Shown piece after piece: positions 1-64,000 of a stretch of DNA of 64,000 nt; within the stretch, counting starts at the first letter, position 1, and every line of letters begins with the position of its first letter. This DNA comes from Epithemia pelagica. Its lineage: Eukaryota > Protista > Bacillariophyta. The position numbers were made by a program, and so were the translations under genes. The notes under the pieces are model-generated. The model had not been told where the DNA came from. It worked only from the letters and a program-made list of their open reading frames with translations, and ran no database searches. The stretch lies in assembly GCA_946965045.2 (NCBI GenBank), contig OX337235.1, positions 2,232,001 through 2,296,000 of the forward strand, given 5' to 3'.

Positions 1-377
1 TCCACATGAAAAGTGGTCCCAGGAATATTCTCTGGACCATTTTCCCAGGGTAAAATGCGAATCACACATATAACTGGTTTTGGGATGCGTTCTGATTTCG
101 AATTCCGCAACCATGGCGGATCTGGTTCACTGGGATGGATCCAGTAGGGAAGACCGTCGCCATTCCCCCAATCTGCGCACCTTTTCGCAGACAACGGTAG
201 CGCCAAACGATAGTAACGTACCATTATCATTGTGCCTGCACGAGCCCATTCACAGGTGCAATCGGTCAACCAATGAGCCCCAACAGTTGGGTTATATCTG
301 TCGGTTTGCCTTACCGGCTTGGGCATGACGCCAACGATCGCAGCCATCTGTCCAGGCATTGGACCGTCTACTTCCAT
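1..377 (-). CDS. possible 5' part of a gene running off the window edge (unknown product)
   Basis: ATG at 377 opens a stop-free frame (MEVDGPMPGQMAAIVGVMPKP...) to position 1; no recognisable motif. Confidence 0.2.
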   Translation of the reverse strand, partial: MEVDGPMPGQMAAIVGVMPKPVRQTDRYNPTVGAHWLTDCTCEWARAGTMIMVRYYRLALPLSAKRCADWGNGDGLPYWIHPSEPDPPWLRNSKSERIPKPVICVIRILPWENGPENIPGTTFHV

Positions 378-722
378 GTTGTCGGCCAGTTTGGGTCTGA
401 TAAACTAAGAAAACCCGTCCGTTGGGCATACGGAGCACCGTCATGGGTGCACGGGTACAAATGTCATTCCAAACAAAGAAGTGAACTAAAATATAGGTTA
501 CAGAGTCACTACTCCCTATCTTCTCGATTTTCATACGTACGACATACATACTTTCTTAGCTCAGCTGCACGTGTGCCGCCGTTGGATGAACTTCGTTTTC
601 GGGAGCTTACCTCCATACCCCATACCCGACTTACTTATTTATTTGGCCTGTTGTTGAGACCTTCTGGCAAGACGGCAGTTCGCAGCCTCTGGTTCTGGTA
701 GTCGAAGAGCCTATCGCTATGA

Positions 723-739
723 GTGGGTATTGTAGATTG
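723..739 (+). repeat. probable LINE target-site duplication, left copy (GTGGGTATTGTAGATTG)
   Basis: Recurs at 8836-8857 as GTGGGTATTG-TATTG-TAGATTG (one extra TATTG); the left copy abuts A10 at 740-749. Confidence 0.6.
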
Positions 740-857
740 AAAAAAAAAACTGGAAATCTATTATAACGCTGCCGCACGCACCACGCATGATGACGCCGAC
801 CGACGCGCCGGGCCTAGAAAACTAGGCAAGGACTAAATAGGGTAGCTTGAGAGGAGC

Positions 858-3800
858 TCAAGCTAGTCCAGCATAATGAAGGATGACGGGACGCCATGTG
901 TTGAGCCAGGTATGTAGTTGTGTGGATGTGGTTTCGTAAGGGAAATGTGTTGCTGTGGAATCATAAAAGAAGGTGCGGTCAGCCGGAGGAACAGACGGTT
1001 GTAAAAGATACAACTCGACAATCTCGCGGCGGGCCTGGTTAAGAGCGGCGGCTTCTCGGGTGGGAGCATTATGGCCATGAACATCAAGGTTACGACGTGT
1101 CCACAGGTTGTGTACATGTTGCCATATGATTTTGATAGTACCGCAAATAGAACGGTGACCAGAAAACTTGATAGGATTCAGTTCATGGGTAGAAACGAAA
1201 GCATCTTGGAGACGGATCCAGTCTTTAACAAAACGACCAAAGAATACTTGATCCCAGCCAACGAGTGTTTGGCGGGTAATCAAGACCTGATATTGAGGAG
1301 GTACAGTTGGGAGAACAATTGGGGTATCAGCTAGCCAAAGGCGCATAACTTCACGGAGAATGGTAGCAAGGCATGGATCAAATGAGTTCTCAGTCCAGAA
1401 CGAATTGAGTTCATCAAACATTGGACCGGTCCAATTCCGTCTAGATGGGCAACGAAGAAAGTGGGAGCGGTTTTCTGGAATGGTTGGACAATTAGGGCAC
1501 ATACACGTGTAGTGGGTTGCGTAGTGTTGTTTGAGGGTACCGACTGGCAGCCAGTTGTGAACATACTTGGTGAGAAAGTGGCGGCGGTGGAAGTTGGCGC
1601 GTATAACGGAACCGTGTGTATCCCAGCAAATCAAATCAAAGACTGCTGGTGACCAATGATGTTTTGTTTGCAGGTACTCGGTAATCACCGGATCGCTTGA
1701 GAGACGGCGTAGAGTGCTTCTGTAGTTAGAAGTGATGGTCCCAGAAGGGCCATGTAACGCGGCAACAGTGCCAGTAATAAGTGGGCAGAACCGTGACGAG
1801 AGGGTCGAGGGGTAACAGTAATCGCCAGCTAAGCGGTCGGCTTGTACATTCAACTGGGCTTCGAGAGAGAGTGTCTCATATGGATGATAACGATCTTGAT
1901 GTGCTTTGACATGACTGAGCGGAGGAATCGAAGGAAACTGACGCAACGTGTAAATGATCGACTGGTGCAAGTCCCAGTCAGGATCCATTGTTGAGTAGGG
2001 ATATTCAACTTGCCATTCAAGCCTTTGGCTGACTGTCTCAATCATACTTAAGGAGTCCGTGTAGAAATGAAGGTCACCGGGAAGAGGCTGATGATGAAAA
2101 AGGCACAGATGGTAGATGGAACGGAGCAAAGACAAATAACCATAGCTTTCTGCTCGGAACGAAGATGTCCTGAACCCTGGAGCAGGGCCGGCCAATTCAA
2201 ACAGGCGTTTGTTATCATAAGAGACGCATACGGCACCGAAACTCCCAGTAAAAAGAGCCACAGAACCATCACTGCATAAGACGAGACCATTGTTGAATTG
2301 TTCGAACAGAGTAGTAGGAGAGCAACAGAGAACAAATCCGGAAAGAAGATCTTGTTCCCACTTGGGTAGAGTCGTCACATGGGAAGCAAATGTACTAGGA
2401 ATTTCTGGTGGTACAGGATCCAGACGGTGACTATACTTGTGGAGAATCCTTTGATTGAATGGAGCAGGTGTCGTCGTGACGGGGACAGCGGCTGCTGGGA
2501 CAATGAGAGTGAGTTGGTCCGTCGGTGAGAACCAGCCGTAAAAAGTTTCTTGATAGATACGGTAGTTGGCGCCGTCAAGGATAAACAGTCGTGAGGATTG
2601 TTCACACAAGTAGCAGTTCCATTTCCGAAGTGTTGAATAGCCGGTCTTCAACCATTTGCCCAAAGGCTGATTGAGTTGTCTATCGGTGTTGCCAGTGGTG
2701 AGTGTTGAAAGAAATTTCCGCCACAGGTTCCATGCTTTGGTGCTAGGATAATCTTGGTAGGCTGTTAGTCCTCGTAGAGTAGAATGTTGTAGTTGTAGAC
2801 GGAGGGTTGGTGCTAAGGATAGGGATTCCCCGTTGCAGGTAGTAATATCACTAACCAGGGTGATACCGAGGTACAATCGGCATGCATTGAGCAGTTGAAG
2901 ATCCAATGGTTTGGTCGTAAATTGCAATGCATGATCCATGACAAACGAATCGTTCTCTCTTTGCAGGGGTATGATGAAATCTTGTGCAAGTTCAATTCGG
3001 CAATCCACAGTAGCTAAGAAGGATCGAAGAGAGGGAAGCCACATCATAGGAGCGAGATGAGGAAGTGGAGTCTTTAAATTGTCAAGAATAGAGACACTTG
3101 TACCTGCGAGCCATTGACCCCAGGACACGGTAATATGAGCAAGATCAGACGGCAAGCCTTGTGACCGTAAGCAAGCAAGGAACATGTATACTTGGGAAAT
3201 ACCACGCTCGGTGGTTAAAGATCGGAGACCAATACCTCCATAATCGGGAGAACCGTATACGATAGCATTTGGAGTGCACCTGTTATAACCGCATTTTGGT
3301 AACAGAGCCTTCTTGAATTGTCGTTGGAGGGCTTTACAGTGCTTGTCAGAGAGGGATGATGACGGCATTGGGTAGGTAATGCTTGGTAAGTAGACGGAAT
3401 GATAATACGCCCAGGCGTCTGTTCGATTAAACGGGCTTCGTGCCATGACACTGGTATGGTGACTGTTTTTCTTGGCTAGAGCATGGAAGAGACTTCGGTC
3501 GGTTGAAGCAGGTGATTTCATTACACCAAGTGTTTTATGGCTTTGATAAGCAGAGAGCTGCTTTAACGGATACGGTGAATTGTTGTTGTTAAACTGTATG
3601 CTGATGCGAGGTCCGATCTGGCCATTGCAAAGGTACGGTAGCCCATCAATTGTAAAGTTGAAGTAGAGGAAGTGATACGAGCATTTGGTATCTTCCAAAG
3701 CTCCGCCCGAAACTTGTAACACATCATTCCACCTTTGAGCGTCCTTGCTAGCCTTGGCGATGTAGTGTTCTGGTGATTGACGCTTTGGCAAGTTGAAGTC

Positions 3801-6800
3801 GTTGGTACTCCCGCTGGTGTCATCCACGAATACTATCATAAAGACTTGGGCCTCAATCTCTCCTTGTGGGGAACGAAATGTCGCTCCATGAGCCTTTTCA
3901 TCGTAAGCATGGAAAAGTACCGAACTGATTACACACCATATTCCTGGAGAGTTTCTTGCTCCCTGTCCGGAGCCGTAGATTGGGAAAATTTTGCAGTGTT
4001 TGTAAAACTTCTCTGATACACCAAGTTGCGTCTTGAGGTAGTATTTTGCATCTTCTAGTGTTGCAGCATTGATAAATACTACTGATCGGTGCTGGCCATA
4101 GGATCGAGATGCTAGGCTGCCAAACGACATCACGATTCTGTCGTAGCACGCCGTTGCATCGTAGTCGAGGTGGACTAGCGGCCGTTTGCTCGCGCGGCTA
4201 ATCTCATATTGGAACTCTTCCAACATGGTTGGAAGGATGGCGTCTTTTCCTGGAACTCCACCGAACTGTTGTGGATGTAAAAGTTGATTGTTAGAACCGT
4301 TGCGTATCATCTGTCTCCATTTCACTGCTAAGATCAAGTTATAATCCTGTTCATACAGGTGTATAACTCTTAGACGGTGAATCCGATGATTGTTTGGTTC
4401 CTTCAATATCATCACGTTGACGATATCTTTCCATCGTGATAGGCTGTAGCGATGGCTGATAGCTAGATTGAGCATTGCCACTTGCCATTCGATGAGTTGT
4501 TGTTGTTGATGTTCCAATTGGATTGTTGTTTCTTTGTCATCTTCGATGGCGATGGGAGTGACTAGTGCCTTGCTATGTGAAAGATGGAATCCTGAAGGAG
4601 AAGTGGAAGTCTTTTCCGGCCATGATCGAATTTTCTCTTTCCACTCTTCTATTGTGATCGTGTCCTTGATTTCATCAAGGTTTGTGCGAGCTTGCATATG
4701 ATGCACCACGTCCTGAGTTACCGAGTCCAATTCGTTTGTATTCCACTGTCCCTCGAGAATGAGATCTGCTACATGAGTAGATGCGCCCCAATCTACCCAT
4801 TCTGAGAATGGCGGCCGGGTTGGGAACAAACCATCAGCTTGGCCGAAATGGGTTTGGTTGCGTTGTAGGAGACGACTCTCTATCTCTTCTGGTGTGTCAA
4901 TGCTAATCCAATCCACGCAAGACTTGTAGTTGACATCGTCAGGATCAGCCGGTACGTCCAGTCTCGTGATACCTGCTTTCTCAGCTCCTCGACATTGACA
5001 AATCTTTCTGTACATACTCTTGGTTCTTTCGGCTGCCATAAGGTTCTTGATAAGTTTAGCCTTTTTCTTGTTGCCTTTTGCTTCTGCGTCCTTAAGTTGT
5101 ATAAGTTGTTCATTCTGACGATGGAAGACGGCGTCTTTAGTTGATTGGCGGATCTGTTGTTGGATTTGTTTGCATAGTGTTTTACATTCGGCCAGAGTCG
5201 TTGGTATTTCGAAGTCTTCATCTTGTTCTCTGTATCTTGCGATCGCTTCTTCGAATGATCGTTTTAGTCGGATAGATGATATTGTCTTGAGTAACACGTT
5301 CTTTCGACGGCGTAGAGTTGCCAATTCCGACGAGAATGCTATGTTTCTAGGCTTTCTTGTACATTGTTTCGCTCCAAATATCCCGGCGCGTTGAAAGTCC
5401 CCATCAAGTTGTTCCTGCACCTGTGGTGTCCATAGAGTTTTAGCTCTCTCCAATCGTGTCCCGAAGTTATGTTCGCTAAGATAGCGGTGTTTTGCAGTGA
5501 TATACTGTCGAACAGCGACAGGGTCCTTTGCAGTGAATTCTCTGCAGGGCAATGGCGCTAAGGACTGGGTTTTGTTTCCAAAAAGAGCCAGGGTGTCCAA
5601 ATTGAGTATCATACCTCTGTGATCTCCGCTTCCTCGAAATTTAAAAGGTTCGTAGCAAGCTTGCCGAACAGCGTCTGCTACTCCTTCACTTGCCAGAATA
5701 AAGTCGATTCTCTCCTGTCCCATCACGTGTGTACCGAAGTCTGAGTATCCTATTTGTTGTTGCATCACATCCACCAGATTGCATTGCGATCCAAGTGCTG
5801 ACATTCCTTCGCCTGAGTCTGACATTGGCTCGTTGAAGTCTCCTAACAACAAAATTTCACATTGTTGGTCTTGGTATCGTAGGATAAATTCTTTCAGGTC
5901 CATTATGAATGCTTCTCGTGGGGATTCCTGTCGTCCTTGAACTAATAGCATGCTAGATTGCTGGGCTGATGCTGTATATGATCGGACTGTCGTGTTTCCG
6001 TCATTGTCGGTGTAAGTAATCGTCTGTTTACAGACTTGGTACGCTGCTACGACCAACAGCTTCTTGTTGTTCTTACAACTCATCAGTTGAAATGACCAGC
6101 GACCGAGTGAGTCGCTGCCTTGATCCATAATTCTGGCTGTAATACTGCCTTGTGAGCCCATGAGTGTTCCCCCTGGTTTGTAGTACCGTTTTCGTGCTGG
6201 TATGTTGCTGCTCCCGAACGTTGTTTTTGAGAATTCAAAGTGCTTTCTTGTGGTATTGTGGATGATATTCTTGACAGCGGATTTTGTCGAATCAATGTTG
6301 GTTTCCGCTAATCCCCAAGTGACGGCTTGTAGTTTTTGCATTTCTTCGCCGCATTTTCGCTGAGGGTGAATCCATTTATGTTGGCAAAGTAGATTCTGAA
6401 ACGATCTTCCTCTTTCTCATTTTCTTTAATTTCGTCCCCGATGAAAGGATTTGTTGCTAAATTTTCAGCCGCCGTTGTATTGTCCTCTGGAATGGTTGAG
6501 TTGATGCTGTTTTGTGAGCCACTATCTTGTGTCTGGCGTGTGTTATGATTGGTCGCGTGAGTGTCATCGTTTGTTTGTGTAGAGTCAGTTGCTTGTATGG
6601 AGTTGGTTGCTTGTCTAGTGTCTGTGGCTTGTCTGGTGTCAGTTGTTCTTCTAGGATTGATTGCTTGTCTGGTATCGGTTGCTTGTCTGGCATCAGTTGC
6701 TTGTCTGGAATCGGTTCCTGTGTTGGCATTTGTTGGACAATTTGTTGGTTGTGGTTCGTTGAGTAAATGTATTGTTGTTGATTTTTCTAAGCTATTCAGT

Positions 6801-6886
6801 ACTTGCAGATAGTTGTTGTTTGTTGCTAAGTAAGTGTTGTTTCCTCTACGACCGCTCATCGGTGACACTGTCGTAACCACTAACAT
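858..6886 (-). pseudogene. LINE ORF2 (APE endonuclease - reverse transcriptase - RNase H - CCHC-like motif), one frameshift near 6345
   Basis: APE motif I RIYFANINGF lies in ORF 6308-6886 and continues in another frame as MQKLQAVTWGLAETN in ORF 858-6341. Other motifs: LLLGDFNE, IDFILAS, GDHRG; RT DATACYDR, YGSGQG, FVDD; RNase H SDGS, RAESYG, YTDS, HVKAHQD, NVQADRLA; CPNC-x7-HFLRC. Confidence 0.92.
6575..6716 (-). repeat. 18-bp coding minisatellite (ATD[T/A]RQ-like x~7) in the N-terminal extension of ORF2
   Basis: Translation ATDARQ ATDTRQ AINPRR TTDTRQ ATDTRQ ATNSIQ ATDSTQ; recurring ttgcttgtct core. Confidence 0.8.
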
Positions 6887-8711
6887 CCAAGTTAGACGGA
6901 TGTAGCGTCATACTCACGTCCACTGGACCGTGAGAGGCATTTGTCTGTTCCGTGGCCTGAGATCCTTCTGTTGAGGCGGCAGACGGTGTTGTTGGTTGTT
7001 GTCCATAGGACTGTAGGAGACGTTGCTCGAGTGCTTGAAAACAAGCTTCAGCTGCTGCGTTTAGCGCTGAGATGATTCGGTCAATATCTGACGCTGGAAC
7101 TTGTCCTTGCGGTAGAGGAGGGGATTGAACGTGGCCTTGTGGAGTGTATTGCACATGTTCTTGATTGGAAGGAGTATTATATGTGTTGGTTGGCGGTTGT
7201 CCTTGAGTGGCAGAATTTTCGGCTTGTTGCTGTTCGCTTGTCTCCTGTCCTTTTGCACGACGCAATTGTTCTCGTAGGTCTGCATTCTCTTTTTCTAAAC
7301 GAGCGTTTTCCGCCATCACTCGCTTGTCGCGTTCGTCATTTGTGGTCAGTTGACTCGGCGTTACAGAGGATCTTCTGGTTTCCACGACTCTCGGAATGTT
7401 GAGGACAGTCTTTACGTTGGTAGGGCTAATCCAGGCTTGAGTGACTGCTGATGATCCGGATGGCGGCTTTCCTCGAGCATCATTTGCTTCATCATCATCG
7501 TCTAGCATGTTTTCTTTTGCATACATTGAGGCGCATGAGGATAAGTACGTTTCGTAGGAGACTTCGTTGGTGTCGTCATTGTCTACGATTCGGCGTTTGT
7601 GCTTAAACGCAACTCTAGCGGGTTGCGGCAGGTTTCCTGGACTCCTGTTCTCGTTTTGAATAATTTCTTGGACCCAATTGGCAATCGATTCATCCAATTT
7701 GTCCGCGACAAAATCAAAGTTAGCTTCTGTTGTATGAACATTCCAACGTCCCTTTTCCTCCAGTTTCTTGTGTCTTGAAATTTCGGTAACTCCTTCGATT
7801 TGGAAGATGTTCGCTTCGAGGTAGAACATAATGTCTTCGTTAACTCCTTCGATAGGCACCACTTTGTGTTCTGAGAGAAAATCGTTTTGGGCATAAATCG
7901 ATTCCAAGTAATACGTTTGGCTCTTGTCGCTCTCATGTTTAAAACGGTGGAACATGAACTGAGGATCCTTCTTGAACGTTTCGTTTAGGAGGCGTAGCAT
8001 CTCCTTTGCGTCTTCTTGTCGGCATTGGAGGCCGTATGCCTTTGTCGAGCGATAGCGTTTCCGGAGAGTATATGTAAACGGTGACGAAAAATGGATACGA
8101 AATTTTGGAACCTTCTTTTCCGGGCACTTAGTTTGTTTGTAGATTTCTTTGAAAAGCCTTTCGGTTACTTTGCTCTCCATTGTGTTGGCAGGATCGATTC
8201 CGACGAAAAACCCGATGTTCGAGATACGCGTCTCATCTTCTTTCCAGTGATGCACTAGCATTTTTCCTTTGTGTTCTTTCAACCGTTGCTCTACTGAATG
8301 ATGGCGTCGGATCTGGCTGATCGGAACCCTTGAATGGATACGATGAAAGATTAGATACAGGGGGTCTCGCTGCTTCTTGTCATTGCCTTTCATAAAGTGC
8401 AATTTGTAGTTTCTTGCGTAATCGTTGTAATTCTTCAGGGTTTTGAGATCTTTTACTTTCCTCCCATGATTGTTAAAAATCGTGACCTCTGGGCAAACTT
8501 GCCGAATGACTTGTAGGACTGAGAAGTGGGTTGATGCGACCTTGGTGTTTTCATTTTTATCAGGGCGAAAGAGAAACTTAACTACGTATTCTTTTTCTTC
8601 GCCTTCGTAATGGACTTTCTTGTTATCGACGTCTGTTGTATTATTACTTGCTTCGTCCATCTCTTGGTCCTTGGAGGAAGGATTTCGGGCCTCTACGCCG
8701 TCGTCGGCCAT
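6846..8711 (-). CDS. LINE ORF1 (621 aa, putative nucleic-acid chaperone with coiled coil and Q/P-rich tail)
   Basis: Long intact ORF directly upstream of ORF2 on the same strand, overlapping the ORF2 frame by 41 nt. Confidence 0.8.
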   Translation of the reverse strand: MADDGVEARNPSSKDQEMDEASNNTTDVDNKKVHYEGEEKEYVVKFLFRPDKNENTKVASTHFSVLQVIRQVCPEVTIFNNHGRKVKDLKTLKNYNDYARNYKLHFMKGNDKKQRDPLYLIFHRIHSRVPISQIRRHHSVEQRLKEHKGKMLVHHWKEDETRISNIGFFVGIDPANTMESKVTERLFKEIYKQTKCPEKKVPKFRIHFSSPFTYTLRKRYRSTKAYGLQCRQEDAKEMLRLLNETFKKDPQFMFHRFKHESDKSQTYYLESIYAQNDFLSEHKVVPIEGVNEDIMFYLEANIFQIEGVTEISRHKKLEEKGRWNVHTTEANFDFVADKLDESIANWVQEIIQNENRSPGNLPQPARVAFKHKRRIVDNDDTNEVSYETYLSSCASMYAKENMLDDDDEANDARGKPPSGSSAVTQAWISPTNVKTVLNIPRVVETRRSSVTPSQLTTNDERDKRVMAENARLEKENADLREQLRRAKGQETSEQQQAENSATQGQPPTNTYNTPSNQEHVQYTPQGHVQSPPLPQGQVPASDIDRIISALNAAAEACFQALEQRLLQSYGQQPTTPSAASTEGSQATEQTNASHGPVDVSMTLHPSNLDVSGYDSVTDERS

Positions 8712-9208
8712 GGCGGTCGTAGAGGTGCGCCAGCGGCTACGTAGCGCTCAGTACTGAGTCTACTAAGATTTCAAAATACCAATGACGACTCACTGAGTAA
8801 CGAGGGCTTTCACTTTTGCCTGAACTCAGAATTATGTGGGTATTGTATTGTAGATTGTAGCACAACAGGCCATTTTCGCGGTCGCACGGGCGGCAAGAAC
8901 CAACAAAGTCCTCTGCCACATATTACGAGTGTCAAAAACTACCTAACTCTTAGTCTACTCCTATGTCAAAAATAACTTAGTCTACCGACAGTCGGTTGAC
9001 TACTGGGATCTGGGATAAACCTTACCTGAGACTGAGACTACGTGGTTCTCGAAGAATTTCCAGTGCTATCGTGTCGGTATCAAGGATCAAGGGGCATCGA
9101 GGAGGACTTTCATGGTGGTGATTCATCCAGGTGGTTTACATTTCATATGGGCTACATTTCTATGGTACAGGAAAGCACACACTTCAGAGGATGTTTGTGG
9201 GTCATCTT

Positions 9209-11284
9209 CTATTTCGACTTCAAAATCGTTTGTTTCAATTGCTCCGATTCCACCAATGATGTTTGATTGTGTGGTTCCTTCCTCAGGAGAACCAGCTGAA
9301 TTTGTTTCTGAGCATTTGAAGCCGTGCGCGTTTCTAAGGATTCGTCGTCGCCTTCGTCGAGCTCTTCTTCTTGTTCTGCCGTTTCATCATCCTCTTCCTG
9401 TTCCTTTTCTTCTGTTAGGATTAAGGGTTTTGAAGGATCAAAGTCCCGATAGTAGACGTAGTAGGGGCAATCATCTTCGTCCCAGTCCTCCTCGTCCTCG
9501 CAGTCCTCATCATCTATGTATGCAGACATGGGATAGCTCAAATACTGCGGGAAAGGAGAAAAGTGAGCACGTAATCCTATATTTACATCTTCAGGTTTTG
9601 CGGGACAACTTACGTCGTATCCAAACTCTGTTTGGTGATGTTGACAAACTTCACACTGCGACTGACAATACCTGTTGACAAAGTTGGATTCTGAAACACA
9701 ATCGAAACAGAAATCTTTGGTCGGGGTACTTTTGTATGACATATGCCCGATAGGCATTATATCGGTGCAGAGTCTGCTTTTCAGAAGTGAAGTCCACGAG
9801 AGGACGGCGGCACTTTCATCCCTCGCTGGAGTCTCCCCATTCCACGGCTCGCGCCAATGGGCTTTCAGTTCAACTCCAACCACGGTGCCTTTTTCACCGT
9901 AGCTCCTCGCGTTTGCTCGTGCCACAAGTTGATCCGCCAAGGAAAGCCATGCGTGGCGCTCGATACGGTTGTCCAAGTTCGACCAATAAACAAGCTGGCG
10001 ACCGTACCGTTTTCTTTGCAAGCCAGTCATTTCATGGAATCTGGGACTTTCCCAAACCTCGGAATGCAATCGAGGCTCACCAACACGCCCATCGTCGACA
10101 TAAAGGTCTGCTGAAAATGATACAGAATGACCCCGTAGTTGACGGTGTCCTCCATATAGATTCCAGATTTCTTGCCACAAAGCAAAAATACATAGAGTCG
10201 GTTCGATGGTTTCGTAGAGCGATTCTTGTAAAGTCGATAGCATCGAAGCTTTCCCCAAGATCAGGCGCTCGAATGACGGTATCGGCAAGGCGTCAGCGGA
10301 AAGGAAGATCAACAGGATTACCAAGAAAATGTTCGTTAAAACGAGGAGCTCCGGACTCTGGTGTTGCGTAGCCGAAGGCTTATCTTTTTGTCTGTCATTA
10401 AAGCAAGTAGCGCACCAGCCAAGAATTGCCAACCAAGGAAGACAATGAAAGCTCATGGTCAAATCCACAGCAAAGTTAAAAACGATCATGCATATAGCAG
10501 TCGGTATCCGAAGGGCAGGTATCCACAATGTGATCCAACAAGAAATCTCAATCCCCATGGTCAGCCACGTGACAAGCTTCGGACCCAGGGTACTGTTGCA
10601 AAAAGTTTCCGGAATTTGAATCCACCCTCCGTTGATGTAGTTGTTCTCCTTTATTTGAAACAATGCATCTCCAGAACGCCAGTTCTCGTTTTCCAGTTTA
10701 TTCAAAGATAATCCCATGTACATTACTGCCAGCTGAATCTGGAACAAGCGAAACGGCCAAAGTGGCCAACTTTCCTGCTTTCTCTTTCCTTGAAGGCTTT
10801 TGGTTCCCTCAGGAACAATGTCAAAAATCGTGATTCGATGCAACGGCAGAAACAGCAGAAAGAAGCACCAGATGCGAAAAAGTGCATCTTGCCTGTTCCA
10901 GAACAAGAAGTTGTGGTTCTGTAAGGAAACGATGTTCACAAACAGGCATGCTGCTTGGAACCGTGGCAGAATTCCCAAAACGAGCATAACACCTTGAGCA
11001 ATTCCAATCCAAAACAATGTCCAAAGAAACTGGTCGCTTTCTGGGTACAACTCAAGAAGAGACCACATGGTTTCATCCAAGTTGGGATTATCTCTCCCGA
11101 CTTCCAGCGGCAAAAAGCCATGGGAAGGCGAGAAGAAATCGTCAAAGTCCAACCCCAAGACAAGCCGATCTACCAGAAAAATGATACCGAATCCAATTCG
11201 CAAATATCCTCCCAAGCGACATACGTCGTCCCCCACACGACCGTGGAAAAACGTATTCCAAAAGTTGAATAGCTCCATCATCAT
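9209..11284 (-). CDS. HTTM-domain (VKGC-like) membrane protein with ShKT-like Cys module and acidic tail
   Basis: Multiple TM segments; YLRIGFG, WPFRLFQIQLAVMY..SLNKL..ENWRSGDAL; C-terminal CTD...C..C...YCQSQCEVC. Confidence 0.7.
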   Translation of the reverse strand: MMMELFNFWNTFFHGRVGDDVCRLGGYLRIGFGIIFLVDRLVLGLDFDDFFSPSHGFLPLEVGRDNPNLDETMWSLLELYPESDQFLWTLFWIGIAQGVMLVLGILPRFQAACLFVNIVSLQNHNFLFWNRQDALFRIWCFFLLFLPLHRITIFDIVPEGTKSLQGKRKQESWPLWPFRLFQIQLAVMYMGLSLNKLENENWRSGDALFQIKENNYINGGWIQIPETFCNSTLGPKLVTWLTMGIEISCWITLWIPALRIPTAICMIVFNFAVDLTMSFHCLPWLAILGWCATCFNDRQKDKPSATQHQSPELLVLTNIFLVILLIFLSADALPIPSFERLILGKASMLSTLQESLYETIEPTLCIFALWQEIWNLYGGHRQLRGHSVSFSADLYVDDGRVGEPRLHSEVWESPRFHEMTGLQRKRYGRQLVYWSNLDNRIERHAWLSLADQLVARANARSYGEKGTVVGVELKAHWREPWNGETPARDESAAVLSWTSLLKSRLCTDIMPIGHMSYKSTPTKDFCFDCVSESNFVNRYCQSQCEVCQHHQTEFGYDVSCPAKPEDVNIGLRAHFSPFPQYLSYPMSAYIDDEDCEDEEDWDEDDCPYYVYYRDFDPSKPLILTEEKEQEEDDETAEQEEELDEGDDESLETRTASNAQKQIQLVLLRKEPHNQTSLVESEQLKQTILKSK

Positions 11285-11698
11285 TCTAATTCACCAGTGG
11301 TGCCTTGTCCGTTCTTCCTCTCTGCTTTCATGGACTGAACCTGATTTTATGTCGTTGGAGGAAGTAGACTGGTCTCAACAAGCGAAGGAAGAATGAAAGA
11401 GTGAGAATGCTCAAAGTTGAAACCCCATCTCGCCAAAATTCTGTGTACCGAATAGATAGTAAAGCGTTTAAAATCATGTTCACCATAACGGTAGTTCCCC
11501 GTGGATCTATTTAATTGTAACCCGCAAAACTTGTTGGGGATGGGGGAATGGGGGAATTTTTTTGCTTTGCTTTTGCTCATGTTTGAAGTGGTCGCATTTA
11601 TATCTCAACCACGCTACCCGATGAACACATCTCATGAATAATCTTAGGAGTACCTCTAGGCTCTACCTAGGCCTTCAATGGACATCTATGGAAAATGG

Positions 11699-11768
11699 AA
11701 ATGGAATGGGGTGACATACTCCTCTACTCCTTAAAAATGGAATGGGGTGACATACTCCTCTACTCCTT
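11699..11768. repeat. 34-bp direct repeat x2 (aaatggaatggggtgacatactcctctactcctt), period 36
   Basis: Two identical copies, 11699-11732 and 11735-11768. Confidence 0.85.
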
Positions 11769-12201
11769 GACTAGTCAAGGCACAGCGAAGTCTATAATGC
11801 ACTAAATTGAACATAAAGTTTCACAACCCTAAGTATTCCCCAGAAAGAAGTTCGATTGACAATGTCGCCATCAAAATCAGGGATGCGACTCGCATAGCGG
11901 AGGACAAACCCGACAAGAGACAAACTTTATCTCAGCTGAAGCAGTTTCTTCCAACGCAACACGTGACCCGGTTCACCACATTACTGTTAATTTCTTAGGG
12001 GAACGGAAGGAATTTGCGTTCGAAGTAGACCACAATGATCTCCTTTCTTTGAAACAAAATCCTTTTGGACAAAGGCCGTTATGTCGTTCTTTCTGTTGTC
12101 CGGAATTCATTGCTCCAACCCAATTGAACGTACACTGTCCTACGTATTTCTATACATGGCTTGGCTGTTTCTTTTAAGATGATTACCGCGGATACCTCAG
12201 C

Positions 12202-12963
12202 TTACAACAAAGGCCGTTGTCCCGTTGTTCCGTACTTTTCTATATACTCTGTATGCTCCTTGGCCAATGTCTTCGCCATGGGTGACTTTGAGGCCGCTCC
12301 CAAGCCCCAAGCCACATTGAACTGCGGACCGGAAGTGGGCTGTGGAGGAGGAGGAGGAGTGGCGACCACAGCAGGTGCCGGAACCGCCGCTGGAGCGACA
12401 GGTGCGGCCGTTTCGACCGGTGCCGGTGGAGGGGGTGCCGGAGTAGCCTCCACTTTGGGTTCCGGAACCGCCGCTGGGGGAGGAGAAGGAGGTGTAGCCG
12501 ATGCGCCGTCGTCCTTGTGCACGTAATCTTTGAAGGCAGCGACATCTTCGGAATCTTCAACGGTGATCATAATCGGAGTACCAATTGCAAGATCTTTCCC
12601 TTCCCCTGCTTGTAAGAGGAGTTTGGCAACATTTCCATCGTCTTGGGCCTCAAAATCAATAGTGGCCTTATCGGTTTCAATCTTGGCAAGGACGTCACCA
12701 GCAGAGAACGAGTCACCCTCTGAAACATACCATTCCGCCAGGGATCCACTATCCATCGTGGGACTGAGCGCTGGGAGTCCAACGACGATGTGATACGGTA
12801 GCTCGTCGGTCAATAATGTCGTAGAGTGAAAGGACAAGGACGGCACGAGGAGCCGAGGCTGAGAGGGACGAATTGCGCTGAACGCATTGAGTGCATGCCT
12901 TTGAGATTGTCGCCCTGACGCCAACCTCGCCGATCGCACTAATGCACTCGATATTACGTTCAT
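12202..12963 (-). CDS. mitochondrial lipoyl-domain protein (PDH E2/E3BP-like N-terminus, no catalytic core)
   Basis: Arg/Ser-rich presequence from ATG 12963; LPALSPTM..G.LAEW...GD.LAKIETDKAT lipoyl domain; Pro/Ala hinge; short C-terminus. Confidence 0.85.
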   Translation of the reverse strand: MNVISSALVRSARLASGRQSQRHALNAFSAIRPSQPRLLVPSLSFHSTTLLTDELPYHIVVGLPALSPTMDSGSLAEWYVSEGDSFSAGDVLAKIETDKATIDFEAQDDGNVAKLLLQAGEGKDLAIGTPIMITVEDSEDVAAFKDYVHKDDGASATPPSPPPAAVPEPKVEATPAPPPPAPVETAAPVAPAAVPAPAVVATPPPPPQPTSGPQFNVAWGLGAASKSPMAKTLAKEHTEYIEKYGTTGQRPLL

Positions 12964-13553
12964 GATTTTGTTTGATATATATTGCGTTCTGTTTGCACGC
13001 AATCGCGACGAAACAGGACCTCGAAGCAGCTCAGATTACGTCGTCCAATCTTTTGTCTTTCGTGCATATCCTCAGCGGCTGTTGGTCGCTTTTCAGTCGA
13101 ACATATGGAATTGAAATTCCTAGACCTTTTCCCATATCGAAGGCTGACTTCGGGCCGCCAGGGAATATATTGAATTCCGATGCGCCTACATTCGCGGCCG
13201 ACGGACAGAGTACAGATGATCGCTGACCGGTGGAGCGGTGCGGCTTGGCCGGCGTGGATTCATCATTCTCGCATTCTAATGGCGCTCTGCGCACCACCAT
13301 GTTCGACAAACCATCATCATCATCGGCTCACGCTTGTGTCTGTATCGAGGTTTTGAGGTGCGGCGCAACCTCGCGACCATCCAAGCGTCGTCACCAACCA
13401 ATTCTAATAGGGACTCTGGTGGTGGAAACCTGGAATTGTTTCACTTAATTGGACAACTGAATATTCTTTCATCTAATTTGCCTGGGTGACATCTGATTTT
13501 GCGTTGTTGGTGTGGTTGTTTTTCCTTGAAGCAAGACACGAAAAACAACAGCA

Positions 13554-15496
13554 ATGAGCTCTGATGCCAATGGAGCACCCAAAAAAGAGAATCTATTTGA
13601 TTATACGGAAGAACAGTTGCTCCAAGAAGATGTCCTGACGCACTATCAGATTCTTGGAATCGAGGAGCACACCAGCTCTGATGGAGTAAAGAAAGCCTAC
13701 CGAAAAGCCTCCCTGAAGTACGTCAATGACGTTTTCGTTTCGGTGCCCTCTGTTTGGTTGCTAACAATGACTTTCTTAAATATCATGCTCTTCTTTCTCA
13801 ATCTTGATGTAACAGATATCATCCCGACAAAACAGGCCGAGGAGATGACGATTATGTGTTCTTGGCTGTCAAAAAAGCATATGATGTTTTGAGTGACCAC
13901 ACGAAACGATCGGCCTATGACAGCACAGCATTGCCTTTTGATGATTCGATACCAGCACCTCGAACGCAACTGATAAATGATCCCTTATTATTGTACAAAG
14001 ACGAAGATTTTTATGACTTGTTTGGACCTGTGTTTCAACGAAACTTACGTTTTGATGCCAATCTACGACCCGATGCCCCTGGTGTTGCAAAGAAGAATAA
14101 GAACAACAATCGCAACAAGGAGGCGGTTGGAAAGGGTTTCCAACCGCCCTCTTTCGGAGATGACAATACACCAATAGAAGAGGTACACAAATTTTATGAA
14201 TACTGGATACATTTTGATAGCTGGCGAGACTTTACTGCACAAGCGACGGACGAGTTGCAAGTGGAGAATGAGCTCGAGAATGCGGAATCACGCTTTGAGA
14301 AACGATGGTTGCAAAAAGAAGTGGACAAGCGTGCTCGACAGTTGAAAACAAAAGAAAACGGACGGATCCAATCATTGGTAGAACGGGCGATGGAAGCCGA
14401 CCCACGACTTCGTCGCGAGCGTCAGGCCTTGCAGGAAGCCAAAGAAAAAGCCAAGGCGGAACGAGCTGCCATGGCCGAACGAAAGAAAAAAGAGGAAGAG
14501 GAGGCTCGAATTGAAGCTGAACGGCAAGCAGAGGAAGAAAAGAGAAAACGGGCGGAAGAAAAGGTAATACGGGAGCAAGAAAAGAAACAAATACGGAAAG
14601 CCAGACAACAGTTGCGGAGAATGACATCGTCTTCGTTCGAAGAGTCGCCTGCCGTGTGGGCAGACTCTTATGATATGGGTCTTGATGTTGACTATCTTTG
14701 TACTAGTTTGAATTTAGAGGATCTCCGAGAACTCAATGAGGAATATTCAGAAAAGACGGAAGAAGAGGGTGGCTCTGCGGCGCTCTCCATGATTCGAGAA
14801 AGGGCTCTACAACAAAGAGATGGAAAAGGCAAAAACACAAATGGTGACAAGCAAACTTCGTCAGAATCGAATGCGACAAAAAACACACCGGAAGCATCAA
14901 ACTCGAGTGCCAAAAAGAATCCACAGTCGAAAGTTTCAAAATCAAAACCCTGGACCAAGGACGAATTGTCTGCTCTGGCGAAGGCTGTCAAGAAATATCC
15001 TCCAGGAGGCGCCAGCCGGTGGGATCAAATTACTCTCTTTGTCAATAATCTTTGCAAACAAGACGACCCACGATCGAGGGAAGAGTGTATTCAAAAATAC
15101 AATGATGTCACAAAGGCGGCAGCCTCAGCGACCTCGTCTTCCGCCTCCAAAGCACCTCCACCAGCGCCGGCTCAATCACCACCCGCCGCTAGCGAATCCG
15201 AAGCTCCATCGAAGGAAAACACACAACAAGAAGGGGTGTCAGGGACTAATGATGAAAAGGCTGCTGACTCATCTACACCTTCAACGAATGGTGGAACCAA
15301 TGGTTCTTCATCCGAAGAAGACGTTTGGACACCCGAACAAGACCAACAATTGCAAGCAGCATTGGCGAAATATCCAGCAACAATGGAAAAGAATGCTCGT
15401 TGGACGGCAATTGCAGAAGCTGTTCCAGGCAAGTCGAAGAAACTTTGCGTCCAGCGTTTCAAGGCCATTCGCGAGGCTCTCAAGAATCGCAAGTGA
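13554..15496 (+). CDS. DNAJC2: DnaJ/zuotin-related factor 1 (J domain, RAC head, two SANT/Myb domains); intron 13718-13815
   Basis: Splicing GTACGT...AACAG restores LKYHPDK; FDSWRDF; SANT motifs PWTKDELSALAKAVKKYP and WTPEQDQQLQAALAKYP..RWTAIAEAVPGKS. Confidence 0.93.
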
Positions 15497-16150
15497 TGGA
15501 TCCTGTTGTCACGTCGGAGATTCTGCTTAGAATGCTGTTCGTCATATCTTCGCTGAATCCGGTGAATTTTTACTTTGAAGTACACATGCTCAACAACTTC
15601 TAATCACAGTAGTAGGAACAGGCAATCTTCCGTCATTTGTACTTGTAGCCATCAGTGGTATTGCATAATGAAGTCGACATAGCATCATCTCTGGCACAAT
15701 TTGGCATGTGAGATATACTTTAGAGAAATGCAGTCTATGTTAGTTCGTACTCGCATCAACGATAGAACAGCCATCACCATATGAGACTGCTCCTAAAAGT
15801 CACTCGTAGGCAATGGATCTTCCTTCCTAGATAGGCCATTGCAGCTCAGAATATATTGTTGAAACCTATATCATGTTTAAAACGACTGCAAAAAGTCGTC
15901 TGCAAGCATGCGTCGTGGAAGCACAGTTCCGTCCTTATTTCCACAGCAGTCTCCAAGAATGACAATTGAGATATCTTGTTCATTCCAATTTTAACTTTTT
16001 GACCTCAACTGTGACTTTCGTTGGGACGTTCCAGCGAGACGATGAGTGCGTGTTTGAAACGGTCACAGTGAAACTGCTCTTCGGAATCAAAGGGTCGTCT
16101 TTGAAATTTTCCATCATTTGAACAAGACCTGGATTACTTCCTTTCCATGT

Positions 16151-17104
16151 TCAAGTATCATCGGAATCTAGTCTCTGCATTTCGACGTCGACTTCGTCGG
16201 GAGGTGGATCTTCTCCTGAGGCTTGCCGTTGCTCCTCGTCTTCTTCATGACGTTGTGGAGGAGTTTGTTCCTCCTGTGCCTCTGGTTGTTGTGCAGGCGG
16301 TTGTTGCGGATGTCGAACAAAGATCAGTAGACGTTTCTGATCTGACTTCAAACTAATGAGTTGTGAAACTTGCATAGCCGTCATGGCCGTGACATCGTCT
16401 CCATCTACCGTCACCAATCGATCCCCCACTTTTACGTGAGAAACCAGAATGCTGTCGGATTTGATGGCATGGACGCAGGGCACACTTCCATTGGGTGTGT
16501 CAATCACCATTCCCAGCTTCCCTGGAGGTACGTTTACTTCAAACCGAATTTTTAAGCCATCTCCATCGCCATCGTCTCCTGCACCTCCACCGAGGCCGGC
16601 TCCCACACTACTGTATTGCACCGAGATGGATGTGTCACTCGATATTCGTTCAAAACTATCCAGAGAGCCAACCCCTTGTGATTTCATGTATTGCTTCTTG
16701 TAATCATAATCATTTTCGACGCTCGCCGTCTGTTCGTCCTGATCGGTGCCACCATTAACCACCATTCCACTTTGCTGCAGAACTGGATCGCCTAGGGTGG
16801 ACACATCTTCCTTGTCACCCAGAAAAATTTCGGATGATACTCCAATGCCGGACGTGGATTTGCCCTTGTTGGATACAACCGCTCCTTCTTCAGGGACGGC
16901 CGAGACGGAATTTACAGCCGTGGTCACGGCCGGAGAGGACGAAGACAAGACGGACCTCCGTCGGCAGGCGAGAACCGCCAAGGCCACCAAGGCTACGACA
17001 AATCCAACCGCGGCCGCCGCAACAATAATGTACAACGTATCATCGTCGTTGCCCGTGTCCTCTGAAGAATTCATTGGTTCGGGTGATGGTGATTGGTTAC
17101 TCAT
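16151..17104 (-). CDS. single-pass membrane protein with C-terminal PDZ domain
   Basis: TM segment LYIIVAAAAVGFVVALVALAVLAC followed by RRR; PDZ motif PPGKLGMVID...VKVGDRLVTVDG. Confidence 0.75.
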   Translation of the reverse strand: MSNQSPSPEPMNSSEDTGNDDDTLYIIVAAAAVGFVVALVALAVLACRRRSVLSSSSPAVTTAVNSVSAVPEEGAVVSNKGKSTSGIGVSSEIFLGDKEDVSTLGDPVLQQSGMVVNGGTDQDEQTASVENDYDYKKQYMKSQGVGSLDSFERISSDTSISVQYSSVGAGLGGGAGDDGDGDGLKIRFEVNVPPGKLGMVIDTPNGSVPCVHAIKSDSILVSHVKVGDRLVTVDGDDVTAMTAMQVSQLISLKSDQKRLLIFVRHPQQPPAQQPEAQEEQTPPQRHEEDEEQRQASGEDPPPDEVDVEMQRLDSDDT

Positions 17105-17816
17105 CAGACCACCAATCAATCTTCACTGTAATTAGTAGAGGAAAATGTCGCTCGTCTATTGTCTTTCAGGCATGAAACTCAAGCTAAGAATGACGATGTG
17201 TATCATTGCCACTCCCGACTCCCGATGTTCCGAAATTCAGAACCCGGTGGCAACTCAATGAATGAGAGTACGGATAGGGGGAGAGCGAGAAAAATCATGC
17301 CGACGATCGATCAATGCGGGACGGGGACCGGCGACAGACTGCCTGCCTCAGTGCACGTGCACCAGGCGGCAAGTTCTATATGTATGAATGTTCTTGGCTG
17401 GCGTGATCGCTTTGGTTTGGAGGCTGAAAAAAGATGTGGCGTGGATCGCGCGAGCAATCACGACCAGTGGAAAAATTTACAAAATTTTAGATTTCTGCCG
17501 CACGCCTACACGGATCCCTCTTCCCTCCTCCTCCCTGGAAAATGAGTGCTGCCAGGAATTCCGGCTTATTCGGTATTCGGGAAATTTGTAGAGTTGGTAA
17601 TTGGCAATTGCAGTCAATCAGCGCTGCGAGATCTTTTGTTTGGAGAGTAGAGATAGGTGGAGTACTCCTCTCTTTTGACAATATACGTCCTTGCGTTCAT
17701 AACAGGCTGAAAGAGAAAGAGTGTTGCTGAGAAATCTCGAGGGATAATCGCTCTCTTCATTGCTGAACGCTGACCATTTGAGACTCTGTTTGCCATTTTT
17801 TTTACGAGAGGGCAAC

Positions 17817-19049
17817 ATGAAGGAGATCAAGCTGTCCTTGGTACCTCAGCCAGGAGCGAAACCTGAGTTCCTTGCAACGTTGAAAGTAGTAGATCCAAGT
17901 CCCATGGTAGCCAAGATCTGGGACAGTGCGGAACTGAGTGCGGACCTCGTACTGGATGGCTACACCCGAGAAGGATGGGCCTGGAAACCAAATACATCGG
18001 CCTTTCAATCCTTAACGGTGGAATCCACTGACGGTCGAAACAAATTACCTGGCTTTGTCTCGTATTTGCAACAGCGACAAAAGGCGAGCTTTGGAAGGTT
18101 CGGAAGTAAGGGCCTTGTGGTCATCTCCTATGTGCAAAAGAAACAAGCCAATCCTAATCGTATGGAATGCCGCATCTGCCTTGATTTGACCAAGATTCCC
18201 GAATGCAGTCTCAAACCAAAAGTTATACCGGCAAGCAAGTCGATGGAACAGAAAAAGAGCGCGAAATCCACTAGCCAAGTGTCTTCGGTACGGAAAAAGG
18301 GAAGCGGTGCGGGTTTGTTGGGCAAGTTGGTGGGAGCGCAGAAACGTACCAATCAACATGTAATTGCGGCTTCGGCACCCCGGACAACCGCAAGCAGCAG
18401 CACTGCTGCTACCGCTGTGAGCTCTGGTCAAACAGAGAACGCGTCTTTATCCAGTGCTGCAGCCACCTCGCCTGGTTCCGGTGAATCGGGTGGAGGGACA
18501 AAGTCGGCCACGGAAGTGATGAATGAATTTCGACAAAGCATGGAATCCAAAATGTTGGACTTTGATATCGCACCCGAGCAGGAACTCAGAGTTTCCCTGT
18601 CGTTGCCCGATTATACAGCCGATTTGTTGGAATCTGACAAACCCAAAATTACCATGGAAATTCTCAAGTATATGGTCTACGAAGCAGCGGAAGAAGTCAA
18701 TGAGGAATGGATTGCCCATAAGGAACCTTCCGAGTTTATGGACGAAGTTGTGATATGTGTGTACAAGGAGGGTGCGGCGCCGCCCGAAGTCTTGGAGGAA
18801 ATCAACAAGGCCGAGCTGCCGGATGAGGTGCGGGGACAACAACGGGCCATTCAAGAGGAACGAATGAAACAAATGAATCAGGCCGAACAACGCAAAACAA
18901 ATGAATTAATGAATCAGGCACATGCTTGGAACGAAGATGATAATGCGGGGGACGATGAAATGGCGGCTCTCAATAAGAACAAACGAGACAGAAGGACTAT
19001 AGAAGATTATGAACGTGAAAAGAAACGGGGGAAGACTTTCGAAGGTTGA
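17817..19049 (+). CDS. uncharacterised protein, N-terminal domain weakly SPOC-like
   Basis: Intact ~410-aa ORF from ATG 17817; FVSYLQQRQKASFG resembles the SPOC F..YL..R.R.G motif (weak). Confidence 0.6.
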   Translation: MKEIKLSLVPQPGAKPEFLATLKVVDPSPMVAKIWDSAELSADLVLDGYTREGWAWKPNTSAFQSLTVESTDGRNKLPGFVSYLQQRQKASFGRFGSKGLVVISYVQKKQANPNRMECRICLDLTKIPECSLKPKVIPASKSMEQKKSAKSTSQVSSVRKKGSGAGLLGKLVGAQKRTNQHVIAASAPRTTASSSTAATAVSSGQTENASLSSAAATSPGSGESGGGTKSATEVMNEFRQSMESKMLDFDIAPEQELRVSLSLPDYTADLLESDKPKITMEILKYMVYEAAEEVNEEWIAHKEPSEFMDEVVICVYKEGAAPPEVLEEINKAELPDEVRGQQRAIQEERMKQMNQAEQRKTNELMNQAHAWNEDDNAGDDEMAALNKNKRDRRTIEDYEREKKRGKTFEG

Positions 19050-19379
19050 CCATACAAGTGTTATGTTGGCTTACTGACGCTGGACGTTCCAGCTTCATCT
19101 GTCGCTGCTCCTTTATTTTCGTTCTCTATTCATGCGCAAATGGTGAATGTGACCAACGTTATGTCGCCCGATGATACCGGATGGTTTTGTGAAGACGGTG
19201 TCTCTTTTACAGGTTAAAATTCGTCCCGTCGCATGAGAATTGCTCTCTCTTCTGGGTGGGAGCGCTATTTCTGGACCCTAACTTTTGTTTAAAGCGGAGC
19301 AAGAGTACCAATGAAACAGGGAACAAATGTCCGGTGAGGATGCACATGTTAAGTGCATAGTCCTCTGTTGTCCTTTTGC

Positions 19380-20396
19380 CTAAGAAAAGGAGGGTGTGAA
19401 TACGTGGAACCATTGGAAGAATGCCCCTATGCCCAGCACATGAACACCCATCAAGACATGACGATAGTCATACAATAGGGACGCTTTGTTCAAAAAGGCC
19501 AGGTTTGGCAATCCCATGTAGTTGCAAAAGGAATGACTGACTGTGACGGCCCACAAGGATTTGGTCTGCCAGTAGGCATAGGATGTATAGGCTCCAAAGA
19601 GTGTCGTATAACTAAATTGGAACATGGTTTGAATTGCAACTTTGGGAATGCCCTCTTTTTCTTGGACGATTCGTCGTATGGCATGATGGGCATGGGCAAT
19701 GCCAAAAAACACTGGAGCCAGCCAACAAACCGACCTCACAGACAGGTCCGTGGCCATTAAGGCTGGGACCAAAAATCCACGAAAGACAAATTCTTCCGTG
19801 ACGGGAGCAATCACAAGATTGCGCAGCTGAATCCACTGTGGGTTGTCGTGTATGGGAGAAGAGGAAGAGGACCTGAAAGTCCTCGCCAGAGGCTGCAAAT
19901 ACGCTTGGTAGCAAGTTTGTAGAAAGGAAACGACACCCAACCGTTTGGTTCTCTTCAAGTGTACGTATACTTCGGTCATGGATTGAACCAAGGGACCAAG
20001 ATAAAGGATACTCACATGTGTCATAACGTAGCCACATGCGCGAACATTCCACAGCAGGGTGTCGTACAAACTCAAATCCTTCACACTGGTGTTCGTTGTT
20101 CTTGTTGGTGTGTCGGTGGATGATGAATTTGGATCCCCATCAGAAGAAGAAGACGAACAAATGAGATATGGATAGGCAATTGCCGTCCCCAGACAGACGA
20201 TTCCCGATGCCACGGCGCGCCATTGAATTTGTCGCTTGTCGTTGCGAGGCAGTCGACGAACTCGAGGTGGAACCAAGACGTAGAGGGATGCCACAAACGC
20301 ACTCGATGCGGCCAAACCAAAACCAATGGCCGTCGACCTTGATACTGCTTCTTCATGTCTGGGAACACAAGCGATTCCACCAAGAGGCCGCGTCAT
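19380..20396 (-). CDS. RCE1: CAAX prenyl protease 2 (CPBP intramembrane metalloprotease)
   Basis: NLVIAPVTEEFVFRG, FFGIAHAHH, FSYTTLFGAY, HSFCNYMGLP. Confidence 0.9.
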   Translation of the reverse strand: MTRPLGGIACVPRHEEAVSRSTAIGFGLAASSAFVASLYVLVPPRVRRLPRNDKRQIQWRAVASGIVCLGTAIAYPYLICSSSSSDGDPNSSSTDTPTRTTNTSVKDLSLYDTLLWNVRACGYVMTHVSILYLGPLVQSMTEVYVHLKRTKRLGVVSFLQTCYQAYLQPLARTFRSSSSSPIHDNPQWIQLRNLVIAPVTEEFVFRGFLVPALMATDLSVRSVCWLAPVFFGIAHAHHAIRRIVQEKEGIPKVAIQTMFQFSYTTLFGAYTSYAYWQTKSLWAVTVSHSFCNYMGLPNLAFLNKASLLYDYRHVLMGVHVLGIGAFFQWFHVFTPSFS

Positions 20397-21043
20397 TCAT
20401 CCTCTTCTATGGATCTTTGTGGTCATAGATCTTTGGGTCAAAGTCTGGCCGTCGCCACGAATTGGGGGTGGAGGCAGTCTCTCCGTAGTCCGTAGTTCCC
20501 GCTTGATAATCAAAAATACCGGGTAATCCTGGTTTTACAGGATTTCAGTGGAAACCCGGATAATTGCGACACGATATTCAAAAAATTTATCTTTCTGGTA
20601 TATAGTCGTACAGCATACCCCCAAAACAGTCAGTGACATCGATACTAGCCGATTTTTTCACCCCTCCCTTGTTATTTTTTCCTTCTAGCCCCGTTTATTT
20701 GTTTTGTACGTTAATTGACCGGTATCCTTTTTTCTCACGATCACCTGAGTCTGCAAATTTCTATTTCAAACTTTTCTTTCCCGTTACGCCAGCAATGTGG
20801 CAAGCGTTCTTGCCTCTGCCAGAATTTCCCGGGGGGTCTGTTTTCGCTATTGTAAAATAGCTGTTCTGGGGGGGAGAAAATTTGGAGTTTCTATTGTTCC
20901 ACCCCGTCCTTATAACTACTACGAGAAACACTCCAACACCACCTCCACTCCAGCTACAGAGCCTTGACTACGAACTTGATGCCTTTTTTGTTCTGTGAGA
21001 AGTGAGAACCGTAGGTTTGTCTGTATGGTATATCTTGGAAGTG

Positions 21044-22507
21044 ATGAAGCTAATCAGAGACACAACAAGTGTTGAAAGATCCCTTCTGATATTGATGACA
21101 ATGATGATTGCAGGGAATCATTTCGGGGGAAGGAACACGCTCGTTCACTGCGCTTTCCTAACGTACCGATCGACACACCATCGCCGTCCGCCGCCTCTTG
21201 TCAGAACCATGGCACCACAGGAGGGACATGCTGCAACTGATTTCCCCAGGAATAAACGCTGGTTTCACCACTGTCGGACACCACTGAAAGGATCACCATC
21301 TGACTCATCCAACGCCGCTGGGACAACTGAAGTTGACATGTTGGCTATCAAGAGACAAATAGAAGAAGCTACAAATTTGTGGACCAAAAATGTTGCTTCT
21401 ACAACTCCGCTCCACAAGGTTCGAGAAGCTGCTCAAGACTTGGAAACAGAACAGGCGAATCCATCGTTTTGGGATGAAGAAAACAGTGCCAGGGCCGAGG
21501 AGGTGAACGCACAGATTTCCACGTTTACTCGTTTGATCCATCGATTGGAGCAATGGGAAACATGGCACGAAGATGCAACAGCAGCCTGGGAAATGTTAAC
21601 CTCAAACGATGACTCTGAGGCTTCCATGTCGATCGACGAACGAGACATGTTAGTGGAGGAATGTCAACAAGCGTCTAAATTGCTTTTGGAGGACTCCCAA
21701 CGCTACGAGTTGGATCTCCTCTTGTCTGGTCCCTACGATGCATCACCGGCACGGATGATATTGACGGCTGGGGCAGGTGGGACGGAAGCCAACGATTGGG
21801 TATCTGATTTGAAACGAATGTATGAGCGTCACTGCGAAGTCATGGGATTTACCTGTGTCACAGAGGATTCGCAAGCGGGCGACGTGGTGGGATACAAGAA
21901 CGTGGAACTGTTAATTACGGGTCCCAATGCGTATGGTTGGTTACAAGGAGAAAAGGGAACTCATCGCCTTGTTCGTCTCAGTCCTTTTAATTCCAATAAC
22001 AAACGTCAGACGACCTTTGCCGGTGTGGATGTGGCACCGGCCGATATTTTGGATGACGCTTTATTCCAAGACTTTGAGATTCCGGAAAGTGAACTGGAGA
22101 TTACGGCCATGCGTAGTGGTGGAGCTGGTGGTCAAAATGTCAACAAGGTCAATTCCGCCATTCGCATCAAACATTTACCATCAGGATTGCAAGTCAAGTG
22201 TTCGCAAGAGCGAAATCAGTCGCAGAATCGGGTGATTGCCTTGCGACGACTCAAGGCACAGTTACTGGCCGTGGCACAGGAACAACGCGTCAAGGAAATT
22301 CAAGAAATTCGAGGTGACATTGTGGAAGCGTCATGGGGCACGCAAATTCGTAATTATGTGCTTCATCCATACAAAATGGTCAAAGATCAACGCACCGGAT
22401 GGGAAACGAGCAACGCACAAGCTTTTCTCAATGGAGATATGCTCGACGAATGTATTGGTGCCTACCTACGATACAAAGCCAAACAGGAATCGGAAGATGA
22501 CTTATAA
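21044..22507 (+). CDS. prfB: peptide chain release factor 2, organelle (probably plastid) targeted
   Basis: SPF tripeptide (RLVRLSPF), RSGGAGGQNVNKV GGQ loop, WGTQIRNYVLHPY; long N-terminal extension with VHC-AF signal-cleavage-like site. Confidence 0.92.
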   Translation: MKLIRDTTSVERSLLILMTMMIAGNHFGGRNTLVHCAFLTYRSTHHRRPPPLVRTMAPQEGHAATDFPRNKRWFHHCRTPLKGSPSDSSNAAGTTEVDMLAIKRQIEEATNLWTKNVASTTPLHKVREAAQDLETEQANPSFWDEENSARAEEVNAQISTFTRLIHRLEQWETWHEDATAAWEMLTSNDDSEASMSIDERDMLVEECQQASKLLLEDSQRYELDLLLSGPYDASPARMILTAGAGGTEANDWVSDLKRMYERHCEVMGFTCVTEDSQAGDVVGYKNVELLITGPNAYGWLQGEKGTHRLVRLSPFNSNNKRQTTFAGVDVAPADILDDALFQDFEIPESELEITAMRSGGAGGQNVNKVNSAIRIKHLPSGLQVKCSQERNQSQNRVIALRRLKAQLLAVAQEQRVKEIQEIRGDIVEASWGTQIRNYVLHPYKMVKDQRTGWETSNAQAFLNGDMLDECIGAYLRYKAKQESEDDL

Positions 22508-22745
22508 ATCAATTTCAATCCATTATTTGTTCATTGAAAAGGACTCTGTGCTGTGTATCGCGAACTGAGGAGAGTGTTCATTGAAGGACTCTGTGCTGTA
22601 TACATCGAAACAGGGAAAAGTCGACAGTTTGGAGAAACTGATGAGGAGCTGACCGAAAAACTTTTCAGTGTGGCTCAACTGTGTATCGACGTCGAGCGGT
22701 AACCAACAAATCAGAGACGATGGAACACACTCTGATTCCAAAGTA

Positions 22746-25700
22746 TCACTCAAGACGTTGACGCGACCATGCTTCCATTGTCAAGTTCTCGGTCGTGACA
22801 GACTTGCGATTTACTCCTAGCAATGCAGTCTTACGTCTCACAGAACTGAGTTGCGATGGTGGTTTCTCTTGAATGGCTGTCTTCAAAAATGTGAAACGCG
22901 ATTGTAACTGAGCTACTTTGGCGGCGGCTCCCCAGTCATGATACAACCATATCGCGCACTTGAGATATTCTACATGATTTGTTGGTGTGTTACCGTTCGA
23001 CTCTGCCTCGTCCAACAACATGAGACCACATCGCTCATTCATCAAAGCGGTTAGGTTCAAAAGCCCGTCATTTCCGCAGACACTGATTGCGTCATCAAAC
23101 GCCGCAACGTTGTTTTTGCGAAGCGCCTTTATACATGCCGTCAGAGGCTGTGCATTAGGCGACCCAAAGCGACTTAGTTTCTCGAAAAAGTTCATTGATG
23201 TATCCGCCCATTTTTTGTGTTTGTTCGTCTTTCGACACAGTATGTGTGACGCCAAGCTTGTGTAAGCCATTCGAAAATGCTGCCGTTTCACTGGAGGATC
23301 ATGAACAGGGTAGTCATCTAGTCGTACTAGCATAGCATCCATTGTTTCTTCATCATCGAATATGACTGCTAGCATTAGTCGAACAATTGAGATGTCTCGA
23401 AGAGTCATTTTCTTCGGATTTCCTTCAAACTGTTCTAAAACGGCATCTTCTTGGAAAGCTTCCCCGTGTAGTTCCGTGGGTCGAGAGGACGACTTGCTGC
23501 AGCCCTGTAGATTGTACAAACACTGCCGCATGAGGCTAAATACTACAACAAACGTTTTACGTCCTGAGTTTGAGGCTGTTTCTTCAAAGAGCAGCAGTTT
23601 CGGCTCCAGAAGAGAGTTAAGAGGAAGAGAAGCATGATAGAAGCAGAACATTGCAAGCATACCGGAGGCCAGACCTAAGTCGGTCTCCCCTTTGTTCAGA
23701 AGGCCATTGTTGAGGTCTAAGAATATTTCGATAGCATCTCGGAATGGTAGGCGTAAACTTGAGAGTATTGAGTACATTGCAATCTTGGCTTTCAAGAACT
23801 CAAGAGACTTTTCTCCAGGGAATCTTTCCATGAGAGATATGCCGATATTGGCATACATCGAAGCATCGTCGTACTTTTCTTTTTGCCGGCATGGAGCTCC
23901 AAGACACACAACCATGTACGGTATATCTTTAGTGATAGCCTTCTTCATCAAACTCAAACGAAGCATTCGATACCCTATCACCACTGCCGTATTGAAACGT
24001 TTCGCGAAAAAGGCGTGATTGCATACAATCTGAGCGATTTTGCATTGTGCAATAAATACCTTATCTGTTGCCATTGGAAATTTACTGCAACAAAATAATG
24101 TTCGACCTCGGAGAGCTACTTGCAACCGCATCTTTGCTCCCTTTACCTGTCCATCGTTGGGTGTCGACGGCACTTGTATGTCGTACATCTGCAATACTTC
24201 GATTCCCTTTTCAATGGAAATCTCATAGTTGTTGTTATTTTTCGCGCAAAGAGATTGGAGGTATGCATATTGGGCTCTTGTTTTGTCAGTCAAACACTTT
24301 GCATTTTGCATGACGTCCTCGCCTAACGCCAATGAACTATCCTCGTTTCCGAGGAAATGTTCCGTCTCCATCAAGTAGTTCTTCAACTCCAACACAAGGT
24401 CATAGTGGTCGTTCCAACAGGAGTTGGGGTTCAGACAAACATTTGCTGCACGGAAGAAAACTACTGCCTCTGTGAAAGCTCCCTTTGCGACAGCGATTTT
24501 GCCTACTCTCAGATTCAGTCTTGCAACCTCCACTGGATCAGTCAACTCCACAGGAATTGAGTTCAAGTGAACAGCAGCAGTGAAAAGCATCCAATCGTTT
24601 TCTCCTGGCGATCCTCGATCCATCAAAACATTCGATAGCCGCAAGAGCATTTTGTTTCGCTCGATGCCTATGGAGATCGAAGCGCACGCTGCCTCCCGGA
24701 TCCTGTCGTGAGCAAACTTGAAGCTTTTCCGATGACAATCAAGAAGAACCAAACCCTCTTGATACGCTTTTTCAATTATGTACATGAGCGCTTGTGGTTC
24801 AATTTCGACGCTTTCTGCCCGCAGAAGGGCTTTAAGGAGATCAATGTCGATTGAGTTTTTCGTGTACGCTGCAAGCGCTAGAGCTTTGGGGAGTGGGTGG
24901 GGCATGGTATTAACTTTTGACAGGACCATTAAGATCACATCGTCGGAAAGAAACTGCTCCAGCTCCACCCGCGAAACGTCGCCAAACTGCCACTGAAAGC
25001 ACATTACATCGTAGTAGAGAGCATTTTTTCGCACCAATTCCTCCAATGCTTGTTTGACGAAGAAAATATTGCCCAGTGTTTTGGTATAGATCGCTTCCGC
25101 AATGGGGTCCACCTCTTCTGGAGCTCGATCTATGGAATCTGCAATAAACTCCGCGACACTAGTGGGAGACAGATTAAAGATCTCCATACGACGAATGACA
25201 TTGCGTCCTCTGACTTCCTCCACCTCCTTCATCATCTTGGAGAAGGGATGATCTTCGTCCACTTCGTTTGACCGATATGCAGAAATGAAGAGAATATTCT
25301 TGAGAGACTTGTCTTTTAACACGCCATTGAGCACTTGAAGTGACGCGTCATCCGACCATTGAAGGTCATCGATAAAAAATACAATTGGTCGTTCCTCGGT
25401 TGTGCAAGCTTTCAAAAAAATCTTAACGGCAAACATTACGGCGTTCAGATCGTGTCCCATGGAACTGCAAGAGGGAATGACCGGTGGAGGTGCTTCTGCT
25501 TGACCTTCTGCTTGCCAAGCTTTGTGCAGTAGATCTGCCAGAGAGGGAATCAGAGTGTCGACCAAGACAATCATATCTCGCTTCCCAATGATATATCGAC
25601 TTGATCAAAGCGTTCCTTCAATTCATTGAGTTCTTTGCTGCTTGAATTTTTCGACAAGTCAAGGCAATAGTGATTGAGAGCTTGAGAAATGGCAGAGAAT

Positions 25701-26059
25701 GGATCTCCTGCTTTCATATGACCGAATTTGCCTTGAATAAAAGATCTACAAATGTCTTTCCCCAGGGATTGCTGGATGAATTCTTCGACAAGCGAGGATT
25801 TGCCCGTTCCAGAGCATCCCGCTAAGAACACGATTCGGCTACCACCTGTGGCACCAGATTTGACAGAGGTGTACATGTCATGCAGTTGCCGGAGTTCATT
25901 GTCGCGCCCATACAATTTGTCTTTTGGGAATTTGATTCGGCCCTTCTCCAAGTCGTCATCCGCATCCTCTCTTCTGTCGTGGTAAGCCTCGTCTTTTTGC
26001 TCGGCGAGGGTCCCGAATTCGACTTGTCTTTCATCATCATTGTCCTCGTAGTGCTTCAT
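22746..26059 (-). CDS. STAND/COG3899-like P-loop ATPase with winged helix and TPR-like region; reading frame broken at ~25571-25605
   Basis: KLYGRDNEL, Walker A GCSGTGKSS, Walker B FFIDDLQWSD, KTLGNIFF, FKFAHDRIREAA, terminal YHDWGAAAKVAQL; the two ORFs join with a 1-nt shift. Confidence 0.8.
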
Positions 26060-26603
26060 CTTCCATGTGATGGATCTGCAACCAACATTGACCTGTTGTG
26101 GTCGCCCAATCCAAAATCCAGTCTCTCACAACTTCTTTGTCTTGGAAGCCAGACAGTCGACAGTCGACACACACACAGGTTTCGGATTTCGGATTTCTCC
26201 GGTTTGATGGAAAGATTCTCCGGGTTGCTGTTTTGCTTCCGTTGGGCTGATGTCTGTCTTCTTCTTAAAATTGATTGGGCTCATTTCTATGATACGTTTC
26301 TTAGCGGTTTAAAATATTAAGAGATAAACTTTTTCACTACATTTATCGAATAAACCACTGGAGAGTTGTAGATCATTCACATCAGCAACAACCCCCAAAT
26401 CCCCACCACGACCACCCCCAAACCCATCCCCAGCCCACGGAAGTCTGTCACCTGTCACCTCATGTCAATGTCACGGCGCAAAGTCATCTGCGACTCGTAC
26501 AAGATTTGAACTTCAAATTGTTCGGCCAACTCTTCTCTCATCTCACACGTACCTTAGAACGGCCGAACCAGTTTGACGACGATGCATTCATCACACTGTG
26601 TTG

Positions 26604-29600
26604 ATGAGTGGAAGCATCATGTCATGTTGTCGTTGGAATACTCGCGTCGTCCCACTGCTGTTCATCGCACTCCAGTTCTTGATAAAAAGGGCTTGGCCCT
26701 TTGGTACACGAAACTTTTTTCGATTTGCATCTGGACGCAGCTCGTATCGTCATGAGGAACAAGACACACATGCCTACGACGGCCCCGACTGCCGTTGGTG
26801 GGCCCGAGGAAGCTCTCATCCCGCAGAAATATACCATTGGACCAGAAGAGAGCGACAATTAACGACGACGCAATTGGAAGGGATTCGTGGTTTTCGGGAA
26901 AAGTTTGGATCGGCCTTTCCATCGGCCGTGACGGAAATGTCGCACCGAAGCAAAGTCTGTGATCACTTATTGATCGATGTGAATCAGTTTTTGCACATGG
27001 TGGTGAGAAAGGCGAGGACCAAAAAAGGAGATTTCGATGATCGTTCCTTGCTTCTTCTAATGAGAGAGCTGGATAGTATCGTCAAGTTCGCAGCTCCTCG
27101 AAAGTCGCTTGTCCTTGCCATGGATGGACCTCCCCCGGCTGCCAAACTCTCCACACAACGAAAGCGAAGGCAAACCACCTTGGATCGGACCGAAGCCCAA
27201 ATGAAACTTTTCCAACGATTGTCTAAAAGCAAAAACAAGAATCGAAATTCCAAGAGAATACAAAAAGTATGGAAACGGAAACAGAAGAACTGGAATCTGG
27301 TAATGGCAACGCTTGCCATCACACCAGGAACAAAGTTTATGGACCAGGCAGCATCAGCACTCCTCTATTGGGTATGGCAACGACTTCAAAGTCGGCACAG
27401 TTACTTGCATGAGCTACAAATATATATATCATCCAGTCAGGTTCATGGCGAAGGAGAGGTCAAACTCATGGAGTGGTTGTATCGACCCGAAAGTCAAATC
27501 AGACCAGGTGACCATGTCGTAATGATGGGAGGAGATTCAGATCTGGTCCTGCAGGGCCTCATGGTCCCTCCATCGCTCACTCACAATGTCGATGTATTGA
27601 TGCCCAATCATGGTTCCTATATTGGCTTTTGTATTTCCGAAATTGTAAATAGTTTGACGCGGGAGTACAGGTTGCCAATTCGGGAAGAGAATTTGATGAA
27701 AATTCGAACAGATATTGTTCTCTTGTTTATCCTGACGGGAAATGATTACCTCCCAAAGCTTCGAGGGAGCTCTGGTTTCAATTCACTTTTCGATCTTTAC
27801 TTGAAGCTGTTCCGACATTGGATCAGCATTGGAAGGTCACACAGTGCTTTCTTGGTGGATCCTCATCGGTTGGAGTTCAACCGAGAATTCTCTCTGGCCT
27901 TTTTTGAACAATTGGAATCTCAAAAGAACATATCTACCTTCTTGAGTTTAGGATCAGTTGGAGGAGAACTGGGAGCTCTGGGACGACTGAACAACTTGAA
28001 GGACATGGGTATCATACCACCAAACACTCGATTCGAAACACTTGTACACGAACAAGAGTATACAGAGACTGAGCTTTCTCTTGATGGGAGTTGTGGTTCC
28101 TCGAGGGAGCGAGAAGCAAACTCTGGACACATCATGAACCGAACAGAATCATTGGAGATGCCCATTGAAAACGACAATTCATATGTTGAGAGGGTGACTG
28201 TCCGACTGCATGTTGGAAAGCAATATTCAGAAGAATACCAAGTGTTTGAGCTCAATCGTACCTTGACTCGCCCGAGGGCTGAGGCGCTTCGCCGTGTTCA
28301 GCACGAGCTTGCCGCGGTCGTCATCAAAGATTATCTATGCCTCGATTCCGAGGATATCAGTATCGATGAAGAAGATGACGTAGATGACCCATTCAGCAAC
28401 CACTTTGATCTATCAGAGAAAGAGTCGGAAATACCAGCAGGTCCCTGTGTTGAAAAGTATGCCTATGGGCTGCTCTGGAATCTTCAGATTTATCGAGATG
28501 GGACTGTGTCTGATTTCGGATTTAACTATGGCAAGAGACTGGCTCCAACCGCTCACGACATTTGCAATTTCTTGAAAGAGCACAGACCGATCGAGTTGTT
28601 TGAACATTCCAATGCGCGCCCTCTTAGTGCTGGCTTATCCTGCGTTGCCGCTTTGCCATTGAAGGTGAAGGAACTCATCCCACCACCGTACAGTTTTCTC
28701 CCCGATGAAGTCATCGACCACCTCTATTCCTCTTGTGTTGACGAAGAAGACAGTTCCTTTGATATCAAAAAATTTTCCGAATTAAGTAGCTTTTACATGG
28801 GATTACTGGGAGAGAGCAAACCAAAAAATCACAATGTTGTAAAACCAAGCGATAATGGATGGACGGTTCTCCGCAGACTGCCTGTTCCATCGGTATTCGC
28901 TAAGAAACCACCAGCTCCATTTCTCGGCAGGCTCGATAAGCTCCGCGAAGACCCTTGCATAAGCGTCACTGAATTGGCCTGTCTTGACTCTTCACTCTCA
29001 TCTAGAATTTCAACCAGGATCGATTCCAGTGCCTTTTCGACCGAAGGAGAAGTTCCACTGACGGAAATCGACGTGTATGCTGATAACGTATCATCAGAAG
29101 ACCTATTACACAAAAACTACGACGAAAGTGTGCATGGCGGCCAAGAGATATTACGTTTGGATAGCAAACAGCTCTCGACAGCAGACGGTGTTTCAGCACT
29201 TCAGTTTCTCAACATCCTTACTGATTTGGGTTTGGTTGTTCGTTGGAAAAGTGAATTTGACAAGGCGGCAACTCATTCAGTCCGCATAACTGTGCAAAGT
29301 CACGGGACCCCGATGTTGGAAAAAGATATAGAAGTCGTTCGAAACCGGGAGTTTCCGTACTCTCAAACTGCAAAACATGTGAAACAGGAAATCGCAACTT
29401 CCGTGCTTGAGGAAATGTTCACTTGTACTTTGTCTGACTATTCAGCCAAAGAGCTGAAGGCATTGTATCTGAACTCGTACATTGACCAAGCGGTATTTAA
29501 CACCAAGAACACGAAAATCAACGTTACCGCGGATGGGATTGATGCTATATCTTGTCTCAAGCAACTCAAAGACGTGGCCTTGCTGAATGCAGTCAGCTGG

Positions 29601-29861
29601 TCTGCTTCAAACGGCTGTGAAATACTAGATGTGTCACTTCGCCAGCAGACAGGCATTACTGAGCACCTTTCTTACAAACAGCAAAATGGAATGGAACCTC
29701 CAAATGCGGTATCCAGACAGGAGATCAAACACAGACTCGCATCAGAGGCCATCCACGACATTTTTGGACCTCAGGCGTTCAATAATACGTTTGAGAGCAT
29801 GCGCTGCTTTCTTTTGTCGGAACAAGAAAGCCGAAACATGACAGGACAAGTCACACCTTAA
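26604..29861 (+). CDS. XRN-family 5'-3' exoribonuclease with N-terminal targeting peptide and three dsRBD-like repeats
   Basis: LLIDVNQFLH, LAMDGPPPAAKLSTQRKRR, ITPGTKFM, HGEGEVKL, GGDSDL, GNDYLP, YAYGLLWNLQIY. Confidence 0.85.
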   Translation: MSGSIMSCCRWNTRVVPLLFIALQFLIKRAWPFGTRNFFRFASGRSSYRHEEQDTHAYDGPDCRWWARGSSHPAEIYHWTRRERQLTTTQLEGIRGFREKFGSAFPSAVTEMSHRSKVCDHLLIDVNQFLHMVVRKARTKKGDFDDRSLLLLMRELDSIVKFAAPRKSLVLAMDGPPPAAKLSTQRKRRQTTLDRTEAQMKLFQRLSKSKNKNRNSKRIQKVWKRKQKNWNLVMATLAITPGTKFMDQAASALLYWVWQRLQSRHSYLHELQIYISSSQVHGEGEVKLMEWLYRPESQIRPGDHVVMMGGDSDLVLQGLMVPPSLTHNVDVLMPNHGSYIGFCISEIVNSLTREYRLPIREENLMKIRTDIVLLFILTGNDYLPKLRGSSGFNSLFDLYLKLFRHWISIGRSHSAFLVDPHRLEFNREFSLAFFEQLESQKNISTFLSLGSVGGELGALGRLNNLKDMGIIPPNTRFETLVHEQEYTETELSLDGSCGSSREREANSGHIMNRTESLEMPIENDNSYVERVTVRLHVGKQYSEEYQVFELNRTLTRPRAEALRRVQHELAAVVIKDYLCLDSEDISIDEEDDVDDPFSNHFDLSEKESEIPAGPCVEKYAYGLLWNLQIYRDGTVSDFGFNYGKRLAPTAHDICNFLKEHRPIELFEHSNARPLSAGLSCVAALPLKVKELIPPPYSFLPDEVIDHLYSSCVDEEDSSFDIKKFSELSSFYMGLLGESKPKNHNVVKPSDNGWTVLRRLPVPSVFAKKPPAPFLGRLDKLREDPCISVTELACLDSSLSSRISTRIDSSAFSTEGEVPLTEIDVYADNVSSEDLLHKNYDESVHGGQEILRLDSKQLSTADGVSALQFLNILTDLGLVVRWKSEFDKAATHSVRITVQSHGTPMLEKDIEVVRNREFPYSQTAKHVKQEIATSVLEEMFTCTLSDYSAKELKALYLNSYIDQAVFNTKNTKINVTADGIDAISCLKQLKDVALLNAVSWSASNGCEILDVSLRQQTGITEHLSYKQQNGMEPPNAVSRQEIKHRLASEAIHDIFGPQAFNNTFESMRCFLLSEQESRNMTGQVTP

Positions 29862-32800
29862 TTTATCTCAAAAGCAGCTGGTGATATGTCTGCGTCACCA
29901 CCCGCCAAATGGATGAGTTCCTTCTTATCCACGTATTTCTGGAGATCAGTACATTTTCGAATGAATTTAACCTTTCGCCTTGTGTTTGCGGAACCCACGA
30001 ATCCTGAAAGGGCTATCATGCCTCCAAGTGCTGTACGCCCACCGCGTGGTGCACCATGCCCCTTCACGACGAGTGCCCGGTAGAGGCGCTCAGGATAATG
30101 AAGCATTACAAGCTTTATAAGTCGTTTGAGCATTGGGTCGTTTGAGTGGACATAATACTTCTCAGATTCGGGCACTCTTGGGTTGTCAAAATTCTCTGCT
30201 CCTTTCGGCGCCATAATTTGGATATCCTCGGCGGGAAATTCTTCGAAGTGATCTTCTTCCTCTCCATTGGTGTCGAGGTCATCTGCGCCGACTGAATCCT
30301 GTTGTGCCGCTGATTCCTCAAATGATTCTTGGCTTGCTACCGATCCTGCGTTTGTAATATCGGTTGCCGATTTCTTCTTCTGAGGCTTTCCCGTGAGAAC
30401 AATCAGTGTACATCTAACGTCCGGGTCTTCTCTCGCATAGTGCACCATGCTTTGTTCCAGACGATGCACGACAGCGGCAATAACGGCATCTTCGTCTCCC
30501 CGCCATGGTCCTTTGAGCATTTGGCGAAAATAAAACACAGGGCGACCACCGAGGTCGCGTCCTTGTTGAAAGAACTGACCCGTTTGGAGCTCCACCCGGC
30601 ACGTTCGCGCATCAATAGGAAATGTGAGACCTCGCCACGCAGCACTCTCCACAATTCGAACTGTTGCCTTTTTCAGGCTGCAGTTTGAAGCGACAAAGAA
30701 TCGCAAGAGGTCGTTCCGATTGACGACACGTAGAATTGAGACTTGACGCAGGTCTCTTCGTACTTCTAATGCCTCTTGTGCAGACGGTGCACTCCCCAGA
30801 GGAACAACGGGGCGGGTGCCGGTTCTCCCGTGGGTTAGAACGGCACCAAGTTGGACATCATCTCTAATCGGAATCCGTACATCGGCCAAAAGTTCAATGA
30901 GCTTATTTACTGCGAGGTCAAATGGTTCACTGGTGGCAATAAGTTGAGGCTTTCGACCACGGTAGTTTTCATTCAATGGTTCGTCATGAAAAGAATCGAC
31001 TACGGTTTGTTGTAATGCCTCTGTATTGGAGATACCGACGGCTTCTGCGCACGCTCGAGCCACTGCCACACATGGATCAAGAAGCAATCCTCTTGCCAAT
31101 ACATTAAGCTTACCAGGTATTTCAGCGTTTGGATTGGACAGAGTAAGCTGACTGATACGGTGTCCACTGTAAAAGGCGCATTGGGTAGTCAAGGCAATTT
31201 GGTAGTGACTAACTTGAACGAATCTGTAGGCACATAAAATCCGTTCCGGTAGTTCACTCTCATCTTCACCTCGTATTTTGACAGACAAGTCTGCAACTTC
31301 CCGAGCTAGGTTGTTGGCGGTGATGAAGGTGATCACCAAGCGTCCAGCCAATGTGCACCATCGTTGCGGATCCACTGGAAACGACAGGAGACGGAACCAA
31401 TGTCAGAGTTTGAAGCGCTGAGAGGTTGTTGTTAGAGTGCTGCCTTGAAGGACCAGTTACCCCACTTACCGTTGCAATTGACTGCTACATAATTTGTGGG
31501 AGAATGGCGTCCGTCCACAAGAGCGCCACCAAAGTGGTGACACGACCCAAAGTATTCAGCTTTCATGGCTGGGAGTGCATATCGATCCGAGAAGGTATAA
31601 TACGAAGGAGACACGGAGGACGACTGTGTCACAAATCCTTTGTAATCCAAAAGCCACAACAAAATGGTCATGAGATGCATGAACAGCGCCTGTAGGAGTG
31701 GGAATCTAAATGTGGTCAAGTCTAATTGAAGCAAAAACTCAAGTCTTTGTTGCCTGAATGCTTCATCACCGCCTTTGAACCGTTCCCATACTGTGTCAAA
31801 GCTTGGATCGACGCCAACAGGCATGTTGCGCGCAAAGACAGAGACATTCACAACTCCAATGGTTTTGATATGCATCGCCTTGACAAAAAAGTCCACATCC
31901 GGATTGTTTTCCACTAATTCGCGAAGGGACGGGATCGATTGGACTGGGTCCGTGTAGACATTGATGCGTGCGTCGCCTTCGGCAGGCAAATTGAACATGT
32001 GCGATCCCACCAAGGAGAAGGTTTGGCCCAGACTGAAGACTGATTCACCGACTTGACTGGTCCAACTCCACCATTTGCGATCCGGAAATTTGATCCCTCG
32101 CACTCGACAAAAGATATCGCGGGACACGTAAGGTTCATAGTATTCGTTTTTAGCAGTTCGATCACGCGCTTGGTTATCAATATTCATATCATAGGCCAAT
32201 CGGAATTTCCAATACCCGTCTGGTGGTTTGTCAAATCCAAGTCTCCAGCCAATATTTACCAGTTGACGAGCTCTCGCGTAACTTTGTACCAGTAGCGACG
32301 CTCGAGCCACACGTTTTCTCCACTGCAAAAGATGTTGCATTCGTTCAATATCCGAGGTAGTGTAGGGAATGGCATCAACCGGCATAATTGGAACAAAGAG
32401 TCGGAAAAAGTCAACGGGCCCCAAAAGTACTCGCTTGCTAATATATTCGGAGGAAAACCCTGCAACGCCATCGTCTGATGATGCATTCCCTGCGTCGTTT
32501 GGTGGCTGCTGTGTTTGTGGATCACTAGATGGTCCACTGCTGGGTTTGCCTTGTCCAGTATTGGTCGTTGCACCAGTATTGGTCGCGGTAGTTGCCTCAT
32601 CCGAGGGAGATGTTTTACGATGAGGCTTGGTTTCATTCCACCAAAGCTCTTCTAAATGCCGTCGGATCCCAGGAAATGTCGATCCAAAACATCGCATCAC
32701 GTCATCCCATGCCACTCCGACGGCGATACAGTGATCCTTGGCCTCTCCGTACTGATTTACATTGTCATCGTGAAGGACACACTCGGGTCCATCATGAGCT

Positions 32801-34275
32801 AGAGATCCTTGATGAATCAAGCGAAACACATGATGCATATTTTGAATGGTGGTACCCATCAGTTGTGTAGCCAGCAAGTCGGTCTGGAACTGAGCCGCGG
32901 CTTGAGCAGATTGAAAGGTATTTTCCATCCATTCCGATTTGGGTGAATTCTTGACGTAGACTTCCAATACTCCTTCTGTTGGTGGTGTGGGATGAACGGA
33001 AAATTCCGTCACGTGCAAGCAAAATTCATGGGCGTCCCCTGCACCACCACCGCGAGTGGCTTTGGGAGAGTGTGCCATGACATCGTCCTGGGACCCAGTC
33101 AAGGATGAGGATCCGCGTTTGGATGACGGCGAGGACGACGATTCTCCAGCGCCGTCGGAGATGGTCAAGGTTGGCGGTCGATGCAGTAAGTTGACCTTGA
33201 GCGTCCGACGCAAGGAATTAACATCACGTGGAAACACGCGCCGAGCTGCTTCCGCCCATGGTGGGGGTGGTGTCCATGTATGGTACACCATACTGGAAGT
33301 GTGAGGTCCATAGAGAATTGCCGCGCACTCTAGGTGGTGCAAATGATGTTGTTGTTGGGGCTGTTGCTGTGGTTGCAGCATGTGGTATGAGATGGCATGT
33401 TGGGAGGTCCAAGTTCCATATCCTTGAGTAGAAGATAGAGAGGGGAGCCCTAGATGAGGTTGTTGCTGCTGTGGCTCTACCATGGGTTGTTGTCGATGAC
33501 GGTCCAAACTATGCAAGTCATCTGTATCTTCTCTCTCCCCCTCTTCCTCCCGCGCCCAATGCAAGATCGGAAACCTATCATGACCACCCAAACCTCGGGT
33601 AGCGGCACCATTGAGATTCATGTTGCTTTGGTGTTTGTGTATGGTTTTGTCTGAAGACCATTTGGATCGTCCTCCCGTGAGAGGATGATACTCCTTGGAT
33701 GGTAACCTCCCACGTCCTCGTCGAATATTCGTCAAAGATCGAATACTGCTGGTATCATCCAGAGAACTAGACATGTTACTTTCTGTCCGTCCACGGCGAC
33801 CACCACCACCATTCGGAACCAACAGCATCACGTTGGGATCCTGGTCGGTCGTGCGTTGGTCTTGCCGACGTTTTTCGCGTCGAATCATCCATATGACAAT
33901 TGTGAACAACACCAAACAAAACAAAACGTGATGCTCCATTTTTTGAGATGCTTGTATGGGTTGTTCCCAAAAGGAATGGACAAGCCCCTTTCCATGGAGA
34001 ACACTGGTTCCACTGCTGCTTGATAGATCTCTTTCAACAGGAAGGCTAGCACAACTTTTCGAGGACAGAGGACACGATAGCTCGTCCAGGCTATCGTCGA
34101 TTGATGATGGATCCGTTTCTGTTGCTGAGGCGGCTGTCGCCTCTTGTATCTCATTGTCGCTTTCCGGAGAAGCTTCGTTCGAGTTCGCGGTCGGCAGTCG
34201 GTTGCTGGCATCATCGTCCACCGTGTTTGGAACGGATCCACTTCCTCTCTCCATCTCTCGAAACAGTAGATCCAC
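29858..34275 (-). CDS. large membrane-anchored lipid-transfer protein: TM, PH-like region, EDR2_C(DUF1336)-like, CRAL-TRIO; intron 31375-31469
   Basis: A GTAAGT...TTTCCAG intron (95 bp) fuses ORFs 31432-34275 and 29858-31375 in frame (NCN-V-DPQRW). CRAL-TRIO: LLRFFVAS, QGRDLGGRPVFYF, HYPERLYR. EDR2_C-like: FKGGDEAFRQQRLEF. Confidence 0.72.
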
Positions 34276-34735
34276 ACTCGCAACAAACTAGAAGACCCTG
34301 CTTTTCAATGGGGTATCCTCATGAGAGCTCCTGCAGACGACTTTGTCCTCTGTCTAAAAGAATCTTCCATGAAAGATTGGAAACAGAAGAAAAATGGAGT
34401 CTCCTAAAAACGGGGGGGATTCGTGGTATTGGGGGCGGATGTATTGCGAAAGGAGTCATGAATGTGACGTAGGTCCTGTCCGCGTCATCGGAACATCCTT
34501 TTGCGCCTGGGACACCCGCTACTTTGGTAGCGGTATGGACTTTTCCGCTTTCATAGTAGTCTTCCTATTCAGTACAGTGTGATTTCAGCGACTACCTACA
34601 ATACAATGAGAATTGTACTTAAGAATTCGATTTCCGTTGATTACAAGTATTTATGAGACTTGATCTTGCTTCAAGACCAACATTTATTATGACCGTTAAT
34701 ATAGGGTTTCGCCAAAAAAAGCCTTGACCTGCTGG

Positions 34736-34905
34736 CTCGAAACAATGTCGAAACCACGACACAACGTCGAAACAAAGTCGAAACAAAGTCGAAACAAAGT
34801 CGAAACAAGGTCGCAACAAAGTCGAAACAACCCGAAACCAACCGAAACAAAGTCGAAACAAAGCCGAAACAAACCAAAACAAACTCGAAACAAAGTCGAA
34901 ACCAA
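34736..34905 (+). repeat. left tandem array, ~16 degenerate units of GTCGAAACAAA
   Basis: Directly readable; ends GTCGAAACCAAGCC immediately before ATG 34909. Confidence 0.95.
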
Positions 34906-34908
34906 GCC

Positions 34909-35505
34909 ATGCCGCCACGAAGGTCTGAGTGGATTGACTGGCGTCGCAGTGCAGCACGAGCCGTCCTTATTCGAGATCTTGAGCCAGGCGGTCTCCTTCA
35001 CAGCATGGATGCAGTTCCGGCTGACCACTTGTTTGTGTTCTACAAGAAGCTTCCCGAGTTTGCGAATGTTCCTTTCGATCAATTCAAGGAACGACTGAAG
35101 GACCACCGCAAGCAATCAAACAACGCGCAGGAATTGGTGGACCGTGACCACAAGGCGCACCATGTTGACCGTCACGTCCATCCAAGAAAGGACCGGAACT
35201 GCCGTGGAGAGCTGGTCTTCGACGTCCATCCAGCAAAGAAGCTTCTCCGGATGGACGTGGCCAATGGCGTTCACTTGAAATTGACGCCCATGGCACTGAG
35301 GAAGACGCGTCCCGCCTATATGGCATTCAAGCTAAAAATCTTCAAGTTTCGAATCTACCAAGAAGTGAGACGAGTGCGCTACTTCAACTACTTGCGGCTC
35401 AAGGAAGAGGAAGCCAAACAGAAGCTCAATCTACCTGCTGTCTCTCCAATGGACGAATTGATGCGACGCCGAGAACTTGCAAACCACATCCTAGCCTACA
35501 AGTAA
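34909..35505 (+). CDS. cassette ORF A (198 aa), two internal ~55-aa repeats, putative DNA-binding partner of the transposase
   Basis: WRRSAARAVLIRDL...PEF..V....FKERL aligns with FDVHPAKKLLRMDV...PAY..F....FKFRI. Confidence 0.7.
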   Translation: MPPRRSEWIDWRRSAARAVLIRDLEPGGLLHSMDAVPADHLFVFYKKLPEFANVPFDQFKERLKDHRKQSNNAQELVDRDHKAHHVDRHVHPRKDRNCRGELVFDVHPAKKLLRMDVANGVHLKLTPMALRKTRPAYMAFKLKIFKFRIYQEVRRVRYFNYLRLKEEEAKQKLNLPAVSPMDELMRRRELANHILAYK

Positions 35506-35553
35506 AACATAGTAGAAAACCAAATCTCAACTACATTGAATTTATGGATGAAT

Positions 35554-36546
35554 CTACGGCTCAAATAGGAGACTTGTGCCATTGTCAAGTGCATACTGAA
35601 CTGTCACAGCGACTGCACGAAATGCTATGCCGTGTTTCTCGTCCGAATGCCTCCATGTCTGGTTGAGGCATCCAAAAGTAGCCATTTTTCCATTGAAACT
35701 TTCATGCCGAAGACGGATCCGGCTCTTGAGGTTATTGGCTTGTTTGGAATCTTCATGGGGATTAGGCCAGGATATTTTCCCACTGTACTCCTTCTTAATG
35801 TACCCACGATCAGCCACAATCAATTTGCCTGGCTTGAGTCGTTCCAACACGCCGGACCGTTCGAGCATCTCCAAGTCCCCCATTCCCCCACGCACGGGGC
35901 CATATATGTGAACACACCTCGGTCGATGTGCCGCCAAAACAATTTGATATTTCAGAGCACCGTGCGCATGCTTGTGAGAGCAGTTCCCACGATCGAACGG
36001 AAGCATTTGAGTCTTGTGCTTGCGCTCGAAAACTTTTTTGTCGACACCATCCACGGACAACACATTAACCTCAGACTCGGGACTGTCAAGAATTCTCGGC
36101 CAGAAAATTACCTTCTTCTGGAGAAACGCAATTTTTCGAATCCACCCCCACAAATGCTCTCCTCTCGCATAGCACTCACACATGTCAAAGCGATCACTGA
36201 GCTGCTCACTATTTCTCGTGTAGTTGTAGAGGAAAAAGTGTGCAACCATGAACATCTTGAATCCTCCTCTTTTGATTTCATTCGTAGATAGTAGTTCCTC
36301 GCCATTGTCGTCTGTTGCGTGGCATAGGTCGAACCATTGCGCAGCAATCACCAACGGGTGAGACCCGTAGTGCTTCGTAAACTTGAGTCGTCGTCGTTCC
36401 AATGTCAATTTGCCCGCATCATCCACATGAAGAAGCCGTAGGCCCCTTTCGAGGACTTCCGACGGTTGAAGAAACATTCTTTGATTGTTGAAAATGTGGT
36501 GACGAATGCAATGATGGATTCTTGGGGACAAGAACTCTATTGGCAC
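35554..36546 (-). CDS. cassette ORF B: DDE_Tnp_4 (Harbinger/ISL2EU-like) transposase catalytic domain, 330 aa
   Basis: LSVDG (D), SHKHAHGALKYQI, IVADRGY (D), RLRHESFNG (E), WRH...H..AF.AVAV; triad intact. Confidence 0.88.
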   Translation of the reverse strand: MPIEFLSPRIHHCIRHHIFNNQRMFLQPSEVLERGLRLLHVDDAGKLTLERRRLKFTKHYGSHPLVIAAQWFDLCHATDDNGEELLSTNEIKRGGFKMFMVAHFFLYNYTRNSEQLSDRFDMCECYARGEHLWGWIRKIAFLQKKVIFWPRILDSPESEVNVLSVDGVDKKVFERKHKTQMLPFDRGNCSHKHAHGALKYQIVLAAHRPRCVHIYGPVRGGMGDLEMLERSGVLERLKPGKLIVADRGYIKKEYSGKISWPNPHEDSKQANNLKSRIRLRHESFNGKMATFGCLNQTWRHSDEKHGIAFRAVAVTVQYALDNGTSLLFEP

Positions 36547-36901
36547 TCGGGAAGGTCACTCACTAGTAGGTAGGTTTCTGTCTTCTGTCACAAAAGTGTT
36601 CAATAACTCCACGCCTGTCTCACACGGCGGGGGACCCCCATGATTAGGACCCGTGGGAAGTAGGAGAGACACATGATGCGCCTGCAGATTCACGAGTTCT
36701 CAACTCGTGAGCACAAGCATAGAAGGCTGCGCCTAAATAGACATCCTATTACATATGCACATGACAATCAAACAATGTTTATTTGTTATCCATTGATGTA
36801 GATGCCAAACCAGGATTGGCAATCTCGGTAGGTAGACGACTCACTCGCTCGATCCCACCAGGAGATTGTTTTCTCTCCGTTTGCCCATTCGACAAACAAA
36901 C

Positions 36902-38344
36902 ATGGAGATCTCACAAGACGAACTTTCGCAAATCAACGAAGAGGAAGATTGGGTTGTTGACTCTGTCAACAGTGAGGCCCAAGATCAGCAAGAACAACCG
37001 TCGATTGGAACCTTGCAACGAAAGAAGCCGGCGCCAGGTGGATTGAGTGCTGAGAAAACCAAGACCCTCCTTGAAGCCTTTGAACTGTCCGGGGAGACAA
37101 GGGAATCATTCGACCTCTGGGCACTGTGTTCAGCCAACCCGACCACATTTGGAGCCGAAGGAACCGTGCTTCGCAGGCAAGTGCAGCAACGTTGGGCAAA
37201 GTGCAAGGGCCGCTCAATCAGGGCCTACATTGCATACTTGAAAAAGATTGGTGTGACACCCGGTCCCAAAAGCCTCGAAGAGATGAACAAGAAACCAGCC
37301 TACCCCGACAAACCAGCCTTCTCCGACAACGCGTCGACCGCACCGTCCACCTCTGATGAAGAGATCATCGTTCCCGACGAAGAAGAAGAAGACCCATATG
37401 CGATGGTTGGGATTGGAAATCCCTTTGCAAATGACAACGTGGACCAGCTTGAAGCAGACTTTGGCCAGGTTTCTCTTGCCGACGACAGGAAGCCTGCTGC
37501 AAGGGCCAGCGTCCCATCTCTCCCAGCGGCCCAAAACCAAGAAGCTGTGAGGATGTTTCACACTCCACCCCGTCCTGTTGCGCATGCTGGTGGCTTTAAC
37601 CCTGGCCAACAACAGCATCGCTTCGGACGCCTTTCTCCTCTTGTTGCCCAGGCCGCCCGTACCAACGTGGCACATGCCTTTGTACCCACTGCCTGGTTTG
37701 TGAACCAGAACGGTACAGTCAAGAATCCATGGGTGATTCCGATCTGTCTAGACAAGATGGCCGAGCGACACCGCGAGTTCGATGTCCAGTTCGTCGAAAA
37801 TATCAACCAAGACGGATTTTTCACTCGCAGCGGTTTTCACATCCGCCGGCCCGTTGCCTGCCCGGATATGAACGACTGGGAAGCGGACATCCCAACGGAC
37901 GACTACGACGAGATGTGGAGAGGACGACTCATCCGTTTCAGGGGCCCCGCTCAAGATTTTTGGATTCGTGATACGGAGCGCTACCATACGGGGATTGGCA
38001 GGGAGTCGAAGATCAAGTGTGACGCAACTTTCAACGCACACAGTGCGACTGAGGTTGCGATTGAAGAGTCCAAAGAACACTGGCGTGCTAGTGCCTACTG
38101 GATCATGGTTTTCCCACCCGGCGTTCAGCTTGAGAACAAGATTTTCTCGTTGGACGATAACATCGTGCCAGTCACCAAGAACCCTCTCAAGCTAAAGAAG
38201 GACCACCCAGAAAACCTCTTCGGCAAAGAAATCCTGGCCATGACCCTGTTTTGGCGCATTGCTCTCAAGGGAGGCAAAAAGATTGGTGGTAAGCAATCTG
38301 AGAAGAAGAAGGAGGCCGAGGCCAAGAGCATGTTTGAAGACTAA
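36902..38344 (+). CDS. cassette ORF C (~480 aa), unknown; helical N-domain, acidic linker, beta-rich C-domain
   Basis: Intact ORF from ATG 36902, divergent from the transposase. Confidence 0.65.
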   Translation: MEISQDELSQINEEEDWVVDSVNSEAQDQQEQPSIGTLQRKKPAPGGLSAEKTKTLLEAFELSGETRESFDLWALCSANPTTFGAEGTVLRRQVQQRWAKCKGRSIRAYIAYLKKIGVTPGPKSLEEMNKKPAYPDKPAFSDNASTAPSTSDEEIIVPDEEEEDPYAMVGIGNPFANDNVDQLEADFGQVSLADDRKPAARASVPSLPAAQNQEAVRMFHTPPRPVAHAGGFNPGQQQHRFGRLSPLVAQAARTNVAHAFVPTAWFVNQNGTVKNPWVIPICLDKMAERHREFDVQFVENINQDGFFTRSGFHIRRPVACPDMNDWEADIPTDDYDEMWRGRLIRFRGPAQDFWIRDTERYHTGIGRESKIKCDATFNAHSATEVAIEESKEHWRASAYWIMVFPPGVQLENKIFSLDDNIVPVTKNPLKLKKDHPENLFGKEILAMTLFWRIALKGGKKIGGKQSEKKKEAEAKSMFED

Positions 38345-38428
38345 CCAGTACGCCCCTAGTAATTGACTACATAGTAAAAGCGAATTCTTTGTTTGAAATG
38401 CACTACTCCTATTAGTTATTCATGTATG

Positions 38429-38887
38429 CTAATGCTGTCCCTTGAACTTGATGCGACGCCAGCGGGCCTTTTCATTGGGTAAGGCATTCTGTGCAGCAAT
38501 GGCTCTATTGAGGTATGACAAGAACAGAGTTGCAACTCGTTTTCCTCCTTCTCCTGATCCTGAGATCTCCTCGAACTCAGCCATTTTCCTTGTGAGCACC
38601 ATGAACATCTCCATAATGTCTGTATTCTCAAAAAGCATTGCCTCCTCCTTGTTTGATGGGAGCTGGACATCAGCCTCCATCACAAAACTTGTGTGTAGAA
38701 TCCTTGTTGCCTTCAGAACCGTAGGACTTGTTTTCACTTGGATGATCACATACGTGTAGAGGCGAGTGCATTCCTTCGCCGTGTCCACCCATGCTCGCAA
38801 TCCCTTGTAGTCTCCCAGCACAATCTTGATCCTTGCCCCCTTTCTTTCATTGATGGGTGGAAGATTGGACGATTTCTTCTCCACCAT
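38429..38887 (-). CDS. cassette ORF D (152 aa) with KOW/SH3-like motif
   Basis: GARIKIVLGDYKGLRAWV fits a KOW-like pattern; intact ORF convergent with ORF C. Confidence 0.6.
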   Translation of the reverse strand: MVEKKSSNLPPINERKGARIKIVLGDYKGLRAWVDTAKECTRLYTYVIIQVKTSPTVLKATRILHTSFVMEADVQLPSNKEEAMLFENTDIMEMFMVLTRKMAEFEEISGSGEGGKRVATLFLSYLNRAIAAQNALPNEKARWRRIKFKGQH

Positions 38888-39027
38888 ATTTGTCTTGTCT
38901 GTTGCTTTGTTTTATGACTGTCCCTGCAGTGAACAAGAATCTCCCCTCTCACTCGCTCGAGTCGCTCATCGTGCCACCATTAGCGACATTGAGCGACCAT
39001 GGTTGATTATTGTGTTCGCCATCATGG

Positions 39028-39145
39028 GTCGAAACAAACCGAAACAAAGTCGAAACAAAGTCGATACCAACCGAAACAAGCCGAAACAAAGTCGACACAA
39101 GGTCGAAACAAAGTCGAAACAAAGTCGAAACAAAGTCGAAACCAG
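39028..39145 (+). repeat. right tandem array, ~11 units of GTCGAAACAAA, same orientation as the left array
   Basis: Directly readable; ends GTCGAAACCAGCC. Confidence 0.95.
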
Positions 39146-39740
39146 CCGTTAAATACGGGACCAACCCGAAACAAGACATGACACAAACTCAAAACATTTA
39201 GCGATTATCCCAATCCACGACTCAGTTGCGACATCGAAAAACAAATTGTTAACTTAATTATTTGATTTAAGCACGTGTCGTTACATTACTATAATAAGAG
39301 TACAGAAAATAAAGCTAGCTAGCTAAAACAGCGATCAGCCCTAGCTACCCAGTTGCCGGAATAGGTAAAATTCTCTAGTGGGAACCAAAATCACGGGTGT
39401 CCCTGATGGTCCGCAACGTCGACAAGATGACACTCGTAGCAGTGGCTCGTAACAGGTAGAAATGTAGCTTAAACTGTTGACCTCTATAGATACAATCAAT
39501 TAGCATCCAAATAGACGACTAGTAGAAGATTCATTAGCAACCGAATAAGATTGAGTCGCAGAACTAGTAGCTACAGAGTTTAAAAATTTGTCCAAGACCC
39601 AAGACATAGAGTTGGTGTGAGCGACTCGGGGATCAGCACATAAAGAAGGCAGAATCATTGCTAAGAAGGCTGAAGCTAAAAATTCAAACCGGGATATTAA
39701 ATAAATGGTCATGGATCAGTCCTACTTACTACGTGCTCTA

Positions 39741-40030
39741 CCGTTTAGCTCTGATCTGCCGTTTAGCTCCGATCTGCCGTTTAGCTCCGATCTGCCGCTT
39801 AGCTCCGATCTGCCGCTTAGCGCCTTTCTGCCGTTTAGCGCCTTTCTGCCGTTTAGCGCCTTTCTGCCGTTTAACGCCTCCTAGTACAAAATCCTACGTG
39901 TTTTCTCGTAGCTCCTTCCGTTTAGCGCCTTTCTTCCGTTTAGCTCCGATCTGCCGCTTAGCTCCGATCTGCCGCTTAGCTCCGATCTGCCGTTTAGCTC
40001 CAATCTGCCGTTTAGCTCCAATCTGCCGTT
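39741..40030. repeat. 18-bp minisatellite in two blocks (CCGTTTAGCTCCGATCTG / CCGTTTAGCGCCTTTCTG), ~7+6 units
   Basis: Blocks 39741-39875 and 39918-40030 with a ~40-bp spacer. Confidence 0.92.
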
Positions 40031-40541
40031 TTGAGTTTTCAGCTTATCCTCATTATTTGGCTAGCTTCATCGTAGCTAATCCTATGTTGTGTGTGTGTCG
40101 TTTGTCTCCATCTCATTTTTTATTCTATCAGTGCATTGGTTTGTTGTGTCACATAGCAGTGCATAGCACACGAAGGGCTGAGGATTGAGGATGCACACCG
40201 ATCACAATTAGCTACGTAGATAAAGAATAACATTGCCCTAAATCAATGAACATGGATCACACTCAATCGTGATCTTGATAGTTTCTATTATCTTATTCTA
40301 GCTAGCTTAGCAGTTTGGTTCCACATCACGGTGGGTTGGATGATTTGGGATTTTGGTTTGCCATTTGCCATCCAATTCTCGACCCAGAACGCAAAACGCA
40401 ATTTCGCGGTGTTCCATCACAGCGAAATTCCGATGTTGGTCGCACTTGCATCGGAAGGAGAAAGGTATCCAACACACGCATCTTTGATGTTGTAGTTGGG
40501 AATCTCTCGATGATCGCCTGTACCTCCTAATACGTTTCACC

Positions 40542-41184
40542 ATGAAGTCAGTGTTCGTCTTCTTGCTCGGAATCAACTGTGCGTTGGCTTTCGGCACAGT
40601 TCAAGTTTCCAGAAAGGTACGTTGCCAGAGATGACGGCCGTTCGGTGTTCCATGTTCGTTTCATCCCATCAAGTCTCACACTTGCAGTTCCACATTTGCA
40701 GTGCCACACGCAATCGCGTCTGCCGGCACTGCCCGATTCTCTGGAGCTTCCTTCTTCGTTCAAAGATGCTGCTGAATCATTTATGGCTACATCGTCAGGT
40801 ACTGAGACAGAAACAGTTACATCAGCTGTGTCAAATGCCGAAAGTGCCATGTCGCTCGGTGAGGCTGGTCCGGTGATTGGAATTGTCGCAGCTATCGCTC
40901 TTGCGGGAGTTGCAGCCATGTCGGCATCCGGCGATAAGAAAGAAGGGACAGCTCCGAAAGCTGCCGAACCAGAACCAGAACCGGAGCCGATTGATGTTTC
41001 GATCCCCTACGACGCCGCGGCTGTCTTGGCATACAAGGCACTCAAGTCGATCGAAGAAGTGGAGGACGCTGGTGAATTTGCAAAATTCAAGGCCAGTTAT
41101 GAAGCATATACAGTTGCCGAAGTTGCCTTCAAGAAGGCCTCTCGGGACTTTGAATCTTTCAAAGCTACGTTGGGTGAGGCGTAG
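40542..41184 (+). CDS. plastid-targeted single-TM protein with IPYDAAA.LAY motif; intron 40617-40701
   Basis: MKSVFVFLLGINCALA-F signal with ASAF-like site; GTACGT...TTTGCAG intron keeps frame; TM VIGIVAAIALAGVAAM; C-terminal SIPYDAAAVLAY...F.KFK..YEAYTVAEV. Confidence 0.72.
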
Positions 41185-42248
41185 CGACCTTTTTGAATAA
41201 TTTTCCGAAATGGTGGTCCCCTCATTGCGCGACCGGATCCAGAAAAACCATAGAACACTCATCCTGGTGTAGAGAAGAGAATGCACAAAGTTAATGAAAG
41301 AATAGCGTGTTTGATTACATCGAACTTTCTTCTTTCTTGACGCGTATGACCGGGAAAGCTGTATTGCGTAGTTTAAAGCACCGTCCATGCTAAGAATGAT
41401 ATTTCACGAAGCAATTACCAAAGATATTGCTACACTTGATGTTCTTAGCCCCAACGTTCTCTACTTGTGTCTTCGAGGATCCTTTCTCGCAGATCGACAG
41501 GACGTAGACACAGGGGAAGGCAGAACGCGAAGTGTGGAGCGGGGACTTGGACGTGAAAGCTGTGAATGTGATTCGCGATGTATTCGGTATCGCTTGTCCT
41601 ACTCCTACTTTGACAGAGTAGCAGCTATGCTCAGTAAGGTTATGATCAATGCAGAGGAGCTCGATTGCATGCAAATGATCCTAGACCATTGACAATTGAC
41701 ATGTTGGAGTAATGCTAACCTCTAGCTCAGCTAACTCCTACTCCTACTCCTACTCCTTTGGTAGCTAGCTCTACTCTAGAGAGGAGTGGTAGGTAGGAGT
41801 AGCTGCTGCGGGGTATTTAGCGCAGCGAGAAATCAAACATCATCATACTCGTACTCGTAATTGGTGTAAAATAGGAAATAGGCCATTCTTTGTACAATAC
41901 CTATTTTTTGTTATTATCTGGCACTTTTGCTTTTCCATCTAAGGGCCTAGGAGTATTATTAATTATTATCGAAACAATCAATTGCAGATAGATTGTAGTA
42001 GAGTAGACCAGGACGCCTATCATACACCTCAGAGCTCGCGTTCATTGCTGTTGCTGATTGCTGAACTATGGCCTCTGTAACGGGTAGAGCTTGAGAAAAC
42101 GGGTGGATCCGAACGGGTTTCTGTAGAATTCAGCGGAGAAGGCTCGTAGAAAGCTTCGTTTTTTCCGACATGTGCAAAACCGCCCAGCGATTGCTCCGGT
42201 TGCATCGCTTATCTAAAGGAAGACCACTGCGAAACCGAAGACAAGGAA

Positions 42249-42359
42249 ATGGCCACGAGGGAGGCCGGAGATCATCAAAGGTTCGAAGGAGGCTCAGGCG
42301 CGAGGGAGCAGAGCATTCAACAACAGTCTCTACAACAGGCGCTAGGCTTTCTACAGCTT

Positions 42360-42454
<95 letters not shown>

Positions 42455-42473
42455 GCAACAACAGCAGCAACAA

Positions 42474-42505
<32 letters not shown>

Positions 42506-43544
42506 GCAGCAGCAACAACATCAAGCTCAGGAGCTGTCAGCAGCGAACACACTCACCCAACTGCAGATCGAACAAGTTCTGAATGCCGCTGGTGCCCGGA
42601 CGGTGACTTCTTCTGTGAATAGTAATAGTGAGACAGCTATACCAGGGAGTGGCAACGGGTCTTTTCCAGCCCCAGCAAATATGAATTTTCGGCATCCAAA
42701 TGGACACGCGGACAGTACTTTTGGAGCATCCGCATCTCAACGGCAGCAACTGTTGTCTGCCCTCCTCTCCGAGGGTATTGCTTCTTCACACGCACCAGTA
42801 TCCTTACAGTCCTTAGAGGCTCTGCAGCTAAGTTCCGCTGTTGATCGACCACAAACGCTTTCAACCGTTAATCGAGCGCTTCATGAACAACTCTTGATGA
42901 ATGAGCTGTTGCGAAGCCCCAATACAACACGCAACGCGTCTCAAACAGTTCCGTTAAATTTATTGGACAATTTACCTGTGCCTCCTTTTCAGGGATACCA
43001 AAACCAGGCTCCAAGAATGCCAGCGTCCTATTCTACGTCCCAACAAAGACTTGTTGCCGCAGCGCCGTCGACCGATATTGGAATGCTCCCCCCTCGTGCA
43101 GTTGATATGCTGCGGTCACACCCAACTACCTCGGCAAACGTTGTGGGAACAGCTGCTAATTTGAATCACGTGGCCCCGCCTCTCCTTGGTCTAGCGAAAG
43201 GCTTTCAAGGGGTCACAGATGGGGGACTGAAAAAAGGAGACGATGAAGACGATCAACAGAAAAAGGCCAGACCCTTGCCACCAAGAAAGCGTCGGAAAAC
43301 TGTCAACTTTAGAATGGAGTCCTCACTCCCAGAAACAAAGGTGAAATCCATTTTCCCCTTACCGCCTCTGACCGAAGATGACGCGGCAAAAGTCAAATTC
43401 ATTACAGCCAGCTCCTTATGTTCCTTTCGAAATCTTTGGGGAAAACTGGAAAAGGCGAAACGTGGACGGAAAGAATTTTTCCGACGCCGCTTACAGAAGG
43501 CTAAAGTCCCCGTCGCTAAGAAGGGATCGGACCAAGGGGGGTGA
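42249..43544 (+). CDS. polyglutamine, low-complexity putative nuclear protein
   Basis: 431-aa ORF with 53 consecutive Q, basic NLS-like PPRKRRK, C-terminal SL.SF..LW.KL...KEFFRRRL motif. Confidence 0.7.
42360..42518 (+). repeat. (CAG/CAA)53 microsatellite including 23 pure CAG (42375-42443)
   Basis: Counted directly. Confidence 0.95.
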
Positions 43545-44538
43545 TGTGACACCGCAAATTCTCTACAAAATTTTGTTTCAAGTTTTGGGTTTTGAAGTCC
43601 CACCATCTACATCATCCATCTCGGTGGATGGTTGGAGACTGGTGATTTTCCCTCTTTTTCTTTTGTGTTGGAGAGTCTTGTTAAAGAAGTAATAACACCG
43701 CTAAGTTACAGCTCTCGGCAACCCCAGCAGTAGAACAAGCTCAAGCAGCAACAAAAAGCACTCCTACCTCCGATGGAGACATGCGGCTCATAGAGAGGAG
43801 CAGTCCTCGTTATGGCTGCGACAGGTTTCGAGAGAAGGCAGATGTCTTTCTAGCTGGGGAACAGACACTCCTATCCTCTCTAGTCCTACGCTTAGCATTC
43901 TACTCCTATGTGGCCGAAACTTGAAGGCTATCTCTTGCATTAGAGATAAAGGTTAACTAAAAGTCGTGACTAAAAGAAACTATTGCGTGCGTCTCGATTC
44001 TCGATCTCGAATCTTCATCTGATCGTAGGGTTGAAGCGTCTCAGTCTCAGCCATCATCTTTTTTCCCGGTCGCTTGTTAGCAAGGATGTCTTAATTGGCT
44101 TTACTCCTACAACGTTTCGCAACAGCAAGGTTGAATTTGGCAAGCATCCGTCTCACTTTTACATGTAGAGAGTAGAGAAACAGAAGCCATGCATCTCATC
44201 CATCGCAACGGATCGTGCCACCCGTAATTTTTCAATGGCCTTTCACTATCATGGAACATCTTTGCCGTTCTTTCAGATCCTGCCGACGGCTACTAGGGAC
44301 CACTACTCAACCATGGCAGATGACTGATCGCACCATATAATGCTATTTTTGGTGATCCATTCGAACATTGGGCGCTAGACGAGTATACAATAATATACCA
44401 GAACTGGTTGGCACTATGTGTGATCGCTGACGTTACTTAGTCGATCAGTAATTCGAAGCAAGAGTTTGACTTCCCCCCATGCAAAGCGCTTTGGTGAAAT
44501 AATTTCTAGAAAAGCGTTCTGAGTCGCGTAGCGTAGTT

Positions 44539-45321
44539 TCAGGTCCCTCCTGCGCCTGAAGCCAGCTCTTTTCGAAACTTACGAATGGCTGCTCTGGCAC
44601 GAAGCGGTCTAGAAACGGAGGAGGCCGGCGTTACCACTGTGGCTGCGGAGTGGGCAGAGTTTGTGGGACCGCTGGATGATGAAGTTTGTTGTGGTAAGGT
44701 TGGCGTTTTCAGCATGGCGGCTTTTTGAGAAAGAGACTGCTCAATGACTTTGCGCATCACGGCCAATTCGGCAGAACCAATACCAGTGACATTCACAACT
44801 TGGAGAGGGTCGTTCTTGGCGTATAAATCTTGGAACTGCCTTCGCAGTTTGTCAAGCCGTACATTCCACAAATCTTTCAGCAACACAGACACAGCAGCAG
44901 GATTGTCAGCAGTGGAATATGATTGAGACAATTCCCAATAGCGTTCAGGTAGGTATGGCGTGTCAGACGATGATGATATTTCCGTCTCGTCGTCGTCTTC
45001 AGTCGTTTTAGTTTGTGGCTCGTTCTGCCAAAGTCTTTCGTTTGATTTTTCAAAAGCCAATATTTGTTTGAGTGATTCCACCCGCATCCAATTCCCATTA
45101 GAGGGCACTGTAATCTTGCCAAGAGATTTGTTTTGCAGATAAAGGGCAATCCAGAGAGGAACTTTGGTCGACACGCCAGCTTCCCAGGGTCCAATTTGAT
45201 TCCCTGTCAACAACATCACACGTTCTCCCAATCCAAAGAGTGGTACGATATCAACCCATTCTTCTTCGTGAGCGCAAAACCGAGCCAATGCTGATTCATT
45301 TGGAGTCCAAATTGATTCCAT
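44539..45321 (-). CDS. PSF2: GINS complex subunit Psf2
   Basis: EEEWVDIVP, IGPWEAGVSTKVPLWIALYL, LLKDLWNVRLDKLR, GIGSAELAVMR. Confidence 0.85.
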   Translation of the reverse strand: MESIWTPNESALARFCAHEEEWVDIVPLFGLGERVMLLTGNQIGPWEAGVSTKVPLWIALYLQNKSLGKITVPSNGNWMRVESLKQILAFEKSNERLWQNEPQTKTTEDDDETEISSSSDTPYLPERYWELSQSYSTADNPAAVSVLLKDLWNVRLDKLRRQFQDLYAKNDPLQVVNVTGIGSAELAVMRKVIEQSLSQKAAMLKTPTLPQQTSSSSGPTNSAHSAATVVTPASSVSRPLRARAAIRKFRKELASGAGGT

Positions 45322-45757
45322 ATCTCGTCTAAAGGGTCAAATCAGAGGTGCAGAGTGCAGAAGTACAAAGGCCAGTGCATAATGCGAAAGAAATGTGGTG
45401 CGGAGGAGTCGTCCGTCGACGTGCACGCCAGCCCCCCTGTTCATTTTGGCGCCATCTACTCCTCTATGTTTATCCTTCTCCTTATCCGTACTATGGCACT
45501 AGGAGTACCTGTTACTATTGTATGCGCTCGACTTTTGGCTACTACTCCTAGGCGTACTGTCGCTCTATGTAGTACTCCTCTAGAGAGAAAAGTTTTCGAG
45601 AGAGGTGCGTACTCCTCTCGCTAGAGAGTAGATACCCGTCGTACTCGTACTCCCGGCTCATCATACCCTACCAGAAATCCGACAGCCTGAAATTGGTTGT
45701 CCCTAACCTTTCTCCACACTCGAAACTCGAACTGTTGTATAGCTCGTGGGGTGAGGG

Positions 45758-45932
45758 TGTGAAAACTCTCCTACGGCCCAAGTAGATGAGTTGGACTCAG
45801 GTGGCAAAAGAGATTATGGTTAAGATCTAGAATGTTTGGATCTTTTAGGGATCGTGTAAACGTCCCCAAAATTGTGTCGCGTATACATTGTGACCGTTGA
45901 GCACGCGAGGCGAGAATGCCATTATTTCAACA
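45758..45932 (-). repeat. element A 3' LTR; polypurine tract at 45933-45945 (sense GCGCGAGAGGGAG)
   Basis: Matches 60556-60730; the PPT abuts the LTR; the pol stop (TGT TGA) lies in the first 6 nt of the LTR. Confidence 0.95.
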
Positions 45933-48900
45933 CTCCCTCTCGCGCACAATTGTGGTCGTCCATCCCATGACTTGCGTCCTCAATGGGTCGAGCATTGCTT
46001 TGGACAGGGGCTTCGTCAAGTAATCACTCAGTTGCTCCGTTGTGGGGATCGCGTGGATGGTGATGTCCCCTCGCTCCACATAACTCCGGAAGTGATGCAG
46101 CTTTACGTTGAGGTGTTTCGTTCGTGGGCGGAACTTATGGACTCGAGCCATCTCGAGCGCTCCGCTATTATCCTCGAACACCTTGCAGTGTAGCTTAGCC
46201 CTTGTGTCTGCGATGTCGATTCCATGTGTCTTCATTTCTTTCAATATTTCCATGAGTGGGATGGCTTCTCGCAGTGCATATGACAATCCAGTGTATTCGC
46301 TCTCGGTCGAGCTAAGGGCGATCTCTGTCTGTAGTTGCGATTTCCACACGACTGGGCACCCTTTGTATCGGATGATGTACCCGTGACGCGAACGCGCCGT
46401 ATCGCGATCGTTGTGCGGTTCGTTCTGGTCCCAATTGCCCGCAAAATCGGCGTCGGCGAATACTTCCAAGCCTGCACTCTGGTCTGGCTTAAACGTCATC
46501 CCCTTTTGTCGCGTCCCCAACAGGTACCGACCCAACCACTTGGCTGCTTCACCATGTTCCTTGCGCGGGTCCGAGCAAAAGCGTGCGCATTGATGAGTCG
46601 CGTAGGCTATGTCGCTTCGTGATCCCGCTTCCAAGTAATTCAGCATTCCCACCACTGAGCGATTGTTGAAGTGGTTGTCAAATGGTGCCAAGTCGGCGTG
46701 GCGCTTTAGGATCTTTGATGACGCCGCTGGAACGTCCTTTGGTTTCACCGTTTTTCCATCCAATCGCAGTGCGGATAGCACCTTGTCGATTAGGTGTGGT
46801 TGTGTGAATTCGATGGTCCCATCCTTTTGCTTTTCTATGTTGACCCCCAAGAAATCTTTGATTGTTCCTTCGACCGTGATGTTTAGCCCGGCGTCTTGGA
46901 TTTCCTTGATCACTTGGTTGATCTCCTCTTGGTCCGGTCCAGTGATTATGGAATCATCCGTATAAAGCACGTAGACGGTGTTTCCTTTGTAGAAGACACA
47001 CTCATCGATGCGCGACTTGGTGAATCCCACATCTTCGACCAACCGTATCGATAGGTATTGATACCATACTCGTCCTGCTTGCTTCTGGCCATATAGGTTG
47101 GCGTGGAGTTTGAACGCATAGTCGCGCTTATCCTTCCCATCCGCGAGCTCGTATCCTCGCGGGATTTCCATGTAGACTTCGCGTTCGACAGGCGCTTGAG
47201 GGTACGCCAGGACGTAGTCTATTTGTGTTGTATGCCAGTTGTTGGCGGCTACCAGCGCCAAGACGAGCCGGATGGATGCCCATGATGCGACGGGCGCATA
47301 CGTTTGATCGTAGTGCTTCCCTTTTTCCATTCGGGATCCATCGAAGTTGAGACGTGCTTTGTGCTTCTTAATCTCCCTCGTTTTGATGTCTCTCTTCCTT
47401 CGCATTTGCCATACCCCTGGGAATATCTTTTCTCCCTTTGGTATTTTGCTGCGGTGGATGAGTGAGAAATTTCCGTCGGTGAATTGTCGGTCCATTTCCT
47501 GTTGCATCCCATCCATGAAGCGTTCCGCGTCGGGTTCCTTCATTGCTTCATGATGGTACATGGTATCGGGATCCGATGCCGCTGCTTTGAATGCATGGAA
47601 TGGGTCGCCCAGCAGGTCGGAATCGTCTGTTGGGAACATCGTCTCCAGACAGAACAATTCACCGTCTACTGCATGATTGTTGTTTTTGGTGTTGGTCGTT
47701 GTTTCAGCCATCATGATTTCTATGAGCCTCTGTACGGGCTTGACGATCCTGCCGAATCTTGATCTTTGTGGTGGAGTTGACTCAGTGGGAGTGCTACCGC
47801 CTTGCTCCCTCTGGCCCTCATTTCCACTTCTTGTTTCTCGTTGTTGTTGTCGGCTAGCCGAGCCCTCACCCTGTGCGTACGGCGTCCCGGTTTGTTCGCT
47901 GGGTTCTTGGCCGTCCTCTGTTGGGACCGTTGGCGGGTCATCATTTGTTTGCGCATTGGTGCGATCCTCCCGTGGGGGATCATTGGCTGGATCGTTACTT
48001 GGTTCGTGGATCCTGATTCTCTTGTTCCTTTGTTTTGGTGGACCCTTCGTCTCTCCCTCTGGCTCTGGTGTACGGTGGACGCTCGCTTTACTTGGTGCAC
48101 TGGTAAAGTGCGTCTTGTACTGCCAGTGGGATTCAAGATTCTCCTGTCTGGTGGAATCGAATGCCTTGTCAAATTTCACGTGGAACTGCGGGCTGACATG
48201 CCCCGTGAATCTGCTGAGGACCAAGGCGACGTTCCGGTTGTGAATTGGTGATTGGCCGAGGTAAATCCCGACCTTGGCCCTATGCTTCCATTTGTGGAAG
48301 GGCTTGTTCCCTTGTAATGCCTCGTCCAGGACGTAGACTGGGCAGCCGAATGGCTTCCAGTGCTTCCTATTGACGTTCACTGGTGTTTTGCTAAACAACT
48401 GCAGTGGGGACATTTTGTTGGGTTGTTGCATATTCGGTGATGCATTGATACAGTCATTGGCGTGACGAATTGCGTACGGCCATAAATTAGCAGTGATAGC
48501 GTTTGGCCATCTCCTGTTGGCGTGTATTAGCATGGTTCTTGCCATGTCCTGTAGTTCTCTGATTCGTCGTTCTGCCTTGCCGTTGGTGTGGTGTGCACCA
48601 ACTCCTGCGAAGGTCAGTGGTTGATTTTGGTTGTTGCAGGCCTCTACCCATGCTTTGGCCTTGAAAATGCCATTGTCCGCATGGTATGCTGCTATCGTTA
48701 CACCTCTAGCCATCGCGTACCTCTCGAATGCCCGTTTTCCTTCGAGAGTTTCCTTCGCGTTGGATGATTTCTGGAGGTAGACGAATCCCAGTCCTGTCGC
48801 TTGGTCGACATAGACTGTCGCATACTTGTACCGTTCTCTAGTTATGAATCCGGTCATCTGTGCTACCAGACCGGGTGTCGGTGACTCCATTTGGTCAACT

Positions 48901-49313
48901 GACACCACTGCTCCTGGTCTGTTGTTTGGTCGCTCCGTTTCGCAGTCGCGTACATTGCGTGAGCGCCATGGGCGTTTGGTCGCTCTAGCGTACTGACATG
49001 CGGAGCACACTGGCACCTTGCATTTTGCCAGCCTTGAGGGAAGGATCCCATCCTTTGCTATTCTCTGGAGTTTGGTAAATGGTAAGTGGCCAAAGTCATA
49101 ATGGCATTGAAGCAATTCCGCTGTTGGTGTTGGCAACCTTTCCTCCTCATCGATGATGATGTTGGGTGCTGGTTCCTCCAACTCGGTTGTGTGTTTTCCA
49201 TTCAGGTCGAACTCACGGGGTTTGTCGTTTTGCTCATTTTCTTCAGGCCATTCATTTGGCTCATCCGAGCGTTCCTCTCCTGCGTCATCGTTGATTGATA
49301 CTTCGTCGTCCAA
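45927..49313 (-). CDS. element A pol: integrase - RT - RNase H (protease-proximal part lost at the rearrangement junction)
   Basis: HYDFGH..CKVPVCSAC zinc finger, VSVDQM, YHADNG, GKAERRIREL; KARLNFDG, LYGQKQAG, YTDD; FADADFAG, TESEY, FEDNSGA, DYLTKPL. Confidence 0.95.
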   Translation of the reverse strand: MDDEVSINDDAGEERSDEPNEWPEENEQNDKPREFDLNGKHTTELEEPAPNIIIDEEERLPTPTAELLQCHYDFGHLPFTKLQRIAKDGILPSRLAKCKVPVCSACQYARATKRPWRSRNVRDCETERPNNRPGAVVSVDQMESPTPGLVAQMTGFITRERYKYATVYVDQATGLGFVYLQKSSNAKETLEGKRAFERYAMARGVTIAAYHADNGIFKAKAWVEACNNQNQPLTFAGVGAHHTNGKAERRIRELQDMARTMLIHANRRWPNAITANLWPYAIRHANDCINASPNMQQPNKMSPLQLFSKTPVNVNRKHWKPFGCPVYVLDEALQGNKPFHKWKHRAKVGIYLGQSPIHNRNVALVLSRFTGHVSPQFHVKFDKAFDSTRQENLESHWQYKTHFTSAPSKASVHRTPEPEGETKGPPKQRNKRIRIHEPSNDPANDPPREDRTNAQTNDDPPTVPTEDGQEPSEQTGTPYAQGEGSASRQQQRETRSGNEGQREQGGSTPTESTPPQRSRFGRIVKPVQRLIEIMMAETTTNTKNNNHAVDGELFCLETMFPTDDSDLLGDPFHAFKAAASDPDTMYHHEAMKEPDAERFMDGMQQEMDRQFTDGNFSLIHRSKIPKGEKIFPGVWQMRRKRDIKTREIKKHKARLNFDGSRMEKGKHYDQTYAPVASWASIRLVLALVAANNWHTTQIDYVLAYPQAPVEREVYMEIPRGYELADGKDKRDYAFKLHANLYGQKQAGRVWYQYLSIRLVEDVGFTKSRIDECVFYKGNTVYVLYTDDSIITGPDQEEINQVIKEIQDAGLNITVEGTIKDFLGVNIEKQKDGTIEFTQPHLIDKVLSALRLDGKTVKPKDVPAASSKILKRHADLAPFDNHFNNRSVVGMLNYLEAGSRSDIAYATHQCARFCSDPRKEHGEAAKWLGRYLLGTRQKGMTFKPDQSAGLEVFADADFAGNWDQNEPHNDRDTARSRHGYIIRYKGCPVVWKSQLQTEIALSSTESEYTGLSYALREAIPLMEILKEMKTHGIDIADTRAKLHCKVFEDNSGALEMARVHKFRPRTKHLNVKLHHFRSYVERGDITIHAIPTTEQLSDYLTKPLSKAMLDPLRTQVMGWTTTIVREREC

Positions 49314-51626
49314 TATGACTGCTGTCGCATCGACTTGAAGCTCGTCTATGATGATTGGGTCCCGATGTAGAATCTAACCACCATAGACGGTGAGAATTCT
49401 AACACAAAAGAGGGATCCGAACGACGCTTTAGGAGGTGGAACAACGCCAAATGGTGGTGGTGTGGTCCAGAAACGGGAGGATTCGGCGGATGGAGGACCC
49501 ATAAACCATCCGAGTGCCGAACCAAGAAGCGCAAAGCCAGTCCATCCGCAGGAAAGAAGAAGGAAGATGGAGGAGGACGAAAGAAGTCGTCCAATTTCTC
49601 GGGCAAGAAACGAAAGCAAGACGCAATCAAGTTAGCGGTTGCCAACGAGACCATCATGTCCGAAGACGAGGACAAGAACCATTCGGACGCGGAGGACTCT
49701 GAATACAGCACCTGACGAACCTGGATCGATTATCGATCCCGACAAGTCGTGAGTCAGTGTCGAAGGTTCCGCCTTGTCGTGCTCCGTTGGACATTCCTGC
49801 TGACATTGCGATGACGGCTGCCATGACTCTGAGGCTCACTCTGTATCTTCGTCTTGTGTTGAATTGGTGTTGAATTCTATGCATTCTGCCGCTCCGATTC
49901 GACTTGATTCGGGCGTGCAACCTGCATGCTATCCCTTCTATTCCTTTATTGGTGACATGGAGTGCACGCGACAACCAATCTTGCGGGTCCTGTTCCTCCT
50001 CGGGATCGTCGTCCACTATGAATGTGACGAGTTCCGTCATTATCAGGATTCCCTTGATTACTTGGTGTGCTATTCCGACAATCAACCATTCTATGGCGTG
50101 CCTAAGGGAGAAAGTGGTGAACATGTATACCATCATGGTTAGTATGTTTATTTTCCACTTTCTCCAGGTTCGTCAGGTGCTGTATTCAGAGTCCTCAGCG
50201 TCCGAATGGTTCTTGTCCTCGTCTTCGNNNNNNNNNNNNNNNNNNNNNNNNNNNNNNNNNNNNNNNNNNNNNNNNNNNNNNNNNNNNNNNNNNNNNNNNN
50301 NNNNNNNNNNNNNNNNNNNNNNNNNNNNNNNNNNNNNNNNNNNNNNNNNNNNNNNNNNNNNNNNNNNNNNNNNNNNNNNNNNNNNNNNNNNNNNNNNNNN
50401 NNNNNNNNNNNNNNNNNNNNNNNNNNNGCTCCGTTGGACATTCCTGCTGACATTGCGATGACGGCTGCCATGACTCTGAGGCTCACTCTGTATCTTCGTC
50501 TTGTGTTGAATTGGTGTTGAATTCTATGCATTCTGCCGCTCCGATTCGACTTGATTCGGGCGTGCAACCTGCATGCTATCCCTTCTATTCCTTTATTGGT
50601 GACATGGAGTGCACGCGACAACCAATCTTGCGGGTCCTGTTCCTCCTCGGGATCGTCGTCCACTATGAATGTGACGAGTTCCGTCATTATCAGGATTCCC
50701 TTGATTACTTGGTGTGCTATTCCGACAATCAACCATTCTATGGCGTGCCTAAGGGAGAAAGTGGTGAACATGTATACCATCATGGTTAGTATGTTTATTT
50801 TCCACTTTCTCCAGGTTCGTCAGGTGCTGTATTCAGAGTCCTCAGCGTCCGAATGGTTCTTGTCCTCGTCTTCGGACATGATGGTCTCGTTGGCAACCGC
50901 TAACTTGATTGCGCCTTGCTTTCGTTTCTTGCCCGAGAAATTGGACGACTTCTTTCGTCCTCCTCCATCTTCCTTCTTCTTTCCTGCGGATGGACTGGCT
51001 TTGCGCTTCTTGGTTCGGCACTCGGATGGTTTATGGGTCCTCCATCCGCCGAATCCTCCCGTTTCTGGACCACACCACCACCATTTGGCGTTGTTCCACC
51101 TCCTAAAGCGTCGTTCGGATCCCTCTTTTGTGTTAGAATTCTCACCGTCTATGGTGGTTAGATTCTACATCGGGACCCAATCATCATAGACGAGCTTCAA
51201 GTCGATGCGACAGCAGTCATATCGGACGACGAAGCATCAATCAACGATGACGCAGGAGAGGAACGCTCGGATGAGCCAAATGAATGGCCTGAAGAAAATG
51301 AGCAAAACGACAAACCCCGTGAGTTCGACCTGAATGGAAAACACACAACCGAGTTGGAGGAACCAGCACCCAACATCATCATCGATGAGGAGGAAAGGTT
51401 GCCAACACCAACAGCGGAATTGCTTCAATGCCATTATGACTTTGGCCACTTACCATTTACCAAACTCCAGAGAATAGCAAAGGATGGGATCCTTCCCTCA
51501 AGGCTGGCAAAATGCAAGGTGCCAGTGTGCTCCGCATGTCAGTACGCTAGAGCGACCAAACGCCCATGGCGCTCACGCAATGTACGCGACTGCGAAACGG
51601 AGCGACCAAACAACAGACCAGGAGCA
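48909..51626. repeat. 817-bp inverted repeat (arms 48909-49725 and 50810-51626) made of A-pol, the first 41 bp of the B LTR and the A-gag C-terminus
   Basis: Arms are reverse complements with at least 4 substitutions; the same chimeric junction is present in both. Confidence 0.85.
50228..50427. other. assembly gap (200 N) flanked by a 447-bp direct duplicate (49781-50227 = 50428-50874)
   Basis: N run; apparently identical sequence on both sides. Confidence 0.97.
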
Positions 51627-51828
51627 CGTAGACCTATCGTAGTAATCAACACACAATCTAACAATATCACCATTTATCACATCCTCTTTTGTGTCCCGAC
51701 TATCCTTTTGATAGACTACGACTTGCTCTCCTCTCTTCCCCGTGGAGAGGTTTGTATCGGTTGGTGACTACCTGATTGTCTGCTCTACCGAGCATCAATG
51801 TCCCTACGATTCAGAAAGAATTGTAACA
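51131..51828 (+). repeat. element B 5' LTR, chimeric: the middle ~540 bp are replaced by inverted A-pol (51172-51626)
   Basis: First 41 bp and last ~200 bp match the intact 3' LTR. Confidence 0.85.
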
Positions 51829-51842
51829 GATTAACAGTCTCA
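51829..51842 (+). promoter_or_regulatory. element B primer-binding site, complementary to the anticodon arm of tRNA-Asn(GTT)
   Basis: GATTAACAGTCTCA directly after the LTR CA; reverse complement TGAGA-CTGTTAA-TC = stem 27-31, loop with GTT anticodon, nt 39-40. Confidence 0.72.
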
Positions 51843-51864
51843 GAGCTTATTTCCTTGTGGTTTC

Positions 51865-52644
51865 ATGGATACTTACGAGCTTATCACTCCTGTACGACAG
51901 ATCTATCGAGCCAACCTGCATTCCGGGCAGCCCGATACCCTGGTGCAGCAGGAACTGGTGCCGACGCCGAAGGCAGCCAACACATCGGTCAACATCTCCG
52001 TCGACAGTTCCAACAGCAACCCATTCGAGACTCCAACCCAGCCTCACGCTCCAATCCCTGCGCCGTCGCTTCGGCCCCCGAGTCCGCCTCGTCGGCTCGT
52101 CCCTTCTCGATCCTGTCGTACCACCCGGTTGATTGCTGATCATATCAAGTACTTCCGTCAACCAACTTCTTCGACCTTCGATCCCGAGATCATCCGTGGG
52201 GAGACCCAGATCGAACGCCAGTTCCAATCGGTGACCCACATCGTCGACCAAGAAGACATTGATCGTCTGAACGACCAACTTCATTGCTCTCCGAGGCGTC
52301 GCCTCATCTTGGCCGCCCTCTCGGGCAACCCCATCCGTACTGTCCACCTCCGCTTCCTAACCTTCGAGCGCCCAACTGGATACTTCAATACCATATACGT
52401 CGTGAACGCGACGACTTGCCCTCTGCCTCCTAACGTTGTACGCCTAGATAACTACGTTACCTACATCCACGAGGTCCATACCATCGAGGACCATCGTGCA
52501 ACTATCTTCCCTTTGCGTACCGAGGTTGAGATCCACTTGGCTGAAGGTGATACCCCTTCTTCTGTTGCTTGTGCTGCCCCATCTGAGCCTGGAAACGACT
52601 CTGATTATTTGGAAGAGAGTGGAGATTCGGAAACCGAAGCTTAA
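51865..52644 (+). CDS. extra 259-aa ORF between the PBS and gag of element B
   Basis: Uninterrupted ATG-initiated ORF; no family recognised. Confidence 0.5.
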   Translation: MDTYELITPVRQIYRANLHSGQPDTLVQQELVPTPKAANTSVNISVDSSNSNPFETPTQPHAPIPAPSLRPPSPPRRLVPSRSCRTTRLIADHIKYFRQPTSSTFDPEIIRGETQIERQFQSVTHIVDQEDIDRLNDQLHCSPRRRLILAALSGNPIRTVHLRFLTFERPTGYFNTIYVVNATTCPLPPNVVRLDNYVTYIHEVHTIEDHRATIFPLRTEVEIHLAEGDTPSSVACAAPSEPGNDSDYLEESGDSETEA

Positions 52645-52969
52645 TCACTCATAATTAACTCCCGTCCTCTCAAAACCTTTCCAAGACTTAAACTCAACGC
52701 ACATCCGGGTACCCTTGGTCGCACAACACGCCACACATTCCCGTCAAATCGCGAAAATTCGGCGAAAATTTATTGAAGCTCGGCGAAAATTTGTCGGAAT
52801 CAACGGAAATTTCCAGGAGTCGCACATCACAACACACATCCGGGTATCACATACGTGGTACATACGTGGCACACGTGGTACATCCGGGTTCACATCACAT
52901 CACATCACACATTAAATAAACCACATCACACCGCACATTAAATAAACATCGAACCAACCAAATAACATC

Positions 52970-54157
52970 ATGGATCCTCAATCACCCAAGACACCTACAA
53001 CTCCTAAGGGAGAAGATAACCAAGACAATGTCTCGAACACAGACCTATTCGACCACATCATATTTACTGTCTGCCAATTCTTTACCAAGGAAAGGGCCGA
53101 CTACTTAATAAAGTGGATGAAATACCATGGTTTTGAGAACATTACCCATGTTATCTCGTATATGCAAACCAATACCGAGGAATCCATGAACGAACTGACC
53201 CAATACAAGGTCAACAAACAGACACATGATCTACAAGGCCCCACAAGACAGCAGATCAAGCTCTTGGCTTATTGGGCCATATACAAGACCAACGAAATTC
53301 AAGACGAGCTATCCAATAGCGACTGGATGAACCTAACGAGGAAAGAGTTCAACACTTGGAGGATCAACACAGATTTCTCTAAGGGACCACCTAGCCAAGT
53401 TCCAGTCTCGCCAATGAAGTCACCGTCATCTGTGAAATCTGTCAGCACAGTTACTGCCGCATCCCAATCTCAACAAGACCTTACAGCATTCAGAAAGGGA
53501 ACTAAGCGCGACGCAACTGCGTATGAGGTATTCAAGGATGAACGATACTACGATTCATTCTGGCGTGTATTCAAGACTACAGCTAAGGCTCAAGGCCTAT
53601 CCAACGTTCTGAATTTCAAATACACACCACCCCATGATGATGAGTATGCCGAAGAACTTTTTCAAGAGCAACAAGTATTTCTTTACTCCGTTCTTGTCCG
53701 TATCATTCAGACTGACCAAGGTCGAGCCTATGTACGTGAACACGAACATGATGAAGATGCACGTGCCGTATTGCAGAAGTTACACTCTTTGCATACCGAA
53801 TCCGACCTAGCAAAACGAGAAGTCCTCCGTTTAACCAACTACATTTCCAATCTACGTCTTGACGACACATGGCGCGGAACAACACGTCAATTTCTTCTAC
53901 ACTTTCAAGAGCAGCTACGTCTGCTAGACAATCTAGTGACGTTATCTGATCGCATCCCTGATCATACCAGGATGACCTTTCTCATGCAAGCTGTAGAAAA
54001 GGTACCTGATCTCCGCCGAGTCAAGATCTTGGATAATGTGGTGAACACCAAATCCGGTGCAAAATCCCTTTGCTATCAATCATACTTCCGCCTCCTTCTA
54101 GATGCAGCTTATGACCATGATCAAGCAACCCAGTCATCTGTTCATAGTCGCCGTTGA
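52970..54157 (+). CDS. element B gag (ends at an in-frame TGA that continues into pol)
   Basis: FRKGTKRDATAYEVFKDERYYDSFWR...AKAQGL, a CoDi-type gag motif. Confidence 0.85.
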   Translation: MDPQSPKTPTTPKGEDNQDNVSNTDLFDHIIFTVCQFFTKERADYLIKWMKYHGFENITHVISYMQTNTEESMNELTQYKVNKQTHDLQGPTRQQIKLLAYWAIYKTNEIQDELSNSDWMNLTRKEFNTWRINTDFSKGPPSQVPVSPMKSPSSVKSVSTVTAASQSQQDLTAFRKGTKRDATAYEVFKDERYYDSFWRVFKTTAKAQGLSNVLNFKYTPPHDDEYAEELFQEQQVFLYSVLVRIIQTDQGRAYVREHEHDEDARAVLQKLHSLHTESDLAKREVLRLTNYISNLRLDDTWRGTTRQFLLHFQEQLRLLDNLVTLSDRIPDHTRMTFLMQAVEKVPDLRRVKILDNVVNTKSGAKSLCYQSYFRLLLDAAYDHDQATQSSVHSRR

Positions 54158-57100
54158 CATGTCAAACAACGTGAATCACTATATGGCCAAGATATAGATG
54201 CTGACATAACCTCACAAGATGATATGGAGTATCATGTCCACAACACCAAAGTGAAATCTGAATCTCCATCCTCTTCGTCCAAGGTTAGTCTACCGCGTGA
54301 CCTATGGTTCAAACTTTCTGAAGAAGATCGCAAGTTGATCATTGAGTATAACAAGATGATTCAAGCACCTTCATCAACAACACCGAGGAAAGTGCAAACA
54401 CATGCCCTCGACATTGATCCGGACCCTGATCCTGACCCCAACCAAGTTGCATCTGATGACGACTCACCTGGCGCAGTCCCTGAGCATCCAGATGATTCAG
54501 ATCCGGTTACACAATTTATCAACCAAGCCATGACGACTGATATCAATCACCCGGCAACTGACCTGACTAGTGTTCTTTCTAACGCCAAGTCCAAGACGAG
54601 CAAGAAGGTTACTTTCAAAGCCAACATGCATAAACAAGCAGGACATGTTCCACACTATTTGTTTTCCAGGAAATCTACTTTACCAGGAAATCAATTGATT
54701 GACCGTGGTGCTAATGGAGGACTTGCTGGTTCTGACATGCGCATCCTTTCTAAGACTGGCCGCCATATCACTATTGTGGGTATTGATAACCATGAACTTA
54801 CTGGACTTCCTGTCGTCACATGTGCCGCAAAGTTTGAGACCAATGATGGACCTATTGTCGGCATCTTCAATGAATATGCTTATTATGGAAAGGGCTTATC
54901 TATCCATGCTCCTGGTCAATTCGAGCATTTTGGACTTGCTGTTGATGAACGATCTGTTAAAGTTGATGGTAAACAACGCATCACTACACTTGATGGTCGT
55001 GCCATACCCCTTCACATCAAGGATGGGTTAGCCTACATCCACTCCTTGGGTATCCCCAGCGACGATGACATGGATACCTTACCTCAGATCATCTTCACGT
55101 CACCCGACACATGGGATCCTGGTGTTCTGGACCATTCGCATTCTCCCACACCCTCTGACAATGATCCTGATTGGAAACACGTCAAGACTGATGGTAGTAT
55201 GTCGAACCATCCATATGACAACTATGGGGAGTACACTGATCGTGTTGTTTGTAACCTCAATCTCCTTTTGGATCTCCCATACGATCATGGACCTGACGAC
55301 GCACCCTTCTTTTCTATCTATGCTGACGCAGAAGGTAATGATCCTACACTTCATGCCTCTGTCCACCGTCGTTACCAGGAAGCGTATGACTGGAAGAAGT
55401 TCCGTCCATTCTTTGGTTGGCAATCTGAAGATGTTATTGCCGATACGTTCAAGCACACTTCACGTAATGGTAGCATTACTTTTGACCACGACACCCTCAA
55501 GAAACATTTCAAGGCTCGCAATCCGGTCCTTAATATACCCCCGTTGCTACTGACTCGGTTTTCTCCGACACCTCTGCTGTTGACCATGGCGGTAAAGTCG
55601 CACAAATCTTTGTTGGTTGAGATACTCTGGTTACTGATATCTATGGGATCAAGTCGACCAAACAGTTTGTCAATACTCTTCAGGACAACATCCGCTTTCG
55701 TGGTGCCATGGAGACTCTTATCAGTGATGGTGGTTCATCTCTCATCTCTCAAAAGGTCAAAGACATTCTTCGCACTTTGCTTATTTGGGAGTATCGATCC
55801 GAACCTTATCATCAACACCAGAATAAGGCTGAAAACCGTTACCAGACCGTCAAACATATGACCAACGCTCTCATGAATGCCACTGGTTGCCCTGCCAACA
55901 CCTGGCTTCTTTGCCTTGAGTATGTCTGTGACTTATTGAACCATACATCATCACCCACCCATTCCGGTCGCACTCCTCTTGAGGCTCTCTCCGGACGCCC
56001 ACCCGACATTACTCATCTCTTGTTCTTTCCTTTCTGGGATGAGGTTTACTACCGTGTCAACCCCGCTGAACCCAATTCTGGTTCATATCCATCTTCTTCT
56101 GATGAGAAACTTGGCCACTGGGTTGGTTTTGCTCACAACGTTGGTGATTCTTTTACTTGGAAGATTCTCACCCAGGATAACCAGATAATCTACCGTTCTG
56201 CCGTTTGCCGTGTTGAATCCACTACACCTAACCTACGTGTGGATTGACCTTCAGGGGAGGATTCGTCTGAGAAGGATGACAATGATAAGCAAGCTGACAC
56301 TGTCTTCATTCGCAGTGACAGTGAAGATCCATCCAAACCAATGCCCACGATCGATTTTGACGACATGATAGGACGAACATTCCTATGCGACACAGAAGAA
56401 AATGGGGAGCGACACCGTGCACGTGTCATCAAACGAGTCATTGATCTTAATGAAGAAGCAACGAAACAGGAAGAACGCGTCAAGTACATCTACCGAAAGA
56501 CAAATTCTGATGTTGATGAGATGATATCCTATAATCAACTCATGGAGTATATCGAACGAGATAACCAAGCTCAAACCTCTGGAGATAATCTTTTCAGGTT
56601 CAGGGACGTCATTGCCCATCAAGGCCCACTGAACACAACTGATCCAGATTACAAGGGGAGCAAATATAATTTGCTTGTTGATTGGGAAACTGGGGAGACT
56701 ACCTATGAACCTTTATCACTCATCGCCAATGATGATCCAATCACTGTAGCAATTTATGGAAAGAAACATGGTTTACTCAACGAACCTGGATGGAAGCATT
56801 TGAAACGTTATGTCAAAACAAGCAAACGTCTCATTCGAGCAGCCAAACAGTCAAGGATTAAACAAGTTCACCATTCCGTCAAGTATAAGTTTGGATTCCA
56901 AGTACCACGCAATTATGAGGAAGCTGTCGCTCTTGATAAACAACATGGCAACACAAAGTGGCAGGATGCAACAGAATTAGAATTGTCACAGATCCAGTCC
57001 TACAAGACATTCAAGGATTTTGGGAAAGCCATCTTCATTAAAGGGAAAGTATCCAATGCACCTGAAGGATATCATAAGATACGTGTACATCTTGTCTTTG

Positions 57101-58416
57101 ACGTAAAACATGATGGACGACATAAAGCAAGACTTGTCGCAGATGGACATCTCACAAAAGAACCTGTTGAGACAATCTATTCAGGTGTTGTTTCCATTCG
57201 CAACCTCCGCATTGCCTTATTCCTGGGTACTTTGAATGACTTGGAAATATGGGGAGCAGATATTGGAAACGCATATCTGGAAGCCTTGATAGGGGAGAAG
57301 ATCTTCATTGTCGCAGGACCTGAATTCAAGGAATTAGAAGGTCACATCCTGATTATATACAAGGCACTTTATGGATTGAAGTCATCAGGCGCACGCTGGC
57401 ATGATGTCTTATTCGATGTTTTGACAGACATGGGATTTTCACCAAGCAAAGCAGATCCGGATATCTGGATGAGGAAAGCACCTGGAGAAGACTGTTACGA
57501 ATACATTGCCGTATATGTTGATGACTTAGCCATTATTTCTACTGATCCTGGGAATATCTGCAAGATCCTGAAGGAGAAATACAACTTCAAACTCAAAGGA
57601 GATGGACCTATTGATTTCCACTTGGGATGTTGTTACACCAAGGATTCTGATGGAACATTAGTAGCAGATCCAAGACGCTACATTGGTAAGATGATGGACA
57701 CTTTCAAACGAATCTTCAAGGAGAAACCCAAGAAAGCCAAAACACCTCTTATTGGTGGAGACCATCCTGAATTGGATGATTCTGAGCTCCTTGATGAAGA
57801 AGGTACTAGCCATTTCCAAACTCTGATTGGGGACGTCTTCACCGCTACAATGACGCTGTCACGCTTTCGTGCTGCTCCGAGGAAAGGACATCTTGATAGA
57901 GCCAAGCGTATCTATGGATACCTTGCACATCTCCCAGAGGGCGCAATCAGATTTAGGATTGGAGAGCCTGATTATTCAAGTCTTCCTACCCAAGAATTTG
58001 ATTGGACTCGCACTGTCTATTCGAATGCAAGTGAACGTATTCCTGAAGACTGCCCAACACCTCTTGGCCGCTATGTTACCACAACTCATTATGTTGATGC
58101 CAATCTCATGCATGACATAGTCACTGGTAAATCCGTCACTGCTGTTCTACATTTGTTGAACGGAACACCTATTGACTGGTACAGCAAGAGACAGAGCACG
58201 GTGGAAACTGCTACCTATGGATCCGAGTTTGTGGCTGCAAGGACAGCAATAGATCAGATTACAGAATTACGACATTCTCTCCGCTACCTTGGAGTACCTA
58301 TCCGAGAGCAAAGTTACATGTACGGAGATATCAGATCTGTTGTGCTCAATGCAACCGTTCCTCATTCCATACTATCCAAGAGACACCATCTTCTGTCATA
58401 CCACCGAGTTGGCTTC
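54158..58416 (+). pseudogene. element B pol (PR-IN-RT-RH) with frameshift (~55540), in-frame TGA stops (55618, 56245), internal deletion (~57830) and 3' truncation before the LTR
   Basis: LIDRGANGG; ATD/LISD/KAENR integrase triad; KARLVADGH, LYGLKSSG, YVDDL; YVDANL, TYGSEF; ends at YHRV with no PPT. Confidence 0.92.
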
Positions 58417-59200
58417 TGTTAGAATTCTCACCGTCTACGGTGGTTAGATTCTACATCTCATCGATTCCCCATGTCACATAGCCTTGTGCTATCGCATCAT
58501 GCCATCTAGCTTCGAGCTATGTTCCCTAGCTTCGCGCTATATCGATCTATATTTCTTTGCAAATCATGAAAAGTGAGAATAGATTGACGAACTCACTCTT
58601 AAGACTAAACTGGGTCGTGCGGTATTACAACGGACGTTAATTTGGTCGTTGCTCGGACATTATACTAACGCCCTAAGCGTACGCGCCCGAAATCATCGAG
58701 CGCGCCCAAGCGACATCCAAGCGCCGTCGGCATCTATCCGACCCAACGGTCTAAGTATCCCAAGCACGACACACGATCACGCGAGACCATATTTCCATTC
58801 CCACAATCTCCAAATTGTCAACAAGCTGCGCGCCATGAAAACAACTATGCCAATCCAAAGCAAGAGCTGTTGACCCTGTATATGTTATCCGTCCACATAT
58901 ACACGTCATATACATCACATGAATCGACTCCAACTATTCCAAACCTGTTGCCGCCAAGAACCTATGACACATGACCCTTGGCAGGACCGAACATTTCACG
59001 TAGACCTATCGTAGTAATCAACACACAATCTAACAATATCACCATTTATCACATCCTCTTTTGTGTCCCGACTATCCTTTTGATAGACTACAACTTGCTC
59101 TCCTCTCTTACCCGTGGAGAGGTTTGTATCGGTTGGTGACTACCTGATTGTCTGCTCTACCGAGCATCAATGTCCCTACGATTCAGAAAGAATTGTAACA
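58417..59200 (+). repeat. element B 3' LTR (784 bp)
   Basis: TG..CA ends with an 11/12 terminal inverted repeat; matches the 5' LTR fragments (3 mismatches in ~240 bp). Confidence 0.92.
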
Positions 59201-59205
59201 TTTTG

Positions 59206-60471
59206 GTGGGACATTGTTACGGAGCCAATTCGGACGGGGTGGTTTGCTCGGGGATCCGCTTTCTTGGTTTCCTTGGCGTTTCCCATCGGTCGCCGTCTTC
59301 TTGGATCGGTTCTGTTGCTTTTTCAGGGACTCCACTTGGGTCTGCAGCGCTAACACTTCTTTCTGTTGTTCTGTCGGCTGTTCCCATTCGTTCCTGGTTA
59401 GTCGCGTCTTGTAGAAGTTAACTGCCCGCAACATGAGTGTTGGGGCATCAACCTCGACTGATCCGTCCTCATGGCTGTTCTCAATGCCTTGGAGATAGAC
59501 CTTGAATTTGTCATCTTCCACGGCTCTGTAGCCTTTGAACAGGTTGACTACTAGATCGCTTGTGTTATGGCCTCTTGCTTTCAGACCATCGACTTGACTC
59601 TGGACGTAGGCGTTGAAAGCGACTAGGTCGCTTCCATTCTCCCTGATGTACTCGTCCAAGTTTGTCAAATTGAGTCTGATTGTTGATACTGTCGCGTTTG
59701 AGTCGAGGTAACTCTCGCGGACAATAATCTTAAACAAGCAGGCTCCCGCATCCATCCCATCTACCGTGTATTGGGATCGCCAGATTTGGATGCGTTGTGC
59801 TCCCTTCGCTTTAGGGAGTTCATCAGGAGGTCAAAGAGGATCTTGGAGTTTTGACTCATCCTGGATTCTTGGCTCAGGATCTCCTTCTCCCACTTGGTGA
59901 TGTCTTCCAGATGAGCTCTTCCGTAGTCCTTGATAATGTTGATGGCTCCATCGTTTGTGGGATTCCTTGGGTCCTTTGGTAGCATGGCATTTCCATGCGT
60001 AGTTGGTGAGTCGAGCATGCCTAGGTCCTTAGCTCGGTTTAGCAGTAGCGTGATGAACAGCTGGAACTTGCTCGGCTCGACGTCAAATTTGTCTTCGCTA
60101 CTGGAGAACAGGGACCGAGTCGCATTCTCGTAGTACTTGCGTCCTTCCTTCTGATGGAAGTTCAGCGTTTGATCCGTCCTTGCTTGCAACGGTGTGCGAA
60201 TGAACGGATTCCCTCCCGGAGGTGCTGCTCCCCCAGGAGCTCCCATGGCTGCGACTGCGCGGTCGATCGCCATCACGATTCGTTGTGTGGCGCTACCTAG
60301 CGCGTCGACAAGGTCTTGATTCATCACTTGACGTGCCTCGAGGTAATCGTCTTCCTCTTCCTCCTCCTCTTGCTCGTTGGGGTTTCCTTGATTGCCCGCA
60401 ACTGCTTCTTCTTCGTCTTCCGGCGCTCCGACGCCGCGTCGTGGATCTTCGCCGCGAGTGCGACGTGCCAT
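59206..60471 (-). pseudogene. element A gag N-part (ATG 60471), frameshift near 59810, cut by element B; the C-terminus with zinc-knuckle-like WWWC...HKPSEC is at ~50825-51125
   Basis: ...NSL / AKGAQRIQIW..DAGACLFKIIVRES continues across a 1-nt shift; NNVPPK|EGSERR is rejoined by removing B and one TTTTG. Confidence 0.88.
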
Positions 60472-60533
60472 TGTTGTGCTTGCGAATACTTCGGAAGGTC
60501 CGAAGGCGATTGATCGAGACTGTCGAGTGAACT

Positions 60534-60555
60534 GCACTTTAGCGCAGAGGAAGCG
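60534..60555 (-). promoter_or_regulatory. element A primer-binding site, complementary to nt ~2-24 (acceptor 5' strand plus D-arm) of initiator tRNA-Met
   Basis: Plus strand GCACTTTAGCGCAGAGGAAGCG(TG) versus the conserved eukaryotic tRNAi core GCGCAG[C/U]GGAAGCG[U/C]G. Confidence 0.75.
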
Positions 60556-60730
60556 TGTGAAAACTCTCCTACGGCCCAAGTAGATGAGTTGGACTCAGGT
60601 GGCAAAAGAGATTATGGTTAAGATCTAGAATGTTTGGATCTTTTAGGGATAGTGTAAAGGTCCCCAAAATTGTGTCGCGTATACGTTGTGACCGTTGAGC
60701 ACGCGAGGCGAGAATGCCATTATTTCAACA
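60556..60730 (-). repeat. element A 5' LTR
   Basis: 172/175 identical to 45758-45932. Confidence 0.95.
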
Positions 60731-61065
60731 TGAGGGTTTCTTGCACAACAAGAGGAAAAAGAGAGACAGTTGACCATGAACGAAATCATGCAACAGAAAT
60801 TAGAAATTAGGAGTAGGTCTCTATCTGTTGAAATTCATATAAATTTTTGTATGTAGACCCACGAAACAGTTTCCACACAGCGTTAGGTTGGAGAAAGAGC
60901 GAAAATATTTTTTGTGGCCTAGGATCAAGGAACACGTAGGTGCAAGATTAAAATTGTTGTCTATAAGAGCTATGTATTGTGGTTTACTCAGGCCCCAAGC
61001 CATTGTGGATTGAAGATTACATAATATATAATATCCCGCAGTCCTCTAGCAGAACAAACGCAGGT

Positions 61066-62235
61066 TCATATATCAGAGCCACGGGGGCTAACTGTTGCAG
61101 CTGCTACTCGAGCAACTGCCACCCCATGAGCAAAACAACGAGATGCCAAACTTGCCTCCGAGCATTCCTTGAAAAGCTTCTCATTGTCTGTATCATCATC
61201 CAGAGGCAAAGGCATTTTCATAACCCGGCGTCTTTCACGTTCATCGCGCAGTTTATCCAATAGGTCCAATACTCGTCCCCGTCGCCGATTCCCGTCGAAT
61301 CGGATCTCGTCAGCCAGTAGATGCTCTAGACCAACAAGCTGTGCTGTTTCCTTGTATAAGTCTTTAAGGCTATGTACCATGAGTTTGTAAGAGGGGGAGT
61401 TGTTATCATGGATGCATTCGTCTGATTCCGCATTGCAACCAACATCATAAGCTCGTATCATTTTCTTTCGCCATACTTCGGTTCTTCGTTTAAGCTTCGT
61501 AGTAATGTCATCCACAAGAGTTTCAAGTTCGGTTCTAAACGACTCCAAATGGTATCTGTCAAACCAAAGTTCATGGACCTCGTCTTCGCTCAAGACATTG
61601 TTCTCGTATGAAACATTCAAGGCCTCATCGAAACTCACCGTTTTCCGACAGGTTGGTCTGTCGGTAGACTCAGTCTTGACAATGCTCTTCTTCCTCGGGG
61701 GAACGGGAGAAAGCCCTAATGCCATCCCTCCATCCATACTCCCTCGCCGTTTCACATTGGACGAGCGAGAGGAAACAGAGGTCATGGACGACCTTCTTGA
61801 CACTCGTCTTTTTGTTGGGAAATCAGATCCGCTTTTTGATCGTTGCTTCAAGCTGGAACGTCTATCCCGTGGTGCTTTCTTGTTTCTGCTGTAGGGTTCC
61901 TCCTCTGGAGTCTCCGAGGATGATTCAAGCATCTGACTAGCCCTCTCCCTTCGTTTTGACCCTTCGTCTTTCCTCTTGCTTGACTTCCGTTCTTCTTTCC
62001 TCTTGCTGGATGACTTTCCATCCTCGTCTCGTTTAGAAGAAGTTCCATCTTCCTTCATACTACTTTTCTTCTTCTTCTTCTTTTTGATTGCATTTGATCC
62101 TCCATCAGACGAAGCGCTCGATGCATTCGCCACTAAAAAGGTTGACTCATTTGAGCCATCCGAAACCTCGTCCACCACAAGGGCTTCGACACCACTCCTG
62201 GTACTGTCAATGTGCGGACCAATTCTCATTGGCAT
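61066..62235 (-). CDS. uncharacterised protein, basic/Ser-rich N-half; V.F...LWF...GLE C-terminal motif of a diatom-type family
   Basis: 389-aa intact ORF; KTVSFDEALNV...ELWF...VGLEHLL...SEASLASR.FA. Confidence 0.7.
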   Translation of the reverse strand: MPMRIGPHIDSTRSGVEALVVDEVSDGSNESTFLVANASSASSDGGSNAIKKKKKKKSSMKEDGTSSKRDEDGKSSSKRKEERKSSKRKDEGSKRRERASQMLESSSETPEEEPYSRNKKAPRDRRSSLKQRSKSGSDFPTKRRVSRRSSMTSVSSRSSNVKRRGSMDGGMALGLSPVPPRKKSIVKTESTDRPTCRKTVSFDEALNVSYENNVLSEDEVHELWFDRYHLESFRTELETLVDDITTKLKRRTEVWRKKMIRAYDVGCNAESDECIHDNNSPSYKLMVHSLKDLYKETAQLVGLEHLLADEIRFDGNRRRGRVLDLLDKLRDERERRRVMKMPLPLDDDTDNEKLFKECSEASLASRCFAHGVAVARVAAATVSPRGSDI

Positions 62236-62853
62236 TGTCGATGCAACTCCTCTTGTTTACGTGGGATGAATGAAAGACGAGTTGTTCAAGGCGTGCAAAT
62301 GGTGTTAGTGGACGTTCGAATCGGTAATGCAAGAAGAGTGGTAAGGTCAGAGCGGCGAAAGCGATCTCACTCTTGCTCACCTTTGGAGTCCAAGATGCGA
62401 AATACTACAGTAAAAATGGAACAACATTTAAAATGTACTCGTAGTAGGCCGTTTTTCAGGTGTAGGGCCCCAAAATGCATTATGGCAGGTTGGGACTTGA
62501 CAGTCAGTACGAGTAGAGTCTGAAAAGCCCTAAGTATTGTAAGATATTCTATTGCTCCGTACCAACTAGCAAAAGACACCAGAGACTGCAATTAACCCCC
62601 TTAATCGTTAATGAAACCTTTTTCGATATCAGATTTAATGATATCCATATCATATAGATCTAAGCCCCCGTGACTTCAGTCACTTTCAAAAACTATTGCC
62701 TTTTCCGGGGGAATTATATGCGACCCAAACTTCACATAAGTCCCTTCAAGGAATCAACGTCAAACAGGATCCAAGTATTCGTGACTCAAAAGATACATGT
62801 TCCGTCAGTGTCAACACCGCAAGAGCTACTTTTGATTGGACACCAGTTCGACG

Positions 62854-64000
62854 ATGATGCCTCCGTTTCACCGTTCAATGGCCACCTTTGTTGCCTTTCT
62901 TTTCTTCTGGTCGGTTGCGGTTCAAGCTGAGGGAAGTTTCAGAGCAAGGCGCGCAGGGACCTCGTTGGCAGTTTCCCACACAACGACACTCCCGAAAGAT
63001 ACCGACAAGCCATTCTTGACACGCTACTGCAAAGAAACCAAAAGGTATGTTACAGGAACAGTGAGCTTTCTCTCTTTGATAGATTATTTGCTGACAAATG
63101 TCCCGTTGTATTGTTTGAACTGCTGTCGTTCACTCGATCGTCGATATGTGTTGACAGCCTTCCGTCCATTCCACGCGGTGGAGCTAGTAAAAAAGAGGAA
63201 GAAGGTGATTCATGGGAGCTTTCTGGTAAAAAAGTTTCCGTTGCACTGTTTGCGTTTGCCCTGCAGCAAGTGCTGACCAGGATTATCGATCCTAAGCAAG
63301 CTTCGCTTCCATCCCCTTCGAAAAAAGGACGAGTCATCGATAATGTGGTCGAAGGAACCACGGGGGCTAGTGAAACATCCGACGGAGCTACAATGCCAGA
63401 ACATGTTTTGTAAGTGAACCACAGGATCCTCGTCCTCTAATATGATACGAAACTGACGCAAAATGTGTGTTGAACGAATCCTGCAGCAATATGGTCAAGG
63501 GAATTGTTGGCGTTGGAGTGCTGAGTATTCCATCTGGTATTGCTGCGTTTGGCAATCATAAATCCGCTATTATTCCAGCAGTCACGATTATTGCCTTGAT
63601 CGGAGTATTGTCGGCCATTGGTTTTTCTTGGACGGGAGAAGTTTGTGACGTGTTGGTCCAGGACAAGACGAATGAAATTTCTGCTCCGTCGTACCGCGAA
63701 GCCTGGAGCTACAGTATTTCCGACGAGTCGTCATGGATTCCAGCCGTGTCTACAACGAGTATGACCTTCATTGCCTGTTTGTGTTTCTCGATGGTTCTAG
63801 CGGACAGTTTGACTGATCTTGTGAAACCGATAGTGTCTGCTGCAGGAAGAACTTCAGTGTTATGGACCGTGACTGGAATCATTCTATTGCCTTTGTGTTG
63901 GATGAAAGATCTGAAGAGTTTGGCACCCTTCTCTCTCCTGGGTGTATTGGGTATGGCGTACACCGGGCTAGCCATGGCTGGTCGTTTCTTGCATGGCAGC
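62854..64000 (+). CDS. amino acid transporter (Aa_trans/AAAP family) with signal peptide; introns 63045-63157 and 63410-63486; runs off the window
   Basis: Splicing gives HVFNMVKGIVGVGVLSIP..IAAFG...SYREAW...LLPLCWMKDLKSLAPFSLLG. Confidence 0.88.

Follow-up and report, generated by a model that had tools for sequence, protein, structure and literature searches.

Harbinger-type transposons are the classic example of a two-protein system, and domesticated pairs such as HARBI1/NAIF1 and HDP1/HDP2 derive from them. Target-site duplications of the PHIS/PIF-Harbinger elements are 0–3 bp long, with 3 bp in Harbinger proper, and a domesticated Harbinger-derived gene of the HARBI1 type is single-copy and immobile, without terminal inverted repeats (TIRs) or a target duplication. 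Canonical PIF/Harbinger elements have a TWA duplication and a single Myb/SANT/MADF partner, and in Harbinger3_DR the Myb-like protein binds a motif of 9 bp in the subterminal regions (Sinzelle et al. 2008, via PMC9710019). Elements of the NuwaI group, reported from animals only, have a 5'-CWG-3' duplication, TIRs of 12–61 bp that usually start with GGG, and two ORFs, the second of which encodes a Myb/SANT protein (Han et al. 2015, PMC4482050). Additional genes have been described in some PHIS elements, among them HarbingerS in oomycetes, with a SET domain, and PHISTA in rust fungi, with TET/JBP and a non-Myb third protein; the target duplication of PHISTA is TA, its lineage lies near Nuwa, and the diatom family Harbinger4_TP is placed beside it (PMC12730594).

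The window analysed here is a 64,000-nucleotide stretch of contig OX337235.1 of the diatom Epithemia pelagica, to which all positions refer. It contains what is almost certainly a complete, very recently active cut-and-paste transposon of the Harbinger (PHIS) kind with four genes (A to D), spanning 4,893 bp from 34510 to 39402 (Table 1). These limits come from an alignment of eight genomic copies that covers 34509–39403; the copies are 98–100% identical over 4.4 kb, four of them being near-identical, and have sequence in common only between the TIRs. The TIRs are imperfect and 19–20 nt long (GGGACACCCGCTACTTTGGT and its partner, the arms 34509–34528 and 39384–39403 being 85% complementary), sit at the exact limits of between-copy similarity, and read GGGACACCC if the G common to TIR and target duplication is counted. 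The duplication is a 3-bp CWG present on both sides of six copies, CTG in the window copy and CAG in the five others. At a paralogous empty site (contig 18:801125-802236) the left and right flanks are joined via a single CTG. Derivatives that lack the genes were also found, one type of 1.78 kb (L026, target duplication CAG) and another of about 3.2 kb (L028/L030), and both types retain the TIRs and the two co-oriented arrays described below. Segmental duplication was considered as the origin of all copies, and their unrelated flanks argue against it.

Table 1. Features of the four-gene element in the window.
Feature	Position	Strand	Basis or remark
Left target-site duplication, CTG	34507..34509	.	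Identical trinucleotide after right end
Left TIR, GGACACCCGCTACTTTGGT	34510..34528	+	Start of copy alignment
Left subterminal spacer, TIR to array	34529..34736	.	Present in 8/8 copies
Left array of GTCGAAACAAA, 16 units spaced 11/10/8 bp apart (mean 10.6)	34737..34908	+	Abuts ATG of A
Gene A (198 aa; pI 10.2), tandem pair of three-helix modules	34909..35505	+	ORF, AlphaFold2
Gene B, DDE transposase, 307 aa	35554..36477	-	Pfam DDE_Tnp_4 (PF13359)
B–C intergenic region, genes divergently placed	36478..36901	.	Presumed promoters
Gene C, 480 aa	36902..38344	+	ORF with relatives
Gene D, 152 aa	38429..38887	-	ORF with relatives
Right array, 11 units of GTCGAAACAAA, mean spacing 10.7	39028..39147	+	Orientation as left array
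Right subterminal spacer	39148..39383	.	Belongs to copies
Right TIR	39384..39402	-	Copy alignment and inverted-repeat arms
Right target-site duplication, CTG	39403..39405	.	Matches left CTG

The first-pass annotation of this DNA had reported no clear TIR, which was mistaken because the element exceeds the coordinates then given, which stop at the arrays; alignment of the copies, which extend ~227 bp past the left array and ~260 bp past the right, revealed ordinary TIRs and the CWG duplication. The option raised at that stage of a domesticated derivative is ruled against by the eight near-identical copies with TIRs and target duplications, the empty site and the non-autonomous derivatives, a picture that differs from HARBI1-like domestication.

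Features of the PHIS superfamily found in the element are a DDE_Tnp_4 transposase with an intact D-D-E triad, TIRs and a 3-bp duplication, while no second ORF encoding a Myb/SANT/MADF domain for DNA binding was found. The closest known kind appears to be the NuwaI group, Nuwa membership being judged from end features only. Like NuwaI, the window element has a CWG duplication, 19–20-nt TIRs beginning GG(G), a compact DDE transposase with no further recognisable domain and a length of about 4.5–4.9 kb. Unlike NuwaI, it has four conserved ORFs, and thus three partners, none with detectable Myb/SANT, and its source is a diatom, not an animal. It resembles Harbinger3_DR in its DDE_Tnp_4-type transposase, 3-bp duplication and subterminal repeated short motifs, and we propose a partner-dependence by analogy with that system as PMC9710019 relays it. 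It differs from canonical PIF/Harbinger elements in having CWG rather than TWA, three unclassified partners, and long head-to-tail arrays of 11–16 units that lie in one orientation at both ends. As in HarbingerS and PHISTA, a PHIS-type transposase travels with more than one further gene; however, the extra genes of those elements encode recognisable chromatin- or DNA-modifying enzymes, whereas the extra proteins of the window element are small and belong to unnamed families: A is a tandem of three-helix modules, C combines a helical part with a CS/HSP20-like one, and D is KOW-like.

Tandem Repeats Finder placed the left array at 34737–34906 (period 11, 16.0 copies, score 193) and the right array at 39028–39142 (period 11, 10.7 copies, score 160). 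The arrays are co-oriented, as had been noticed at first, the core CGAAACA occurring 19 times forward and 0 times in reverse within the element. Direct orientation of subterminal sites is unusual among TIR elements. Many short binding motifs inside the ends, separate from the terminal cleavage sequence, are known from En/Spm (12-bp TnpA motifs), Ac (AAACGG motifs) and Tn7 (TnsB sites), the ends of which are functionally unequal and the motifs of which are scattered or in both orientations. Unlike these, the window motifs form tight tandem arrays of near-helical pitch that run in one direction at both ends. A spacing of one helical turn, claimed earlier, holds for the window family (10.6–10.7 bp), but relatives have 10-bp units and one has 8-bp units, and phasing is therefore not conserved across the clade. 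Subterminal short-period arrays are present in every related family inspected (both ends in families 1 and 1b and in two gene-less derivatives), and the unit differs by family (GTCGAAACAAA, GTCGAAACCAA, CCGATACAAC, GGAAACAAGT, ATCCACA, TTCACATCTTC and TTTGTGGA); in family 4 the units occur in both orientations. The TIR tip GGGACACCC is kept in families 1, 1b, 2 and 4 and in one type II element, and the CWG target is likewise conserved in families bearing different array units. From these sequence features and the analogy with the subterminal motif of Harbinger3_DR, we infer that the arrays are probably cis-acting protein-binding sites for transposition.

Alternatively, the arrays could serve transcription, the left one driving A or forming its 5' leader and the right one being a duplicate that drives an outward or antisense transcript. 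This we regard as unlikely. It would account for the left array stopping exactly where gene A begins with its ATG, for the GTCGAAACCA(A)GCC junction with which, as first described, both arrays finish, and for the duplication-like match of the right array to the 3' two-thirds of the left, the two aligning in register, with 86% identity, over the final 117 bp of the left one. However, in type II elements the array sits downstream of A, adjoining the element end, so that the array tracks the element end and not the gene; in addition, the gene-less derivatives retain both arrays, and the right array faces away from D with no coding sequence after it. Roles of the arrays in transcription and in transposition can coexist.

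It is quite unlikely that the arrays are functionless minisatellites that arose by replication slippage in AT-poor subterminal DNA and hitch-hike with the element. The short degenerate units (80–84% matches in Tandem Repeats Finder), the slight variation of an otherwise near-stable unit number among the eight copies (15–16 left, 10–12 right) and the fast turnover of unit sequence between families would fit such an origin, but the subterminal position is constant in every inspected family despite full unit turnover and gene-order rearrangement, and derivatives without any genes still carry the arrays. The left and right arrays also shifted in concert between subfamilies, which argues against slippage, base 7 of the unit being A in 13/16 and 9/11 units of the window element and C in 10/12, 12/14, 7/10 and 11/11 units of subfamily 1b.

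The four ORFs between the arrays are intact, and their orientations (A+ B- C+ D-) and gaps (48, 355 and 84 bp) were confirmed. B matches PF13359 (DDE_Tnp_4) with E=1.9e-11 and 44.2 bits (cutoff 24.8), and its D, D and E motif columns (SVDG, DRGY, RHESFNG) are invariant across six families. Its ORF is open to 36546 (330 aa, 35554-36546 on the minus strand), but the start is most likely the ATG at 36477, which is conserved in six families, and not the GTG at 36546. A Pfam search of B found no recognisable sequence-specific DNA-binding domain beyond the usual N-terminal region. All four genes occur together in 33 of the 54 hit clusters of the genome, in the order A+ B- C+ D- or D- B+ C- A+, the latter with identities down to 31–49% (A), 23–29% (C) and 27–31% (D). 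All four are under purifying selection, with dN/dS of 0.05–0.16 (0.11–0.16 for A, 0.10–0.12 for B and 0.05 for D). When co-occurrence was checked, A, C and D accompanied the DDE gene and the arrays in every related family examined, and the original description of the locus as a multi-gene PHIS-group element is thereby supported.

The A, C and D proteins have no match to any Pfam family, and A and C also gave none among PDB sequences. Myb/SANT/MADF domains were sought in A, C, D and their relatives, with no Pfam match even at E≤10 and nothing in PDB-sequence profile searches. A has 30 database relatives, and its AlphaFold2 model (mean pLDDT 91.4) contains two helix-helix-long-helix modules that superpose, full-length, on homeodomains and Myb domains with an rmsd of 2.4–3.2 Å. 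C, with five database relatives and two metagenome loci, has a basic helical N-terminal domain (~47–130; pLDDT 80–91) that superposes weakly on Myb-type and TrpR-type domains, an acidic low-complexity linker, and a beta-rich C-terminal domain (~260–470) modelled at low confidence (pLDDT 45–78). The structural matches of A to FF, homeodomain and Myb/SANT domains are weak (VIA Z 4.5–6.1) and those of C are to HSP20/alpha-crystallin/CS folds (Z 4.8–6.9), all with Z<7 and so under the level where fold matches are reliable. D has 74 representative relatives at E≤0.001; its N-terminal half is basic and gives a weak KOW-like signal, and its C-terminal half is helical. The KOW Pfam family was matched by 6/54 D-family members (best E 0.0012), and the D profile reached E 0.12 with ribosomal uL24 chains. 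The first-pass claim of three non-Myb partners stands by sequence only, and is qualified by the weak resemblance of the models of A and of the C N-terminal domain to Myb-type domains.

A, C and D might instead be captured host genes carried as passenger cargo outside transposition, for example for anti-silencing or host benefit. They lack sequence likeness to known transposition proteins, and PHIS elements are known to have acquired cargo genes, SET and TET/JBP among them (PMC12730594). This explanation is nevertheless very unlikely. A, C and D stay with the transposase through gene-order rearrangement and, for C and D, down to 23–31% identity; matches to A or C apart from the other genes are short fragments only, and the hit clusters showed no full-length copy of any of the three that stood alone and looked host-like. 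Moreover, the lack in B of a recognisable domain for sequence-specific DNA binding, apart from the usual N-terminal region, means that it would need a partner. It is hardly credible that a TIR-less or domesticated PHIS derivative uses the co-oriented arrays as replicon iterons, a likeness drawn in the first-pass annotation: direct repeats spaced near one helical turn (10.6–10.7 bp) are present, but in iteron-type replicons such repeats adjoin a replication initiator gene or origin, the four ORFs (a transposase and three small unnamed proteins) include no Rep-like initiator, relatives have 8-bp or 10-bp units, and it is contradicted by the TIRs and their flanking CWG duplications, by the eight young copies and the empty site, and by the mobile derivatives.

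With the arrays taken as protein-binding sites for transposition, we propose that the conserved TIR tips are what B recognises and cleaves. The arrays would offer, in a family-specific form, multiple docking sites for a DNA-binding accessory protein encoded by the element; this protein would tag the element's own ends and recruit or position B, in the way that Harbinger3_DR uses its Myb-like protein at the subterminal 9-bp motifs. From its model, A is one of the two best, if tentative, candidates for the array binder; as A is basic and has two three-helix modules, about one protein might bind per 10–11-bp unit. The long helices of A are, however, almost invariant across families with differing array units, which makes it hard to see A as the reader of a family-specific sequence, unless its target is the TIR or the ACA core that the units share. 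The other candidate is C, through its N-terminal domain as modelled. Roles as protein–protein adaptors could fall to the KOW-like D and to the CS/HSP20-like domain of C. As the arrays run in one direction, the ends are not mirror images and the complex is probably asymmetric.

A further proposal, which taken as a whole is rather unlikely, is that the clade uses a four-protein transposition machine undescribed in PHIS, comprising array filaments, C/D adaptors, B and arrays that serve as identity tags. The family-specific arrays, running in one direction with roughly a helical turn to each unit, would seed a one-sided A or C filament at each end, and the C (CS/HSP20-like) and D (KOW-like) adaptors would link these filaments to B, which would read the TIR tip only. 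The array sequence would then be a fast-evolving identity tag that blocks cross-mobilisation among sister families, and co-orientation would set the left and right ends functionally apart.

The retention of three partners without a recognisable Myb domain through deep divergence and gene-order rearrangement suggests that the present two-ORF definition understates how much partner requirements vary within the superfamily. A conserved cleavage tip combined with fast-changing arrays offers a testable model for why sister families would not mobilise each other. Given its youth, its four near-identical copies, the naturally occurring mini-elements and a clean empty site, the element could become an endogenous transposon tool in the host alga.

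The presumed promoter region between B and C contains no ORF with relatives and gave no DNA-level alignment with subfamily 1b. An environmental contig carries C followed by a convergent D. The left and right subterminal spacers showed no similarity when compared, and the right spacer holds two more isolated CGAAAC-like units, at 39167 and 39190.

The four genes lie within a mobile Harbinger-type (PHIS) transposon, both ends of which have been located. The genome from which the window comes (60.5 Mb, 23 contigs) was searched and contains eight copies at 98–100% identity, four of them practically identical, and it was from these copies, as the first-pass annotation had envisaged, that the ends and the target-site duplication (TSD) were defined. 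When the copies were compared together with 1.5-kb flanks, similarity was confined to window 34509-39403, and CWG is duplicated at both sides of each complete copy, as CTG in the window copy and as CAG in five others. The element ends in terminal inverted repeats (TIRs) with 20-nt arms that are 85% complementary and start with GGGACACCC. That no clear TIR had been seen before is explained by a reading that stopped at the 11-bp arrays, since the true ends lie 227 bp and 260 bp outside them. Elsewhere in the genome the left flank (34210-34509) is matched once only, on contig 18, and this match adjoins a copy of the sequence from the right flank. At contig 18:801125-802236 the left-flank match (99%) and the right-flank match (93%) are joined via a single CTG, and the two overlap by exactly the TG of this CTG. 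Judged from these hit coordinates only, the locus appears to be a paralogous empty site, without the 4,893-bp insertion and its accompanying 3-bp duplication. Such a site implies that a segment containing the region upstream of the neighbouring 947-aa ORF has been duplicated.

Coordinates of the element, its genes, arrays and neighbours in the window, with the array units of related families
Feature	Window position	Strand	Size or unit	Remarks
Transposon (family 1)	34510-39402		4,893 bp	Harbinger-type (PHIS)
A	34909-35505	+	198 aa	
B	35554-36546	-		Pfam DDE_Tnp_4, E=1.9e-11; sole Pfam match among the four ORFs
C	36902-38344	+	480 aa	
D	38429-38887	-	152 aa	
Left array	34737-34906		period 11	Tandem Repeats Finder: 16.0 copies, score 193
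Right array	39028-39142		period 11	Tandem Repeats Finder: 10.7 copies, score 160
947-aa ORF	31432-34275	-	947 aa	Low-complexity Gln/Ser-rich stretches
Right-flank repeat	39404-40300			>20 copies at 75-94% identity
Tandem array in right-flank repeat	39737-40031		18 bp	
Array unit, family 1			GTCGAAACAAA	
Array unit, subfamily 1b			GTCGAAACCAA	
Array unit, related family			CCGATACAAC	10 bp
Array unit, related family			GGAAACAAGT	10 bp
Array unit, related family			ATCCACA/TGTGGAT	10 bp; both orientations
Array unit, related family			TTCACATCTTC	11 bp
Array unit, type II family			TTTGTGGA	8 bp; 27 perfect copies

The four ORFs are positioned as in the first-pass annotation, separated by gaps of 48 bp (A-B), 355 bp (B-C) and 84 bp (C-D). 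The start of B is placed at window 36477, on a Met that six families share, which gives a protein of 307 aa, and the columns of its D, D, E motif are invariant across these families. An additional upstream exon for B was considered and rejected, as a conserved ATG stands just ahead of the conserved block in all families. One database model extends the coding sequence of A at its N terminus through the array; this was likewise set aside because relatives of A begin at a conserved Met.

The earlier reading of A, B, C and D as a single multi-gene unit agrees with their occurrence across the genome. Six-frame searches with each protein, with matches clustered by position, placed all four genes together in 33 of 54 clusters. 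Two architectures were found. The order A+ B- C+ D- is shared by family 1 and by relatives with at least 61% identity in B, and the order D- B+ C- A+ defines the type II elements (for example contig 9:2306608-2310685, contig 17:3081808-3085864 and contig 3:785322-789410), which have identities of 39-44% in B, 31-49% in A, 23-29% in C and 27-31% in D. A metagenome scan with C gave two loci in total, and an environmental metagenome contig carries C followed by a convergent D. Between family 1 and its diverged subfamily 1b, dN/dS values are 0.11-0.16 for A, 0.10-0.12 for B, 0.08-0.15 for C and 0.05 for D. Since the same four genes have been kept through both divergence and rearrangement, the comparison argues for a function of the set within the element and against its carriage as passenger cargo.

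Tandem Repeats Finder returned the two 11-bp arrays at the places where they had first been noticed. The core CGAAACA occurs 19 times in the forward orientation inside the element and never in reverse, and unit numbers are stable over all eight copies (left array, 15-16 units; right array, 10-12). The final 117 bp of the left array can be aligned in register with the right array (86%), and comparison of the left and right subterminal regions revealed no similarity besides the arrays. Unit spacings are 11 or 10 bp, apart from a single step of 8 bp, and average 10.6 and 10.7 bp. The initial comparison of the period with one helical turn of DNA therefore holds for family 1 as a near-helical pitch, but it fails for a relative with an 8-bp unit, so that a mechanism is best not built on phasing.

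A subterminal short-period array is present in every related family for which the A-side end was read, and each family has its own unit, whereas families that differ in their units share a conserved terminal GGGACACCC and CWG target. In type II elements the array is downstream of A, so its position is tied to the element end and not to the gene. The perfect TTTGTGGA array of one type II family (genomic segments L058 and L059; 27-28 copies) lies between A and the element end. Co-orientation of the arrays is retained in subfamily 1b. Base seven of the unit is A in 13 of 16 and 9 of 11 units of the family 1 arrays; in subfamily 1b it is C (10 of 12, 12 of 14, 7 of 10 and 11 of 11 units). By these counts the left and right arrays have changed their unit in concert between family 1 and 1b. 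Two gene-less derivatives have family 1 TIRs, a CAG duplication and both arrays in co-orientation, one of 1,781 bp (segment L026:1275-3055, contig 10) and one of ∼3.2 kb (segments L028/L030, contig 16, about 2967638-2970846). Their interior is unrelated sequence, with ATCAACC 7-bp repeats among it. An isolated right-type array fragment of six units (segment L007:913-969, contig 5), directly upstream of the full copy at 1948421, is probably a remnant of an older, deleted element.

The partner proteins were compared with sequence and structure databases. A, C and D, together with all aligned relatives, matched no consistent Pfam family, with the exception of a weak KOW signal in D. Neither the A and C profiles against PDB sequences nor, at E≤0.001, their models against PDB structures (Foldseek) gave a match; in the ESM Atlas, C and D yielded no more than sub-threshold leads. 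Profile-profile comparison found no relation between A and C, and a scan of viral contigs gave no match to A. Database searches with A gave 30 relatives, most of them from environmental assemblies; the protein is strongly basic (pI 10.2). Its AlphaFold2 model (mean pLDDT 91.4) consists of two helix-helix-long-helix modules, and sequence comparison lends weak support to an internal repeat (E 0.014 over 32 columns). Exhaustive structural comparison of this model gave middling scores (Z 4.5-6.1) to FF domains, many DNA-bound homeodomains and Myb/SANT/GARP domains, with whole domains of 58-72 residues superposing at 2.4-3.2 Å. In C, the N-domain is conserved, basic and helical (pLDDT 80-91), and a variable, acidic linker joins it to a C-terminal domain that is likewise conserved. 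The N-domain has weak structural matches to TrpR, Reb1, Rap1 and PHR2 (Z 4.3-4.8). Nearly all of the top 24 matches to the low-confidence model of the C-terminal domain (pLDDT 45-78) are small heat-shock, alpha-crystallin or CS/p23 beta-sandwiches (Z 4.8-6.9). For D, 74 representative relatives were found, and its basic N-terminal half bears a weak KOW-like signal (Pfam KOW matched by 6 of 54 members, best E 0.0012); its profile found nothing better among PDB sequences than uL24 at E 0.12. All these resemblances are leads and not assignments.

We propose that B acts on the conserved TIR tips and that the arrays are pads with multiple sites for a DNA-binding partner encoded by the element itself; this partner would confer family specificity and recruit B. 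The candidate binders of the arrays are A and the N-domain of C. The long helices of A hardly vary among families with differing units, and A may therefore read the ACA core common to all units, or the TIR, instead of the part specific to each family. The model would extend the one documented case, Harbinger3_DR, whose Myb-like protein is described in PMC9710019 as binding a 9-bp motif in the subterminal region.

Among known PHIS elements, those of the NuwaI group resemble the present one in their CWG duplication, GG(G) TIR start, domain-poor transposase and size; in that group, which is described solely from animals, the transposase has a single Myb/SANT partner (PMC4482050). Additional genes are known from PHIS elements such as HarbingerS, with SET, and PHISTA, with TET/JBP and a non-Myb third protein, and the diatom family Harbinger4_TP has been placed beside the PHISTA lineage near Nuwa (PMC12730594). 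A limited search of the full-text literature, which does not prove absence, found no description of the four-gene set or its arrays.

The 947-aa ORF starts ∼235 bp from the transposon, which lies upstream of it and hence may affect the promoter of this gene. On the other side of the transposon is a repeat that contains an 18-bp tandem array. Many copies of this repeat adjoin a distant DDE_Tnp_4 gene (B-like, ∼34% identity), and many of its alignments begin at the first base after the element insertion. A second four-gene copy on contig 8, ∼267 kb downstream (segment L006), abuts, in the opposite orientation, the same terminal CWG in another copy of the right-flank repeat. A possible explanation for the siting of these two copies is preferential insertion at the ends of other Harbinger-type elements.

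Copies of 1b are found at contig 5:954270-958789 (segments L010/L011) and contig 9:3213009-3217578 (L009/L012), and in both of them C has a stop or frameshift. Relative to family 1, the A-B half of 1b has a dS of ∼0.6 and a DNA identity of 79-82%, and the C-D half a dS of ∼1.7-3.9 and an identity of 74%. This unequal divergence of the two halves suggests recombination between element lineages. On contig 9 (L012 and L009 merged and reverse-complemented, positions 6276-6298) the right end of 1b is 7 bp from the left end of a family 2 element (CAG-G-CAG), so that, with the duplications set aside, the two elements are one base apart. Another family 2 copy, in segment L040, is inserted at CAG within another TIR-like GGACACCCAG.
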